Shown here: piece after piece, positions 1-64,000 of the stretch
Numbering within the stretch: the first letter of the stretch is position 1
Layout of the letters: each line of letters begins with the position of its first letter
DNA from: Octopus vulgaris
Lineage: Eukaryota
Length of the DNA stretch: 64,000 nt
NCBI GenBank assembly: GCA_951406725.2
Contig: OX597832.1
Coordinates: 12,772,001-12,836,000, forward strand
Direction of reading: 5' to 3'
Position numbers and translations under genes: made by a program
The notes under the pieces: model-generated
The model's input: only the letters and a program-made list of their open reading frames with translations
The model's database searches: none
Told to the model about the DNA's origin: nothing

Positions 1-726
1 GTATGCATATGCATGTATAGTAAGAGAGAATAAGAGATTCATATTGATCTAAACATAGAGCCTGAGGGAAAATTGTATTAAAAATTTCAATTACAAACGA
101 ACATAAATTTATTTGCGTAAAATTTGGTGAAAAATATCATTGAATGTGAGTGCAAAATGAAACGAGGAGATAAGAATAATATGATCTTAAAATTAGGCAA
201 ATTTTGATAAATTAACCTAAAAAGTATTACCGCCTTATTGGATCGAAATGAATAGGACACAAAATCGTGCACATATATATAAATGATAAGATTATAAACA
301 TGCGTAATACACAAATGTGCGTCACACAAACATATGTAGAACGAAATTTGGTATTTTAACCAGCGGATGCAATTTTATAATCGAAGACGTATAATTGGCT
401 TGCGGTACGTAAAACATTTATATACGTACATTTAGTATGTTTTCAGCTGCTTCTCATAAACTGAAAGTTTTATATTAAAATCTCCGTTCGTATTTACACT
501 CCTTTATATACTTTAGGCATGAATCCATGTAGATGTAACATACGTTCATGTGTGTCTGTGCCTATATATAGGAGTGGCTGTGTGGTAAGTAGCTTGCTAA
601 CGAACCACATGGTTCCGGGTTCAGTCCCACTGCATGGCATCTTGGGCAAGTGTCTTCTACTGTAGCACCGGGCCTACCAAAGCCTTGTGAGTTGATTTGG
701 TAGACGGAAACTGAGAGAAGTCTGTC

Positions 727-774
<48 letters not shown>

Positions 775-777
<3 letters not shown>

Positions 778-1371
778 CAATATAGGGTGGCAAAAAATTT
801 CGTGGAATTTATTTGCCACCAGCGGCCTAGTGGGAAAAAATTAAATAGTCATAGACCATTTATAAGTTCAACATCACAATCAAGGAATGGCCATAATAGG
901 CCATTCACCCACTAGAAATAACAGCCAAAGCTTCAACCGCAAAATAACATTAATTCCGCAAACCAGGAGAAAATTAAAAAAACATTTACCCTGTAATTTC
1001 TTATACGATGCACCGTTTCATCTATTGTTTAATGGTAAACTAACCTGATTAAATTAAATCAAGCCAATCTTCCATAGGCCGATAGATTCGTCAGTAAGAA
1101 ACAGCCAGATCCGAGCAGATATTATCACGAGGCACCTCTATCCCTGCCTCGGCAATATCTGACCTAAAATTTTCAAATCATCGCACTCGCGATTTAATCA
1201 GGTTAGTTTACCATTAAACAATAGATGAAACGGTGCATCGTATTAGAAATTACAGGGTAACTGTTTTTTTAATTTTCTCCTGGTTTGCGGAATTAATGTT
1301 ATTTTGCGGTTGAAGCTTTGGCTGTTATTTCTAGTGGGTGAATGGCCTATTATGGCCATTCCTTGATTGTG

Positions 1372-1373
<2 letters not shown>
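775..1373 (-). mobile_element. Non-coding Penelope-like element end (pseudo-LTR) with inverted partial duplication, inserted in (TA)n
   Basis: (TA)n on both sides; 873-1054 is the reverse complement of 1192-1373 (182 bp, 2 mismatches); contains a hammerhead. PLE assignment is from architecture, not protein homology. Confidence 0.75.
997..1101 (-). ncRNA. Type I hammerhead ribozyme, PLE-type
   Basis: Minus strand reads TTTCTTA-CTGACGA-ATCTAT...ATAGAT-GAAA-CGGTGCATCG-TA-TAAGAAA: 7-bp stem I, intact core, long stem II, near-palindromic stem III, GUA cleavage triplet. Confidence 0.88.
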
Positions 1374-1425
<52 letters not shown>

Positions 1426-1675
1426 CTGTGTGCGTGTGTGTGTGTGTCTGTGTTTCTGTGTGTCTGTACTTGTCCCCCTAGCATTGCTTGACAACCGATG
1501 CTGGTGTGTTTACGTCCCTGTCACTGAGCGGTTCGGCAAAAGAGTCTGATAGAATAAGTACTGGGCTTACAAAGAATAAGTCCCGGGGTCGATTTGCTCG
1601 ACTAAAAGCGATGCTCCAGCATGGCCGCATTCAAATGACTGAAGCAAGTAAAAGAATTAAGAGAGTGCATATATA

Positions 1676-1714
<39 letters not shown>

Positions 1715-2629
1715 CTAGATATATCAATTTGTGTTGGTCTGTGTGCGTGCTTGCATGCATGTGTGTGCATGTGTGTGTATCTGCGTGTATCTGTATCTGT
1801 GGCAGTGTGTGTGCAGTTTTAAATGTGGTGGTGATCGACTTCACGTATATAGCGATACACCAAATTAAAAAGTTGAAAATCAAGCATCATTATTTAATAA
1901 ATCAGATTATAGTTCCAGTTTTGTTGGATCCTTAATTCCTAGTATTCACATTCTTTTTTCCCTAAATATTCCTTACACGGGACTTGCTGATAAAGTTTGG
2001 CAGGCTCACAGTCGGTTTCAAACATTTAGACAAAACGTTCTATTTTCCAGAATGAGTAATACAGATTGGCTAACAGAATGTCGCAAGTTCCAATTCTAAC
2101 GCACGCACACAGACGTGCGCACGCAGTATAATAGCACACTCACATCTCCCCACATATCATACACACACATGTACGAAAAAAATAACCATAATGACGAAAA
2201 AATGTTGGTTGCACCGAAGTGTGTCTGTAGTTTTAAACGGATAAACAGACACTGCTAAATTTATTTCGTTCTCCTTTTCTCCTTTGCAATTCTAAATGTA
2301 CGCATTTGTGTATATGCTTGTGTACGTGAGTGTGTGCATGTATATATGGAGTAAGATTGTGTGTGCTTTGAAATTTTTGCATCATAGATGCCTGAATAAT
2401 TTCATGCCTTTTTGCGCAAAGGAACTGTCAGTAGTTGTCAGTATTCGTTCCAAGCCAACCAAATTAAATTTTATACGCTACCATATGATTTTGTGTAACT
2501 TGTCTTAGGTTCGTTTCGACGAGTAAGGTGTGAGTAGACACACGCAAACACACACACACACATATACATATTCGCCTGTATATCTTATCCCTCCTTCATT
2601 ATTATGCCTCTACATGTATATATACTCGT

Positions 2630-2755
2630 GTATATATAAATACATACATAAATACATACATACATAAATACATACATACATACATACATACATACATACA
2701 TACATACATACATACATACATAAATGCATACATACATGCATACATACATATATGC
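2630..2755. repeat. (CATA)n microsatellite
   Basis: Direct reading. Confidence 0.95.
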
Positions 2756-3446
2756 ATAAGTATAACTTGAACAGCTCTTTCAATGGAACGATTTTGATGT
2801 GTGCTTCTTCGGTCAGGGAATTCCTAGCGTCTCAACTATCACCTCAAAATTATCTTCAATATTGCCGATATTTATTTTCTGTTGTTAATGTCATTTCTCT
2901 TATGATGAATATAATGTATTTTTTTCTTCTTAAATTTTTTTGCTAAAGATTTTCAATCATTTATATTCCATACACTTCCTTTACAAATTACTTATCTGCC
3001 AATTTTCTTTCACATTCACCAAGCTCACCTCCCTCCTATTCTTGAAAAATTCGTTTGTTATTACGAGACTTTTTTTCCTATTCACTACGTGTTTAACGTT
3101 GCATATATAAGACGGTGATGAGTGAGAAAGTACATGCTGATTTTTTCCTATTTTTACCCAGCTGTCACGTTTTCTAAAGAATAATCCACAGGCTTTCACG
3201 TTTCGTCTCCTACTTCTTCCAGTTATTTTTCTTCTGATACTTATTCTTGTTTTACTTTACTTTTCCACATCAATCTTTTATTTATTTTATTTTTCCTAGA
3301 TTCCCTCCATTTATTTTTTTCCCACATTATGTCTCTTGACGTGTCTTGTAAACAGATGTTAGTGGAATCTTTAAACTGCTAAGCAATATGTATGCATGTA
3401 TGTATGTATGTATGTATGTATATATGTATGTATGTATATATGTATG

Positions 3447-3497
<51 letters not shown>

Positions 3498-4329
3498 CTA
3501 CAAACTTATGTACATTTGTATAAAACTCTCTATCGAAGTTCTATATATATATTTTTTTCCATTTAACATGTCACACTGTTGCTTTGTGGGTAGCTTTTTT
3601 TCTTTTTATAACTTTCGAGTTATAAATCTGTAACTAGAAAAGTTAACAGTGCCAATGCAGAACTTTCCGCTTAAGAAACACTAAAGCAAGCTGCGTACGA
3701 AATTGTCCTTTCTCTATTATTCATGCTTAACAATGCAGTGCCAACATTAATGCCTAGCCTAGATAATTAACGGTATATTTCTCTGTTAGAGAATGGTAAA
3801 TCGCATGCAATATAGACACAAGGGAACGCGTATAACAAATATATTTTTATTATTTATCTAAATATTATATTCTCTATATATTTTAGTCACACTTCTTCGG
3901 GTTTTCGGTAATTACTAGTCTTGCTTTATTTGATATTAAATCATTAATGCTTAAAGCATATTTATTTTGTTATAGATATGAGGAAGCCTGTGCATGAATG
4001 TTTTAATTACATAGGTGCGAAATCTCTATAACTGAGATCGATTCAATAACATAAAACCTTTTTGATTAATGCACCGTTAATCTCCCTGGGAGATATAAAA
4101 TACTTTGTATTTCCTTTAAAGGTAGATATTTTAAAACAATTATCCAAATTACTCTCTGCTTGGAAAAGTATTTAAAAACGGACTGCAAATATATATATCT
4201 GCAGGTACTTTATATCTCATTTATGTAAAATATCAATTGAAATAAGACCTAGCTATTCAAGAAATATTCAGCATGTGACACATAAATCTACAAAAGATTA
4301 ATGTTTTATAGACAGTCACATTCTGGAGA

Positions 4330-5940
4330 CAGATGACTATACAGGATGAGTGATTTAAAACTATACAATTACGAGGGTCAGGTCCAATTATACTGCTCTA
4401 CACATTGGGCATCTGCATAGACGAGGCGTGGATGAATTTAAGGGCACACATCAATGAGTAATTAAGGCAATATGTCCGCGTTTCCGAACAAATATAACAA
4501 ATATATAGAATGATGTTTAATCTGCCGGGGTATGCAGACGTTCTCTTCACTCTCTCCCGTTGTGAATGCAGAGAATTAATCGGTCCTAAAAATGCTTTGC
4601 TAAAAGAAATCAAAATATATAGAAAATTGGGAGAAGAATATATATGTTAGTATGTCAAATTTAGCGGGTTGTATTCAACGATATTATCTCCCTTCTACAT
4701 GATATCAATAAAAATATATTCTAATCTTCAGTGCAAGTACGAAGAGAAACTTCAATGTATATTATACTGGATTCATAAAGATAATATTTTCATACATGTT
4801 AGATTGTAAACAGGCCACAGATGTCTACACCAGTATTGCAAGCAGTAGAAATAATAGTTTCTATTATAGGCACAATGTCAGATGTTTTTGGGGAGGGGAC
4901 TAGTCGATTACATCGACCCCAGAATTTCAGAGGTACTTAATTTATCGACCCAGGCGGAATTTGATCTCAGAACGTAGCCACGGGCGAAATACTGCTAAGC
5001 ATCAATGTTGATTTAACGGCTAGAAAATCTGTTATCAAATTTGATAACAAATTTTGGGCATCGTAAAGATCAATCTGAAAGCATTGATATATCTATGGGG
5101 TCATCAGACTCTACTGAAATAGCTGCTTTGGTCGGTTTTTATATTCTATCAGAAATGGCTGACCATTTCCCGTATATCATCGGTGGTTTTTTTATCACAA
5201 CTGTCTCTTCTACCTCCATAATATCTCTAATCAAAAAAAGTTAATAATTATCTTGTCAAATTCTTTAGTAATATGGGCCTTAATATTATCTTCGATAATG
5301 GTAGAACAAAGGTTAATTTCCTTGACGTAGCTTAAATGCAGTCTTATATTCCCCATACCATAAAACTTTACCCAACGTAAAATGCATCATTATTTTCAAT
5401 AATAACGCTGGACTTGCTTCAACGGAATTGAAACGGCGTATCGCGAATCATATTTCCATATTTTAAGTACAGTCATAAACGTAACTCTACAGGTCTTATT
5501 AAACTAATTTGTGATTCTCAAACACTTTTCTCTTGATTCGGATATTTTATCAAGATCACTTCCCAATGAGAAAAGGAAGTCATTCTGTCCTCTTTGTACG
5601 CACGAACAACTATTTATCCTCTTTTCTAAACCTACATTGGTCAACACCAATAAAGAAGTATTTACAATAGTTTACATTGGGCAAAACACCCTTTCTATTC
5701 AAATAATATCTACCTCTTACCTAATAACATCTGCATCTTAATATTTATTCTTGCTTACCATACCTCCTATACTTTCCTTCATTTTTCTTTCCATCTATCA
5801 TTTATTCCCTATTTACTTTTATCTCAATTTCTCCTTTAATGCTCTTTCTCTCTTCCTTCTCTTCTTCTCTCGCCCTATGACATCAAATTTCTTAACGGCA
5901 ATTTTAAAATTACGAGGGTTCCATATACAACTTTGCTTTC
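4330..5940 (+). mobile_element. Decayed Naiad-type Penelope-like retroelement (RT and GIY-YIG remnants)
   Basis: Broken frames give IDISMGSSDSTEIAALVGFYIL, GLNIIFDNGRTKVNFLDV, AGLASTELKRRIANHIS, RNSTGL and CPLCTHEQLFILFSKPTLVNTNKEVF, in the order expected for Naiad RT then endonuclease. Ends approximate. Confidence 0.85.
4855..5002 (-). mobile_element. SINE family C (Meta/MESC-like core), partial, nested in the PLE
   Basis: GTCGATTACATCGACCCC...GGTACTTAATTTATCGACCC...GCGAAATACTGCTAAGC matches the 37639-37874 copy. Confidence 0.85.
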
Positions 5941-6032
5941 CATATATGTATATACGAATATGTATTTGTGCATGTATGTATATGTGAGCAGGTGTGTATT
6001 TATATATATATATATACATATGTGAGCATATA

Positions 6033-6088
<56 letters not shown>

Positions 6089-6091
<3 letters not shown>

Positions 6092-6318
6092 GGGACGAGG
6101 ATTCAAGCAAAAAAAAATGAAAAAAAAGAAGACGAAGACAGGGGGTTTAGAAAACAAATAGATGTATTAGTGTAACGCTCAGGAGTTTAAAAAGTCTTTT
6201 ACGTTTCGAGCCTACGCTTTTTCACACAAAGGGACACGGAAACACGGAAAGAAAAAAAGGAGAGACACACGGAAAGAGAAAAAATATGTGTAGAGTGGCT
6301 ACCGATCTATCATGGCGA

Positions 6319-6321
<3 letters not shown>
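6089..6321 (-). mobile_element. Short PLE pseudo-LTR-like insert in (TA)n with degenerate hammerhead
   Basis: (TA)n on both sides; minus strand has AAGC-GTAG-GCTC-GAAACGTA-AAAG near 6196-6230, but the CTGANGA core is mutated. Confidence 0.6.
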
Positions 6322-6381
<60 letters not shown>

Positions 6382-6954
6382 TTGTGTGTGTGTGTAATAT
6401 ATTGCAGTTTCTTACATATGTTGAAATGACTTGTTGATGCACACTGTTGTTTATATCCTGCCTGTTAGGATGGATGCATTGTTCCACATCACTCATCCTC
6501 TCAGATTTATTTTTGAATTTATAGAATCATATGTTGATGAATATGGTGATATAAATGATTTAAATAGCATCTTGAGCGTTTATTTCCATTGTCCATTATT
6601 CTTATGTTCTCCAAAACACATCTCGCCTCCTCTTGGAATTAAAGGAATTGAGATCACTAATTCCTACGATGCTTATGTGACATCTGGATGTTTCCTATAG
6701 ATTGAAAATTCCTACACACACACACACACAAACACATATGTATATATATTTAATATAAAAGGATAAAATTATTTAGAATTATATCAGAAAACAGCATATA
6801 AAAGAAGTCCTAAGGTGAAATTTTAAATACAACTAAAAATAAGGGCATACATACACATAAGTGTGTATGTGTGTGTGTGTGTGTGTGTGCGTATGCAGGC
6901 ATGTAGGTAAGTAGGTAGGATGTTTAGTGATAGTGCTAGTAGTGGATCTTCGCC

Positions 6955-7045
6955 ATTCGACGACGAGGATACAGTAATTCGATATTGTAAACTACCTACT
7001 CTCTAAATTAAGGTGTATGCAGCTGAGCACTCCACATATACGGGT
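6955..7045 (-). mobile_element. Old fragment related to the SINE family B 3' part
   Basis: CGACGACGAGG and GCTGAGCACTCCACA shared with the 7440-7814 copy. Confidence 0.5.
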
Positions 7046-7292
7046 AATGGAGAATTGTCAGGCAGTGTCAGGGTGAGAAGGGAATTCATTTCAATTGTAA
7101 GGATATTCTACTCAGGAGCTTCAATAAGTTTCTAGCTATGAATACATCACACTTGATATCGCTTAACTTGAATACATAAGAAAGATGGCCACTCGTGCCT
7201 GAAAAGCAAGCTTCTCCATTCAAACATATTATAAATGCCCGTGTGTATACACATATAGGTAGAGAAACATTGTGACAGACAGACAGACTGAC

Positions 7293-7293
<1 letters not shown>

Positions 7294-7381
<88 letters not shown>
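7294..7381. repeat. (GATA)n microsatellite
   Basis: Direct reading. Confidence 0.95.
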
Positions 7382-7439
7382 TTATATTCGTGTCTATATT
7401 AGTATGCCCATTCTCCTTAGAATGAGTGCTGAAATTTAT

Positions 7440-7814
7440 CGTGGCATTCCGTCGGTTACGACGACGAGGGTTCCGGTTGATTCGATCAACGGAAAAGCCT
7501 GTTCATGAAATTAACGTGCAAGTGGCTGAGCACTCCACAGACACTTGTACCCTTAAAGTAGTTCTCGAGGAGATTCAGCGTGACACACTTTGTGAGAAGG
7601 CTGGCCCTTTGAAATACAGGTACAGCGGAAACAGGAAGAAAGAGTGAGAGAAAGCTGAGGTGAAAGAATACAGTAGGATTCGCCACAACCCTTGCCGGAG
7701 CTTCGTGGAGCTTTAGGTGTTTTCGCTCAATAAGCACTCACAACACTCGGTCTGGGAATCGAAACCGCACGACCGGCACTTCGCTGCCCTAACCACTGGG
7801 CCATTGCGTCTCCA
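7440..7814 (-). mobile_element. tRNA-derived SINE family B, full length
   Basis: Reverse complement of the 17380 and 56429 copies; TSD GCTGAAATTTAT at 7428-7439 and 7823-7834. Confidence 0.93.
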
Positions 7815-9044
7815 CACATTGCGCTGAAATTTATAATGCACTGCTGAATAGTTGATTATGTGTATAGGGAAGCGTATGCAGCACTTTGCAAATGACGAAT
7901 ATTTTGCTGATATGGCTTACTATTTCCAGATTCTGTTGCGAACACAATACAAAGGACAGAGATCTGATATTTCACCCATGAATTAATAATTTATGTTGAT
8001 GCTTCTTTGTTAGCCAGTAACTCATTTAAACGAAATGGAACTAAGCACCAATGCAAACAGTAAGTTAGCAATATTGAGCTTCAAGTAAACCGTTCATAAA
8101 AATGGTTAACCGATTTTAAGCTAAAACGCAAAATATTTATTTGCTTTAAGAATATATCATCCTACCCTCACTCAGCTAGCTTCTCTCAGAATGCACAGAG
8201 ATCGTTTGAATAATTTATAATATTTTTAACTGGTGCTTCATGTTTCAGATTTCATAGCCTACAAGAGGTCAAACTTAAAATCTAACCCGAATCCACGATC
8301 GATAAAATAAGAGCTAACAATAAATATATCCTACTCTTTCTGCTTGCACAAACACATCTCTGTACACATACGCACATATACTGAAATAGAGCGAGTGATC
8401 CACACTCATATATACATACCCGTACGTACATACATACATATATAATTAGCGTTGTGTTAAACAACAGAAATAAATCAATACTATATTTTTCTACTTCCTT
8501 ATTGAATATATAGGAGCAGTTTAATACATTATGCTTCAGTAATATGAAAGAATAATGTTTATGATTTCATCTATTCAGCCTAGCGTTGAACTCTAATGGA
8601 TAAAAGTGAACTCTTGGATTACATTGAAAGAATGCTTGAAATAACATTATTGAGCCGTTGTTGTTTGACATTTTAAATGTGTTCAAACAACAGTAAGCTA
8701 AGATTATATTTGCACTGCAGAAGCACTATACAGCAGACAGAATAGTTTATTTCCAAAGGAAAAATCCATTCAAAGATTACGTTGAGTTTGCCCAAATATA
8801 AATTTAACTGCAAATGTCCCTCATACACACGCACATACATAAACCCACGTATATACATACGTGAATGTAGTTATGTAAATGTTTATATATACGCTTGTAT
8901 GCGTATTAAGTATATATGTGTGTTTGTGTGTGCGCATGTGTATATGTATAAAAGACGTATATTTACTTCTACATATTTACAAATATATGTACATATATAT
9001 ATGTTAGTATGTATGCTTGTATGCATGTATGTGTGAGTGTGTGT

Positions 9045-9425
<381 letters not shown>

Positions 9426-10203
9426 CATGTATGTGTGCCCATGTATATAATTCCGAATACAACTACACATATTTATTCGTACGTACATAGAAACTACACA
9501 ACTACACACACAGACATACTCAAATACATATATACGAACATTGATTGTCAGCTTGTATGACGTTTACGGATTTTTCTGAACTAGAAATAGATATGAACAA
9601 CATAAAACTAAGATTTCGTTTCAAAAATTCTCGTATGTAATAATTATACAGAAACTTTTATAGTAGTATTGATGTGGTGTACATACTATATATTATGGCT
9701 CCGTTTTTGTACTTCTAGACACATAACACAAATGTTGGCGTCAGATCTAGAATGGCATCACGGGATATGAATCTAGGAAGTTGGATTCGGTTTGACAGAT
9801 GTGAGTCCATAGCAACATATCAAACTGATATTATTAAAAGCAAAAGCAATATTTCCAGCCAACGTATGTCGTAGTGGCAAGCAACAAGCAAAATGAAACT
9901 GTTACTATCTCTATGTATGTGCATATATATATATGTATAGAGAGAGATAGATAGATGGATGGATAGATAAATAGATAGATAATTGGATAGTTGGATGGAT
10001 GGATGGATAGATAGATGGATGGATGGTGTATTATTTTTATGTATTTTTCTAATATAACTAAATTGCTACTCTACCTATTTCCCAGGACACATCCTCTGCC
10101 CCAATATTCCATTTGATATATTCAGTGTCCTATATTTTTGTTCAGCTGTCGTTGTTCAGCTTACGTTCAGTGTGTTAAACAATAACATTACTGTTAAAAT
10201 TTA

Positions 10204-10415
10204 AGACAGTGATCGGACAGAATCGTTAGCACCCCGGGCCAATTGTTTCACGGCATTTTTTCATGTTTTTTTTTCTGAGATCAAATTCCGCCGGGGTGTA
10301 CTTTGCCTTTCATCCTTTTGAAGTCAATGAAATATGTACCGCCGGGCTCGATATAATCGACTTCCCTCCTCACCCGAACATGCTGGCTTTGTGCCAAAAT
10401 GGGAAGCCAATATTT
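10204..10415 (+). mobile_element. SINE family C, diverged copy
   Basis: CAGAATCGTTAGCAC...TCAAATTCCGCCG...CTTTGCCTTTCATCCTTT. Confidence 0.85.
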
Positions 10416-12605
10416 AGAACATCTTTAATTTACATAAGTATAACATGAGATAGGCTTACATCACGGTATTACTGTACTTAACCGTTGGACAATTGCGTCA
10501 TATACTATGGTTACTAAAATTAGACTTTAGTATTATGACATTGAAAATAGTTAAGTATCCTGTAGTTGATCTACTAACGAAGTCATGAAAATATTCTATA
10601 TCTTTATGTGAGAGTATCGATTTCACGAATGAGTTCGATTAAAGCTTTGCGGTTAAGGTCCCCAATTCTTTATCATATAGTTTCTGGTTAAATTCTATAA
10701 AGATACTTTAGCTTTACTAGTTGGCTTCAAAACCTTTATTGACCACATCGCAGTCGTTACGATAAAATTAAGGCTCTTAATGTCTTTTTTAAAATGATTA
10801 ATGGGCCTTTCAGTTATTAATTTGTTTCTGTTTTAGAGCACGGACGCAGGTCAAATCACTTGCCTGACAAAAACACTTCCAAAATACTCCCAATTGGTTC
10901 CACCTCTTTTTATCTAACTTTGTATTTTCATTTCATGGATTGCTCTCCTATCATAGTCTCCATTTCAGATGAAAATAGAGCAGGAGAAAATTACGTTTAC
11001 GTTTACGCGTATCAAAATGTGAATGGCTGAGTGATAATCCTTGCTTTTCATCCAATTCAACACCTCATGACCATTGTGTGTTATTAAGGGAATCCAAACT
11101 TTCTGATGTGTCTGTCTATTTCTCCGAGCTGAAAATAGACAAAGATTTATTTTTATACGTTTCTTTTCCCTTTCTAGTAACAGAGACTTTTTAATACGAG
11201 CATGGAGCTTTTTATTCGTCTATGCCCTCAATAAAGTATATGATACGAAATGTAATATGAATGAGTTCGCGTCCGAACATCCACAGAACTATACTCTAGA
11301 TTTCGCTGATTATTTCGTAGTTTAATTAATTAATAGAATACATATCAATAACTTGTCTTATTTTTTAAACTACGTTTTAGTAAAAAAAAAAATTAATAAA
11401 ATTATGTGTACATAAATCAAGAACAACAAGAACAGAAATAATATCAATAATAAAGTTTCATCATCAAATCTGTTCATCTCTTTGACTTCTATATGTTTAT
11501 TTATGTGTATTATTTTGTTTTTATTTACACATTTTTTTCTTACATGGTATTTTCTATGATACATTATACTATGATGAAACAAAAGATATGACAACATTCA
11601 ATATAGACCTGTATGTTTAGATGTTTAAGCGTAAAAATTTTTCCCAACATTCTGATTATAGCCTCCCTCTTGTATTATCTATCTTTTTCTCTTTCTCTCA
11701 CCCACTCTCTCTCTCTCCTTTTCCATCTCCTTCTCTTTCTCTCAATGCTGCAATAAAACATCATTCACTAGAAAAACACAAAAAACGAAAACCAAATTGA
11801 TAATTTGACCGCTCACTTTTTTTCTTTGCTTCAAAGCCACTGCCTTATCACGTTATGTGATCAGCTCTGCTATTTTGCTTCTAAGCATTTATCAATCGTG
11901 TATTATTTATTGGTTATATCTCTGCAAAATTCCATTTTCTTCTCACCCTTGCATCTCACTTTCATTTGTTTTTCTTTATTTTTCTCTATACGTTTTTTTT
12001 TTCTTTTTTGGTTATTTATTCCCAGTTATCAAATCTTATCCTATTTTAATCTATTTGGAATTCTCTTTTGAGAAGAATCGATCGGAAAATGTATTTATAT
12101 CACACCATCTATGAATTTAGTGAGCAATGTTTAGGTTTCTTTATATATTTTTTTATTTAGCATAGACAAAGAGCATTGACGAAATAAGAAATAGATATAC
12201 AAATACGACATCACAAACCCGGCAAAAAAATACCGCTCGCTACAAGTGTAAATGAAAACAACGATTTAATCTGAAAGAATGTGTTTACAACGAAGTATAA
12301 CCGATAACTCTGCTCAGTATTCGATTTACCAGCTAAGCGTACGAATCACGAGAAAAAATATCATTCTTCGTGATATAAATAATTAAACATGAAATAAAAA
12401 TTTTCACAATAAATAAATATTTATTAATTCAATTTATGGAAGTATTTAAAGATTGCAAGAGAAAGAGTGGATATAAAAATTTTGTTTGCTACTTAAATTT
12501 TTATCCGGCCACAAATCTTTCACGTTCAAAATTTTATTAGAACATACATACGCCCGATCAGTTCATATGTGTGGGACCGTGTGTGTGTGAGTATATGTAT
12601 GCAAA

Positions 12606-12668
<63 letters not shown>

Positions 12669-13775
12669 GTATCTATGTATGTATATACAATATATTGATA
12701 GATATTCTTTTATAGTTGGGTGCTTTTAATACGATACAAATGGTTTCATGCAAATAAATTCGCAATTTTTCAATTGTATTTTGAAAGATAATAGTTGTTC
12801 TGCCATTTTGTCTTATTTGATTCATACATGATATTCTATGAAAATAGATGTCGGAAAGTCATAACATTAATTAAGTAGGAAAAGGGAAGTAATCATTCAT
12901 GAAACATAGTACAGGTTATTTCCCTTTATGTCATTTGCAACCTGTGCAAAGTTAATATATACTATATAATTCTATATAAAGCATATTTAATTAAAATCTA
13001 TTATTATGAATCTTTTGTGTGTGTGTGTTTGTATAAAGTTTTATAAAACTGAGAAATTTAAACAGCGATAAGTCACATAAATACACATAATGTCAACATA
13101 CTCTATACGCATAATATCTATTACATTGCTTGCAATTTTGCGTTATAACGCTTGTGTTGGAAAGTGAGCATTAAACTGAATCTATATGCCCAGCTGCACA
13201 TTTTTACCGATACTGCAGTCATGAGCTTCGAATAGGCACACTTTCTGCCTATTCTGTTATTAAGTATGCTGATTGCATTAATTGTTAACAATATTATTTC
13301 AACGTTGTAGGTTGATAATTTTGTGTACAAAACCTATTAAGACTCTCGTCTGGATTTCATAAAATTTTCCCTCTCCACTTCTCTGAACATTTATGACTAA
13401 TTTGCCAAATCAATGAATTTACATAAAATGGCTTTCCCGAGTTTTAAAACTCAAACTTCGGAGAACGGATATCAACATGCCGCATGACATTTTATCTCAA
13501 TATTTATTGACAGAGACGATGAATTATGAACTCAATACGTATGTCTAGAGAACTATTTAATGTTATGTAACTGAAAGCCGCATAATTCTATTAGTCCGAT
13601 ATAGGTTTCCGATCGCACAGCTGGTAAATAGAGTATCTTTTGCATGGAAATAACTATTGCTAAATATCATCTTAAAGTTATGAAATAAATATTCTCTTCG
13701 TATCTTTCTGTCTCCTGGTATGTATTATTGTATCAATTTATATCCATATTTCTCCCTCTCACTCTTTACATATGC

Positions 13776-13818
<43 letters not shown>

Positions 13819-14377
13819 TAGATAGATAGATACATTCATACATACACACACAAGTCTATCTACGATCAAACTTCTACTTAAAACTAATAAGGATAAAACT
13901 AAAAACTGTACATTAAATCCTTTCATCTGGAATTGTGTTTCCTTACAAACGAATGCTTTTATTTACAGTAAAAAAAATAGTTTCTGTGAAGAAAATTTCT
14001 TTTAGGATACCGCAGTTTTACTACCGTAACTTTAACACGTCAAAACGATACAGGCTATGTGGAAATAAAAATATAAAAGTTTGCTTAGATACATTTTACA
14101 AGCAAATGTCTTTTTGAATCACAGATGATAAATGAAGATTTTTAATACTACGTTCACACAAATATTTTTCTATAGGTTCATGAAGGAAATGTGCAAATTT
14201 TTGTACCAGTATATAAATTTACAAATTTATTTAAGAAGAAAAGTAATAAAATACAGCCATAGAATAAGAATTCGTTCCTTTTCTTTTATCAAGGAAACGA
14301 ATTGTAACAACATAAAGAAAATAATAAGATCCACTATTTGAAATGTGTTTTTCTTTGAAGCTACTTAAGAACTTTTA

Positions 14378-14500
14378 AGACAGCGGCAAATATGTCGAGT
14401 TGTTAAAGCGTCGAACAGATTACAAAGTGACATTGTTTCCGGATCTTTGAGTTCAAATGCAGTCAATCTAGCCTTCAGTCTTTTTTGAGGTCGATGAATT
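14378..14500 (+). mobile_element. SINE family C, highly diverged fragment
   Basis: GAGTTCAAAT...GCCTTCAGTCTTTTTTGAGGTCGATGAA. Confidence 0.55.
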
Positions 14501-14899
14501 TAGTTTCTAGATTTTTTTTACAGCGAATGATTCTTGTTATTCTTTTTAATTTTGTTGCTGTGTTCAACCAGGAGAATGAGAGAGCGCCGCCGTATCTAAG
14601 AATGAACGAGTTTTTCCGTATATTTTGAAAGCGCTTCTAGGATGACGTAGGCATTCAAGGTCACAATGCAAAAATTTAACAACCTTTTCATTTTTTTACT
14701 AACTCAGAAGAAACATGACGATATATTAATCACACCTCTCGGCTCGGTTGGTTTATTACATACGAGAAAAATAACGTGTATCTTTCGTACAATATGAAAC
14801 CCACAACCGTTACGCTTCAAATTCAAAAATTCTTCTTCGCAAATATTTATTGTACACCTCTAAAAGTATGTATATTAATGAAGGAAAAAGCAAATGATA

Positions 14900-15637
14900 A
14901 TTTAACTTTCAAATTTGTTATCCTGTTTAATATATAGTTATCAACCCGCACCACTATAGAAGACTATCTTGATTTATTGACGGGCTCATCGGATCCTGCA
15001 CAAGTTACGGATACTGTTGTACCCTTTCTGACTCATAATATAAGATTTTCTTTGCGGGAACTTGATGGAAACTTTGACTGTGATGACATAATCAAAAATA
15101 GTAAATAATATTAGATGTTCCGTCATAGAGAGATTCCGTTAAGTAGAAGAAACATTCATTAAGAATTTAAGCACCTCTGATTTATCATGGAATATTAAAA
15201 GGTGAATGTTCTTGATGCTTAGAATTGAAATGTGATCTACATTTCCCTGTCCACATATGTAATGATTCTAATCATTAACCCAAAACTTCTATTCACCCAA
15301 CACCGTAATCTTATATAGATTGTTTCTCTTGAAATATCCAAATTTTTCTCTAACATAGAACTATTCAATAAGAGCTCTGAGTATGACAAAAATGCTTTTT
15401 TTTTAATGTTTACTTTGAAAATAAGATCCAATATATTGCATCCTCTCATTGAAACAACACTTAATTTAGTGTATATTCAATTGAAAATCACATGAAATAA
15501 ATTAAAACGCTACAGAATTATTTAACTTGCCCTTCCAAGCATAAAATACTTTAGCAAATAAACGAATAAGTGATAATACTAGTATAATCGCATCTAATAT
15601 AATTAAACACAATGATAATGTAACTAGAAGCTGATCC

Positions 15638-15683
<46 letters not shown>

Positions 15684-16215
15684 GCAAATACAAATCGTTA
15701 AGCTTACAGTCGGAGAAGTTTAATAAAACAAATGAAATTGCTTAACCTGAACCTCTTGAGAATGAACAGATAGCTAAGCAGAGAGTTAAAATGTATAGTA
15801 TAATAAAATAAGAACATACATCTAATAGGAAGTTTAAATAAAATGGTCAGAACAATTCTAATACAAATATTAAAATTCTAACTTAAAACGAGCAACCAGA
15901 AACAATGTAATCAATTCTGACATGTCTAAAATTGGATATTCTAGCAAAATATCTTCATATACACGCATTACGACATCCTCCCAATAAGAATTACTGCACC
16001 GCATGAAAACAATAGAAATATCATATTAAAAAGATTAAACGTAACTTGGTTTAGCACACTGCATGTAAAAACTATGAAACATATATGCCTTAATTCTCTT
16101 TAATGCATTAAGTAAGAATTTTGCTCCTAACCACATATAACATTGAATTTTTAGGAAAATACACTGTTAAATTTTCTCATTGTACAGTACCAAATCTTAT
16201 AGAATACTCTAAGGT
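14900..16215 (+). mobile_element. Decayed Naiad-type PLE
   Basis: LDLLTGSSDPAQVTDTV at ~14968-15020; FAPNHI*H*IF and KYTVKFSHCTVPNL at ~16120-16200, resembling the Naiad linker. Many stops and deletions; contains (AAT)n at 15638-15682. Confidence 0.65.
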
Positions 16216-16220
16216 TTAAA

Positions 16221-16439
16221 TACTGGTTTCAAGATTTGGCACAAGCCCATCAATTTAGGATTAGCAAGTTAAGTCAATTACATCGACTCCAGTGCTCAGC
16301 TGGTACTTATTTTATCGTCTCCGAAAAAGTGAATGGCAAAGTCTACATCGGCGGAATTTGAACTCGAACGTAAATGTAGACGAAATTCCGCAAAAGAATT
16401 TAGCTCGGCATGCTAATATATCTATCGACTCGCCGCCTT
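16221..16439 (-). mobile_element. SINE family C, near full length
   Basis: CTGGTACTTATTTTATCG...GGCGGAATTTGAACTC...CTCGCCGCC. Confidence 0.88.
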
Positions 16440-16454
16440 CAGCAAATGGAAAAT

Positions 16455-16605
16455 AATAATATCCTTTCAAATATAGGCAAAAGGCCTGATATTTTGGGGA
16501 AAGTAGCTACATTATATCGTACCAGTGTCAGGCTGGTAAGTCACCTCCGAAATGAAGAGGCAAAGTCGACTATGGCGGAATTTGAATTCGGAATGTAAAG
16601 ATGTA
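16455..16605 (-). mobile_element. SINE family C, partial, adjacent to the previous copy
   Basis: GGCAAAAGGCCTGATATTTTGGGG tail and GCAAAGTCGACTATGGCGGAATTTGAA. Confidence 0.75.
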
Positions 16606-17379
16606 CGAAATGTCTTGATGCTAAACTCTAAATAAAATCTCAGTTGTGCAACTCTCGTAGAAGGAATTTTTTTTACCAAGGTCGCGAAATTGAAGGCACA
16701 GTATTCACTAAACTCATATATAAACGATAAGTCGGTATACCAATTTGAAGAATAGCGAATGAAATCAATATTAGTAACTATCAATTAAAATTACTCATTA
16801 AAACCTGATGAATTTAAACGCTTTACAAGTTATCCATATAGGCTGTCTTGTTGGAGGATCTACCTACAAACGCCATCTCATGTAGAAACGAGTCAACTTG
16901 AATAAATAACGTATTGAAATGTAGCTGTAGAACGACTTCGACTTGTCCAGTTTAAATAGCGCCTCAGTGACAACTTTATCTTCAAATACACTTAATAACG
17001 TCGTATATCATTTCATTAAATTCTGTTACAATTTAGAGACACACACAACTTAAGAATAATATAAAGCAATTCAACTTGATAAGTGAATCGCATTCTATTC
17101 TTAACTCTTTTCATATGTAATAGAAACTGCATAGATACATCTTCCCAAGTGCCCGTTCCTACACCGAAACCTGCAGAGATGCAGACTAAGATCTACAAAA
17201 ACGCTACATATATTTCTAGGTCACATTCAATCAGTTCCCCTAAAACAAGAATGCTTTTACACTTATAAACACAAAGCTTAGTCCCTGAAATTCTACGAAA
17301 ACAATTAGACACCATGAAAATAGTAAATAACAGCTAAATTCATTCTTCAGTTCAATGAGGTTAACGTTACTATATGAAT

Positions 17380-17767
17380 TGGAGGCGCAATGGCCCAGTG
17401 GTTAGGGCAGCAGACTCGCGGTCATAGGATCGCGGTTTCGATTCCCAGACCGGGCGTTGTGAGTGTTTATTGAGCGAAAACACCTAAAAGCTCCACGAGG
17501 CTCCGGCAGGGGATGGTGGTGATCCATGCTGTACTCTTTCACCACAACTTTCTCTCAGTCTTACTTCCTGTGTCTGTTGTACCTGTATTTCAAGGGGCCG
17601 GCCTTGTCACTCTCTGTGTCACGCTGAATATCCTCGAGAACTACGTCAAGGGTGCACGTGTCTGTGGAGTGCTGAGCCACTTACACGTTAATTTCACGAG
17701 CAGGCTGTTCCGTTGATTCGGATCAACCGGAACCCTCATCGTCGTAACCGACGGAGTGCTTCCATCC
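17380..17767 (+). mobile_element. tRNA-derived SINE family B, full length
   Basis: A box TGGCCCAGTGG, B box GGTTTCGATTCCC; TSD ACTATATGAAT at 17369-17379 and 17768-17778. Confidence 0.95.
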
Positions 17768-18134
17768 ACTATATGAATATAGTACTTTTCAAAAGCCGAG
17801 GCTATAAAATTACTGTATCCCTATTATATAAAAATACAATGTAGTTACCTATAAATGTCTTTGTTAGTATTATATATACATATATGTATATACTGAAACT
17901 GTTCACAAGACGGAAATATAAAAGATAATACACATTACTTCTGAATAATAAATTGATAAAATAATCCCTAATCTTTTAATCTTATTCTGTTTAAAACGTA
18001 AATCATAACTGTCATTGAAACTTAGAATGTGCGTATTATGTTTCTAGAGGTGTATACGATTGTCGTATATGAAGAAATAATTATAAACTCTGTGTACGTG
18101 TATAAGTATGCATAATTGAGCATGCACAAACATG

Positions 18135-18180
18135 CACGTGTAATTGAACATGTGTGTGTGTATGTGTATACGCATGTATG

Positions 18181-18229
<49 letters not shown>

Positions 18230-18355
18230 ATTTGTATATAATCACATATATATATATATGTATATGCATATATATACATATGTGTATATATATGTATATA
18301 TATATATATATACATATATATACATATATATACATACATATATATATACATAAAT

Positions 18356-18411
<56 letters not shown>

Positions 18412-18435
18412 GAGTACATATATACTATATATAAC
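18135..18435. repeat. Compound TA/TG/CA microsatellite
   Basis: Direct reading. Confidence 0.95.
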
Positions 18436-18948
18436 ACAATATATACTAAGTAGTGTTATGCAATCTATAAAAGGCTCGTAAGAAACGAGAAATAACGAGT
18501 GACTAGATACGTACTGTTATTTCTTTGTAGCCAACTTGAAACCTGCTGGCATCACTTTTGCCATCGAAACCATTTATTTCTGTTAAATTTGTATCTTCTT
18601 CTATGTAAGGTAGCTCAGGATGTTAAGCTTAATTTTCTTCCCTAGACATTCTGACTAAAGTTATTTCTCTTCTATATTTAGTTCACTGATAAAATAAATC
18701 TAATGGTTTTCCTTCTTTTCATGTCATATAAAGAATGCTCTGTCAAGTTTATCGTGCTCATAACTTTGCACTGCTAAACTACAAATCTTGATAAAGAGTA
18801 ATGTCTATTTTTCAATATTATTATGCAATCATCTACGCAATCAGTGAAACACGGGTAAATATTATATAACTTATGTAATAGAAAAAAGATAGACTACTTT
18901 TCCTGATGTATTCATCTTTCGGACATACATGCATACACATATATAAGC

Positions 18949-19006
<58 letters not shown>

Positions 19007-19039
19007 ATGTATATATAAATATATATATATCTATATATT

Positions 19040-19260
19040 TACTCATTACTCATTTACTTATTTCAATCATTTGACTGAGGCCATGCTGGAGCACCGCCTT
19101 TAGTCGAGGAAATCGTCCCCAGGACTTATTCTTTGTAAGCCTAGTACTTATTCTATCGGTCTCTTTTGCCGAACCGCTAAGTTACGGAGACGTAAACACA
19201 CCAGCATCGGTTGTCAAGCGATGTTGGGGGGGGGGGGGGGCAAACACAACACACAAACAT

Positions 19261-19295
<35 letters not shown>

Positions 19296-19466
19296 CACAC
19301 ATATACGATGGGCTTTTTTCAGTTTCTGTCTACCAAATCCACTTATAAAGCTTTGGTCGGCCCGAGGCTATAATACAAGACACTTGCCCAAGGTGCCACG
19401 CAGTGGGACTGAACCGGGAACCATGTGGTTCGTAAGGAACCTACTTACCACACAGCCACTTCTCCG

Positions 19467-19469
<3 letters not shown>
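19040..19469 (-). mobile_element. SINE family A, full length with internal poly-G/(CA)n/(TA)n
   Basis: Reverse complement of both halves seen at 571-728 and 1470-1663. Confidence 0.93.
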
Positions 19470-19505
<36 letters not shown>

Positions 19506-19795
19506 GTATAAAATATGTATAGAGGGTATGTAACTATTCCAGGTATACACTATATTACACTAGTTTCAAATTTCAATAAGATTTCCATCGGTGAGTTGAA
19601 ATTTTCCGCAGGGCAAATAAATTACACTACTGAGAATGCTTTCAATTACAAAGCACTAAGATTATCACCCGTCTACCGTCAATCTTGCTTTTAATCTTTA
19701 AATAGTATATTTTATCATATAGCATACTATTATAGTGTACTTGGTTTATTACTTACACTATATATTTTTGTTTCTCCAATGACAGTAAGGAAAAT

Positions 19796-19859
<64 letters not shown>

Positions 19860-20039
19860 TTAATTTCTGTCAAATAAATAAAATTAATTAGATGATTACT
19901 TTTGACCACAACTCACATTTAATATATTTAAGATTATGTTTATTTAAAGCAAGTAAGAATGGGCAATGATTGCTTACCTTCTTCGGATGTTTTTCTTACA
20001 AAATTTTTACTCATTAGAAAATATGCAATCCGGCCACTA

Positions 20040-20750
20040 GCGTATAAAATTAATTAAATTTACTCGTATAATATATCCAATTAAGCTTAAATTGCAAATA
20101 TCATATCTTGATGCTATCAGCATTAAACCGTTTGCTATTCTGAGTTGTGTAAGAAACTAGATTTTATAATAGCTAGTATAATATTTATTTCTTCTTTAGA
20201 TAAGCTTGAGAGAAATCTTAATTGAGTTTCAAAGAAAATACTGGTTAAAGAAAAACAGATCTGATAAGTTTTACATTATTAAGGGCTCCAGCGACTCCGC
20301 TCAGATGACTGGTATAGTGAGAATTTACATTTCAAAATGTATTAATAATGATTTTCCATAGATGGGATGCGCGTATAATATAGTAATGACGCTCTCTTTA
20401 GTAAATATAAATCTAGTAAAGCGAATCCAGAGAGATCCTGGGAAAAGCTAATTCAATTATATAAAGATCTAGGTCTGTCTATTTCCATTGAATTTTAGCA
20501 TAGTAAGGTTAATTTTCTTAGTGTGAATTTGGATTTGGGTACGGGAGCATATTCACTGTACCATAAACCCAATGAAAACTTAAAGTATATATCAAAAATC
20601 CAAATCATCCGAAACTATTACTGAGTCTTTAGTTTAAAAGGTCTCCCTAGATGTCTAGACTATCTACTAACGAAGAGATATTAAAAATTGATCAAAAATA
20701 CTACAATAATGTCGTAACTGAAACTGCATATAAAAGATAAGGTAGTCTGT
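20040..20750 (+). mobile_element. Decayed Naiad-type PLE reverse transcriptase
   Basis: YWLKKNRSDKFYIIKGSSDSAQMTGIVRIYI and KDLGLSISIEF*HSKVNFLSVNLDLGTGAYSLYHKPNENLKYI, then SNHP after a frameshift. Confidence 0.85.
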
Positions 20751-21268
20751 GCCTCTTAAAATGATAAAAAAAAAACAGCATATGAATACGGTTTGTATTA
20801 TGAGTCAAACAGTTGTAGGTTGTAACAAAAGTGAACATAAATTACAAAACCTGCATAAGAATAATGAGATTTCTAGTCGTCATGTAGAACATCACAATAA
20901 TAAATATTGTCGCATCATGGATAGCGATATGATTTTAAGTAAACCCATAGTAAACATAGTAATTGAATTAAAATAAAAGCCTAGAATAGTCATAAAAATT
21001 AGGCATTTTACAAAATCAGTGATCACTGCACTAAGAGGCAGGCATAGTTTACAGTACTACGCAGTCTTCGGAGCTTAGACAGCTATAAATATGCCCGCAA
21101 AATCGTTCATCTTAACCAATTCTGTATGTTACATGTCTTTCAATGTAGGAAGCCAGACCTGGATTACATCAGAGTACTATTAAGGTATATGCTCATGTTC
21201 CAAATACCTGTGTGTGTGTGTGTTCGTGTGTGTGCGTGTGTGTGCGTGTGTGTGTGGGTGTGTGTGTG

Positions 21269-21347
21269 TACATTGGAACCTCAGGTTACGAATGTAACGA
21301 GTTCCTCAAAGTCGTTCGTCACTTGAGATGTTCCTAAACCGAAACTA
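21269..21347 (+). mobile_element. Tigger/pogo-like terminal fragment
   Basis: TA-CATTGGAACCTCAGGTTACGAA resembles the CAGTGGAACCTC TIR type; no partner TIR found. Confidence 0.4.
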
Positions 21348-23220
21348 TTTAAAGAATTTGAAGATGAAAAATGATGAACTATTGAGGATGATAGCAAAAT
21401 AACCTTTGCACAGTCACTAGTTCGCATACAAATACTGGCTAAATGATGCTCAAATCACACCTTATGCAGCAAGAAGAGACTCATCGGGTAATGTATTATA
21501 AATTATATTATTTTAATAAAATGTAAGAGAAGAGAAAGTAGTCACCTATGTACAAATAGTTCGGTTGGCTTCAGCTAGAAATCTCTCATCATTGGTGTTC
21601 GTAATTTTATAGCTAAACATTATTAATATTTTCAAACAATGAAGAACATTGTGTCTGAGAATCTCAACCACATTTTCTATGTTGGTACATTGATATTTTC
21701 CCTCTTATTCATGTGAAACTAGAGGCACAAAATAAACCTTATAAGCGCATTTCTCTTAGAAAACATTTTTTTTTTTTTTAGTGAGTGATTTTTACTTGCA
21801 ATAGTAAATCGTAACCCTGGCTGACGGAGGGATTAGCGGGTAATGCATTTATAAGCATTTCAGAATTCAGAAAACACATGAACTACTATGTAGAGGAGGG
21901 CTTAAAAAGAAGCAAACATAGATCAAAATTTAAAGGATAAATATGTAGTCTTAAAACAATCACAGAAACTACCTCCCCTCGTTCTGTCACAAAAACCATA
22001 AATCCTTATAAACTCTTCTTTAGGCAACCAAATCATACAAATCTTCTGTACGCAACGAAATCGTACAAATGCGGAAATAAACAAGGAACCACACACATAT
22101 ACATACTTACATACTAGTTCATACCTGTAGATATGATTGCCTCTGTGTGTATGTGTGTGTGTGTAGACTTATTTACTTATACATATATGTATACAGACGT
22201 ACATAGATGTCTCTGAATCCATACGTGTTGGTTCATGAGTTCATTCATATTTGGGAGTGAATGCATGTGTAGCCAGACGGTAAACTATTCGCTTCATAAT
22301 CCTCAGTTTGTAGGTTCCATATCACTACTTTGTTTTTACTCAAATATACTTTAAAATAAATGAGAGTACAGCTGTCTGTGAACTGCTCAATTACAATAGT
22401 CTCCGACGATTCAATGTAAGAGTTGCATTGATTCAATAAGTGAAATACATGTTGTCAATAACAATGCATAACTTTATAAAGTTTAAAATGTACGTGAATA
22501 TGTATGCATGTCCGTATACATTTTATATGTACATAGACTGATAAATTAGTCGATATGTATGTGTGTATATATATTTTGAAATAATTAGCAGCGAAAAATA
22601 TGTTTGTACAAAGATAAAATTCATATACGTAGCATTGTTATTAAAGTAATTTTCTACCAATTCAGCTGGTACATTTGCTTCCTGTCTATTTCAAATAATC
22701 ATTAGGAATATTTTCAAATTTAGTCATGTTGTTTTTGGTTTTTCTTCTTTTCCAGTATTTTGGGAAAACGGTGAGATTATGTCTATTAATTATGTCACGT
22801 ATTGTAGTTAATAAACAGTTACACATTCACTTGAACATACACATGTTTGTATGTTATATTTACATATATAACATATACATATATATAAGTTTAGATATAT
22901 ATGTCTATGTATGTATATATATATATATATCTATATACGAATATATATTCAAACGTATATATATATCAGCCTGACTTACATATAGTTCACTTTAGATAAA
23001 TTATCAGTTCACTATACTTTGTCCAACATGCTCACAATTTTGCATGTATACAAAATGTTTAGTGTATTTGTAATTGTGTGCTGGAGACTGGTTTCGTACA
23101 TGCATGATGCAAATCAGTTGCCTTCTCACACAAAGACACATGCACAAGCATGCGCGCGCACATGCGTGCATGCACATGATGAATATGCATAAATACGTGT
23201 ATATATATAGAAATATATAC

Positions 23221-23252
<32 letters not shown>

Positions 23253-23305
23253 TCACATATGTATATAAATATATACATATACATATGTTTATATGTGTTT
23301 TTATA

Positions 23306-23360
<55 letters not shown>

Positions 23361-25101
23361 ATGTGTGTGTGTGTATGAATATTCATATATGTATATGCAT
23401 ATGTATATGCATACCCTTATATTTGCAGACTATACATGTCTAAATATGGTTTCACTCTTTATCTAATTTCACAATAAATGTAGATTCTATTAGTCTTTCA
23501 TTCACATGCGTATGTATTCACACATATAATTGAAAATATATAATGACACATTGAGTTGTTTTGTTTTTTTAATATGCATTAGTTTTGAAATTGTTAATGT
23601 ATATAAGTATATATAATTCTATGTTTGCATGCTTTTCTACACGAAGGTGGTTTACATTTTTGTAAATATTTGTAAAACAGGTTTAAACTGATCAAATCAA
23701 GAACTATACAATCATTAGTAATTAACAGTTAATCGCTACAATCTGTATATTACTGGTATTGAGCTTTCACTCTATACAGATAAGATAAAATGCAAAGTGG
23801 ATTATCACTCGTTTTAAACGCCAGAAAATTCTGATCTGTTTAGTAAATACCATAATTGATTTCGTCCTAATCCTTAGACTTTGTAATGAGAAAATCTTTA
23901 ATATCGATATGTTTGAACAATGCTGCAGGTTGGTGGGTCATTAAAAAGAAGAAAAAAAAACATGAAGCTATTGTGTTAGGTATTGAAAATATCTGGAGCA
24001 TTTCAGCCATTTATTTATTTGACCCGGAAAGTCAATCATAGGTTAATTGCAATTCAGAACACACAAGGGAAAACAATATAGTTTCGGGCATTCTCCCCGA
24101 TTTTTTTTCTATTTATGCCATTTTCCCATCTTTCCAACATTCATAATAGCTGTTGTATAGCTGATGTTGATACATGATTGCTGACAATTTCATTTTCTTT
24201 CACAATGATTCTACGTCTCTGTTCAGTTCCCACACATAGACACGACTAGAAAGACATAACAATTTCATTTTGATAGGAACATTTTATCTGTAATGAAGAA
24301 AAACTGTCGAATCTTATTTCTGTTATCTCCTCGGATATTTTTCTTAGGTCTATTTATCTTATCCCCATCCAATTGTCTTTAAGCTTCTACCAATTTGTAC
24401 ATCTGTTGTATCTTTAAGATGAGATATCGGTGTGTGGTGATTGGTGTGCTTTTCGGTCTATTATTCTCATCCCGAATTCATCTAGCTTCTCACTTACTAT
24501 ATAAAGGATAGCGCTATCAGGTGATCACAAAAACCGTCAGATAATACATTGATCGGCAGTAAAGAGAACAAAAACAGTAAAAGACGTAAATAGTGGCTTG
24601 AAAATTAACTATTGATTATTATCATTGCATTTCTTGTGCTGCTCTTTTCTTTTACAATTTTGTTCCTTTTTTTTTACATACCATTCATTTCCAAGAATCA
24701 TCACATGCTGATATCCAGCGATTTCATCTTCACTCCAACCCAACGCCATGTCAAAAACACAGTGTGTACCAATATGAAAATCTATACAGAGAAATCTGGT
24801 CAAGGTGAAAAATGTGACAATAGGAGTCATATTATGGGGGAAAAAAACGTATTTTATAAAGCAACCTCAACTTCTAGCTGTATATATTATCTCTCTTCAT
24901 AATACTGGTTTATTTGAACAAAAAACTTTTTATAATGCAAAACACCACAACACACTTAAAAGGAATCTAGAAGATGAAAGCTTACATACATGCACGTGTG
25001 TGTATATATATATATATATTTATCTATATACATATATTTCACACACATACTTATATATACATATGTTTATCTATATACATATATTTCACACACACATGCT
25101 C

Positions 25102-25150
<49 letters not shown>

Positions 25151-25499
25151 GTTTTTTTTGTCGCTGTTGTTCTGAAGAAAGTTTTCTCATTCTAACAAAG
25201 TACTCAGGAAGAATAGCAAAATATGGTTGTTTATGAAATATCGGTTTACAGAGTTATAATTCTTTTTCGAAGCTCATACTATTTTTTTCTACAAAGAATG
25301 GTTTTGAACAAAATATGAGCGCTGAAACGGAATTATAGCACTGTAAGCCAGTTTTTAATACACACATACATGTAAACATTACATAGTAGAGGAAAGAGGA
25401 CAGACAGCCATAGAAGCAGATAGAGAGGGTGAGAGAGAGAGAAAGATTTAGATAAACATATGACGTGATATATATATATATATATATATACGCATACAT

Positions 25500-26560
25500 A
25501 CTCTTATAAAACTGAAAATCTTCCAATCTTCTGAGGTGTATCATAGTTATTCTCCTGCGTTCAAGGTTTCCAGGATTTCAATCGATGTTTTTAATAATTT
25601 CTGTTCTATCTCCAAACAATATCAGGCTCTGGGTAAAAGGTTTCTTCTATATGAGAAACAAGATGTTTGTACATGAGAAGACATGAGGAAAATACGAGAA
25701 GATTGATCCAGAAATGGCTGGAATGAGGAAACACAGGATGAATAAACACGGAAGAAGAAGAAGAAGAAAAGAAAGGAACTAAATTAGAATCACAACCCAT
25801 TTAACGTAGAATCTGTACTAGCTGGTGTGAAATAAAATGACGGAGGGGAGAGTAAACTCACAATCTGGAAAGGGTGGTTTCCTCCAGTTCGACAATTGAA
25901 ATTTGTCCATATCCTGCTATTTGCTAAAACCTGCGGATCTAGAAGTAGTGTGGTAGAATTCTTGGATCTAGAAAATAATCTTTTATTTACGCTTAAGTTC
26001 CATTTCTTAGATCCTTTAATATATGGTATAGATTTGTCCACGATTCTCCACTTGGATTGCATGTGATGTGTTATTGGTCTTCAGATCCTATATGTGTTTA
26101 GCCTACTTAGTGGCTTTAATTCTGTTGATGTGCCGCATAAAAGAGTGATGGTTTGGATAACGTCTTTTAAACTTGCCCTCACATAAATCAGCGTAATCTG
26201 TTTTTTTCTGTTACGTTATCTTGAAGCGTTGCTGTAACTTCTGACTCACAGATTAGAGAATACATCATAAACGCCTGGTCAAGTTTCGAGGTCGCGACAT
26301 TTACAACTCGGAGAAGGCTCTTAATGAGCCTTGCGAGATACGATGATCATACTGGGAGTAACAGCTGTACCATATTTTTATCGAGCGCCCATTATTTCAT
26401 CATTCCAAACATGAACATATCGTCTTCTGTACACATGATGATATTATATAATTTAGTCTTTCTTTTACATGACGTTAGGATTGATTTGAGGAAGTCGCCA
26501 GCTATATCTGGCAGACTTAGTGTCCATATGAAATGAGCAGTCTTAAGACGACAAATCAAT
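25500..26560 (-). mobile_element. Highly decayed RTE-type LINE relic (APE region)
   Basis: Short minus-strand motifs SCYS and YDHRI (cf. SCYSP, SDHR) near 26330-26375. Boundaries uncertain. Confidence 0.4.
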
Positions 26561-27648
26561 TAAGCTGCATTAATTGAAAATTAATATATTGTCATACAGT
26601 CAGCCCTTGACTAGTCACAACTAATATCAATTCTGAATATGTTTCTCATAGGAGATCTGCTGTGGTGTACTCCTAAGTAATTCTGTTTCTTTTTCACTTA
26701 AAGAATACAGTCTTCTCTATAAATATGTATGTGTATATGTATAATCGCGATAGTCTTGTATGTGTATTTTGTACAATTAAGAGAAACAAATATTTCTAGA
26801 TTTTGTTTTCTAGACACAAGTCTTCAATCCAATCTGAATTATAGATGGACAGGTTAAGCTCAAACATATTATTTTCTTTACTATGACTGTCAAAGCTTAG
26901 TTTCTTATCGAAATTTTGATCCCTTGTGATGACTTAATTATCTTTACAAAAGCGTTTGTTTCAGTTAAAATACAATTAACATAAAAAAAGATTCAGCTAC
27001 GAAGAGGAAGATTCTTATTTGATTGTATTGCAAGATACGAACCGAAGTGATTTAATTCTCATCGTATAAGCGCATCCGGTTTTCTTGCAATAAAAAATAG
27101 TTCAAGGGTGGTTGTTAGAAATCTAACAGGGTTAATAAAAAAATAATATGTCAAGAGGACGGATGAACCCGGTATACGTTCAAAGACTATATAACAATGG
27201 TACTCGTACTCAGAAATTAAAGGTTGGTGTGCTGGAAATTAAAGGCTTGCTAAAAGGCCAGAGGGAGGAATGCACCATCAGCTTTTGATAAAGTATGTCT
27301 CTGGTAGAATTCCACTGTGATATACAACCGGATATGCAACGAATAGCATTGGACATTATGTGGGATATTTTGCATACGCTTGAGGTTATGACATTCCCAC
27401 ATTCCATAGCCTACGAGTCATATTGGCACTAAACATTTTGGTCCTTAATTATCACCGGACCATGGAATAGATTGTCTATGTGGCGATTTTGCAAGAGTGT
27501 TGCCAGTGTACGGCTGATCAGCCCAACCTTTATATGTGCGTATGTATGCATAGTGTTCGCTAAGCATTACGTGAAAGTGTTAATGATTCTGGCAGCTCGC
27601 CTCCTTACACACACACGTTCCATTATGACACAATGTCTCATTGTTTGG

Positions 27649-27701
<53 letters not shown>

Positions 27702-28699
27702 ATTACATATTATATATACGCACACATAATAGTGTATGAAAACTGCGTACATGTGTATGTATATACATCTAAATAAACAGGGTTTCTTTCCTGACACATG
27801 TGTTAATGCGTTTATTACAGAAATATCCGAAGATAAGGTTTTTTTTTGTAGTTATGGACATTGATGCATAATACCTATTTAAATTTAATTGTTATTAATT
27901 GGACCATTTAATGTGCTTCGTAAAATTATACAATACTGAAACATGAAAAGAGACAATATTCCAAACAAAAACTCATTTCAGACAGAACCGACAGGAACAA
28001 ATAAAGTTAAAGTTGTATAAGAAAACTCAATAATCTTCAAGCGATATCATCTCACCATGGATAAGGCTTTATGCCTAAACAATGAGACATTGTGTCATAA
28101 TAGAAAATTTTGATAAACACACGCATGACGACATATACACCTATAAAAATATATTATGTATTATACACACATATATATGTTTCCTTGTTTTATCTCGTAT
28201 CATAAATATGTCTGAGATATTCTTAGGCCTATTTATAGACTGATATTTATACAATACCGTGTTGAAGATGAATAACGAAAGTTCTTTGTTTGGTATAATG
28301 ATAAGTGTATTGACTAGATAACAAGCGTACTTGTTATCTAATAAAATAAAACCACCTACATGAGAATATATTCTTCTCAGCAAAACAAATACAGTGATAA
28401 TTTGGAAATATATTTAATGTTATTTTAAGCAAATTGCTATGAAACACATTTATAATGAAGTGGAAAATCAGTGATATAATATATAATAGTGAAATTGTTA
28501 TGGAACGGTTTTAAGACGGCACGCATTAAAAAAGTGTTTTTATAAAATTTTAGGGGGGAATTTCTAATATTTTTGCCCCCCGAGTCTAGCAAGCTAACGT
28601 ATTTAATACTATTGGTACAGTTGTTTAACTTTACCCTTTCGTCTCCGCATTCCCCTCAAAGTGTGCCGTGAATATAACTTTTCAAATAATTGTTTTGCA

Positions 28700-28950
28700 T
28701 CTAGTTCTGTGCAATTTCCTTGAATAGGACACATCGAAATTGTTCTGAGGTTACACTGAAATTCATGGCTGCATCCTTGATATGCAGTAAGTAGCGCGTT
28801 GAAATTCCACATTTCATACTGTACAAAACAGCTGCGAAAAAACAAGGTGTATAATCATAGAAGACATTTCCTCACCAAAGCCTTTAAAACTAATAACCTC
28901 CCTATTAGAACATTCCAAAATATCCCGTGCCTTTCGGAGACTCCATGTAT
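28700..28950 (+). mobile_element. Possible Tc1/mariner 3' end
   Basis: Ends in CCGTGCCTTTCGGAGACTCCATGTA, like a Tc1-type TIR plus TA, followed by (TATG)n. Confidence 0.35.
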
Positions 28951-29280
28951 GTATGTATGTATGTATGTATGTATGTATGTATGTATGTATGTATGTATGT
29001 ATGTATGTATGTATGTATGTATGTATACATTAACATTCAGTAGATAGAACAATGACTCCAAGTTCGAGAGTTTCTTGCGTTGGCACTTATCAGTCTTATC
29101 AATCAAATGGCACAGCCAACACACAAAAAACTCTCGAAAATTGACCCAGTAAGTTACTTCTGCTAAATATTAATAAAAATTTACAAACATTCATATTTTG
29201 AGTTGCATTTTACCTGTTTTGCATCTATCTATTTATCTATCTAGCAAGCTAGCTAGCTAGCTTGCTATATATATATATAT

Positions 29281-29515
29281 AATAATAAATATTAGGGAAT
29301 AAATCCCAAAAACTCGCCAAGAAAATTTTGAAACCACCTGATGAATGCTACTCAAAAATTTGTTGACAGAAGACAGGAAACGATCGTAGTGGATATTAAT
29401 TATATTTTTTAATAATTGTTACATATCTAAATAATATAAATTAATTTATGTATTGGCTTAAGTCTTTCATTGTTTGATTTGCATAATAGTGGTTTTGTCT
29501 CTAATTTAATATAAT
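29281..29515 (+). mobile_element. Short PLE-end insert in (TA)n containing a minimal hammerhead
   Basis: (TA)n flanks; hammerhead at 29334-29392. Confidence 0.7.
29334..29392 (+). ncRNA. Minimal type I hammerhead ribozyme (stem II decayed)
   Basis: CCAC-CTGATGA-(32 nt)-GAAA-CGATCG-TA-GTGG: stem I CCAC/GTGG, palindromic stem III, GUA triplet. Confidence 0.72.
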
Positions 29516-29650
29516 ATATATATATATATATATATTGAGGAAAAAGAAAATAAACAAAAAACGAATAATGGATGTATGAATAATTTTAAAAGACATAACA
29601 GTAGAAATAAATAGCTTGCAAGTTGTAAAGGTGAAAAGATAAAATAAAGG

Positions 29651-29767
29651 GACGTACATATAGGTTTCTGTCCTATCATCTAGGTTATCATAATTTCCAA
29701 GCATTTCATTAAATGCTAAGAAAGGTATCATGTTCTAGCTTTATGGTGGTAGGACTTCTTCAGGGTC
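29651..29767 (-). ncRNA. Degenerate hammerhead with long stem II
   Basis: Minus strand GACC-CTGAAGA-AGTCCTA...TAGGACA-GAAA-CCTATATG-TA-CGTC; one mismatch each in stems I and III. Confidence 0.55.
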
Positions 29768-29999
29768 AATTCAGAGCTCATGGAACAAGGGTAATCACTT
29801 TTGTTTTGAAAGAGGAATATAGATCATTAATGGGTTAAAAAAAAAAGGTTTCCCTCAATAATATATAACTTCAACACTCTCTAACATATAATAACGACTT
29901 TATATGATATGGATTAACTAGTGGAATACCTTGGCTTATATAATCCCTAATTATGATATAACCTCGAATTAACATATTTATATAAATGTATATATTTTA

Positions 30000-30036
<37 letters not shown>

Positions 30037-30449
30037 CAGTGTATATATATTCGGATTGATTAGTATCCAGTGAAAGAAAGAGAATAGCAGTGTAAAATCG
30101 TAGAGATTTTACTTAACTTACGCAGAAAATTATATGAGATATCGTTGCATTACTTCAAACAAGAGAAATCAATTGCTATAACAAAAATACACAATAATTT
30201 CAAAGATCATATTTGCAGAACTTAAAGGGAGGAGGACGAGATGGAGGAGGAATATTCAGAGAGAAGCATACAACAAATAAATTAATCAATATCGTATTAG
30301 CTTACTTTCGGAAGAGAAAACAGTTATCATCTTCTATTTGAGTTTGTTTAAGATGGTCGACTTGGCATATGTCATTAATTCTCAATATTTCAACTTCACA
30401 TTACCTACAAACATATGTCCTTTAATTCGAGCCACACACACACACACAC

Positions 30450-30508
30450 CGTGGCGGCGTTGCTGGCAGTACTGGCGGTGACCAAGACGACGACGACGAC
30501 GACAACGC

Positions 30509-30570
<62 letters not shown>

Positions 30571-30965
30571 AGGATGGTGGCGGTGATAATGGTGGTGGTA
30601 ACGATGATGATGATGATGATGATGAGGAGGAGGAGGAGGAGGAGGCGGGTGATTATTATGACGGCGAGGACGACGATGACCACGACGACGACGATGACTA
30701 CGACGATGCGGATGATGATGATGATCATGATAACGACGGTGATGTTGATGATGACGGTGATGGTTATGAAGATGATGAGGACTATGAAGATGGTGATCGC
30801 GATCGTACTAGTGATTGTGGTGGAGGTTGCGATGGCGGCGCTGGTGGTTGTGGTTGTAGTGGCAGGATGATTTCGATGGTTACGATGATGAGAGCGGAAG
30901 CAGCGGCAATGATAATGAAGAGGATGATGAAGAAAACTACGATGAACATAACAATGCTGATAAGA
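30450..30965. repeat. Compound trinucleotide tract (GAT/GAC/GGT/GAG)n
   Basis: Direct reading; produces the poly-M/T/I/V ORFs. Confidence 0.93.
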
Positions 30966-31479
30966 AGCATTAATAAGATTATTTAAAGTACGAACTGTCT
31001 GTTCAGAGTTTGCTCTGATCAGCAAGGCATAAAAGAGTAGAACATACAATAATCGTACTTAAAATAGACATTTTGAATAATGCCATGTAATTTAGGTTTA
31101 ATGCAATACATTATTAGCTGACAATCGAATGTTGAAAGGAGAAACACCAAACCACTATTATTTCTAACTCTAATCTAGCGCTGATGCGACAGAAATACCA
31201 AAGTAATTTCTCCAATATCAGGTTGAATCAAAATTCAAACAAATAGCGTCAAATTATTGTTTTGCATCAAGAAGATTTTAACTAAGAAATACAGAAAATA
31301 CACATAGTCGGAACAATTGTAACACACATTGATAAAATGCGTATATATCGCGGTAATATAGATATATATATATTATGGGGTGCTACTCTCAGATATGCGA
31401 CGATGCTGCTAATGCAACACACACAGATATATTAGATAATTTGATAGATTGCTACGAAGAGTATTAAAATCACAATTAA

Positions 31480-31760
31480 AGCCTCTGGCCCACCAGGTGT
31501 GCGTTCTGCACCTTCTGCACTTTTAATGACACAGTTGTGAAATTCGTTCTTTGAAGACTTCTTCCGTACCACCGACAATCCAACTTTTAAGAATCATTCA
31601 TCTTATTTTTTTCTCATTGCAATTTTGTGTTCCTCAAGATTCCACAGTAATTATTGTCCCAGCCAGAAAGAAACTATACAGGGATATCATACCTTTCGCA
31701 AGGCTTACCCTCAACTGCCGAAAAATCTGAGGAATAATCTGAGAGGGAACTTGGTGTAGG
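31480..31760 (-). mobile_element. Possible PLE GIY-YIG relic
   Basis: Minus strand YDIP...GWDNNYCG and EEHKIAMR (cf. VYxIPC...YIG...RxxEH). Confidence 0.35.
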
Positions 31761-31834
31761 TGGTATCATAGGCAGTGAAGTTTAAAACGAATTAGAGGTG
31801 GGCGAGGAAAATAATATACATATACATACATACG

Positions 31835-32465
31835 AATGAACCGGTCTGGGACCGAATAGTGACTGGTGATGAGAAATGGGTTATCTATAAAAATGTCAAA
31901 TGCGGAAGACAGTGACTAGGAGAAACACCAGCACCTCAAGCTAAAGAATGTTTTGACCCGCGTAAGGAGTTGTTATCTGTTTGGGAGATATGTGAAAGGT
32001 TTGATCATCTTTTAATTTTTAAACTTGAGCGACTTAAGTAAGCACTAAAAGGAAAACCACCATACTTGATTTCAAAACGAAAGGTATTCTTCTACAAGGA
32101 TAATGCTCGACCACATACAATGAGGATGGCATTCCAACGGCTGGATCACATTGAATAGGAAATTATCCCACCATATTCGTCGGACATTGCTCTATCTGAT
32201 TATCATTTATTTCGCAGTCTTGAAAATCATTTGAACAGAAAAAATATGAATTCCGTAGACGAGGTCAGAACAGTAATGGAGGAGACATTCTCCTTACGGA
32301 CAAGCGAATTTTGGAAGAGGAGTCTTGCAATTCTACAGGATAGATGGAAGAGTATGATAGAAAATGAAGGAGATTATATTTTAGATTATTGAAGAATTGT
32401 GTTTAACGTCATTTAGGGAGATAAAAGAAGTATAAAAACCGCATTATTTATGAGATGAGTCAATA
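31835..32465 (+). mobile_element. Mariner transposon, 5'-truncated, transposase pseudogene
   Basis: DRIVTGDEKWVIY, KDNARPHT, PPYSSDIALSDYHLFRSLENHL, DRWKSMIENEGDYILDY* (stop 32390-32392); internal stops; right TIR-like CGCATTATTTATGAGATGAGTCAATA. Confidence 0.95.
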
Positions 32466-32510
32466 TGTGTGCGTGTGTGTTTGTTATATATGTTATGTAT
32501 ATATTACTGT

Positions 32511-32564
32511 ACTTTTATTCTTTTACTTGTTCCCATCATTTGACTGCTGCCATGCTGGAGCACC
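32511..32564 (-). mobile_element. SINE family A 3' tail fragment
   Basis: CTTTTACTTGTT...CATTTGACTGCTGCCATGCTGGAGCACC. Confidence 0.8.
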
Positions 32565-32599
32565 ATACTACATATCCCAATACAGATACACATTAAGAA

Positions 32600-33060
32600 C
32601 GATATCAAAGAAAGGGTAAACGTTTAAGAATGTGAGTAAGGGCAAAACCCAAATGTTCATGAGGGGACATGAGAAAATAAACTTAACAAGCACTAACACA
32701 CGCTAAGAAAAAATTTCGTTTGTAAGATAGGCGTGTTAGATTAAATAGATAAGAAGGAAATGTAGGTAAGGGATGGTACTTTTATGAAAAATGTCAACTG
32801 GGTGCCAGTAGAGCAGGAATAGAAAATGTTTATAGTATTGGAGGAGAGGGAGGGTAATGCATAAATATAATGTGTAGCAACATGCGTATTTGCACAATTC
32901 GGTTTATATGCACGAAAGCTTTGTGATGAGGCATTGTGGAAAGAAAGCGTTTTAATTCACGTATTTTGAATGCATTTTTGGAAAAGCTAAGAATAGTAAG
33001 CATTTCTCTATACGTTTAATAGTAGAAAGTAAATAATTTCATTTTCTTTAGAGATGGCTT
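32600..33060 (-). mobile_element. Possible Naiad-type PLE 3' relic
   Basis: Minus strand SNTINIFYSCST (cf. NTVKxSYSC) and a pyrimidine-rich sense strand, as in the other copies. Confidence 0.35.
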
Positions 33061-33320
33061 TTATAAAACGGAGCACATTAAAATGTTAAAGAAAAAAAAG
33101 TAAATAAGCTATGAGAAACAAAGACAACAAAGTGAAATCATTCACAACAGATATTGTTTTATTTCGGGAAGTAGGGGAGACAACTCTTGAGTTATTCCCA
33201 TGTTATGTGTTCAGTTGTGGATTATTGATTTCGCAATACTTAGCAAATTAGAAAATGACGGCTTATTTCAGATGTTTCTTCATATTTCATTGAGGTTCAT
33301 TGCAAATAACGCTTGTGTAT

Positions 33321-33859
<539 letters not shown>

Positions 33860-34379
33860 TGTTAGTTAATTGTTAGTTAATTTTTTATATATTCTACATA
33901 CGAACGCAATCTCTTTTACATAATTTAGAAGTTCAGAAATAGATTAACATTATTCAAAAATTTATCATCAAATTTAATTATCCATTACTAAAGTAGAACT
34001 TTAAAATTATCTAGTTAATTAATAGCTAAAGAATACAACGTAGCAAACAAGACAGCTTTAAACAATGAAGGCTATCATCCTTGGAAATGAAATAATGCTT
34101 ATTGAACATTGATTAATTCAAACAAAACACAACAAAAAAAAAAAGGGTGAAATAGAAGTAAAAAAAGCAAATATAAATTCAGTGACTTCAGGAGATAATA
34201 ATTATTAAGAAAGAATACAGTTATTGCGAAGATAAATCATCAAAACAGTTACAAACGTTTTTTCAGTCTTATTAGACCTCCTCGAAGAAACAGTAGCAGG
34301 TAAATCAACTGACAGAAAAGAATATCAGCTCATAGACTACAGTAGTACGTACGTTGGCATGACAACACAGCATACGTCC

Positions 34380-35110
34380 CGAAGGAAATGCCTTATGAAT
34401 ATTGTCCACATCTCATCACATCTACTTCACCCATTTATTCCTTAAAATGTCGTGAAGGCAGAGTCCTCAATCACGCCTTCCATCTGCTCCTGTTTGGAAC
34501 AAACAGGCCCAATTGATCCGGCTTGATTCCCAAGTGAGACTAATGGAGATTATGAATATTTTCCAACCATCTTCCTCAGAGCCTATGCCTGGGTTTCATG
34601 CTGGTTGCTTTTTTTACCCTGTAAACTTTTTCCGCCAATTCTTTTCCGCGATATTCTTACTACATATCCGTAGTATCGGATATGTGATTTCTACTAAATT
34701 CTAAGAAGTAGCTACTCTACCTGGAGTATTTCTTTGATCTCCAAGTTAATCCCTCTGTCGAGTAACGTTACTACGAACACCTTTGGAAGTATCCCTTTTC
34801 AGCCAGTGATGCTGTCACGACGAGGCGAGTAAAGATTTTCACAAAAAAGCCCTAGCTTTCGCAGGTCTGAGAACACTACCAAATTGATAAATGGCGCGAG
34901 TAAGACAACCAAAGCTGCAGTATAGTTAGACAAAATAAAAGCTTTCGCGCCGCATCGCATAGTCGTTCGCGCGGAGTCACAAGGGACGTGTTCATGCGTT
35001 TGGTAGAGGTGCGCATCTGGAAAGTGCATTACAGTTTTCATCTAACGCTGTGAAAACTAGCTAAAGCTCTGGGACATGTCATGGGAAGCGTAGGATGGAC
35101 GCAAAAAGTA
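34380..35110 (-). mobile_element. Decayed RTE-clade LINE (RT to 3' end)
   Basis: Minus strand AKAF...FINL and C-terminal PNRSRWKA, like the RTE xRxxWR end; multiple deletions. Confidence 0.55.
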
Positions 35111-35743
35111 TACGCTTTCTTCACAGAAGAGAAATATTTCAAAATATGTAACGTTGCTAATTTTATACTGAAAAGAATAGTAATTAGATGAAACAAAAAT
35201 TAAATTAGCTGTTATTTCTTAGATAGAAGATATCGATTTATCTGTATGATAACAATATCTCCTGATGCCAAAACCAGGAATAAACGTTGACACAAATTCT
35301 CATGCAACCACGCAATCTTAGTTGCTCTTTTGAATTTCTTTTGATTAATTATTAAGTTTGAAACTAAACATATTCAATGAATAAATATTTGATAAATTTG
35401 ATAGAAGAAATAATATAAATGGGTTAATGACAATGAATAAATCATTGCTTCCTATTCGTTGCCAAAAAATCGATATAACTCTTTGCTCGTTTATCTTTAC
35501 CTTCCAAAGTTTATTAAGTAACAGTTGATTATTTAACATGCAAGTGTATGCAAAGATGGAGTAATCAGAAAGACACTTTATCATCAGAAATGTTTTCTCT
35601 TCTTTTACATTCAAATACACTATGACGCATGTGTGGGTGAATTCTATATTCTTTACGTTTTTGTATTGCCCCTTCCAACACACAAATATATATCTATATT
35701 TACATATGGGCATATATATACATGTATATATATACCTACATAA

Positions 35744-35781
<38 letters not shown>

Positions 35782-35794
35782 CTCTCTCACTCTT

Positions 35795-35851
<57 letters not shown>

Positions 35852-35884
35852 TTGTGCGTGTGTGTGTGAGTGTGTGTGCAGTGG

Positions 35885-36300
35885 AGGATTTGAAAATGCA
35901 GAAGTCTTTTAAAGATGTTTATTGACTTCACCGGTTTCACATTTTTAAAAAAGATTTTCAAAAGTAATATGTAAGGCTTTGTGTAGCCTTTGATGGTGTT
36001 AAAAAAGAGTTAACATAGGTGTATTAAAATACAGTGATAGAGTCTTTGACATAAATAAGAAAATGTTAAGTGGGGCTTCATGTTTAAACTGTTTACATAA
36101 ATGTGTTCAAACTAAACAGAAAAATTAATTCATAATTATGTATAAGTTCATCAAAATTCATGGCAGTTTAGAAAAATATATACAGAAACAATTTGTAGAC
36201 AGCATTTGATAGTAGAAAGTGTGCATCGCTTCGTCAAAACTTCAACAGAAATCATATTTAAATATTTATACAGAAGTTTAGGGGAATGGCCAAACTTTTA
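35885..36300 (-). mobile_element. Possible PLE 3' end with hammerhead remnant
   Basis: Minus strand GAAACCGGT (core plus palindrome) followed by AATAAA, abutting a microsatellite; CTGANGA not intact. Confidence 0.35.
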
Positions 36301-37638
36301 TCTTCGTATCCAGTCTTGTATATATTTATATAAATATATAAGCATCCATGTATACTGAGGAACAACTTAGCCCCGAGGCCGAATTGGCACTCCTATTTAC
36401 TTAATATCTACTAATATAAGTGAAAAGGTTAAGCAATTTAAGATTAATAACATGCAATTGAGGACAGAAAGTATTTGAAATTTTACATTAAATTATATTA
36501 CAGGTATAATTATGAGTGTGTAATTGTTATAATGTTACCCAGCATAATTTAAAATCCCGTCATCGGAGACACTATGGTATGTTTCTAAAGTGTTGAATTT
36601 TTTAATCGAAAGAAAATAATACACACATTTTAAGACCTCTACAGCAGACTACTATGTAAGAATACTCCTCAGAAGAAGAGAAATGTTGGTTTGCGTATAT
36701 TTAACTATATCAATAAGAAAGTTAATTAAATTGCAACGAAATTAAAATGAGATCAGCGGATAGAATGTTTCTCCAACAGTGAACATTATATCACTTTAAA
36801 CAGTCACAAGGAGAACTTCAACTCTAATCCGAAATGTGGGTTAATTAAGTCATCGAAGAGTGAAATCGATTAATTAATAAACACATCCTAAATAATATAA
36901 ATGTCAAAATCAGATGAGCTACAGACCTATGACTAAAAGATTAGCGGGAAAACCAGCCTTCGCTCGATTCACATCCATGTGAAGAATGCTCTATTTAGCA
37001 TCAGAATAGAAGTCACTAGCAACACAATAGAATTGATCTTGAGCCAAGAAATCAATACCACAAAGTAACCAATTGTAAGATCGTTGAAGAGTTGACATTT
37101 CACTAAGATTGGTCCATATTAAAAGTACTTTATAGCTAATAGAACAATATCGTGAGAATAATCAAAGCCAACATATTATTGATGAGTACTTCATTAAGTG
37201 AAATTTCTAATGAAGCGTAATTGCTTAAGTGGGTTTTATTCATAAAGTGTGCAGTTATATATAAATTAATAATTATTTCGATTTCTTAAAGTATACTAAT
37301 TCACTGTATTTAGCATTGGAATTATAAAGAAATTCGCAAATTTCTAGAATATAATTTCCTGAAAGTTCATTAATACGAGTATATCTTTCTGTCTATTGTT
37401 CCTGGTGTTTTGTTTTTACTTTAACACTGTTTTTTTTAAAAATTCATTTTCCTATTTCACAGGTTACGAAAATTCTACCGAACGTATTACAGAATTGAGC
37501 AAAACGTTTTATTGGTGTTATAAATAGTATAAATACGGTTATAAATAGTTTAAACAACTAGTGTCTACAAAGTAACTTACTTCATAAACAAGTTTACTCC
37601 TTGATGTAGAAAAATAAACATTTACAAACAGACAGTAT

Positions 37639-37874
37639 CTTATTTCTTTACTGCCCACTAGGAGCTACACGCAGAGGGGACAAACAAGGACAGATAAAAA
37701 GGATTAAGTCGATTACATCGAGCCCAGTGCGTAACTGGTACTTAATTTATCGACCCCGAAAGGATGAAAGGCAAAGTCGACCTCAGCGGAATCTGAACTC
37801 AGAACGTAACTGCAGACGAAATACCTATAAGCATTTCGCCCGGCGTGCTAACGTTTCTGCCAGCTCGCCGCCTT
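37639..37874 (-). mobile_element. SINE family C, young full-length monomer
   Basis: tRNA-like head GGCGGCGAGCTGGCAGAAACGTTAGC, Meta-like core GCCTTTCATCCTTTCGGGGTCGATAAATTAAGTACC; TSD AAACAGACAGTAT at 37626-37638 and 37877-37889. Confidence 0.95.
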
Positions 37875-37959
37875 ATAAACAGACAGTATGGTGTCATTTA
37901 GTTCTTGATAGAGGCATGATATAAGCTGTCGGCATTACCCAAATGTGCTACTTACTATT

Positions 37960-38640
37960 TACGGAGATGACACGACTGACGAGACCAATGTACACAAATA
38001 GATGAAGGAGGAACAGCTTTGAATATATTCCACGTAGTAGGAGACCATCAGCTGCGACCACAGTCACGAATCGCCAACGAGTGGATGAATAATTTCTCGC
38101 TGACTGATGAATCACAATCTGTGAGGTTGCTGAAATGTGGGTATCGGTGAAGACATTAATATCATCTGAGGAGAAATGGATCTACTGTTATGAATATGAA
38201 ACGAAGACGCAGTCTCTTGAAAAGTGTCAGACTACGACTTTGAAGAGCCAATGAAGATAACAGTAAATAATTGCGAGTAATACAGGGGAATATATTGGCG
38301 CCAATCTTCTAAATGGACTTAAATGTTGCTGCACAGTGAACAGATAGTAAAATGTTGATACACACACATAAAAAAACAAAAGCAAAAATATAGATGGACC
38401 TATAAAGTATCTGAATATGGTCCGCATTCATTGTGACAAATTGCGACGGCACACATCTTTGGTAAGAAATCAGGTAATCTGCAAACTAGCTTTGGTGACC
38501 AATGGTACCACATCCACCAGAGAGTACAGATCTGATGACGACTGAATGCTTCCTATTCGAACCGGTGTAGAGTTGTCTCCGGAAACGAAAATTTGATGAT
38601 AATGACGAAAAGAAATTGGGAAGAAGTGGGTATACCAGGG
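37960..38640 (+). mobile_element. Second, older mariner transposase relic
   Basis: ISSEEKWIYCYEYETKTQS (cf. ITGDETWxYxYDPETKxQS) and VPHPPESTDLMTTECFLF (cf. PHPPYSPDLAPCDFFLF). Confidence 0.75.
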
Positions 38641-39544
38641 CACATTTGTTTGTGCTTGTCAGTCTGTGTGTGTGTGAGTATTTAAAAAATATACATTTGT
38701 CTCTCAAAACTACTGCTATGTGATATTTTTTGTTTGTTTGTATCACCCAAACAAGAAATATTTCTAAATATTTATTAGACATGCTACTAAAATATTTTGA
38801 TTAACTCCTGAATATAAATACAACACGGCTTAATGACGGAAGAGAAACTGCACATGACATAATACTTTGCGGTAATAAATTACCTCCCTTCACATAACTA
38901 ACGTTCCATCCCGAATCTTTAAAGGTTGCCGTTCAGTCGTCCACGTCAATAAAATAAATCAATGAAAATTAATTAAACCTCGAAATTTATAGTGTTCTGC
39001 CAGAGCAATAAATCATTATCATTAGCTGATGTTTGTGCTAACCCTTAATCTACAGACATGATCAAAGGTGCTAAAGCCATGAACATCTCTTATGCTTGTA
39101 TATCTAACGTTATATCATCCAAACAGACGTCCCTGTTTATAGACGATACCGTGTAATTTGAAAAGGGATTTGGCTGTCAATACTAACCGGAATAGAAACT
39201 CATCTGTATCTCATTAGATTGTGTGACTCGATGAAAGAAAACTGAATGCATTACAGACAGATTCGATAGAGCGATATTTTAGAATTATGTTAAAGTTCAA
39301 CGGTATGTTCACCTTCAATACAATCACATGTTACTCTTACCATTGAAAACGTTACCAGAACCACAGACTATAGAACTACAGACTGAATGCTAAACTGTGC
39401 CACCTTTTACCTTTTATTCCTTAGATGCAATAAAACTACATTTGTAAAACTCCAGCACTTTTGTCAGAAAATATTTATATTTATATTTTTGTACATATAT
39501 TGTTGTACCACTGGAGAATTAGTGAAGCAGTGAATCAAATATAA

Positions 39545-39800
39545 TGTTGCTCATTTTAGGGCAAATTCTGCGAGGTTACTGTCAATTATCCCTTTGTATC
39601 GGCCTTCTATTAGTGCCCTAGGCCATCCGGTCAAAATGTGGTTCAGTGTGCAAAGAGTTGCTGTACACTGGTTGCCGGATTGGCCTTCTTTTTCCATAAT
39701 ATCTAGCAGTACATATTGAATGAGCTGAATTTTGGGGGAATGTCCTACCACTTCCGCACGAATTTGCTGCGCAGCCTCTACATAGCCTCTGTAGTTATGA
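39545..39800 (-). mobile_element. Fragment of an RLE-type non-LTR retrotransposon (HERO/R2-like zinc-knuckle region)
   Basis: ORF 39551-39751 has TLNHILTGWPRALIEGRYKGIIDSNLAEFA, resembling LxHILSxCxxALxxGRYxWRHDxVL. Confidence 0.65.
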
Positions 39801-40346
39801 CTCCTATCCGAGCCACGGCAAGTTCGTAAAACAAAAATTGCAACTGCAGTCTAGGTACCTCAATATACGACTGGTACCGCAGTATTTCATTGACACTAGT
39901 GATATGGATTGTGAAGAAATGTGTATAACTAAATAATTGAAAGTTGAGAATTTTGCAGACAAGGAATCACTAACCAATTCATTTAGAATAAAATAAATAT
40001 TGATTTCATATAGTGTTACTTTAACACACAGTGAAGTACGACAATATTCTAGATTATGTAACTTACATGCATTACACATTGGTTTTATTGACAAGTGTTG
40101 AGTGCTGCACAAAATTTTATTGTAAGTCGATCAATGCTACTCAATAAAGTAAGAAAAATATCGACGTTCAATACCATTCCTGTAATATTTAAACAGAAAA
40201 CTATATACATAAATTGTAAATAATAAGTAAAACTAAATTGTATATAAAGTAGTGTTACTGCTGGCATGTCGCACCTCCCGCTGGTTGGGCGCGGTAAGAA
40301 GTACGAAGGGCGTGAGTTACTTCGTAACTAACAAATGGATATAATT

Positions 40347-40570
40347 TACAAGTGGGTGACTTGAAAAGTCCCTAGCTTTGCGTAAAGGAATATACAAGAG
40401 GTTCAATTAGTTATGATTTTGTTCAACATGTTCCCCACTCAGATTCACACAATTATTTCGGCGGTTCCTCAGTTTTTCTAAGACGTTTAAAAGAACTCGG
40501 AAGGTTAGGCCTCCAGCCAGGCCTTTCGCGATAGCTTTAAGGCCAGGCATTTTCAGCGCCCAGTCTTGCA
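40347..40570 (-). mobile_element. Mariner-derived MITE
   Basis: Imperfect TIRs GGGTGACTTGAAAAGTCCCTAGCTTT and TAAGGCCAGGCATTTTCAGCGCCC; interior encodes a mariner C-terminus LEKLRNRRNNCVNLSGEHVE on the minus strand. Confidence 0.8.
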
Positions 40571-40703
40571 ATAAAACTTTAATTGAAACATTTTTTGACA
40601 CCATACACAGATATAAACACGCATGCAAACATACACGCACGTACACACAGATACATACCTATATATATATATATATATATATATTACACACACAAACACA
40701 CAA

Positions 40704-40737
<34 letters not shown>

Positions 40738-42295
40738 TTTCCGTGCATGTTTCAGTAAACTTATGAAGCGTGGAACGAAAATGATTGAGAAACATTCGAC
40801 TTAGTAAAAGAATAACAAGGTTACATTTATATTTTAGTCCTCAAACGCTAAAGAAAAATGATAGTCAAGGATAAACGAATTAAAATGCGGCTAACCAAAG
40901 ACAATGACGGCAAAGTAAATCGCTAACTTTTAGTGCTAGTTAAATTACTCATGTCAGTTTCCTTGTCAAAGCCACCATCACTCTATGCCAGTATATGTTC
41001 CCATATGTGTCAACATTAACAATTGTTATTATAATTAATACTCAACTGCTACTCTCAACCAGCGATCGAAACTGGTTCGTATTGGAGCAGTCAATGTGGA
41101 GACCATTGAGTACTGTAGCACTCAGTGTTGTTCAACCTGATCTGTTTACGCGGTTTGGTTGGTTTCAGAACCATTCCCAGTTGTCCATATCTACGTTAGA
41201 CTAAACTACTTGAACGTCAATAACAGTGTAAGCAAATTAAGATACAAATGAGACTTAAACACACACACACACAGACTCACACACACACATGCTTTTTTCT
41301 CTCTCGCTTTCGCCTTCCCCATCTCTCTCCTACATACACACATATAATGCGCAGAGCATTGATACAAATGTAAATCTAACCTTTGATACGCCCATCTGAA
41401 ATAAAATTTACTTCAGAGAATATGTCTGTTAAAGACTAATTTTTAAAATATTTTATTTTTCACTTTATTTTCTAATTAATAGCTCGCTTTCTGAGATAAA
41501 TGCTTCGTTCGCTGACGTTATCAAATTTCAATACCATGATTAAATTAAAAGAAATCATTGAAATATATAGCTTATCAACTTAATTTGTTCATAGAGAAAA
41601 TTTACTGGAAGTTGGAACTTTTAAATAATCTATCTTTTAAAATGTGCACACATTTAGACAAGTTCTTATGACACAGTCTTAACAACTTTGTCTTTAAAAT
41701 ATATGTCTGTATCGTAAATACATGACTACACAATAAGCTTTTGAAAATTGTTTTATACTTCATCATCAATACATTTAATTCTGCATCACGTAGTCTTGAA
41801 AATATACATACGCGACTATACTAGCTTATATATGTAGGCAGAATAATACTAGGAGAAACTGAATAAATATGCCGACATAAGGGAGCAATTACATATACTG
41901 AACTAAAAAAGAAATACTATTTGCATAATGTGAATATCGACTCGTTAAGTCTAGTTGCTATGACATTATAGATTCAAGTAAATATTGCGAGTTTTATTTC
42001 CCTCTATAGCAGTTTATAACTAAATTTATCTATTCAACCATTCATCCAGTATATCTTTACAATAAAATATATTCCGTGAGACTGAAATATATCATATACA
42101 TCTCCATAGAAACATCCCAGATACGTATTAGGAGTGGTCTACCGAATAATATCAGTATTTTCAAAGCCATGAATATCTACAAAACTGTGTTTCTTAGATA
42201 AATGTTTTACTATTGTATTTTGCAGAAACGAAAATATATGGTACTGCTCTGTAAGTGAAATTATAACAGAGTATCACCAATGTTTCACATATACG

Positions 42296-42343
<48 letters not shown>

Positions 42344-42978
42344 CGTTTCTGAAAGCTACGAAGCATTTAAAAGGTTATCGAAAAACATTGTTGATGTATA
42401 TAGAATAGTTTTACCTGACTTATTCATTAGATTATACCTTCTAAATTTAGAAACCGATTTTTTTCTAACCAAGTAATGAAACGCGATCGGCTTCTTTTTT
42501 CCATAATTTACTTGTACATTTTACAGCAAATTATTTGTTAAATGAGAGTAATTGCAAAGACATCCACACTTGAGGATAAATCTTAATACTTTGCAACTTT
42601 TTTCATTTCCTCCCTCCTTATTTCGCTCTTTCTCTCTTCTCTTTCTTCTCTGTATCACATGTCTTGCTCACTGTTTTGAACTTGCGTTACATCTTCTTTT
42701 CATATAATGCCTCATTTCAAATTAAGGACTTGAACCAACAACATGGCTGAATTTAAGCCTCAACAGGTCGTTTAAAGATGGCATACAAGAACAAAGGAAT
42801 ACGTGAATAAATAGCAGGGAAAATTGGAATAATAGTAATGGACTGAAAATAGATTCTTCCTTCTTGAAGCATTGTAAGTTGTGGTATTTGATAAAAAATA
42901 CCGCTCTGTTAGTTTCTCGGTGGTCTTGAAGGAAAGCAACAAAAACTTCAAATATCAGTACGATATTTTTTTCCAGAG

Positions 42979-43235
42979 TGGAGGTGCGTGGCTTAGTGGT
43001 TAGGGTGTCAGCATCATGATCGTAAGATTGGGGTTTCCTGGACCGGGCGACGCGTTGTGATCTTGAGCAAAACACTTCATTTCGCGTTGCTCCAGTCGAG
43101 TCAGCGGGCAATAATGAGTAAAGCTACAATGGACTGGCGTCCTGTCCAGTTGGGAAACACATACGCTGTTGAAACCGGGAAACCGGGCCCATGAGCCTGG
43201 CTAGGTTTTAAAAGGGCGCATTTATTATTATTATT
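42979..43235 (+). mobile_element. tRNA-derived SINE family D with V-domain-like core
   Basis: A box TGGCTTAGTGG, CTTGAGCAAAACACTT, V-like ATGGACTGGCGTCCTGTCCAG, (TTA)n tail. Confidence 0.8.
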
Positions 43236-43794
43236 TTTTCGAGATATATCGTTCTTTCTAACGAATTAAGCCCTAAACGTTATTCTAACTGAACATTTTG
43301 TGGCTACTTTATGCACAATGTCGTATTATACCCTAAAATATACAATATATGTATTCAATTAATCCAGTGCCGTTAGATTTAAATAGATATATTGTAAGTC
43401 AAGTGCTGCTGCAAGCAAAATTGTGGGAGCAAGGGGTTTCCATGGGATCGTAGTCCTGAGGCACGAGGATTAGGTGGACGGATTTATGCAATGCCTATAT
43501 GACGAGTTTTGTGACTAAGGAAAAATCTGAATGTTGGAAAGTTTGAGGACCAGAAGGTTGGAGACCAGCAGGATTTGAGAAATAGAGGCTACTGTAGTGT
43601 TGGTACTAGTAAAAGTAAATGGGAGCATCAGGTCTATAGACCAAAGTTAGATGTTTGTCTATATAATTTTATGACGGTACGCATTCCCAGGTAGAAACAT
43701 GAGAGAACATGGATCGACTACGTGAACAAAAATGGCGACAAAATCCTATTTTCCACTCTGTATCTTTCAAAGTGTGAGCACAATAATATACGAT

Positions 43795-44143
43795 GATCCT
43801 TTCTACTTGAGGGAAGGAGACTAGTCGATTGCAGCGACCCCAGTACTTGACTGTTACTCATTTTATCGACCTCAAAGGTATGAGAGAATGTAAACTCCAA
43901 ATGCAATGCCGGAGGAAGTAATGCTTAATATTTTGCCAGTCACCTTACGGTATTATGTAATAATGATTGGGGGAGGGTCAAGTCGATTATGACGACTACA
44001 AGTTTTCAACAGGTACTTATTTCATGGACCTTGAAAATGGATGACTGGCAAGACTAACATCAGCGGAATTTGAACTCACGATGTACGAAATGCGATTAAG
44101 CATGTTTGCTCAGCGCGCTAATCATTCTACCAGCTCACAGCCT
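43795..44143 (-). mobile_element. Two adjacent diverged SINE family C copies
   Basis: Two GTCGATT...GTACT...TTTATCGACC units (~43795-43945 and ~43965-44143). Confidence 0.78.
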
Positions 44144-44232
44144 CTGCAGTAATACATGAATATAACAATGCATTCTTCGGCTTTCTCGTATTTGGGATAA
44201 TATCTAAGCTACACACACACACAAATGTATAT

Positions 44233-44285
<53 letters not shown>

Positions 44286-44829
44286 AATATACACGTTATT
44301 ATTATCGATATATTGGAATTATTTTAATATCGTTCCATCATATACACAGAGTACGCACATATACACATACAAATATGTGTACATGTGTGTGTGCATGTGT
44401 GTGTGTATGCGTGTGTGTATATGTGTGTGTATGTGTGTGTGTGTATGTGCACAAAATGTAGAAACGGATGTGTTTCTTCTACACTATTGTTGTTTCTACT
44501 CTCTTTGGGAGTGTATCAGCTTTGCGGGTCCTGTGCATTCGCAATATGACGGAACAATACATATACACAGACTTGAATATTATATATATTTACGTATTAT
44601 GTACGTATAAACATATGAAGGCGACGGGGCTGAGTATGTGTGCACACATGCACATGCATGTGTATGTGTGCATTTCTTAGTCTGTTCGAGAAAGAATTTC
44701 CATATTAATTTGTTTTGAATCGAACTGATCCGTCCATCGTTTTCTTTGTTTCAGATAGAAACACGCAGATTATTTTAAGATGTATTTCGTTATCCGAGAA
44801 TATAAATAAATATATTTTGCATACAATAC

Positions 44830-45215
<386 letters not shown>

Positions 45216-45502
45216 ATGTATTCTTTGTATTTAAATTATGTATCATATTTGCTGTTCGTATATGATATAACAACGTAACTACGTAGAGGAAAAGGAGAAC
45301 ACGTACATATATCTCAGTTTCACAGGCTATCTACACTTGTTTAGTTGTTTAGATATATCTCCTACATGCACTCTACTTTGCAGTCACTCTTTTCCGTTCA
45401 ACCGAGATATTTCAGACATCAAGCGGCACCTACTATTCCATTGTTAATAACATCGAACAAAAACATTCAAATGCGATCTATACTACTTCAGCTTCGATTC
45501 CT

Positions 45503-45512
45503 TATATTATCA

Positions 45513-45580
<68 letters not shown>

Positions 45581-45644
45581 GTTATTGTTATTGTTATTAT
45601 TATTATTATTGTTATTATTATTATTGTTATTATTATTATTATTA

Positions 45645-45675
<31 letters not shown>

Positions 45676-45690
45676 CATTATTATTATTTG
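45503..45690. repeat. (TAT/TGT)n trinucleotide microsatellite
   Basis: Direct reading; source of the poly-L/N/I ORFs. Confidence 0.95.
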
Positions 45691-46830
45691 TATATTTTCT
45701 CTTCTCCTGCGCACATCCTCCCCATCGTTCTTTCTTTCTTATATATATTTGCAACTTCTTCCTAGTCCCCCCCTCTTTCTTCTCAATTATTTTCTCTCTC
45801 TTTCTTTGTTTCGTTTTTCCATTTTCTGGGATTTTTTCTCGTGTTCTATTGTTCATTTCTCAATAATTTTCTGCTTGTTTTTTTTTTTTTGTATCGTTTC
45901 TTAATTTTTCCTTTCTATATACATATTTGTTTTAGTATAGTTTTATTGTGTGTATACTATGTATATATATATATATTTTTTTTATTCCCGTCATCTTCTC
46001 CATCTTCTTCTGCTTAGTTATTTACATTGCATCGATTCTGTTCTGCCTGTCACATGGAAACGCTAATTCCTTTTGATGAATACCAGGGAATTATGTTTAG
46101 AGCCAAGATCGGGAGAAACAGCTTAGGTCTGAATGAAGGTATCTGATATAATATACAATATATAAACATACTATTAAATATGTTCATTCCACTACATATT
46201 TCGAGCAGTTTATGTACACATCGGATGCAGCCCAGAATATAACATAAACCAGCATATATTAGAGTAAACAATGAAAGTGACATGCTTTATGCACATACAT
46301 GCACATAGTCACGCACACATATCATATATACATACATAAATACATACATGCATATATACATAAATACACACATACATATATACACCCATTCATACATCCA
46401 TAAATACATACATACATATATACATATATGTATACCATTTAGAAAAAAACATCACTCAGATTACATAAAGCCTAAAATTTCGTGGACAGTCGATAGCTTT
46501 GTGCAACTGAGATTCGTCGGTCAAGCAATCCATTCCAAATAATCTATGATGGAATACATTGTTTTGGTTGATTCATTGATTGCAAAATATCCTGCTATAA
46601 GCATATTTGTAATTCTTTGAGTATAGTTTCATACTTAGAGACGGAACTTGTCCTGTATCGTGACATAATATCCCTTGTTGGAGAAAACAAGGCTTCGTAA
46701 TATAATCGTATTATATACACTACTTTTGTACACTGGTTTCCATGTACGTTGGAATATTCCATCAAAAGTAAAAGTACTCAACGCTCACGTGTATACATAC
46801 ATACACACATACATACATACATACATACAC

Positions 46831-46894
<64 letters not shown>

Positions 46895-47048
46895 TCACCG
46901 ATATATAGATAGATGGGTATATATCCATATATATAGAGAGAGAGAAAGAGAGAGAGATGCATATAAGTATATATGTGTGTATAATTATACAGTAAATATT
47001 TATGGTGTTTAATATATATACGTGTACATACATTTATATATATATTAT

Positions 47049-47117
<69 letters not shown>

Positions 47118-48500
47118 TGTATGATTGGTTGGGTATTTCTATATTTGCGAGAGTGTGCTTGTGTGTGTGAAACAAAAAAAAATTCACAAACATATATCGA
47201 TAAGCAACTGCCAAAAAGCGTTCTTTTGACCTTATAAAAAGGATAAAAATCAATATCTCTCGCCTCTGTTATGTTGTTAAGTGGTTATCTGCATATTTCT
47301 TTGCCTCAATATATACTTTACAATAAATGCACTTTCTTTGTAAAGTTAGAAGGGAAGAAAACATTGCAAAGTAGCATCACGAATCATGTCAAAGTTTAAT
47401 TTCTTAACATATCAACCTTCCATCATATCACACCCTAAATGACTTAACAAACGATTACACGTAAGATAATGTAGGTCTAAGACATATCAGGTATGAAGAA
47501 AGGAATGAAGAATGGTTACTGCTTGATTACATATAATTTTACGAGGTTTCAATCCCTGCTAAGCTGGGTCTAAACAAGAATAGCGTAACAGGAAGACGTA
47601 ATTATCACATAACTTTGGAGGCGGCAAAATACATTATGTAAGTGAATTTAGATTTTCTTATGGTCTACAAGTGATTTTTTCTTGGGGGGGGATGTTTCTC
47701 GTAACGGATCATATTTCATTTTTTCTGTGACCATTCATTTTCAAGAATTCAGTTGGAAAAGCATTATCATTTGTCATCCATTTTATTAAAGGAATAGACT
47801 ACTGAAATTTTATTTCGTCCTAAGTATCGTATTTGGTTAATATATTCGTCACACCGAGCGACTAGGTATATGCATATTCGTTGGCTTTGCCAAAGTAACT
47901 GATGTATTCTGAATGAATCATCCAACATATGTGTATTCTAAGAACATGTTCTTAAAGCCACGGTTATTTTTTTTCATAAAGAAATTTTAAATAAGTTAAT
48001 GAAAACATGAAAACTTGAAAATTTAGAAAAATGAGCGATTTCAAGGTGTCAATATTTCTCTCATCTCTAATGTTTTCTGTTTTTTTTTCTTTTGCCCCAG
48101 CTGGAAATCAGCACGAATTCAGTGTCAGCTAATACCTAAGTTTTATTTAATGGAAGATGAAAGCTTAATGTCAATAGATAGAGTTGGATTCGAATTTTGT
48201 CATTTGAAAGTAAAATTGAGTGTTTCTCAGAAATATATGCCTTATTCACATCTTCAAATATCAATCTAAGTATTTCAAGTACCTAATTCTAGCCTTCATT
48301 AATCAGAAAATCAAACAGCGATTGAAAATCAAGCTAATCTGATATCTTATGTAGCTTATGCTCATGTGAAAAATTTTGACTGACATGTGTACCTTACATT
48401 AGATTATAAGTAAATGAATCTATCAAAAATTAGATTCCATTATTAATTGGATTCGTCATATAATGAATTAAAAATGTGTATAATATACTTACATATTTAC

Positions 48501-48763
<263 letters not shown>

Positions 48764-51414
48764 GCGTGAGGGAAAGGGAAATTTTTGGTTCTTTTAACAC
48801 TTTGCTTCGTAAGACTGCAGCTATAGTAGGGACCAGCTTTCAAGGATTTTAAGGCACTCACAACATACCATACATCTTTTTTCATGCTGATATTTATTTT
48901 AGCAATAGTTTGTAGCTAATTGTTAAGACAGCTTTTGACATGATATGACACACATACACAAACACATGCATGAAACTATTTTTACACATATGACGTAGTT
49001 GGGCCACTCACACCCAGAAAACACGGTAGAAAACATTTCCAACGTGTCACACATATCACCTAACCATGTTTGCTGTGCAAACATGTTACGTACATGAAAA
49101 CGCTTCCACCTATATTATGCATTATATAAGCTAATTAACTCCAGACAGGAAAGGAAAAATTTAATAACACTTGTGTGCAATTTGCTTGAAATATACTTGT
49201 GTTATAACCGTCCGTTCAATTTGCTTGAAATACACTCGTGCCATGGCTGTTCATAAAGGAAAAGAGACATACCCTCTAAATTTATTCCAAACAAGTATTA
49301 ATTTCATACCATTTCTGCCAGTGCGTGACGATAGCAAAATAATTATCATTTAAGCATAACCATTCACCGAAGATAAATCTATTTAACTATGTATTATATC
49401 ATTAAATAAATATTGTAGTACGATTTTCTATTTGCGGGTAACTTAGGAATATACGCCGTGGTATATCGTTGATTAAAATCGATATTATTTTATTGGATTG
49501 GAAAAAATCTCTTGAGGGTTAGTCTATTATTTCAAATTGCATGTTCACGCTGTTAATATGTGTGTGTGCATGTGTGCGTGTGTGTTTGTGTATGTGTGTA
49601 TGTATACATGTGTGTACGTATTTCATCATGTATTGCTTGTTTTGTTTTTTATATTTGAACATATTTTGTTTGCTTCCATCATGTAATGATTCAGTTACAG
49701 TTGTCTATTTTTCCTTGCCTAATGATTGAGTCTAAAGCGATTTATGATAAACAATTCGTAATTTGTCAATCGTTTATCACAATGTTTTTTTTTTATTATC
49801 GAGAAAAATTGTATCTGAAATGGAAACGTTAAAAAAAAAAATCAATTCCCTACAAACCTCTGTATAACTAGAATATCTAAATCATCCGCTTATCTTTATA
49901 AACAGCATGAAATATCGCTCATACGTATCTATGAAGTAGAATATTTGCTATCCCCAGAAACCCTCCTGTTACAATCACCATTATCAACTTTCCGATCAAG
50001 TAAATTCATCAAACTCTGCCTAATAACTACTAAACATCAGCAATGCTTACGTAAGCCCCACACATGATTACTACTCCCTAATCTCTACCAACACTGTTAC
50101 GCATAATTTCTGAAACCTAGTAAAACTGTCTTTATTGATTAACATGAAATTTCTCTTCAATACATTCCAGCCGATGGCAGCTGATATTTTAAATGATTCT
50201 CTTTGCTTTTTCTGCTAGTTCCTGGGTCCATTTTACGTCCAGGTCCTAACTCCCAAACTCATTCCTCCTGCCTGCTCTTAACAAGCACAGCGCTCCCATC
50301 TAAAATCCAGACATTGCGCAAATCTTTATGCACCGTCATTCATAATTTGGAATATTTTCATTGCCTAATTGTTTTCAATTTGATCAGTACTCAGCATGGT
50401 GCTAATGAAGAGGAAGAATAATTCCGATTAGGGGACCAAAACAATATTAATAAATCTCACTCTATTCTTACAATAAAATATAATAAACCTGGGCTTCTCT
50501 TTTGTCCGTTCTAGCATATGTAACGTTTTCGATATGGTGGATATATGTAAGCTATGATTCTAACATGGAACTTGTATTGGTGTAATTATTACAACTTCAA
50601 TGTTGTACGTGTCTCCATTTTCAAAATGCTACATTTACTGCAACGCATTATTCTACTGTTTCGTTCTTGGCAATATTCTCGTAAGTCGAGTCTGCAATGG
50701 TTTACTGCTCTTACTTCCAGTAACTTAATTCGCTATGCACTATTCAAGTGTTGAGAGAAGATATTAAACGATTCTACAAAATGAGAACGCGGAAGCAATA
50801 TAAGAATTTGTATAGTCTCTAAACAGTATAAAGCCATGTTCCTCTCAAACTAAGCAAAAGTTTCATTATAAGGTAGATACATAGTTACTAAGTGACTCAC
50901 TGATACAGTGTCATGGCTACAAAGAATGTTCTTAGTCCGCAGTGACATCGATGTAAATATATACAAAACTAACATTAACATAATCTATAAGAATAACTGC
51001 AGTTCCTCTATTATCAGATAGAAGTTAGTGTTTATACAACACTATGATGGAAATTACTCTGTTCATTATAGAGAAAATGCCATTGACTGAGAATTTGAAA
51101 AAATATTCTATCTTGAAAAGAGAACTCTAGGATAAGTTTACTTTAAACTTATTTATGCTTGAAGTATAAGTACACTTTACCAAATTGTTCATCAAATTTG
51201 TAAGTGCAAAACTTCGCCTTTACTAGTCTATTCTGTACTTGAATAGTTCTTCAAAATATTTATGTAAATCGAAGAGAGAATCATAAATATTCATCATGAA
51301 AAGGGATACAAATAATGTAGATATCATTAATCAAACATCGTAAAGTTTGAAATCTTCACGATAACATATATGATATATTCGTATCAAGATTAATTTTCAT
51401 ATTAAGCATTTCTC

Positions 51415-51886
51415 AGATTGAGGCATGGCTAAAAATTCATTTCTTCGGGAAGAAGGGGGAATTCAAATATATCGACTTCATCAATTGACGGGTACCTCAG
51501 TTATCAACAACGGAAGAAAGAATGGCAACATTGCACCTGATGGTATTTAATTTCATCATACATATTTCTAATAAGTCAGTAAATATCATGAGACATTTTT
51601 ATTTGACACAACGTTTCACTTAACTCACCAAATCAGCGTGCGCGTCCTATAACGCATATATTTTTAATATTAGTCTCAAATTTTGGCACTAGGCCAGCAA
51701 TTTCGTGTGTAAGAAATGAGTCAATTACATCGACCCCAATGCGCAAATGCTACTTATTTAAACAACTCTGAAAACACGAAAAGAATAGCCGACCTCGGCA
51801 ACACTTGAACTCAGAACGTAAAGACGGAAGAAATACCGCTAAGCTTTGTGTATAGCGTGGCAACGATTCAGCATGCTAGCTGCCTT
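51415..51886 (-). mobile_element. Two diverged SINE family C copies
   Basis: ~51415-51550 (weak) and ~51670-51886 with CGACCTCGGC...TTGAACTCAGAACGTAAAGACGGAAGAAATACCGCTAAGC. Confidence 0.75.
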
Positions 51887-52501
51887 GTTATGATGTATAT
51901 TAGTAATATATATATATATATATATATACTGTAGAAAACGGGAACACACACATAACTTCATGCTCACCTTATGTATAATTATTTTAATATTAAAAGAGAA
52001 ACGTGAGAGCTTGACAGAATCACTTGAACGAACGTAAGAAGTAATACGATCTTTAATTTCGATTAATTATATTATGGTTTCATATCTAGCTTTGGGAAAA
52101 GTTGAAGCAGTAATGTATGAGTTAAGTATGAAGGGCGATTTACTCTACTCTATCCTCTTAAAATATGCATGCACTTGTGCAAATGTAAGAACCAAATTAT
52201 TGAAATCAAGCTAAAAGGGCAACGAATTTTACTTCTAAAAATCCGTGTGCTACGCCATGTTACAAATGAATATCATGAAGTGCAGGAAATAACATAATCA
52301 GCTATTTTCATTAAACATTTGTATTTACATCTTCAACATATTTGATAATGAGATTATAATAGAAATCGCATACAAAAAGGTAACTGAAACGATACACAGG
52401 CAATATAAATAATTGAACATATTCAATCAATAAACTATTATATTTGCATTTACTGAAGTATATAAGTGTAGGTGGATGTTTGACAGAAAATAAGTAAGAG
52501 C

Positions 52502-52543
<42 letters not shown>

Positions 52544-52869
52544 GTGAGAGTGGAGTGTGTATACAAATCAAAGTATTTATATAAGGGGAGGGGAGACGCT
52601 TTATACTTAATCTAGAGTTGATTTATTTTCCTTTCAAACAATATTTACTCAGAGTTTATTCTGACTTTCCCGCGCTTTTCGATTGGATGACAAATCAGAT
52701 GACTAAATAACTAGGTAACCCACAACATATGTGTATGTGCAAGAATGCTTATATGCATATGGTATAATGCGTATGCATATATATATGTGTATATGTGTGT
52801 GGGCGTGCGTGTGTTTGTTTGTGTATGTGTGTGTGTGTGTTCGTGCATGTATACGCACTGGCGTTGCTG

Positions 52870-53655
52870 TAGGTGCAGGTGTAGGTCTGTAGAAAGAAAT
52901 TTCCTTTCTAACCACATTATTCCGGTTTCAGTCCCAATGCACGCCTCCTTTGAGACGTGTATTCAAAAATAGCCATGGACCGACTAAAGTCTTGCTACTG
53001 GAAAATAGAAATATATTTATGTATATATGTTTACATAAATATTTAAACACAATTATATATATGAGTATGTGCATGAGTATGTCATTAGTCAGTTTATTTC
53101 AAGATTTATTGCCAATAGAGAATGAACCGGTTTCTAATCTAGATCCAAGCTTCCTTCATTGGAATTTCAACATCAACAACAGGGTATTTTTGTATATATG
53201 TACATATTTATATATGTATGTATGTACGTATTTATTTATGTATGCATGTATGCATGTATGTTTGTGTGTATGTATGTATGTATGTGCAAATTTGTATGTT
53301 TTTTACGTATTCTCATGCATACAGTTGTATATATAGTTATGCTCATATATACTTAAATGATAAACTTCTGGAAAGTTTTACAGATTTTTACAGTTCCAGT
53401 GATGGACCTGTAGTATTCGAATTAGCTTTCTCCTTTCTGGTTTTAAGAATCCTATACATGTATGCATGTATGTGTATATGTGAGTGTACCTTTTTGCTTG
53501 TGTATGTGCCTCATCACCGCTCAACTACTGGTGTTGGTCTGCCTACATCTTGTAACAAGCAGTTCAGGAAGAAGGGGCCGATAGAATAAGTACGAGATCT
53601 GTAGTTAAGGAATTTTTTTCGGTTCTTCCCTTCAATGCGGTATACAAGCATGAGT
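52870..53655 (+). mobile_element. Old SINE family A copy with an extra insert (~53080-53455) in its central microsatellite
   Basis: Degenerate head (AACCACATT...GGTTTCAGTCCC...GACCGACTAAAGTCTTG) and tail (CAACTACTGGTGTTGG...GATAGAATAAGTAC). Confidence 0.7.
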
Positions 53656-54340
53656 TTGAAAATATTTTAAATCAATATGTATATCGAATTTTGGCGTCTG
53701 TAAAGAAGAGAAACTCGCACTTGTGAAGTCTGATATTTCTCCTTAAATTTATTATTATCGATGATCATAGCGCTATACACGGCATGAATATTAGCAAATG
53801 GCATATCATAAATGCGTTTGAGGTAGAGTAGCTTCTGTCAATGTGAGGGATATATTAGAGCTTAAGGAAAGGTGGTTACAGGAAGAAAAATTAGATCAGT
53901 GATAAGAGGAATTAATTTCGAAGATGTAAGAAAAATGTAATTGGAAGTGAAGCAGTATGAAAAGTCTGTATCGTTTGATTCTGTTTATTTTTTTATTTAG
54001 GTGAACTGTTTCCTTCCTCATAATATGTGGTATGTTGTTTAAGGAGTTTTCCGATGTGAGACCCCGACGTTTTCATTATGCGTCTAAATAAAAAGCATTG
54101 TTTATGAATATATTCTTATGATTCTCTTTTTTCCGCTGTGCAAAGATCACAATATTGATTACCAAACTGATATGGCCCGGATATTTTCAACAATTTCTAT
54201 TGAACACAGTAGACCGGACTGCTTTTCTTCAACCTTCCAGTTCCATATGAGTTAGACTTATTTTGTAGTGTGCATATTATATGAGTCTATAATTGAATAT
54301 GTGTGTTATAAATGACACAATCAAGAACAAATTTGAAGCG

Positions 54341-54371
<31 letters not shown>

Positions 54372-54376
54372 CATAT

Positions 54377-54447
<71 letters not shown>

Positions 54448-55449
54448 TATATACATGCATATGTCTGCATATGCATTAATTATTTAATGATAAAATGCAT
54501 ACCGGTATTTCTTTTACACCGTTATAAATAATATAAACAAATTAGTTTCGTTAGGCGCTGATTTCCAGTTTTATAATTAATTTCTGTCATCGATGTCAAT
54601 TACTTGCTAGAAATACTGTGTACTCTTCGCAAAAAATGTCTGGTTCACTTGGCTTTAATTGATTGCTTTGTTTTCTGCCTTTGTCTCGCTAAAATTTGTT
54701 TTCTCCATACTGTCTCGCTTGTTGAGTTTTTTTTTTTCTTTTTGGTATTCTTGTATTTTTATTTTTTCGGGGAGGTATGATTTTGCAAAATTAATCAGTG
54801 TATTTTCATTAGGTATCAATTGAACAACGTACAATGGGCGTAACTTCCAGACTGTAAAGTGTTTTCGCCGATGCTTTAACGAGTTTGTCACCCACTGTTG
54901 AACTCCAACAACTCTACAAGAAATACAACGCAGTATAGTATTGCTACTGATAATGATCTCGGTTTCTAATGCAAGTCAACATGTTTTTGTTGATGTGTGT
55001 TATATTTAATTATATCTATATCACTACAATGATTTTGTATTCTAAGCGATCCCAAGAAGTATGAACGTACAGTTAATTCTGGTCGGATTAAAAATCCGTT
55101 GGTAAAGAGCTGTGCATGAATACTCCTAGACATTTTGTACAAGGGTCAAATGATCTTTATATGCCACTGCTTTGTGACTAAGAATTATATTTATTTCATA
55201 CATAGAAAGAATACCATACGATCGCCTTCTAGATATGACTGGTATTTTATGACATAGCCTGCGATAACAGGAGGCAAAATAAAATTTGGTATGACTTGAA
55301 ATCCATAGCATAAAAACGCACAGGGGTAAATACTGTCGGTGCATTTATCCAAAGTTGGCATTGTGCATTCTATAAGTATTTCTTTTCACGAGGATGTACA
55401 ATGGTCAAGAGAACAGCTCGGACTTTAAAACGTTATACTAGTTTTGGAC

Positions 55450-57050
55450 ACAGGGTTTGATGAAGTGCGATAATGTTTTCTTGTTACATGATATTAAAGG
55501 GAAACAGCATTGTCGTGAAGCCGAATGGAGAAAATGTTTGAAGTTTCTGTTCAGAGATAAGTATTCATTTCTCACGAAGTGTGTAGGCCACTTCTCCATT
55601 ACGCTTTTGAACGGAAGACGAGAGATGAGTGATATATGCGTAGAATTCCGGTTGTTAAGGATGGTAGTTTGTAGGTGGTTGTTTCATTAATGGAAAAGTG
55701 CTGGAGGTAAAACCGTATCTTTGAGTACAACACCGTTAAGAAAGCTGGGATCCGATGAAATTTCGCCAGCTTACGCCATGAGAGGGATAGCTGGAAGAAT
55801 GCTACCGCCCAAGAGACGAGATTAAGGTAGAGGTTAAGAGCGCGGATTTTCACCGGTGATTCGCGGAGCAGATGACGTCATCGACAAATCCGATATCATT
55901 AAACTTAAAGAGGGTCAGAGGCTGTTGAAGAGTAGTATAAAATGATCAAAGGTAATTTTACACGTAGTGTGTCTATTCAAGAGAGGGATACTTGTAGGAA
56001 ATTTGGAAAATTTCTACGCGTGAGCTCTGCTCATTAAATCACCATAGTTAAGAAATTAACGAGACGAAACAAATCAGATGACGTTTGGAAGTCAAAACTC
56101 ATTGCAGATTATTCAATGAGCAGAAACGTATCTTGGGCTACAGACGGCTGTCTTTCAGGAATTGCACTGTTGGATATGAACCATCCAGTTTAGAAATTAA
56201 ATTGTTTTCTCGGAGCATTGTACATCTCTCTTTATTTGAAATGGTACAAGTCAGTTGTACAAGACAGTGAGTTATTATTAAGTGTAGGTAATTTTGAGAT
56301 GTTTCTCAGCGGATGGTTTCAGCAAACCTCTTAGCTTCTTCTAATAGGTCATACCTGATGTTGAAGCAGAAATATTGACTAAACAATTTGGTGGAGCTAT
56401 GATCTTTTTAACTAATATGAAGTGCAATTGGAGGCGCAATGACCCAGTGGTTAGGGCAGCGGACTCGCGGTCGTAAGGTCGCGGTTTCGATTCCCAGACC
56501 GGGCGTTGTGAGTGTTTATTGAGCGAAAATACCTAAAGCTCCACGAGGCTCCGGCAGGGGATGATGGTGATCCCTGCTGTACTCTTTTACCGCATCTTTC
56601 TCTCACTCCTACTTCCTGTTTCTGTTGTACCTGTATTTCAAAGGGCCGGCCTTGTCACTCTCTGTGTCACGTTGAATATCCCCGAGAACTACGTTAAGGG
56701 TACACGTGTCTGTGGAGTGCTCAGCCACTTACACGTTAATTTCACGAGCAGGCTGTTCCGTTGGTCGGATCAACCGGAATCCTCGTCGTCGTAACCGACG
56801 GAGAGCTTCCCATGAAGTGCAATATGGTTTTACAATGTCGGATTGGAGAGTTATGTCGCATGCAACTGTGAGATGGTTAGACATATTGAGGTATTTGGAT
56901 GAACGGATTTTTGCGAAGACAGAGATAATAAGGTAGAGTTGGAATATGGATGCGATGATGCTATGAAAGGTGCACAAAAGGATTATGTTGGATCAAAGAT
57001 TCGTTTAATGGGTAAAAAATATTTGGTGCAATAGGTTACTCTTCGTGGAA
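55450..57050 (+). mobile_element. Possible very old RTE-type LINE relic, split by a SINE
   Basis: Scattered motifs KAGxDEI and SWKNA in plausible order. Weak. Confidence 0.35.
56429..56811 (+). mobile_element. tRNA-derived SINE family B, full length
   Basis: Closely matches 17380-17767; TSD ATGAAGTGCAAT at 56417-56428 and 56812-56823. Confidence 0.95.
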
Positions 57051-57363
57051 GATACAATTCCCGGAGTGTTGATATTTGTATGGCATATGCGTATGACAGC
57101 CAAAAACAAAATTTACGCATGCGACATATTGATAATAATGTCTGTGTATACGTAGAATACTGAAACTTTTAACAAGAATTAGAAATTTGATTGAATAAAA
57201 GTTATGTTTTCACTAGAGAATACGCAGAACAAAATGAAGTTAGATTCAAAGGAGACGAAAAGTCGAAGATTACATCTGAACGAGTGTAATCAGCGTCGTA
57301 ATTATCTTCATTAAAAATGTTTTGTGTGAGTGTGTGCGTGTGTGAATGTATGTACATGTGTGC

Positions 57364-57410
<47 letters not shown>

Positions 57411-57689
57411 TATATGTATATATGTGTGTGTGTGCATATATATGTGTATGCGTATGTGTCTGCGTCTCTGTATGAGTAAGTATAACACCTCCATGAAAAG
57501 CATTTGATGAAACTCTTGTGTTACTAATAGTATGACAGTAATTATCCACAGACTCACGCATATACACATGTAAGTGCGTGGGTAATTGCATGTGTATATG
57601 CATTTCAGTAAGAACGACGCGTTTCATACATGCCTACATACATGTATTTATGCATACATACATGCATGCATTCATACATACTTATATAC

Positions 57690-58035
<346 letters not shown>

Positions 58036-58129
58036 ATAAATTATATCTATGTATGTATACTCATACATGTATACTTGTTTCTGTGTATTAGCGTATATAT
58101 TTATTATCTTAGGCGTTATTTGTTTATTT

Positions 58130-58670
58130 AAAGAAAGCTAACGTTACCTTCCATTGCTTCTTCAAGTTTCACACTTGCTGATTTTCCATATAGATAACCA
58201 AAATATAAGGTGATGCGTATACACAGTGATTGTTGGAAGGGAAATAACTACGAGGCAAATAAGTTAACGAGGAAATTAAAAGGAAAATAAACGTTTAAAA
58301 GTGTATGAAAGGTGAGGAGCGAGTTAAGAGATAGTAAGTATGGAATAGACATGGTAATATTATGTAGGGTAGCTTCACATCAGGCGCAGAGTAATTTGAG
58401 AAGATAGTGGAGAAAACAGCAAGCAAGTACAATAAGGAAGCAGGAAAAAGCAGGCAGGCTAATATTTTTAGAAAAGGCGAGATATATAAAGCAGAGTGAT
58501 ATAAAAAAAAATAATAAAATAGCAAAGTGTTTTGAGAAATACATGGTCGCAGAAGAACGGACGAGGGAAAATATTTGAGGAAGAATATTATATTATGTAC
58601 ATTGTAAAGGTGTGCTATGATGGGTAAATCGAGTAGAAAATCTATTTTCTCCTTGAACACTGTCCTTTTA
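58130..58670 (-). mobile_element. Possible heavily deleted Naiad-type PLE relic
   Basis: Minus strand EKIDFLLDL, KYFP and YISPF resemble PLE RT/linker motifs; the 3' end faces a (TA)n array. Confidence 0.3.
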
Positions 58671-59633
58671 TCTTTCGTTTTTTATCCTGAAGCCGATGAA
58701 AACGAAATCTATTTTGATTCCTGAAAATATTATCATGCTTGACTGTATGTGTCTACTAGTGAATAAATGTTTTTGTAGTTTGAACATTTAGAATTAAAAA
58801 AAAAAAATGAAAATAAAATGTCCTATGAAAAAAAAAAGTTATTATTAATAAAATGTTATTACATTGACCTTATGAATTCGTGGTGGAATAAAGTTTGTAT
58901 ACTGTTAGAAGAAAGGTCAACCATGAGTTTTACTTTATTTATTTATTTATTTATTTATACATTGGCTTTTCATGAGATTTTATTTGCCATGTCAATTCCT
59001 GGAAGACTGTTGTGCATAGAAAACGAAACATTTCCAGTTAACATGAAACGTAATAAGTAAATTGCGGTGAACATTTTAAACAACAAACGTGGCTTGGGTC
59101 AGATTTCTGTCCTTTGTGATTCACTTCAAAAGACGATATTTTTCAACTGCTCTCATGGATATTGAAAAGAGCGACTCAGCATTTACTATCTCTAGTTTTC
59201 AGGAAATATTTATTATTTTCGTCTTCTATATGGTATTGAATGATAGAAATTAGACCGAACTGGTTAAGTCTTCATTCTGTTTATAACAAAGCCTAAACTA
59301 ACTTTTCCTACAGCGAATGAGATGTATTACAACTACCGTTATAGTTTGGAGATAACCTCTGGAGAGTAAATCGATATCAGCATGTGAGATTATTGGAAGG
59401 ATGAATTTCGAACAGACAAAACATCGTATAACATTATCCTTCTTATACATATGTTGAAATATTTCTTGCTTGTTTTAGGGTTGAGAAATTGATGCGAGAT
59501 TGGAAAATAAAGATGGTGGTAAATCTATTTATATTACCCAAAATGGGAGGAAAATGCTGATATTTCACAATGATACTAAAAGAATCTTCATTGTTTAATC
59601 CACGCACACCCACATTCTGGCATAAATGTAATA

Positions 59634-60403
59634 GTCCTTTCTGCTATAAGCACAAGGCCTGAAATTTTGGTTGGAGGAGCAAGTCGTTTACCTCAACCCC
59701 AGTACTCAACTGGTGCTTAATTTATCGACCCCCGAAAGAATGAAGGGCAAAGTCTAGCACGGAGAAATCTGAACTCGGAACGTATCGGCATACGAAATAC
59801 CTATTTCTTTACTACCCACAAGGGGCTAAACACAGAGAGGACGAACAAGGACAAACAAACGGATTAATTCGATTACATCTATCCCAGTGCGTAACTGGTA
59901 CTTATTTAATCGACCCCGAAAGGATGAAAGGCAAAGTCGACCTCGGTGGAATTTGAACTCAGAGCGTAGCGGCAGAAAAAAATACCTATTTCTTTACTGC
60001 CCACAAAGGGCTAAACACAGAGAGGACAAATAAGGACAGACAAATGGATTAAGTCGATTATATCGACCCCAGCACGTAACTGGTACTTATTTAATCGACC
60101 CCGAAAGGATGAAAGGCAAAGTCGACCTCGTCGGAATTTGAACTCAGAGCGTAGGGGCAAGCGAAATGCACATTTCTTTACTACCCACAAAGGGCTAAAC
60201 ACAGTGAGGACAAATACGGACAGACAAACGGATTAAGTTGATTATATTGACCGCATTGCGTAACTGGTACTTATTTATTCAACCCCGAAAGGATGAAAGG
60301 CAAAGTCGAGGACGGTGGAATCTGAACTCGGAACGTAGCGGCGTACGAAATACCGCTAAGCATTTCACCCGGTGTGCTAACGATTCTCCCAGCTCGCCGC
60401 CTT
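59634..60403 (-). mobile_element. SINE family C multimer: one head, three 185-bp units and a terminal body with a different tail
   Basis: Units at 59801-59985, 59986-60170 and 60171-60353; single 5' head 60354-60403; degenerate TSD at 59619-59633 and 60405-60419 (12/15 identical). Confidence 0.93.
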
Positions 60404-62018
60404 CGGCATGAGTGTCATAACAAGATCTTAATATAAAGGTTTTGTAAAGTCAGAGAGCTAATCCGAATTTCTCACGTTTTGAAGGTACCAACACTGTAAT
60501 GAAACATTATATGCTGTTGAAGCAATCCCAGATTAGAACTAATATCCATTTTCTTATTGTTATGAAAGAAGAAATGACGCCAGCACGACATGAACATAGG
60601 ATGTAAGGGACAGAACCTAAATTATTTCAAACATTCGATCCGATCTACTATCGTTCTATAACCCGATCGATCTAACCATGCTATTTATAAACATACTTAT
60701 ATCGCCCTTCTGAGTTAAAATACTGACAGTATCGATTTGCTTCTCTTCCCTCCTAGTTCGATAAAATATATTTTGAAAAAAATAACACTTCTATTCTAAA
60801 ATAGCCAATTCACTAAGCTACTATCCAGCAAACATTTTATTAGCGCCTCTGCAAAATAAATCGATATTTACAACTTTATTTCCCGTTATTGTATTTTCTC
60901 CAAATTTTCGGTGATCCTCTGATGATTCATAACCTTGAGTGGCTTTTCTTCCTCATACAAAGAACCATATCATTTTAATTAAATAATTTGATTTATTGGA
61001 TATATAAACGAATGATTAGCATCAACTTTAAAAATGTTGGCCTTCGTTCTAAAAAAATACAGAAACAAACTAACACTCAAACTTGGTGAATCATCTATAC
61101 AGCAACATTTTGAAATATAGAGGAGGATGAGGAGAAGAAGAGAGTGGGTATGTGAGTGAGAGATAAACAGAGAAAGAGAGAAATAAGAACATTTGATAGG
61201 GAGAGGGAGAAAGAAAGAAATAGAAGTAAAGAGAGAACGGAAGAAGGGTAGACACCGAGAAAGGGACAGTATGCTAGTTTAACATTTAATGAATTTAGTT
61301 CCTAACATTATTTGGTCATTTGGAATTCGTGCTTGTTTACATACACAAAAATACATACACTCATACATGCACACTTACACACACACGTATATTTATATAT
61401 ACCACATGCGTAAATGTATGTTATAGCCAATTCCTTATTAATGCACAAAGAAGTGGGGTTTGCCGTTTTTAACCCTGTTTAATCCTACATATGCCTTATA
61501 TATGTTGATACGTTCGAGTTACATCATGCCACACGTGAGCTTTCCCTACTATAAATTTTTATACGTCGGTATTTTTCACCTTTTTTTTTTCTGGTACAAA
61601 AGTCAAATCTCTCCCATCTTGGAGCCGCATATTGACAAAGGACATTTTCGTAGCCGCAGTCACAGCATTATTTAATTTATTGAAATAGCACCACGTTTGT
61701 AAGAACTTCACTCGTGAAGGCGCTCAACAAGGTTTAATATAAACTGGAGAATTAGTAATCCGTCGGTTGCACGCGCGATTACATCCTAAAATTTAATCAT
61801 TAGAACATAGATTGTTGGACTTGCCATACTACAATATTTCTTGGACATCGTAGATGTCTTTGGTATGAAAACAGCACATTTTAAAATGAATTAGAAATCA
61901 ATTAGTGGTTATGCTCTATAATGGATGTAAGAGTGTGTTTATGTATCTATATATGTTTCCTTATATCTTTCTCTCTTTCTCTCTCTTTCCCACTCGTTAT
62001 GTATGTGTATGTGTGTGT

Positions 62019-62058
<40 letters not shown>

Positions 62059-63761
62059 ATATGACTGTGCGTGTGTGTGCGTGTGTGTGCGTGTTTGTGT
62101 GTGTGCAAATGTAAGCTTTTGAGACTGTGTAAATAGGTGCCTTTTCGAAGCACTATTTCGAAAACTGTATCCTCATAAATTCTAACGGCTCAACCATCAT
62201 CAAGAAAATGCAAAAGAACTATAGCTTTACTATTAGGGAAAGTCCATGATCTCATGTGTCAGCCCGTAAAGAGGGAAAATGTAAGCTATCGATTTAGCAA
62301 ATTTTTCCTTTCCAAACTCTCCTTATCTCAACTATTGATGAAAAACACAGAATGTAGTCCCTGGCGTAGTAAAAAAAGATGGATGGGTTTTCTGGATAAT
62401 TTCTGAATAAAAATCTGGCCGCTGAAAATCATAGTGCTAAAAATATCTCAGGCAACAAATCTACTGAGGGTTAGGTATTCGTCAATAATATTCTGTAGTA
62501 TTCGAAAAATACCACAAAAAGGAATGTAATACGCTGCAACGTATTTGCTAACATTGATATTGAACGGCATTGTATCAGAAACCCATTTAAATACACCAAA
62601 TTCTCAAAAGGCTATAAATGCCATATGCTTTTCAACACGGTCAACGTAAAGATTAGTTACCTCTGCAAATGGAACATGTTTCTTATCATCGAGTGTTGCA
62701 GTGTGAAAAGTACTGCAATTATATTAAAAACAAATACGAGGAATATGCATTTGCCTTTGCATAAAGGTTTAATCAGGTAAAAGAATGTTGTTTGTATATA
62801 GGTGCTGATTACTCGAGTCGCTTTAGAACTACTGAAATATTAAACGTAGAAAAGCAAAGAGGAAAGTCATGTCAACATGAAAAGGTACTTTCTGATAAAA
62901 TGATCTGGGTGCATAAAAATAACGTGTCTTAACAAATATAACGTGTCTTTGTGAATTATCAAATTTCTGCCGAACTATTTTGGTTTCGAACTAAATATTT
63001 TTCTATTAAGTATGAGACGGATTTTAAAATATATATTTATCATAAGGTAAGTAAAGTGTATTGAGATGGTAAAGATTTCGTTCTTTAGAAACATTTGCAT
63101 GATTTAGTCAGGCAATAGATATCATTGTAGCAAAGTGTGTGTGTTTCTGTGTTTGTGTGTGTGTGCGTTCGTACGTGCCCGTGTGCACCTGTGTGTATGT
63201 GTGTGTAATTGTGTGTATGCATTCATTCATAAACACATATCTTTATAAATCTATATATTTATATATTTAGATATATATATATATATTTATGTATATACAT
63301 ATTCAATCTATCCATAATTTGGCCTAAGATTAATAGATAATTTTTTTCGACATATTGTCACTTAACAGATGTTTCCCCATTATAACCAAATGAAACAGCT
63401 GCGCCAGTAAAAATCTGAAATTACTATGAATTCAGGTGATAGCATTTTTCAATATACCACTATTTTACTGAAGATTTATACAACATTCGAAAGATTTGGT
63501 ATGATGGGCGCCATATCTGACACTTTTACTTCTACAAAGAACACCGTCTGCATTTGAATATCATTTAAACTAGTGTGTCGCCATCGAACAATTATTCTAG
63601 CGGACAGGAATACGTCACCGAATTTACTATAATCCCAATATAATAATATTTTTTTTTGCATGTCATATTTATTATCATTCCGAATTCTTTTTATCGAGAT
63701 GTGCATGAAAGCTTGTATATACATCCGCAATCATATACAAGAAAGCACGAGTAAGTATGTA

Positions 63762-63818
<57 letters not shown>

Positions 63819-64000
63819 CACAATTTATTGATAACACTATCTTCTCGGGTATTAACGATATTATTTCCCCTTTAAGCTGAACAGGAACACAGCTCAGGTG
63901 TGATTTAAAATTGTTTTGATACATATATGTTTGTGTGTGTGTGTGTACGTGCATGTGTGTGTAAGTATATATATATATATCACTGTGATATATATATACA

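Follow-up and report, generated by a model that had tools for sequence, protein, structure and literature searches.

The analysed window is a 64,000-nt stretch of genomic DNA, and the feature under study occupies its positions 775-1373, where two arms lie head to head inside the (TA)n tract of a host repeat (Table 1). The complementary parts of the arms (873-1054 and 1192-1373) measure 182 nt each and are 99% complementary. Our pairing alignment agrees with an earlier note on this DNA in placing two mismatches between them, one of which falls in stem I of a predicted hammerhead ribozyme (TAAG vs TTAG). They lie at 1002/1244, in the 3' strand of this stem, and at 985/1261, and both are private to the plus arm of the element. 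The same note had described a 98-nt 3' extension of the minus copy, (TA)n runs meeting both 3' ends, and a plus copy that starts within the stem II insert and retains only the 3' half of the ribozyme, all of which we recovered, the 5' core (CUGANGA) being absent from the plus arm. The minus copy, said to carry the full hammerhead, does hold a complete predicted one as judged by motif and covariation, but it is not a whole unit: it corresponds to positions 1-418 of a 484-nt monomer, 66 nt short, and the window copy is therefore sub-monomeric. The element was also rightly described as devoid of an ORF, as it contains only short frames of 42 and 53 aa, and the other overlapping ones, also short, read through microsatellites.

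Table 1. Coordinates of the features of the window locus and of the TA-targeting Penelope-like element (PLE) family found in the same genome.
Feature	Position	Strand	Remarks
Host repeat, left part	571..727	+	Abundant repeat, targeted at its internal (TA)n(TG)n tract
(TA)n target, left side	728..775		24 copies
Long arm, with tail	775..1191	-	Monomer 1-418; ends at site B
Tail between sites A and B	775..872	-	98 nt
Hairpin B	820-786	-	Within the 98-nt tail
Outer stem	834-827, pairing with 915-908	-	3' strand (834-827) lies in the tail
Hairpin A, then site A	873..906	-	Hairpin 906-885; site A at monomer 319, window 873
Predicted type I hammerhead	996..1104	-	
Predicted stem I	5' strand 1104-1095; 3' strand from 1003	-	
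Predicted core	CUGACGA 1094-1088; GAAA 1019-1016	-	
Stem II insert	1087-1020	-	68 nt
Predicted stem III		-	A single firm pair, capped by a palindromic loop
Predicted cut	after 1004	-	GUA triplet
Head-to-head junction	1191..1192		Two 5'-truncated arms; blunt, zero inserted bases
Short arm, tailless	1192..1373	+	Monomer 138-319; ends at site A; ribozyme 3' half only
Right side of target tract, (TA)n followed by (TG)n	1372..1467		(TA)n part 1372-1397
Host repeat, right part	1468..1650	+	
TA-targeting PLE family	L184:1119-1195 and 5832-5908		
TA-targeting PLE family, ORF	L183:2842-5184		

Composites with the same flanks, collected from fetched loci and from the rest of the window, have only TA/TG repeats between those flanks in 38 of 39 cases, which identifies the window element as a clean insertion into an internal (TA)n; the 39th (L268) holds a different insertion of the same superfamily. 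Target-site duplication is unreadable inside (TA)n. None of the contigs examined spans the whole stretch, as would be the case for an assembly or long-read foldback artefact, but the two arms have two mismatched positions and distinct fixed ends, the design recurs with other junctions at dozens of further loci, and the flanks match the empty form of the host repeat, all of which makes such an artefact most improbable. The same low probability applies to an ordinary MITE, since arm lengths ranging from <100 to >2800 nt are at odds with fixed TIRs, and the inversion point, which the earlier note had proposed to check, varies between loci and excludes this class. The locus is thus a real, young and non-autonomous copy of a hammerhead retroelement, and an ordinary short member of its family that shows no sign of host function.

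A similarity search of the genome that contains the window (a 2.8-Gb animal assembly) yielded 135 matches in the best 40 of 1428 candidate places, many of them arranged head to tail with a 484-nt period. Units are 484-491 nt long, have a GC content of 37% and form head-to-tail arrays of up to 9.2 units; the longest Met-started ORF across three joined units encodes 39 aa in sense and 53 aa in antisense orientation. At 60 mapped loci, an arm longer than one 484-nt unit was found in 36, and an arm with two or more cut sites in 26. The family is, by sequence criteria, a non-LTR retrozyme, that is, an ORF-less tandem repeat of a ~485-nt unit with one predicted type I hammerhead in each. An exact 20-mer of the ribozyme 5' half matched the genome 106 times, six of these matches falling outside the listing; of its 21 extra sites, 20 were retrieved. 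Pattern searches returned 3029 matches to the ribozyme 3' half with at most two mismatches (8 in the control), 1049 further hammerheads with stem II inserts of 36-65 nt (2 in the control) and 3186 occurrences of the tail motif (0 in the control), figures that are motif counts, not copy numbers. Family sequence is also covered by assembled contigs from sequencing runs under three organism labels. At least five further subfamilies, ~62-73% identical where aligned, were observed at L201-L230 and L261-L290; all have the A/B end modules and a long stem II whose apex is (TTTAA)n.

Rfam returned no hammerhead family match in the window either at the gathering threshold or at E 10, and the hammerhead call therefore rests on motif and covariation. 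In 22 aligned sequences from several subfamilies the core is invariant, save for the N of CUGANGA and H17. Stems I and III are paired in 98.3% of cells, with two-sided changes at 7 of the 11 pairs (5 of 6 in stem I and 2 of 5 in stem III), as compared with 30-50% pairing in slid controls; these cells count related sequences rather than independent events, and most aligned rows derive from a search pattern constrained in the core and in part of stem III, with stems I and II free. The stem II insert measures 44-68 nt and closes on a helix in 20 of the 22 sequences, the helix itself differing in sequence between subfamilies. Such compensatory changes across divergent subfamilies support the predicted hammerhead structure.

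Two observations speak against activity of the predicted ribozyme. Its active monomer fold (-28.6 kcal/mol) is predicted to lie 2.6 kcal/mol above the more stable free fold (-31.2 kcal/mol), and most of the Xenopus retrozymes assayed as dimers (8 of 9) are described as uncleaved in vitro in 10.64898/2026.07.22.740005. A dimer fold via the palindromic stem III may be possible, and axolotl hammerheads with a weak stem III are reported to perform better as dimers (PMC7229834). A hammerhead pattern combining a short stem II with the window-type stem III had 0 matches in the genome, and relaxing stem III gave 151 (47 in the control), which belong to other families; one of these lies beside a PLE frame unrelated to the window element. 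Separately, short-stem-II hammerhead-like motifs with stem III CACTGCAGTG were seen at L248-L260, several of them clustered near the start of contig C3.

Mapping of arm ends at the 60 loci, the first 40 of which were the best matches to the tailed window copy, distinguished 32 simple foldbacks, 22 single arms and 6 complex arrangements. The 3' ends cluster at two points of the monomer ~100 nt apart, namely position 319 (site A) and positions 416-428 (site B), the exact base of the latter being blurred by AT-rich sequence. TA runs adjoin 88 of 93 of these A/B ends. Among the 32 simple foldbacks, 28, including that of the window, pair one arm ending at A with one ending at B, none is A/A or B/B, and four have one off-site end. 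Pattern searches added 15 further foldbacks, some from subfamilies ~62-73% identical, and all 15 were A/B. One arm per site was hence the arrangement in every one of the 43 simple foldbacks whose two ends are canonical, an outcome with a probability of ~1e-13 under independent 50:50 choice. Sampling by similarity to a tailed copy, with one later sample drawn by the tail motif, favours B ends and would accordingly raise the number of B/B pairs, which were never seen. An automated count of ends returned, besides the 43 A/B pairs, two A/A cases (L104 and L052). L104 turned out to be a single arm mis-called via a palindromic hairpin. L052:2743-5086 is rearranged, carrying the same inversion junction (monomer 49/367) twice in opposite orientation, and holds the only A/A piece seen.

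Sites A and B each lie 11-17 nt behind a hairpin, and TTGATT precedes each of them in the window subfamily. Of the cells in the helices of these end modules (hairpins A and B and the outer stem), 92.5% are paired, and both sides have changed at 8 of 31 pairs. The existence of both single-arm types and the signs of later homogenisation in arrays might suggest that an A-type and a B-type copy inserted independently into the same TA tract, or that a satellite array was later rearranged. However, independent insertions predict A/A and B/B pairs as well as TA between the arms, whereas all 43 pairs are A/B and joined directly, and the arms have subfamily and private variants in common; we regard this origin as scarcely credible.

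The family structure, the fixed ends, the A/B pairing, the variable junctions, the TA target and the structure conservation are seen directly; the enzyme, twin priming, cleavage and circularisation are inferred. The element is a short foldback copy of a retrozyme, probably pasted into (TA)n in trans by a Penelope-like RT/endonuclease via twin priming. A Penelope-like enzyme, probably a dimer, would nick both strands of the TA tract, whereupon one nicked end would serve as primer for reverse transcription from site B, and the other as primer at site A, ~100 nt upstream of B on the same or a sister RNA, the template being an uncut multimer or a circle. The two cDNAs would stop at variable points and then join head to head, often through short microhomology, while extension of one strand only would leave a single arm ending at A or B. 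In L1 twin priming, two target nicks each prime cDNA and give rise to a head-to-head inversion; the position of the second primer is variable, and the arms are not known to overlap. In the retrozyme family, by comparison, both putative priming sites are fixed and the arms overlap, as the template is repetitive.

Biochemical work on a purified PLE describes cleavage and extension of both strands, a bias towards AT-rich DNA, two internal start sites that define the tail and a predicted dimeric protein (PMC11167929), all in keeping with twin priming in trans. In the same assays the start site showed no strand difference, which counts against the model, as do the A/A piece of L052 and the lack of a sequence-related autonomous partner among the sampled loci.

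Inversion points vary freely among loci, and 86 truncation points are uniformly distributed over the monomer (KS p 0.65), and the mapped 5' ends accumulate neither at the cut site nor at A/B. None falls within 5 nt of the cut (~2 expected if uniform), which argues against run-off at a cleaved 5' end. Indeed, 91 of 107 arms cross the predicted cut site, and arms run on into upstream units, as would be expected of an uncut multimeric or circular template. Arms of the same locus differ at 0.37% of sites and those of different loci at 1.49%, that is, partners are four times closer, and 8 of 41 locus-private variants are present in both arms, although such shared variants could also stem from later gene conversion. 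Junction overlaps of at least 3 nt occur in 13 of 32 cases, as against 6% expected, an upper estimate because these are BLAST overlaps in which mismatches are allowed and counts run high. Equality of arm lengths found no support (Spearman 0.01; 6 of 28 near-equal, permutation p 0.48).

These data also bear on whether a single priming event would suffice, with subsequent resolution at the DNA level in which the endonuclease removes the tail, at site A, from one of the two ends. This reading includes variants in which both arms first end at B, or in which one strand is primed and template switching or antisense self-priming supplies the second arm; taken jointly we consider it unlikely. It can draw on the literature, where EN-mediated resolution is invoked for tails (PMC8557442) and antisense-template self-priming for head-to-head repeats (PMC3846280); trimming would likewise give one tailed end per foldback, and a few very short foldbacks (L268 and L277) have their junction in hairpin A. 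Yet single arms end at A about as often as at B (10 and 12, respectively), which points to A as a start site by itself, and tail ends map onto the two RT start sites reported in vitro (PMC11167929). Moreover, neither arm is contained in the other at 14 of 28 A/B loci, so that one arm would not have been copied from the cDNA of the other; this argues for two RNA-templated syntheses, as twin priming would entail.

Within loci, 105 variants of the arrays are fixed and 142 are variable; 24 are present in several units though not in every one. The arrays at L037, L047, L056, L063 and L110 are mosaic or display variant patterns of period 3 or 4; L056:2873-7350 comprises 9.2 units with a variant period of 4, and L063:2660-6183 7.2 units with a period of 3. 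For these two, multimeric templates and later block duplication are alternative explanations. Patterns of this kind run counter to a single monomer circle as sole template, which predicts none of them, and the template may have been a circle or a multimer. More speculatively, viroid-like circular RNAs with long-stem-II hammerheads might parasitise a dimeric Penelope-like enzyme, both subunits of which would roll round one RNA and write two back-to-back arrays, the two duplicated hairpin-TTGATT modules serving one subunit each and the helper recognising RNA structure rather than sequence. We hold this whole scheme, taken together, to be possible but doubtful.

A search for GIY-YIG families, in which 150 of 6136 candidates were scored, uncovered TA-targeting PLE families in the same genome. 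The main one is young and has many intact 781-aa frames with RT and GIY-YIG domains and a Neptune-like Cys linker (CxxxxCxxC); its upstream frame ends at a T-rich junction, and it has a 36-nt tail. Its hammerhead-like motif reads UUGAUAA in place of CUGAUGA, which we take to be a U3-A8 variant. Judged by the last base, all seven head-to-head pairs of this 781-aa PLE among the first 100 of 737 listed exact end matches are of the tail/no-tail type and so obey the end rule seen in the retrozyme, two of the seven having been checked in sequence. The 781-aa PLE and the retrozyme family differ in their 3' ends, the former with its 36-nt tail, and have zero detectable sequence in common. An autonomous element with family-related sequence was found neither in 50 GIY-YIG loci (30 short and 20 long, partly from the same sites) nor flanking 90 loci with hammerhead and tail motifs. 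A profile of 43 units matched only a fragment at L153 within the fetched GIY-YIG loci. This 53-nt nucleotide match to the monomer was discarded as a link to a helper, for it is a separate TA-flanked fragment. Another PLE family, seen at L154 and L198 downstream of the GIY-YIG frame, has a minimal type I hammerhead with a 4-nt stem III; its ends are flanked by TA, and a tail of ~40 nt is present at some of them.

The earlier note had left the choice between a truncated PLE insertion primed on both target strands and a non-autonomous, retrozyme-like family. Both hold and describe a single thing, a non-autonomous retrozyme family whose insertions look primed on both target strands; a truncated autonomous PLE is unsupported, as none of the sampled copies is joined to, or extends into, an RT/GIY-YIG ORF. 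Reading the locus as the truncated 3' end (pLTR) of such an autonomous element, not as an independent non-coding one, gains some appeal from the end signature, which is the same as in PLEs, and from the resemblance of Xenopus retrozymes to pLTRs described in 10.64898/2026.07.22.740005. However, upstream of monomer position 1 copies run into the previous unit rather than into an ORF, and the arms that exceed one unit (36 of the 60 loci) reach up to 9.2 units. Probed by tblastn with the 781-aa frame, 30 superfamily hammerhead loci gave a single match, which lies on the other strand and outside the insertion by ~1 kb, and 30 tail-motif loci gave none. For the sampled copies the truncated-PLE reading is largely refuted, and we rate it as very unlikely for the locus.

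The parallel drawn earlier with Naiad/Chlamys elements is doubtful. The passages of PMC8557442 that deal with them describe these elements as lacking canonical hammerheads, and the one ORF of a TA-targeting PLE that we examined belongs to the Neptune-like type with a C-terminal endonuclease. Chlamys MRC1 of the same source does resemble the window family in being non-autonomous, with head-to-tail insertions in multiple copies and a pLTR structure; it differs in that it resembles its autonomous partner at the 3' end, whereas no partner was found here among the sampled loci. Most Chlamys elements are likewise described there without a canonical hammerhead, while the motif here is a canonical type I one (CUGANGA/GAAA/NUH). 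Furthermore, Naiad/Chlamys elements encode an ORF with an N-terminal endonuclease and the window family has none, only the (TA)n bias being common to both.

Inverted pLTRs, tails of 30-40 bp and a TA bias are features of PLEs (PMC8557442; PMC3846280). The likeness to EN+ PLEs, represented by Poseidon PAc (PMC11167929) and by the pLTRs of PMC8557442 and PMC3846280, extends to partial tandems, an inverted 5'-truncated copy, a single-end tail, AT-rich targets, two internal RT start sites and a hammerhead upstream of the end. The retrozyme family differs from them in having no RT/GIY-YIG ORF and in a tail of ~100 nt instead of 30-40 nt. In the PLE papers the tail is said to lie "often" or "optionally" at one end, whereas the one-arm-per-site rule was counted here, in 43 of 43 cases.

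PMC7229834 describes non-LTR retrozymes in coral, mussel and axolotl, and 10.64898/2026.07.22.740005 connects them with PLE pLTRs on the basis of co-occurrence and phylogeny. Like the family studied here, these metazoan elements consist of tandem, ORF-less, low-GC units, each containing one type I hammerhead whose stem III is weak and palindromic, and mobilisation by PLEs has been proposed for them (PMC7229834; 10.64898/2026.07.22.740005). The ~485-nt unit compares with RNAs of 170-400 nt in PMC7229834 and with a consensus range of 51-972 bp in 10.64898/2026.07.22.740005. Against the descriptions in these two sources, the long stem II insert, the near-strict targeting of (TA)n and the foldbacks with two fixed ends set the present family apart, and the main text of PMC7229834 contains none of the words "inverted", "target site" and "microsatellite". 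Cleavage and circles were demonstrated for the retrozymes of that paper, whereas for the window family both are putative. In the literature covered, we found neither the long-stem-II form, nor a ~100-nt tail, nor a counted one-arm-per-site rule for retrozymes, though the family may be recorded elsewhere under a different name. The element behaves like a PLE insertion and falls within the sequence criteria for retrozymes; it belongs neither to the autonomous PLEs nor to the Naiads or MITEs.

How retrozymes enter genomes, and how the inverted pLTRs and one-end tails of PLEs form, are treated as open questions in PMC8557442 and 10.64898/2026.07.22.740005. The family offers an RNA substrate that is small and defined and has two mapped start sites, along with a rule that can be counted in the genome, which together render the twin-priming model testable with the existing type of in vitro assay, and it adds thousands of hammerhead motif matches of a kind missed by Rfam here. 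If the speculative scheme, in which both subunits roll round a circular RNA recognised by structure, proved true, the one-arm-per-site rule would become a general explanation of PLE tails and inverted pLTRs.

As anticipated in the earlier note, RNA reading through the window element is predicted to fold into a 182-bp hairpin that would take up the 3' half of the ribozyme, and this putative dsRNA looks like a by-product of the insertion geometry. Elsewhere in the window, a 184-bp unit similar to a dispersed repeat in other loci is present in 3.7 tandem copies at positions 59681-60354.

What the first reader, a model, noticed from the sequence alone, without database searches (positions are those of the whole stretch)
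59801..60353. Head-less 185-bp SINE multimer with a palindromic tail-to-anticodon junction: possible circular SINE RNA
Seen: in element orientation the head forms an extended arm GAAATGC-TTAGC-GGTATTTC. Each unit ends in the tail ...AAAGAAATAG and the next unit restarts at GTATTTC, the 3' strand of that arm. The junction is therefore the near-palindrome GAAATACCTATTTC, clear at 59794-59807 and degraded at the other two. The tail GAAATA can replace the arm's 5' strand, placing the RNA 3' end next to the restart point. Only one A-box head exists. Inference: the RNA is cut in the anticodon-like loop and ligated tail-to-cut into a 185-nt circle copied by rolling-circle reverse transcription, or RT makes a structure-guided template jump. 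Either would be a retrozyme-like amplification route for a tRNA SINE without a ribozyme. DNA-level tandem duplication is the null model.
Basis: partly seen in the sequence, partly recalled or inferred. Interest (0 to 1): 0.72.

Follow-up and report, generated by a model that had tools for sequence, protein, structure and literature searches.

The report
SINE that inserts into its own head
A very abundant jumping RNA element in this animal genome ends in six letters that also occur inside its own start; new copies are seen inserted into older copies at that spot, and the joined chains were likely re-copied as single read-through RNAs, which explains tens of thousands of identical head-less repeats without needing an RNA circle.

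Summary
The junction is not local: 51,772 exact copies genome-wide, in one register. A rolling circle is not supported. 141 of 158 arrays start with a head and 2 at the junction. Units of dimers and trimers differ as much as random copies. Many arrays end in a foreign tail. A second, non-palindromic junction has 3,288 copies. Instead, 222 sites show an old head followed directly by a new head; 22 of 29 inspected have a new copy inserted at GGTATT with a target-site duplication, which creates the junction. This site is hit 8-fold more often than a mid-core control. Whole composites carry one young duplication although their last unit is about twice as diverged, so they were re-inserted as one piece, most likely from read-through RNA; an RT jump at the same 6-nt match is the main rival. 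Arrays of four or more units grew in place by DNA duplication. This locus looks like an old copy extended in place. New variant of a known kind.

The parts
60354..60402 (-). tRNA-like head with A-box-like motif (60391-60381); the only head in the array
   Evidence: A-box label recalled from the Pol III type 2 consensus; ARAGORN negative
60347..60366 (-). Hairpin arm GAAATGC-TTAGC-GGTATTTC; its GGTATT is the self-target site
   Evidence: pair probability about 1.0 in head+unit consensus RNA; target role
60170..60353 (-). Unit 1: core + tail A; first 44 nt or more come from the old copy, the rest is A-type
   Evidence: positions 1-46 differ from unit 4 at 6 of 46, from unit 2 at 12 of 44; positions 47-91 differ from units 2 and 3 at 2 of 45, from unit 4 at 7 of 45
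60310..60353 (-). Upstream copy of the locus-private segment shared with unit 4
   Evidence: five shared rare variants; haplotype only at this locus
60163..60176 (-). Junction 1 (GAAATG-TG-CATTTC, double change that keeps complementarity)
59986..60169 (-). Unit 2: head-less core with B-box-like motif + tail A
59979..59992 (-). Junction 2 (one change)
59801..59985 (-). Unit 3: head-less core + tail A; differs from unit 2 at 12 of 93 positions in the 3' half
59794..59807 (-). Junction 3, exact GAAATAGGTATTTC
59629..59800 (-). Unit 4: older core (83% to consensus) with tail B; likely the pre-existing target copy
59757..59800 (-). Downstream copy of the locus-private segment
60405..60415 (-). Candidate old target-site duplication, upstream copy (9 of 11 identical to 59619-59629)
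   Evidence: weak, could be chance
59619..59629 (-). Candidate old target-site duplication, downstream copy
   Evidence: weak
37641..37873 (-). Comparator: tail-A monomer of the same family with a clear 13-bp target-site duplication

Best explanation
The junction is made when a tail-A SINE copy inserts into the GGTATT of an older copy's own head, likely because the RNA's 3' end (…GAAATAGGTATT) base-pairs with that site during target-primed reverse transcription; the new head then likely reads through into the beheaded old copy and the composite is re-inserted elsewhere as one piece. Shown: nested insertions with target-site duplications that create the exact junction; an 8-fold site preference; a link between target sequence and RNA tail haplotype; composites bracketed by one young duplication with an older last unit; DNA-level growth of long arrays. 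Inferred: RNA-DNA pairing at priming, Pol III read-through as the source of composite RNA, and mobilisation by the L1-superfamily LINE that shares tail A. Composite RNAs primed just past tail A would give monomers ending in GGTATT, which closes a feedback loop. The window locus itself looks like a minority case: an old tail-B copy extended in place by three independent A units, with the new 5' end resolved by homology.
For: Nested sites: 222 old-head+new-head matches; 22 of 29 distinct loci inspected show tail|GGTATT plus at least 9 duplicated bases, 14 with shared non-consensus letters. Per-target rate 222/74,644 against 79/212,953 at a mid-core control, ratio 8.0. Ordinary targets: 8 of 27 distinct duplications start GGT in register with the tail end (background 0.9%), all in T171 tails, 8/16 vs 0/11, p=0.008 (tally by hand). 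Insertions ending about 30 nt into the next unit carry duplications (L034, L039), so some templates held the junction. H-A-B1 composites have a whole-element duplication in 23 of 44 (4.1% mismatch), like A monomers (22 of 38, 4.6%) and unlike B1 monomers (6 of 30, 10%), p=0.007. B1 after the junction is as diverged as B1 monomers (0.077 vs 0.074) and older than the A unit in front (0.075 vs 0.032; A less diverged in 22 of 25). No run of four T in the consensus. Tail A matches the 3' end of an APE-RT LINE. Adjacent units in arrays of four or more differ by 0.030, with stepwise shared variants.
Against: Visible nested sources are rare: 1 of 84 junction loci by script, about three more by eye. 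B1 cores follow a junction more often than their own head (1,837 vs 587), so each source must have had many daughters. Still, 54 B1 parts showed no pair sharing a private set of variants, and one donor search found no sibling (40 of 6,407 candidates scored). Both fit an RT jump as well or better. The nested-site pattern selects insertions near GGYATT, and only one control site was tested. All targets favour NNTAT, so endonuclease preference may contribute. No RNA evidence was obtained. The duplication at the window locus (44 nt or more) is longer than the 9-18 bp seen elsewhere.
Confidence: 0.6

Rival explanations
1. RT template jump in trans: reverse transcription starts on the RNA of an old B (or A) copy, pauses at the head hairpin and jumps to the 3' end of a tail-A RNA through the GGTATT match, so each composite forms anew at insertion.
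For: Young whole-element duplications with old, non-clonal last units; few visible nested sources; A-unit diagnostic sites in near linkage equilibrium, r2 at most 0.13 in 207 first units; stable hairpin at the site.
Against: Old B RNAs seldom gave young monomers (6 of 30 with a duplication), so the jump would have to happen nearly every time. No pile-up of 5' truncations at the site (2 of 158 arrays; none without a head remnant among 25 head-less copies). It does not explain the nested loci, which make the junction without a jump.
Confidence: 0.25
2. One or a few founder dimers spread as an ordinary complex SINE family, with later DNA-level changes in unit number.
For: Invariant register (97 of 100 listed); junction type linked to tail haplotype; long arrays are homogeneous.
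Against: Downstream partners belong to at least three tail types and are as diverse as monomers; new junctions are seen forming at nested loci.
Confidence: 0.07
3. One reading: RNA cut in the loop, ligated tail-to-cut and copied by rolling-circle reverse transcription.
For: Fixed junction; in a head-less RNA the tail is predicted to pair next to the 5' end, so a circle, or a single founding ligation, is structurally possible.
Against: Head-first arrays, foreign terminal tails and unrelated neighbouring units; second non-palindromic junction; little covariation; no hammerhead core or Rfam ribozyme.
Confidence: 0.04
4. Pure local DNA tandem duplication of a monomer at each locus.
For: Explains arrays of four or more units (0.030 adjacent divergence, stepwise variants).
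Against: Dimer and trimer units differ as random pairs do; it cannot join tail A to a tail-B copy or give one breakpoint at over 50,000 places.
Confidence: 0.04

Closest known systems
Dimeric and complex SINEs; tandem B2-B2, B1-B2 copies (PMC3531059 and PMC8466645, passages)
   Same: Multi-unit elements that arise by insertion of one SINE at another or from dimeric templates; PMC8466645 leaves open which route applies to mouse tandems.
   Different: Here insertion is into the head at one fixed 6-nt site, the old copy loses its head, unit number varies, and the downstream partner is any of thousands of old copies.
SINE-derived satellites (sSat) of squamates (PMC10702118, abstract, background and passages)
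   Same: Tandem units shorter than the SINE; longer arrays are more uniform; DNA-level recombination is proposed.
   Different: Most loci here have 2-4 unrelated units with target-site duplications, so they are retroposed composites; only long arrays behave like sSat.
Tx1-mobilised SINEU-3 of crocodilians (PMC4494074, passages)
   Same: A SINE with a preferred site in an abundant repeat, giving tandem copies by sequential insertion.
   Different: The target there is a Mariner element, chosen by endonuclease specificity; here it is the SINE's own head, preference is modest (8-fold) and tracks the RNA's tail haplotype.
3' microhomology priming of LINEs and SINEs (PMC6007223, discussion section and passages)
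   Same: The RNA 3' end matches the first bases of the target-site duplication; duplications of similar length.
   Different: That paper reports one or two bases for animal elements; here up to six unique-sequence bases, matching a site inside the element itself.
Animal non-LTR retrozymes (PMC7761336 passages; bioRxiv 10.64898/2026.07.22.740005 abstract)
   Same: Dispersed tandem arrays of 150-300-bp units.
   Different: No hammerhead, a Pol III head at the start of the array, mixed tails, unrelated neighbouring units, no circle shown.

Membership tests
tRNA-derived SINE (SINE2) | Short, interspersed, at least 100 copies | tested here: met
   232-bp monomer; core 11-mer has 212,953 matches
tRNA-derived SINE (SINE2) | At least 60% identity to a tRNA in the head | tested here: inconclusive
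   A- and B-box-like motifs seen by eye against recalled consensus; ARAGORN and Rfam negative; no tRNA alignment made
tRNA-derived SINE (SINE2) | Variable target-site duplications | tested here: met
   9-18 bp in 27 of 64 distinct tail-A insertions
tRNA-derived SINE (SINE2) | 3' region shared with a partner LINE | tested here: met
   Tail A aligns to the 3' end of an APE-RT-zf LINE, score 57.5 vs shuffle maximum 45.5 of 1000; no partner found for tails B or C
Named octopus or Ceph SINE families (OK, OR1, OR2, Ceph) | Sequence identity to the published consensus | not testable with these tools
   No Repbase or SINEBase library here; the original papers were seen only as references
Non-LTR retrozyme | Hammerhead ribozyme in each unit | tested here: not met
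   No CTGANGA on either strand of the consensus; no Rfam ribozyme hit
Non-LTR retrozyme | Monomeric circular RNA in vivo | not testable with these tools
   No raw RNA run listed
Non-LTR retrozyme | Arrays are repeated copies of one template | tested here: not met
   Dimer and trimer units differ by 0.10, as random pairs do
SINE-derived satellite (sSat) | Four or more homogeneous tandem units from part of a SINE | tested here: inconclusive
   Met by long arrays elsewhere (7 and 24 units; 0.030 divergence); not met by the window locus
Complex (dimeric) SINE family | Fixed composition descending from one founder | tested here: not met
   Variable unit number; diverse, non-clonal downstream partners
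Tx1-clade partner LINE | RT phylogeny within Tx1 | not tested
   Closest solved relative is human L1 ORF2p, E=3e-49; the Tx1 label is recalled only

The most novel reading that the evidence does not exclude
A SINE that has become self-homing through its RNA: its 3' end acts as a 6-nt guide to its own head, beheads old copies, puts them behind a fresh promoter and re-mobilises them, so that the family recycles its dead copies and recombines as a population (diagnostic sites near linkage equilibrium). A loop-cut, tail-paired RNA, possibly a circle, may have founded the junction once.
Probability: 0.4. Interest if true: 0.72.

Novelty: new variant of a known kind. Interest (0 to 1): 0.52.

Why it matters
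[quoted passage not shown] It shows a testable path from dispersed SINE to multimer to satellite. It suggests that old copies can be re-mobilised behind a new head, which departs from the master-gene picture and would bias repeat-age estimates: one insertion holds parts of two ages. It also warns that an invariant head-less tandem junction is not by itself evidence of a circular RNA.

Tried and rejected
RNA: no RNA holder listed and no raw reads. Laying contigs of four runs showed the junction as a loose end in a run of another organism label (X16) but cannot address circles or RNA ends. Rfam and ARAGORN: nothing. Whole-array folding is no more stable than shuffles (z 0.32; monomer z -1.55). 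Palindrome covariation: 38 compensated double changes genome-wide against roughly 13 expected from rates resting on only 2 and 6 events in 222 junctions; not taken as selection. Seamless in-place insertion as the general route: rejected, since unit 1 has the B-type T13/T15 in 4 of 81 arrays and unit 2 in 23 of 81, both in 1, and whole-element duplications are young. An RTE partner, my first guess from memory, was dropped for tail A. Donor search for one B part was inconclusive. RNA editing as the cause of older-looking B parts: common changes are C>T and G>A. Earlier scan findings: none. A review on SINE dimer origin was not held.

Full report
Observation. The minus strand holds one head (60402-60354), three core+tail-A units and a fourth core with a different tail B ending at 59629. 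TRF gives period 184 and 3.7 copies. The three junctions lie at 60163, 59979 and 59794. The host is a 2.8-Gb genome rich in microsatellites. I recall the element as an octopus SINE, but no call names the organism or the family.

The junction is genome-wide. The 18-mer has 51,772 exact matches, reversed control 0. A gapped pattern has 28,196 matches, and 97 of the 100 listed are in one register, counted by eye. In 463,900 unselected bases, 37 elements carried tail A: 14 parsed as monomers and 23 as multi-unit, mostly two units, with one array of 7 and one of 24. A second fixed junction joins tail A to head position 15, is not palindromic and has 3,288 exact matches. The two junction types go with different tail haplotypes, so the junction is mostly inherited with the template.

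Test of the circle. A head-less circle copied by rolling RT should give head-less arrays of near-identical units. Of 158 arrays, 134 start with a head, 7 with a head remnant, 15 inside a unit and 2 at the junction point; 69 end in tail A, 67 in tail B or C and 22 inside a unit (the set is enriched for B ends, and the nested-selected loci were left out). Adjacent units differ by 0.103 in dimers (n=26) and 0.102 in trimers (n=14), against 0.099 for random pairs; in arrays of four or more they differ by 0.030 (n=57). Long arrays show stepwise shared variants (L069, L065, L055), as expected from repeated duplication in place. In the intact consensus RNA the native arm forms with probability about 1 and the tail pairing about 0; in a head-less RNA the tail pairs at 0.87-0.99. 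Of 222 junctions, 173 were exact; there were 12 left-arm and 28 right-arm changes, and 2 junctions were compensated.

How the junction is made. A pattern for old head, GGYATT, up to 30 nt and a new head has 222 matches. Of 30 loci fetched, one was a duplicate; 22 of the other 29 show the new copy ending AAAGAAATA, then the duplicated target from GGTATT on, then the rest of the old copy; 14 share non-consensus letters on both sides, for example L103, L116, L124, L125. A mid-core control has 79 matches. With 74,644 and 212,953 available targets the rate ratio is 8.0; only this one control was run. Outside SINEs, 27 of 64 distinct tail-A insertions had a duplication of 9-18 bp (one row was counted twice and removed); 8 targets begin GGT in register with the tail end, against 0.9% background, and all 8 belong to T171 tails (8 of 16 vs 0 of 11, p=0.008). 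This points to RNA-DNA pairing, in line with the priming model discussed in PMC6007223, but all targets also favour NNTAT.

How single-head arrays spread. Head-A-B1 composites have a duplication around the whole element in 23 of 44 cases with 4.1% mismatch, like A monomers (22 of 38, 4.6%) and unlike B1 monomers (6 of 30, 10%) (p=0.007; one locus appears twice and one row is mis-parsed). Their B1 part is as diverged as B1 monomers (0.077 vs 0.074) and more than the A unit in front (0.075 vs 0.032, 22 of 25); CpG decay agrees in direction (0.21 vs 0.16). So an already old copy was re-inserted together with a young one. Read-through from nested loci is the simplest source: the consensus has no T4 run, and insertions that stop about 30 nt into the next unit have duplications (L034, L039). 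Against this, visible nested loci are 1 of 84 by script, B1 cores follow a junction 1,837 times and their own head 587 times, and 54 B1 parts show no clonal pair. This needs many sources, each with many daughters, and leaves an RT jump at the same 6-nt match as a live rival.

This locus. Units 1 and 4 share five rare variants within 44 nt, and that haplotype occurs twice in the genome, both here. Beyond position 46 unit 1 resembles units 2 and 3. The flanking duplication is weak, 9 of 11. I infer an old tail-B copy that was extended in place, with the new 5' end resolved by homology or by later unequal exchange with an empty allele. This is a minority route.

Partner. The last 55 nt or so of tail A align to the 3' end of a LINE found 13 times in the fetched loci. 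In L138 it encodes endonuclease, RT and zf-RVT domains, closest to human L1 ORF2p among solved structures. Mobilisation by it is inferred.

Literature. Ten full-text searches listed no paper whose title or abstract start describes this multimer or a SINE that targets its own head. Read: PMC13282606 part 1 of 3 and a supplement search; PMC10702118 part 1 of 5 and passages; PMC6007223 passages and one section; passages of PMC5804259, PMC3531059, PMC4758252, PMC7761336, PMC4824008, PMC4494074 and PMC8466645; the abstract of bioRxiv 10.64898/2026.07.22.740005. The original octopus and Ceph SINE papers and the repeat libraries were not seen, so the family, and perhaps its tandem form, may already be catalogued.

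Verdict. A real and widespread feature. It is not a retrozyme-like circle on the genomic evidence. It is best read as a SINE that inserts into its own head and re-mobilises the composites, with DNA-level growth of long arrays.

Noticed in passing
L138:5798-9086 (minus), 3' end near L138:5400-5470: L1-superfamily LINE (endonuclease, RT, zf-RVT) whose 3' end matches SINE tail A; 13 such ends among the fetched loci.
   Followed up: partly
207 first units across fetched loci: Diagnostic sites of tail-A units are near linkage equilibrium (r2 at most 0.13), unlike hierarchical SINE subfamilies; the family seems to recombine.
   Followed up: partly
G000:C5 about 60,091,500-60,098,000 (L142): Arrays of 24 and 7 units with duplicated flanks: satellite-like expansion of the unit.
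   Followed up: no
L073-L102: Second fixed junction, tail A joined to head position 15, with 3,288 exact copies, linked mainly to C171 tails.
   Followed up: partly
L018, L036, L177, L196: Chains of full-length copies inserted at the AT-rich tail of earlier copies, a separate head-to-tail clustering.
   Followed up: no
L096:- near 2179 of the reversed locus: Tail-A copy inserted at GGTACTT on the opposite strand of another SINE core, with a 14-bp duplication.
   Followed up: no
G000:C4:19472626-19472931: Tandem array of the 55-bp head fragment alone (listing).
   Followed up: no
window 4850-4992, 10273-10395, 16269-16597, 43811-44078, 51665-51836: Older, truncated copies of the same family with other tails.
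   Followed up: partly
L138:756-1967 (minus): A second, different RT-encoding frame next to the L1-like element.
   Followed up: no
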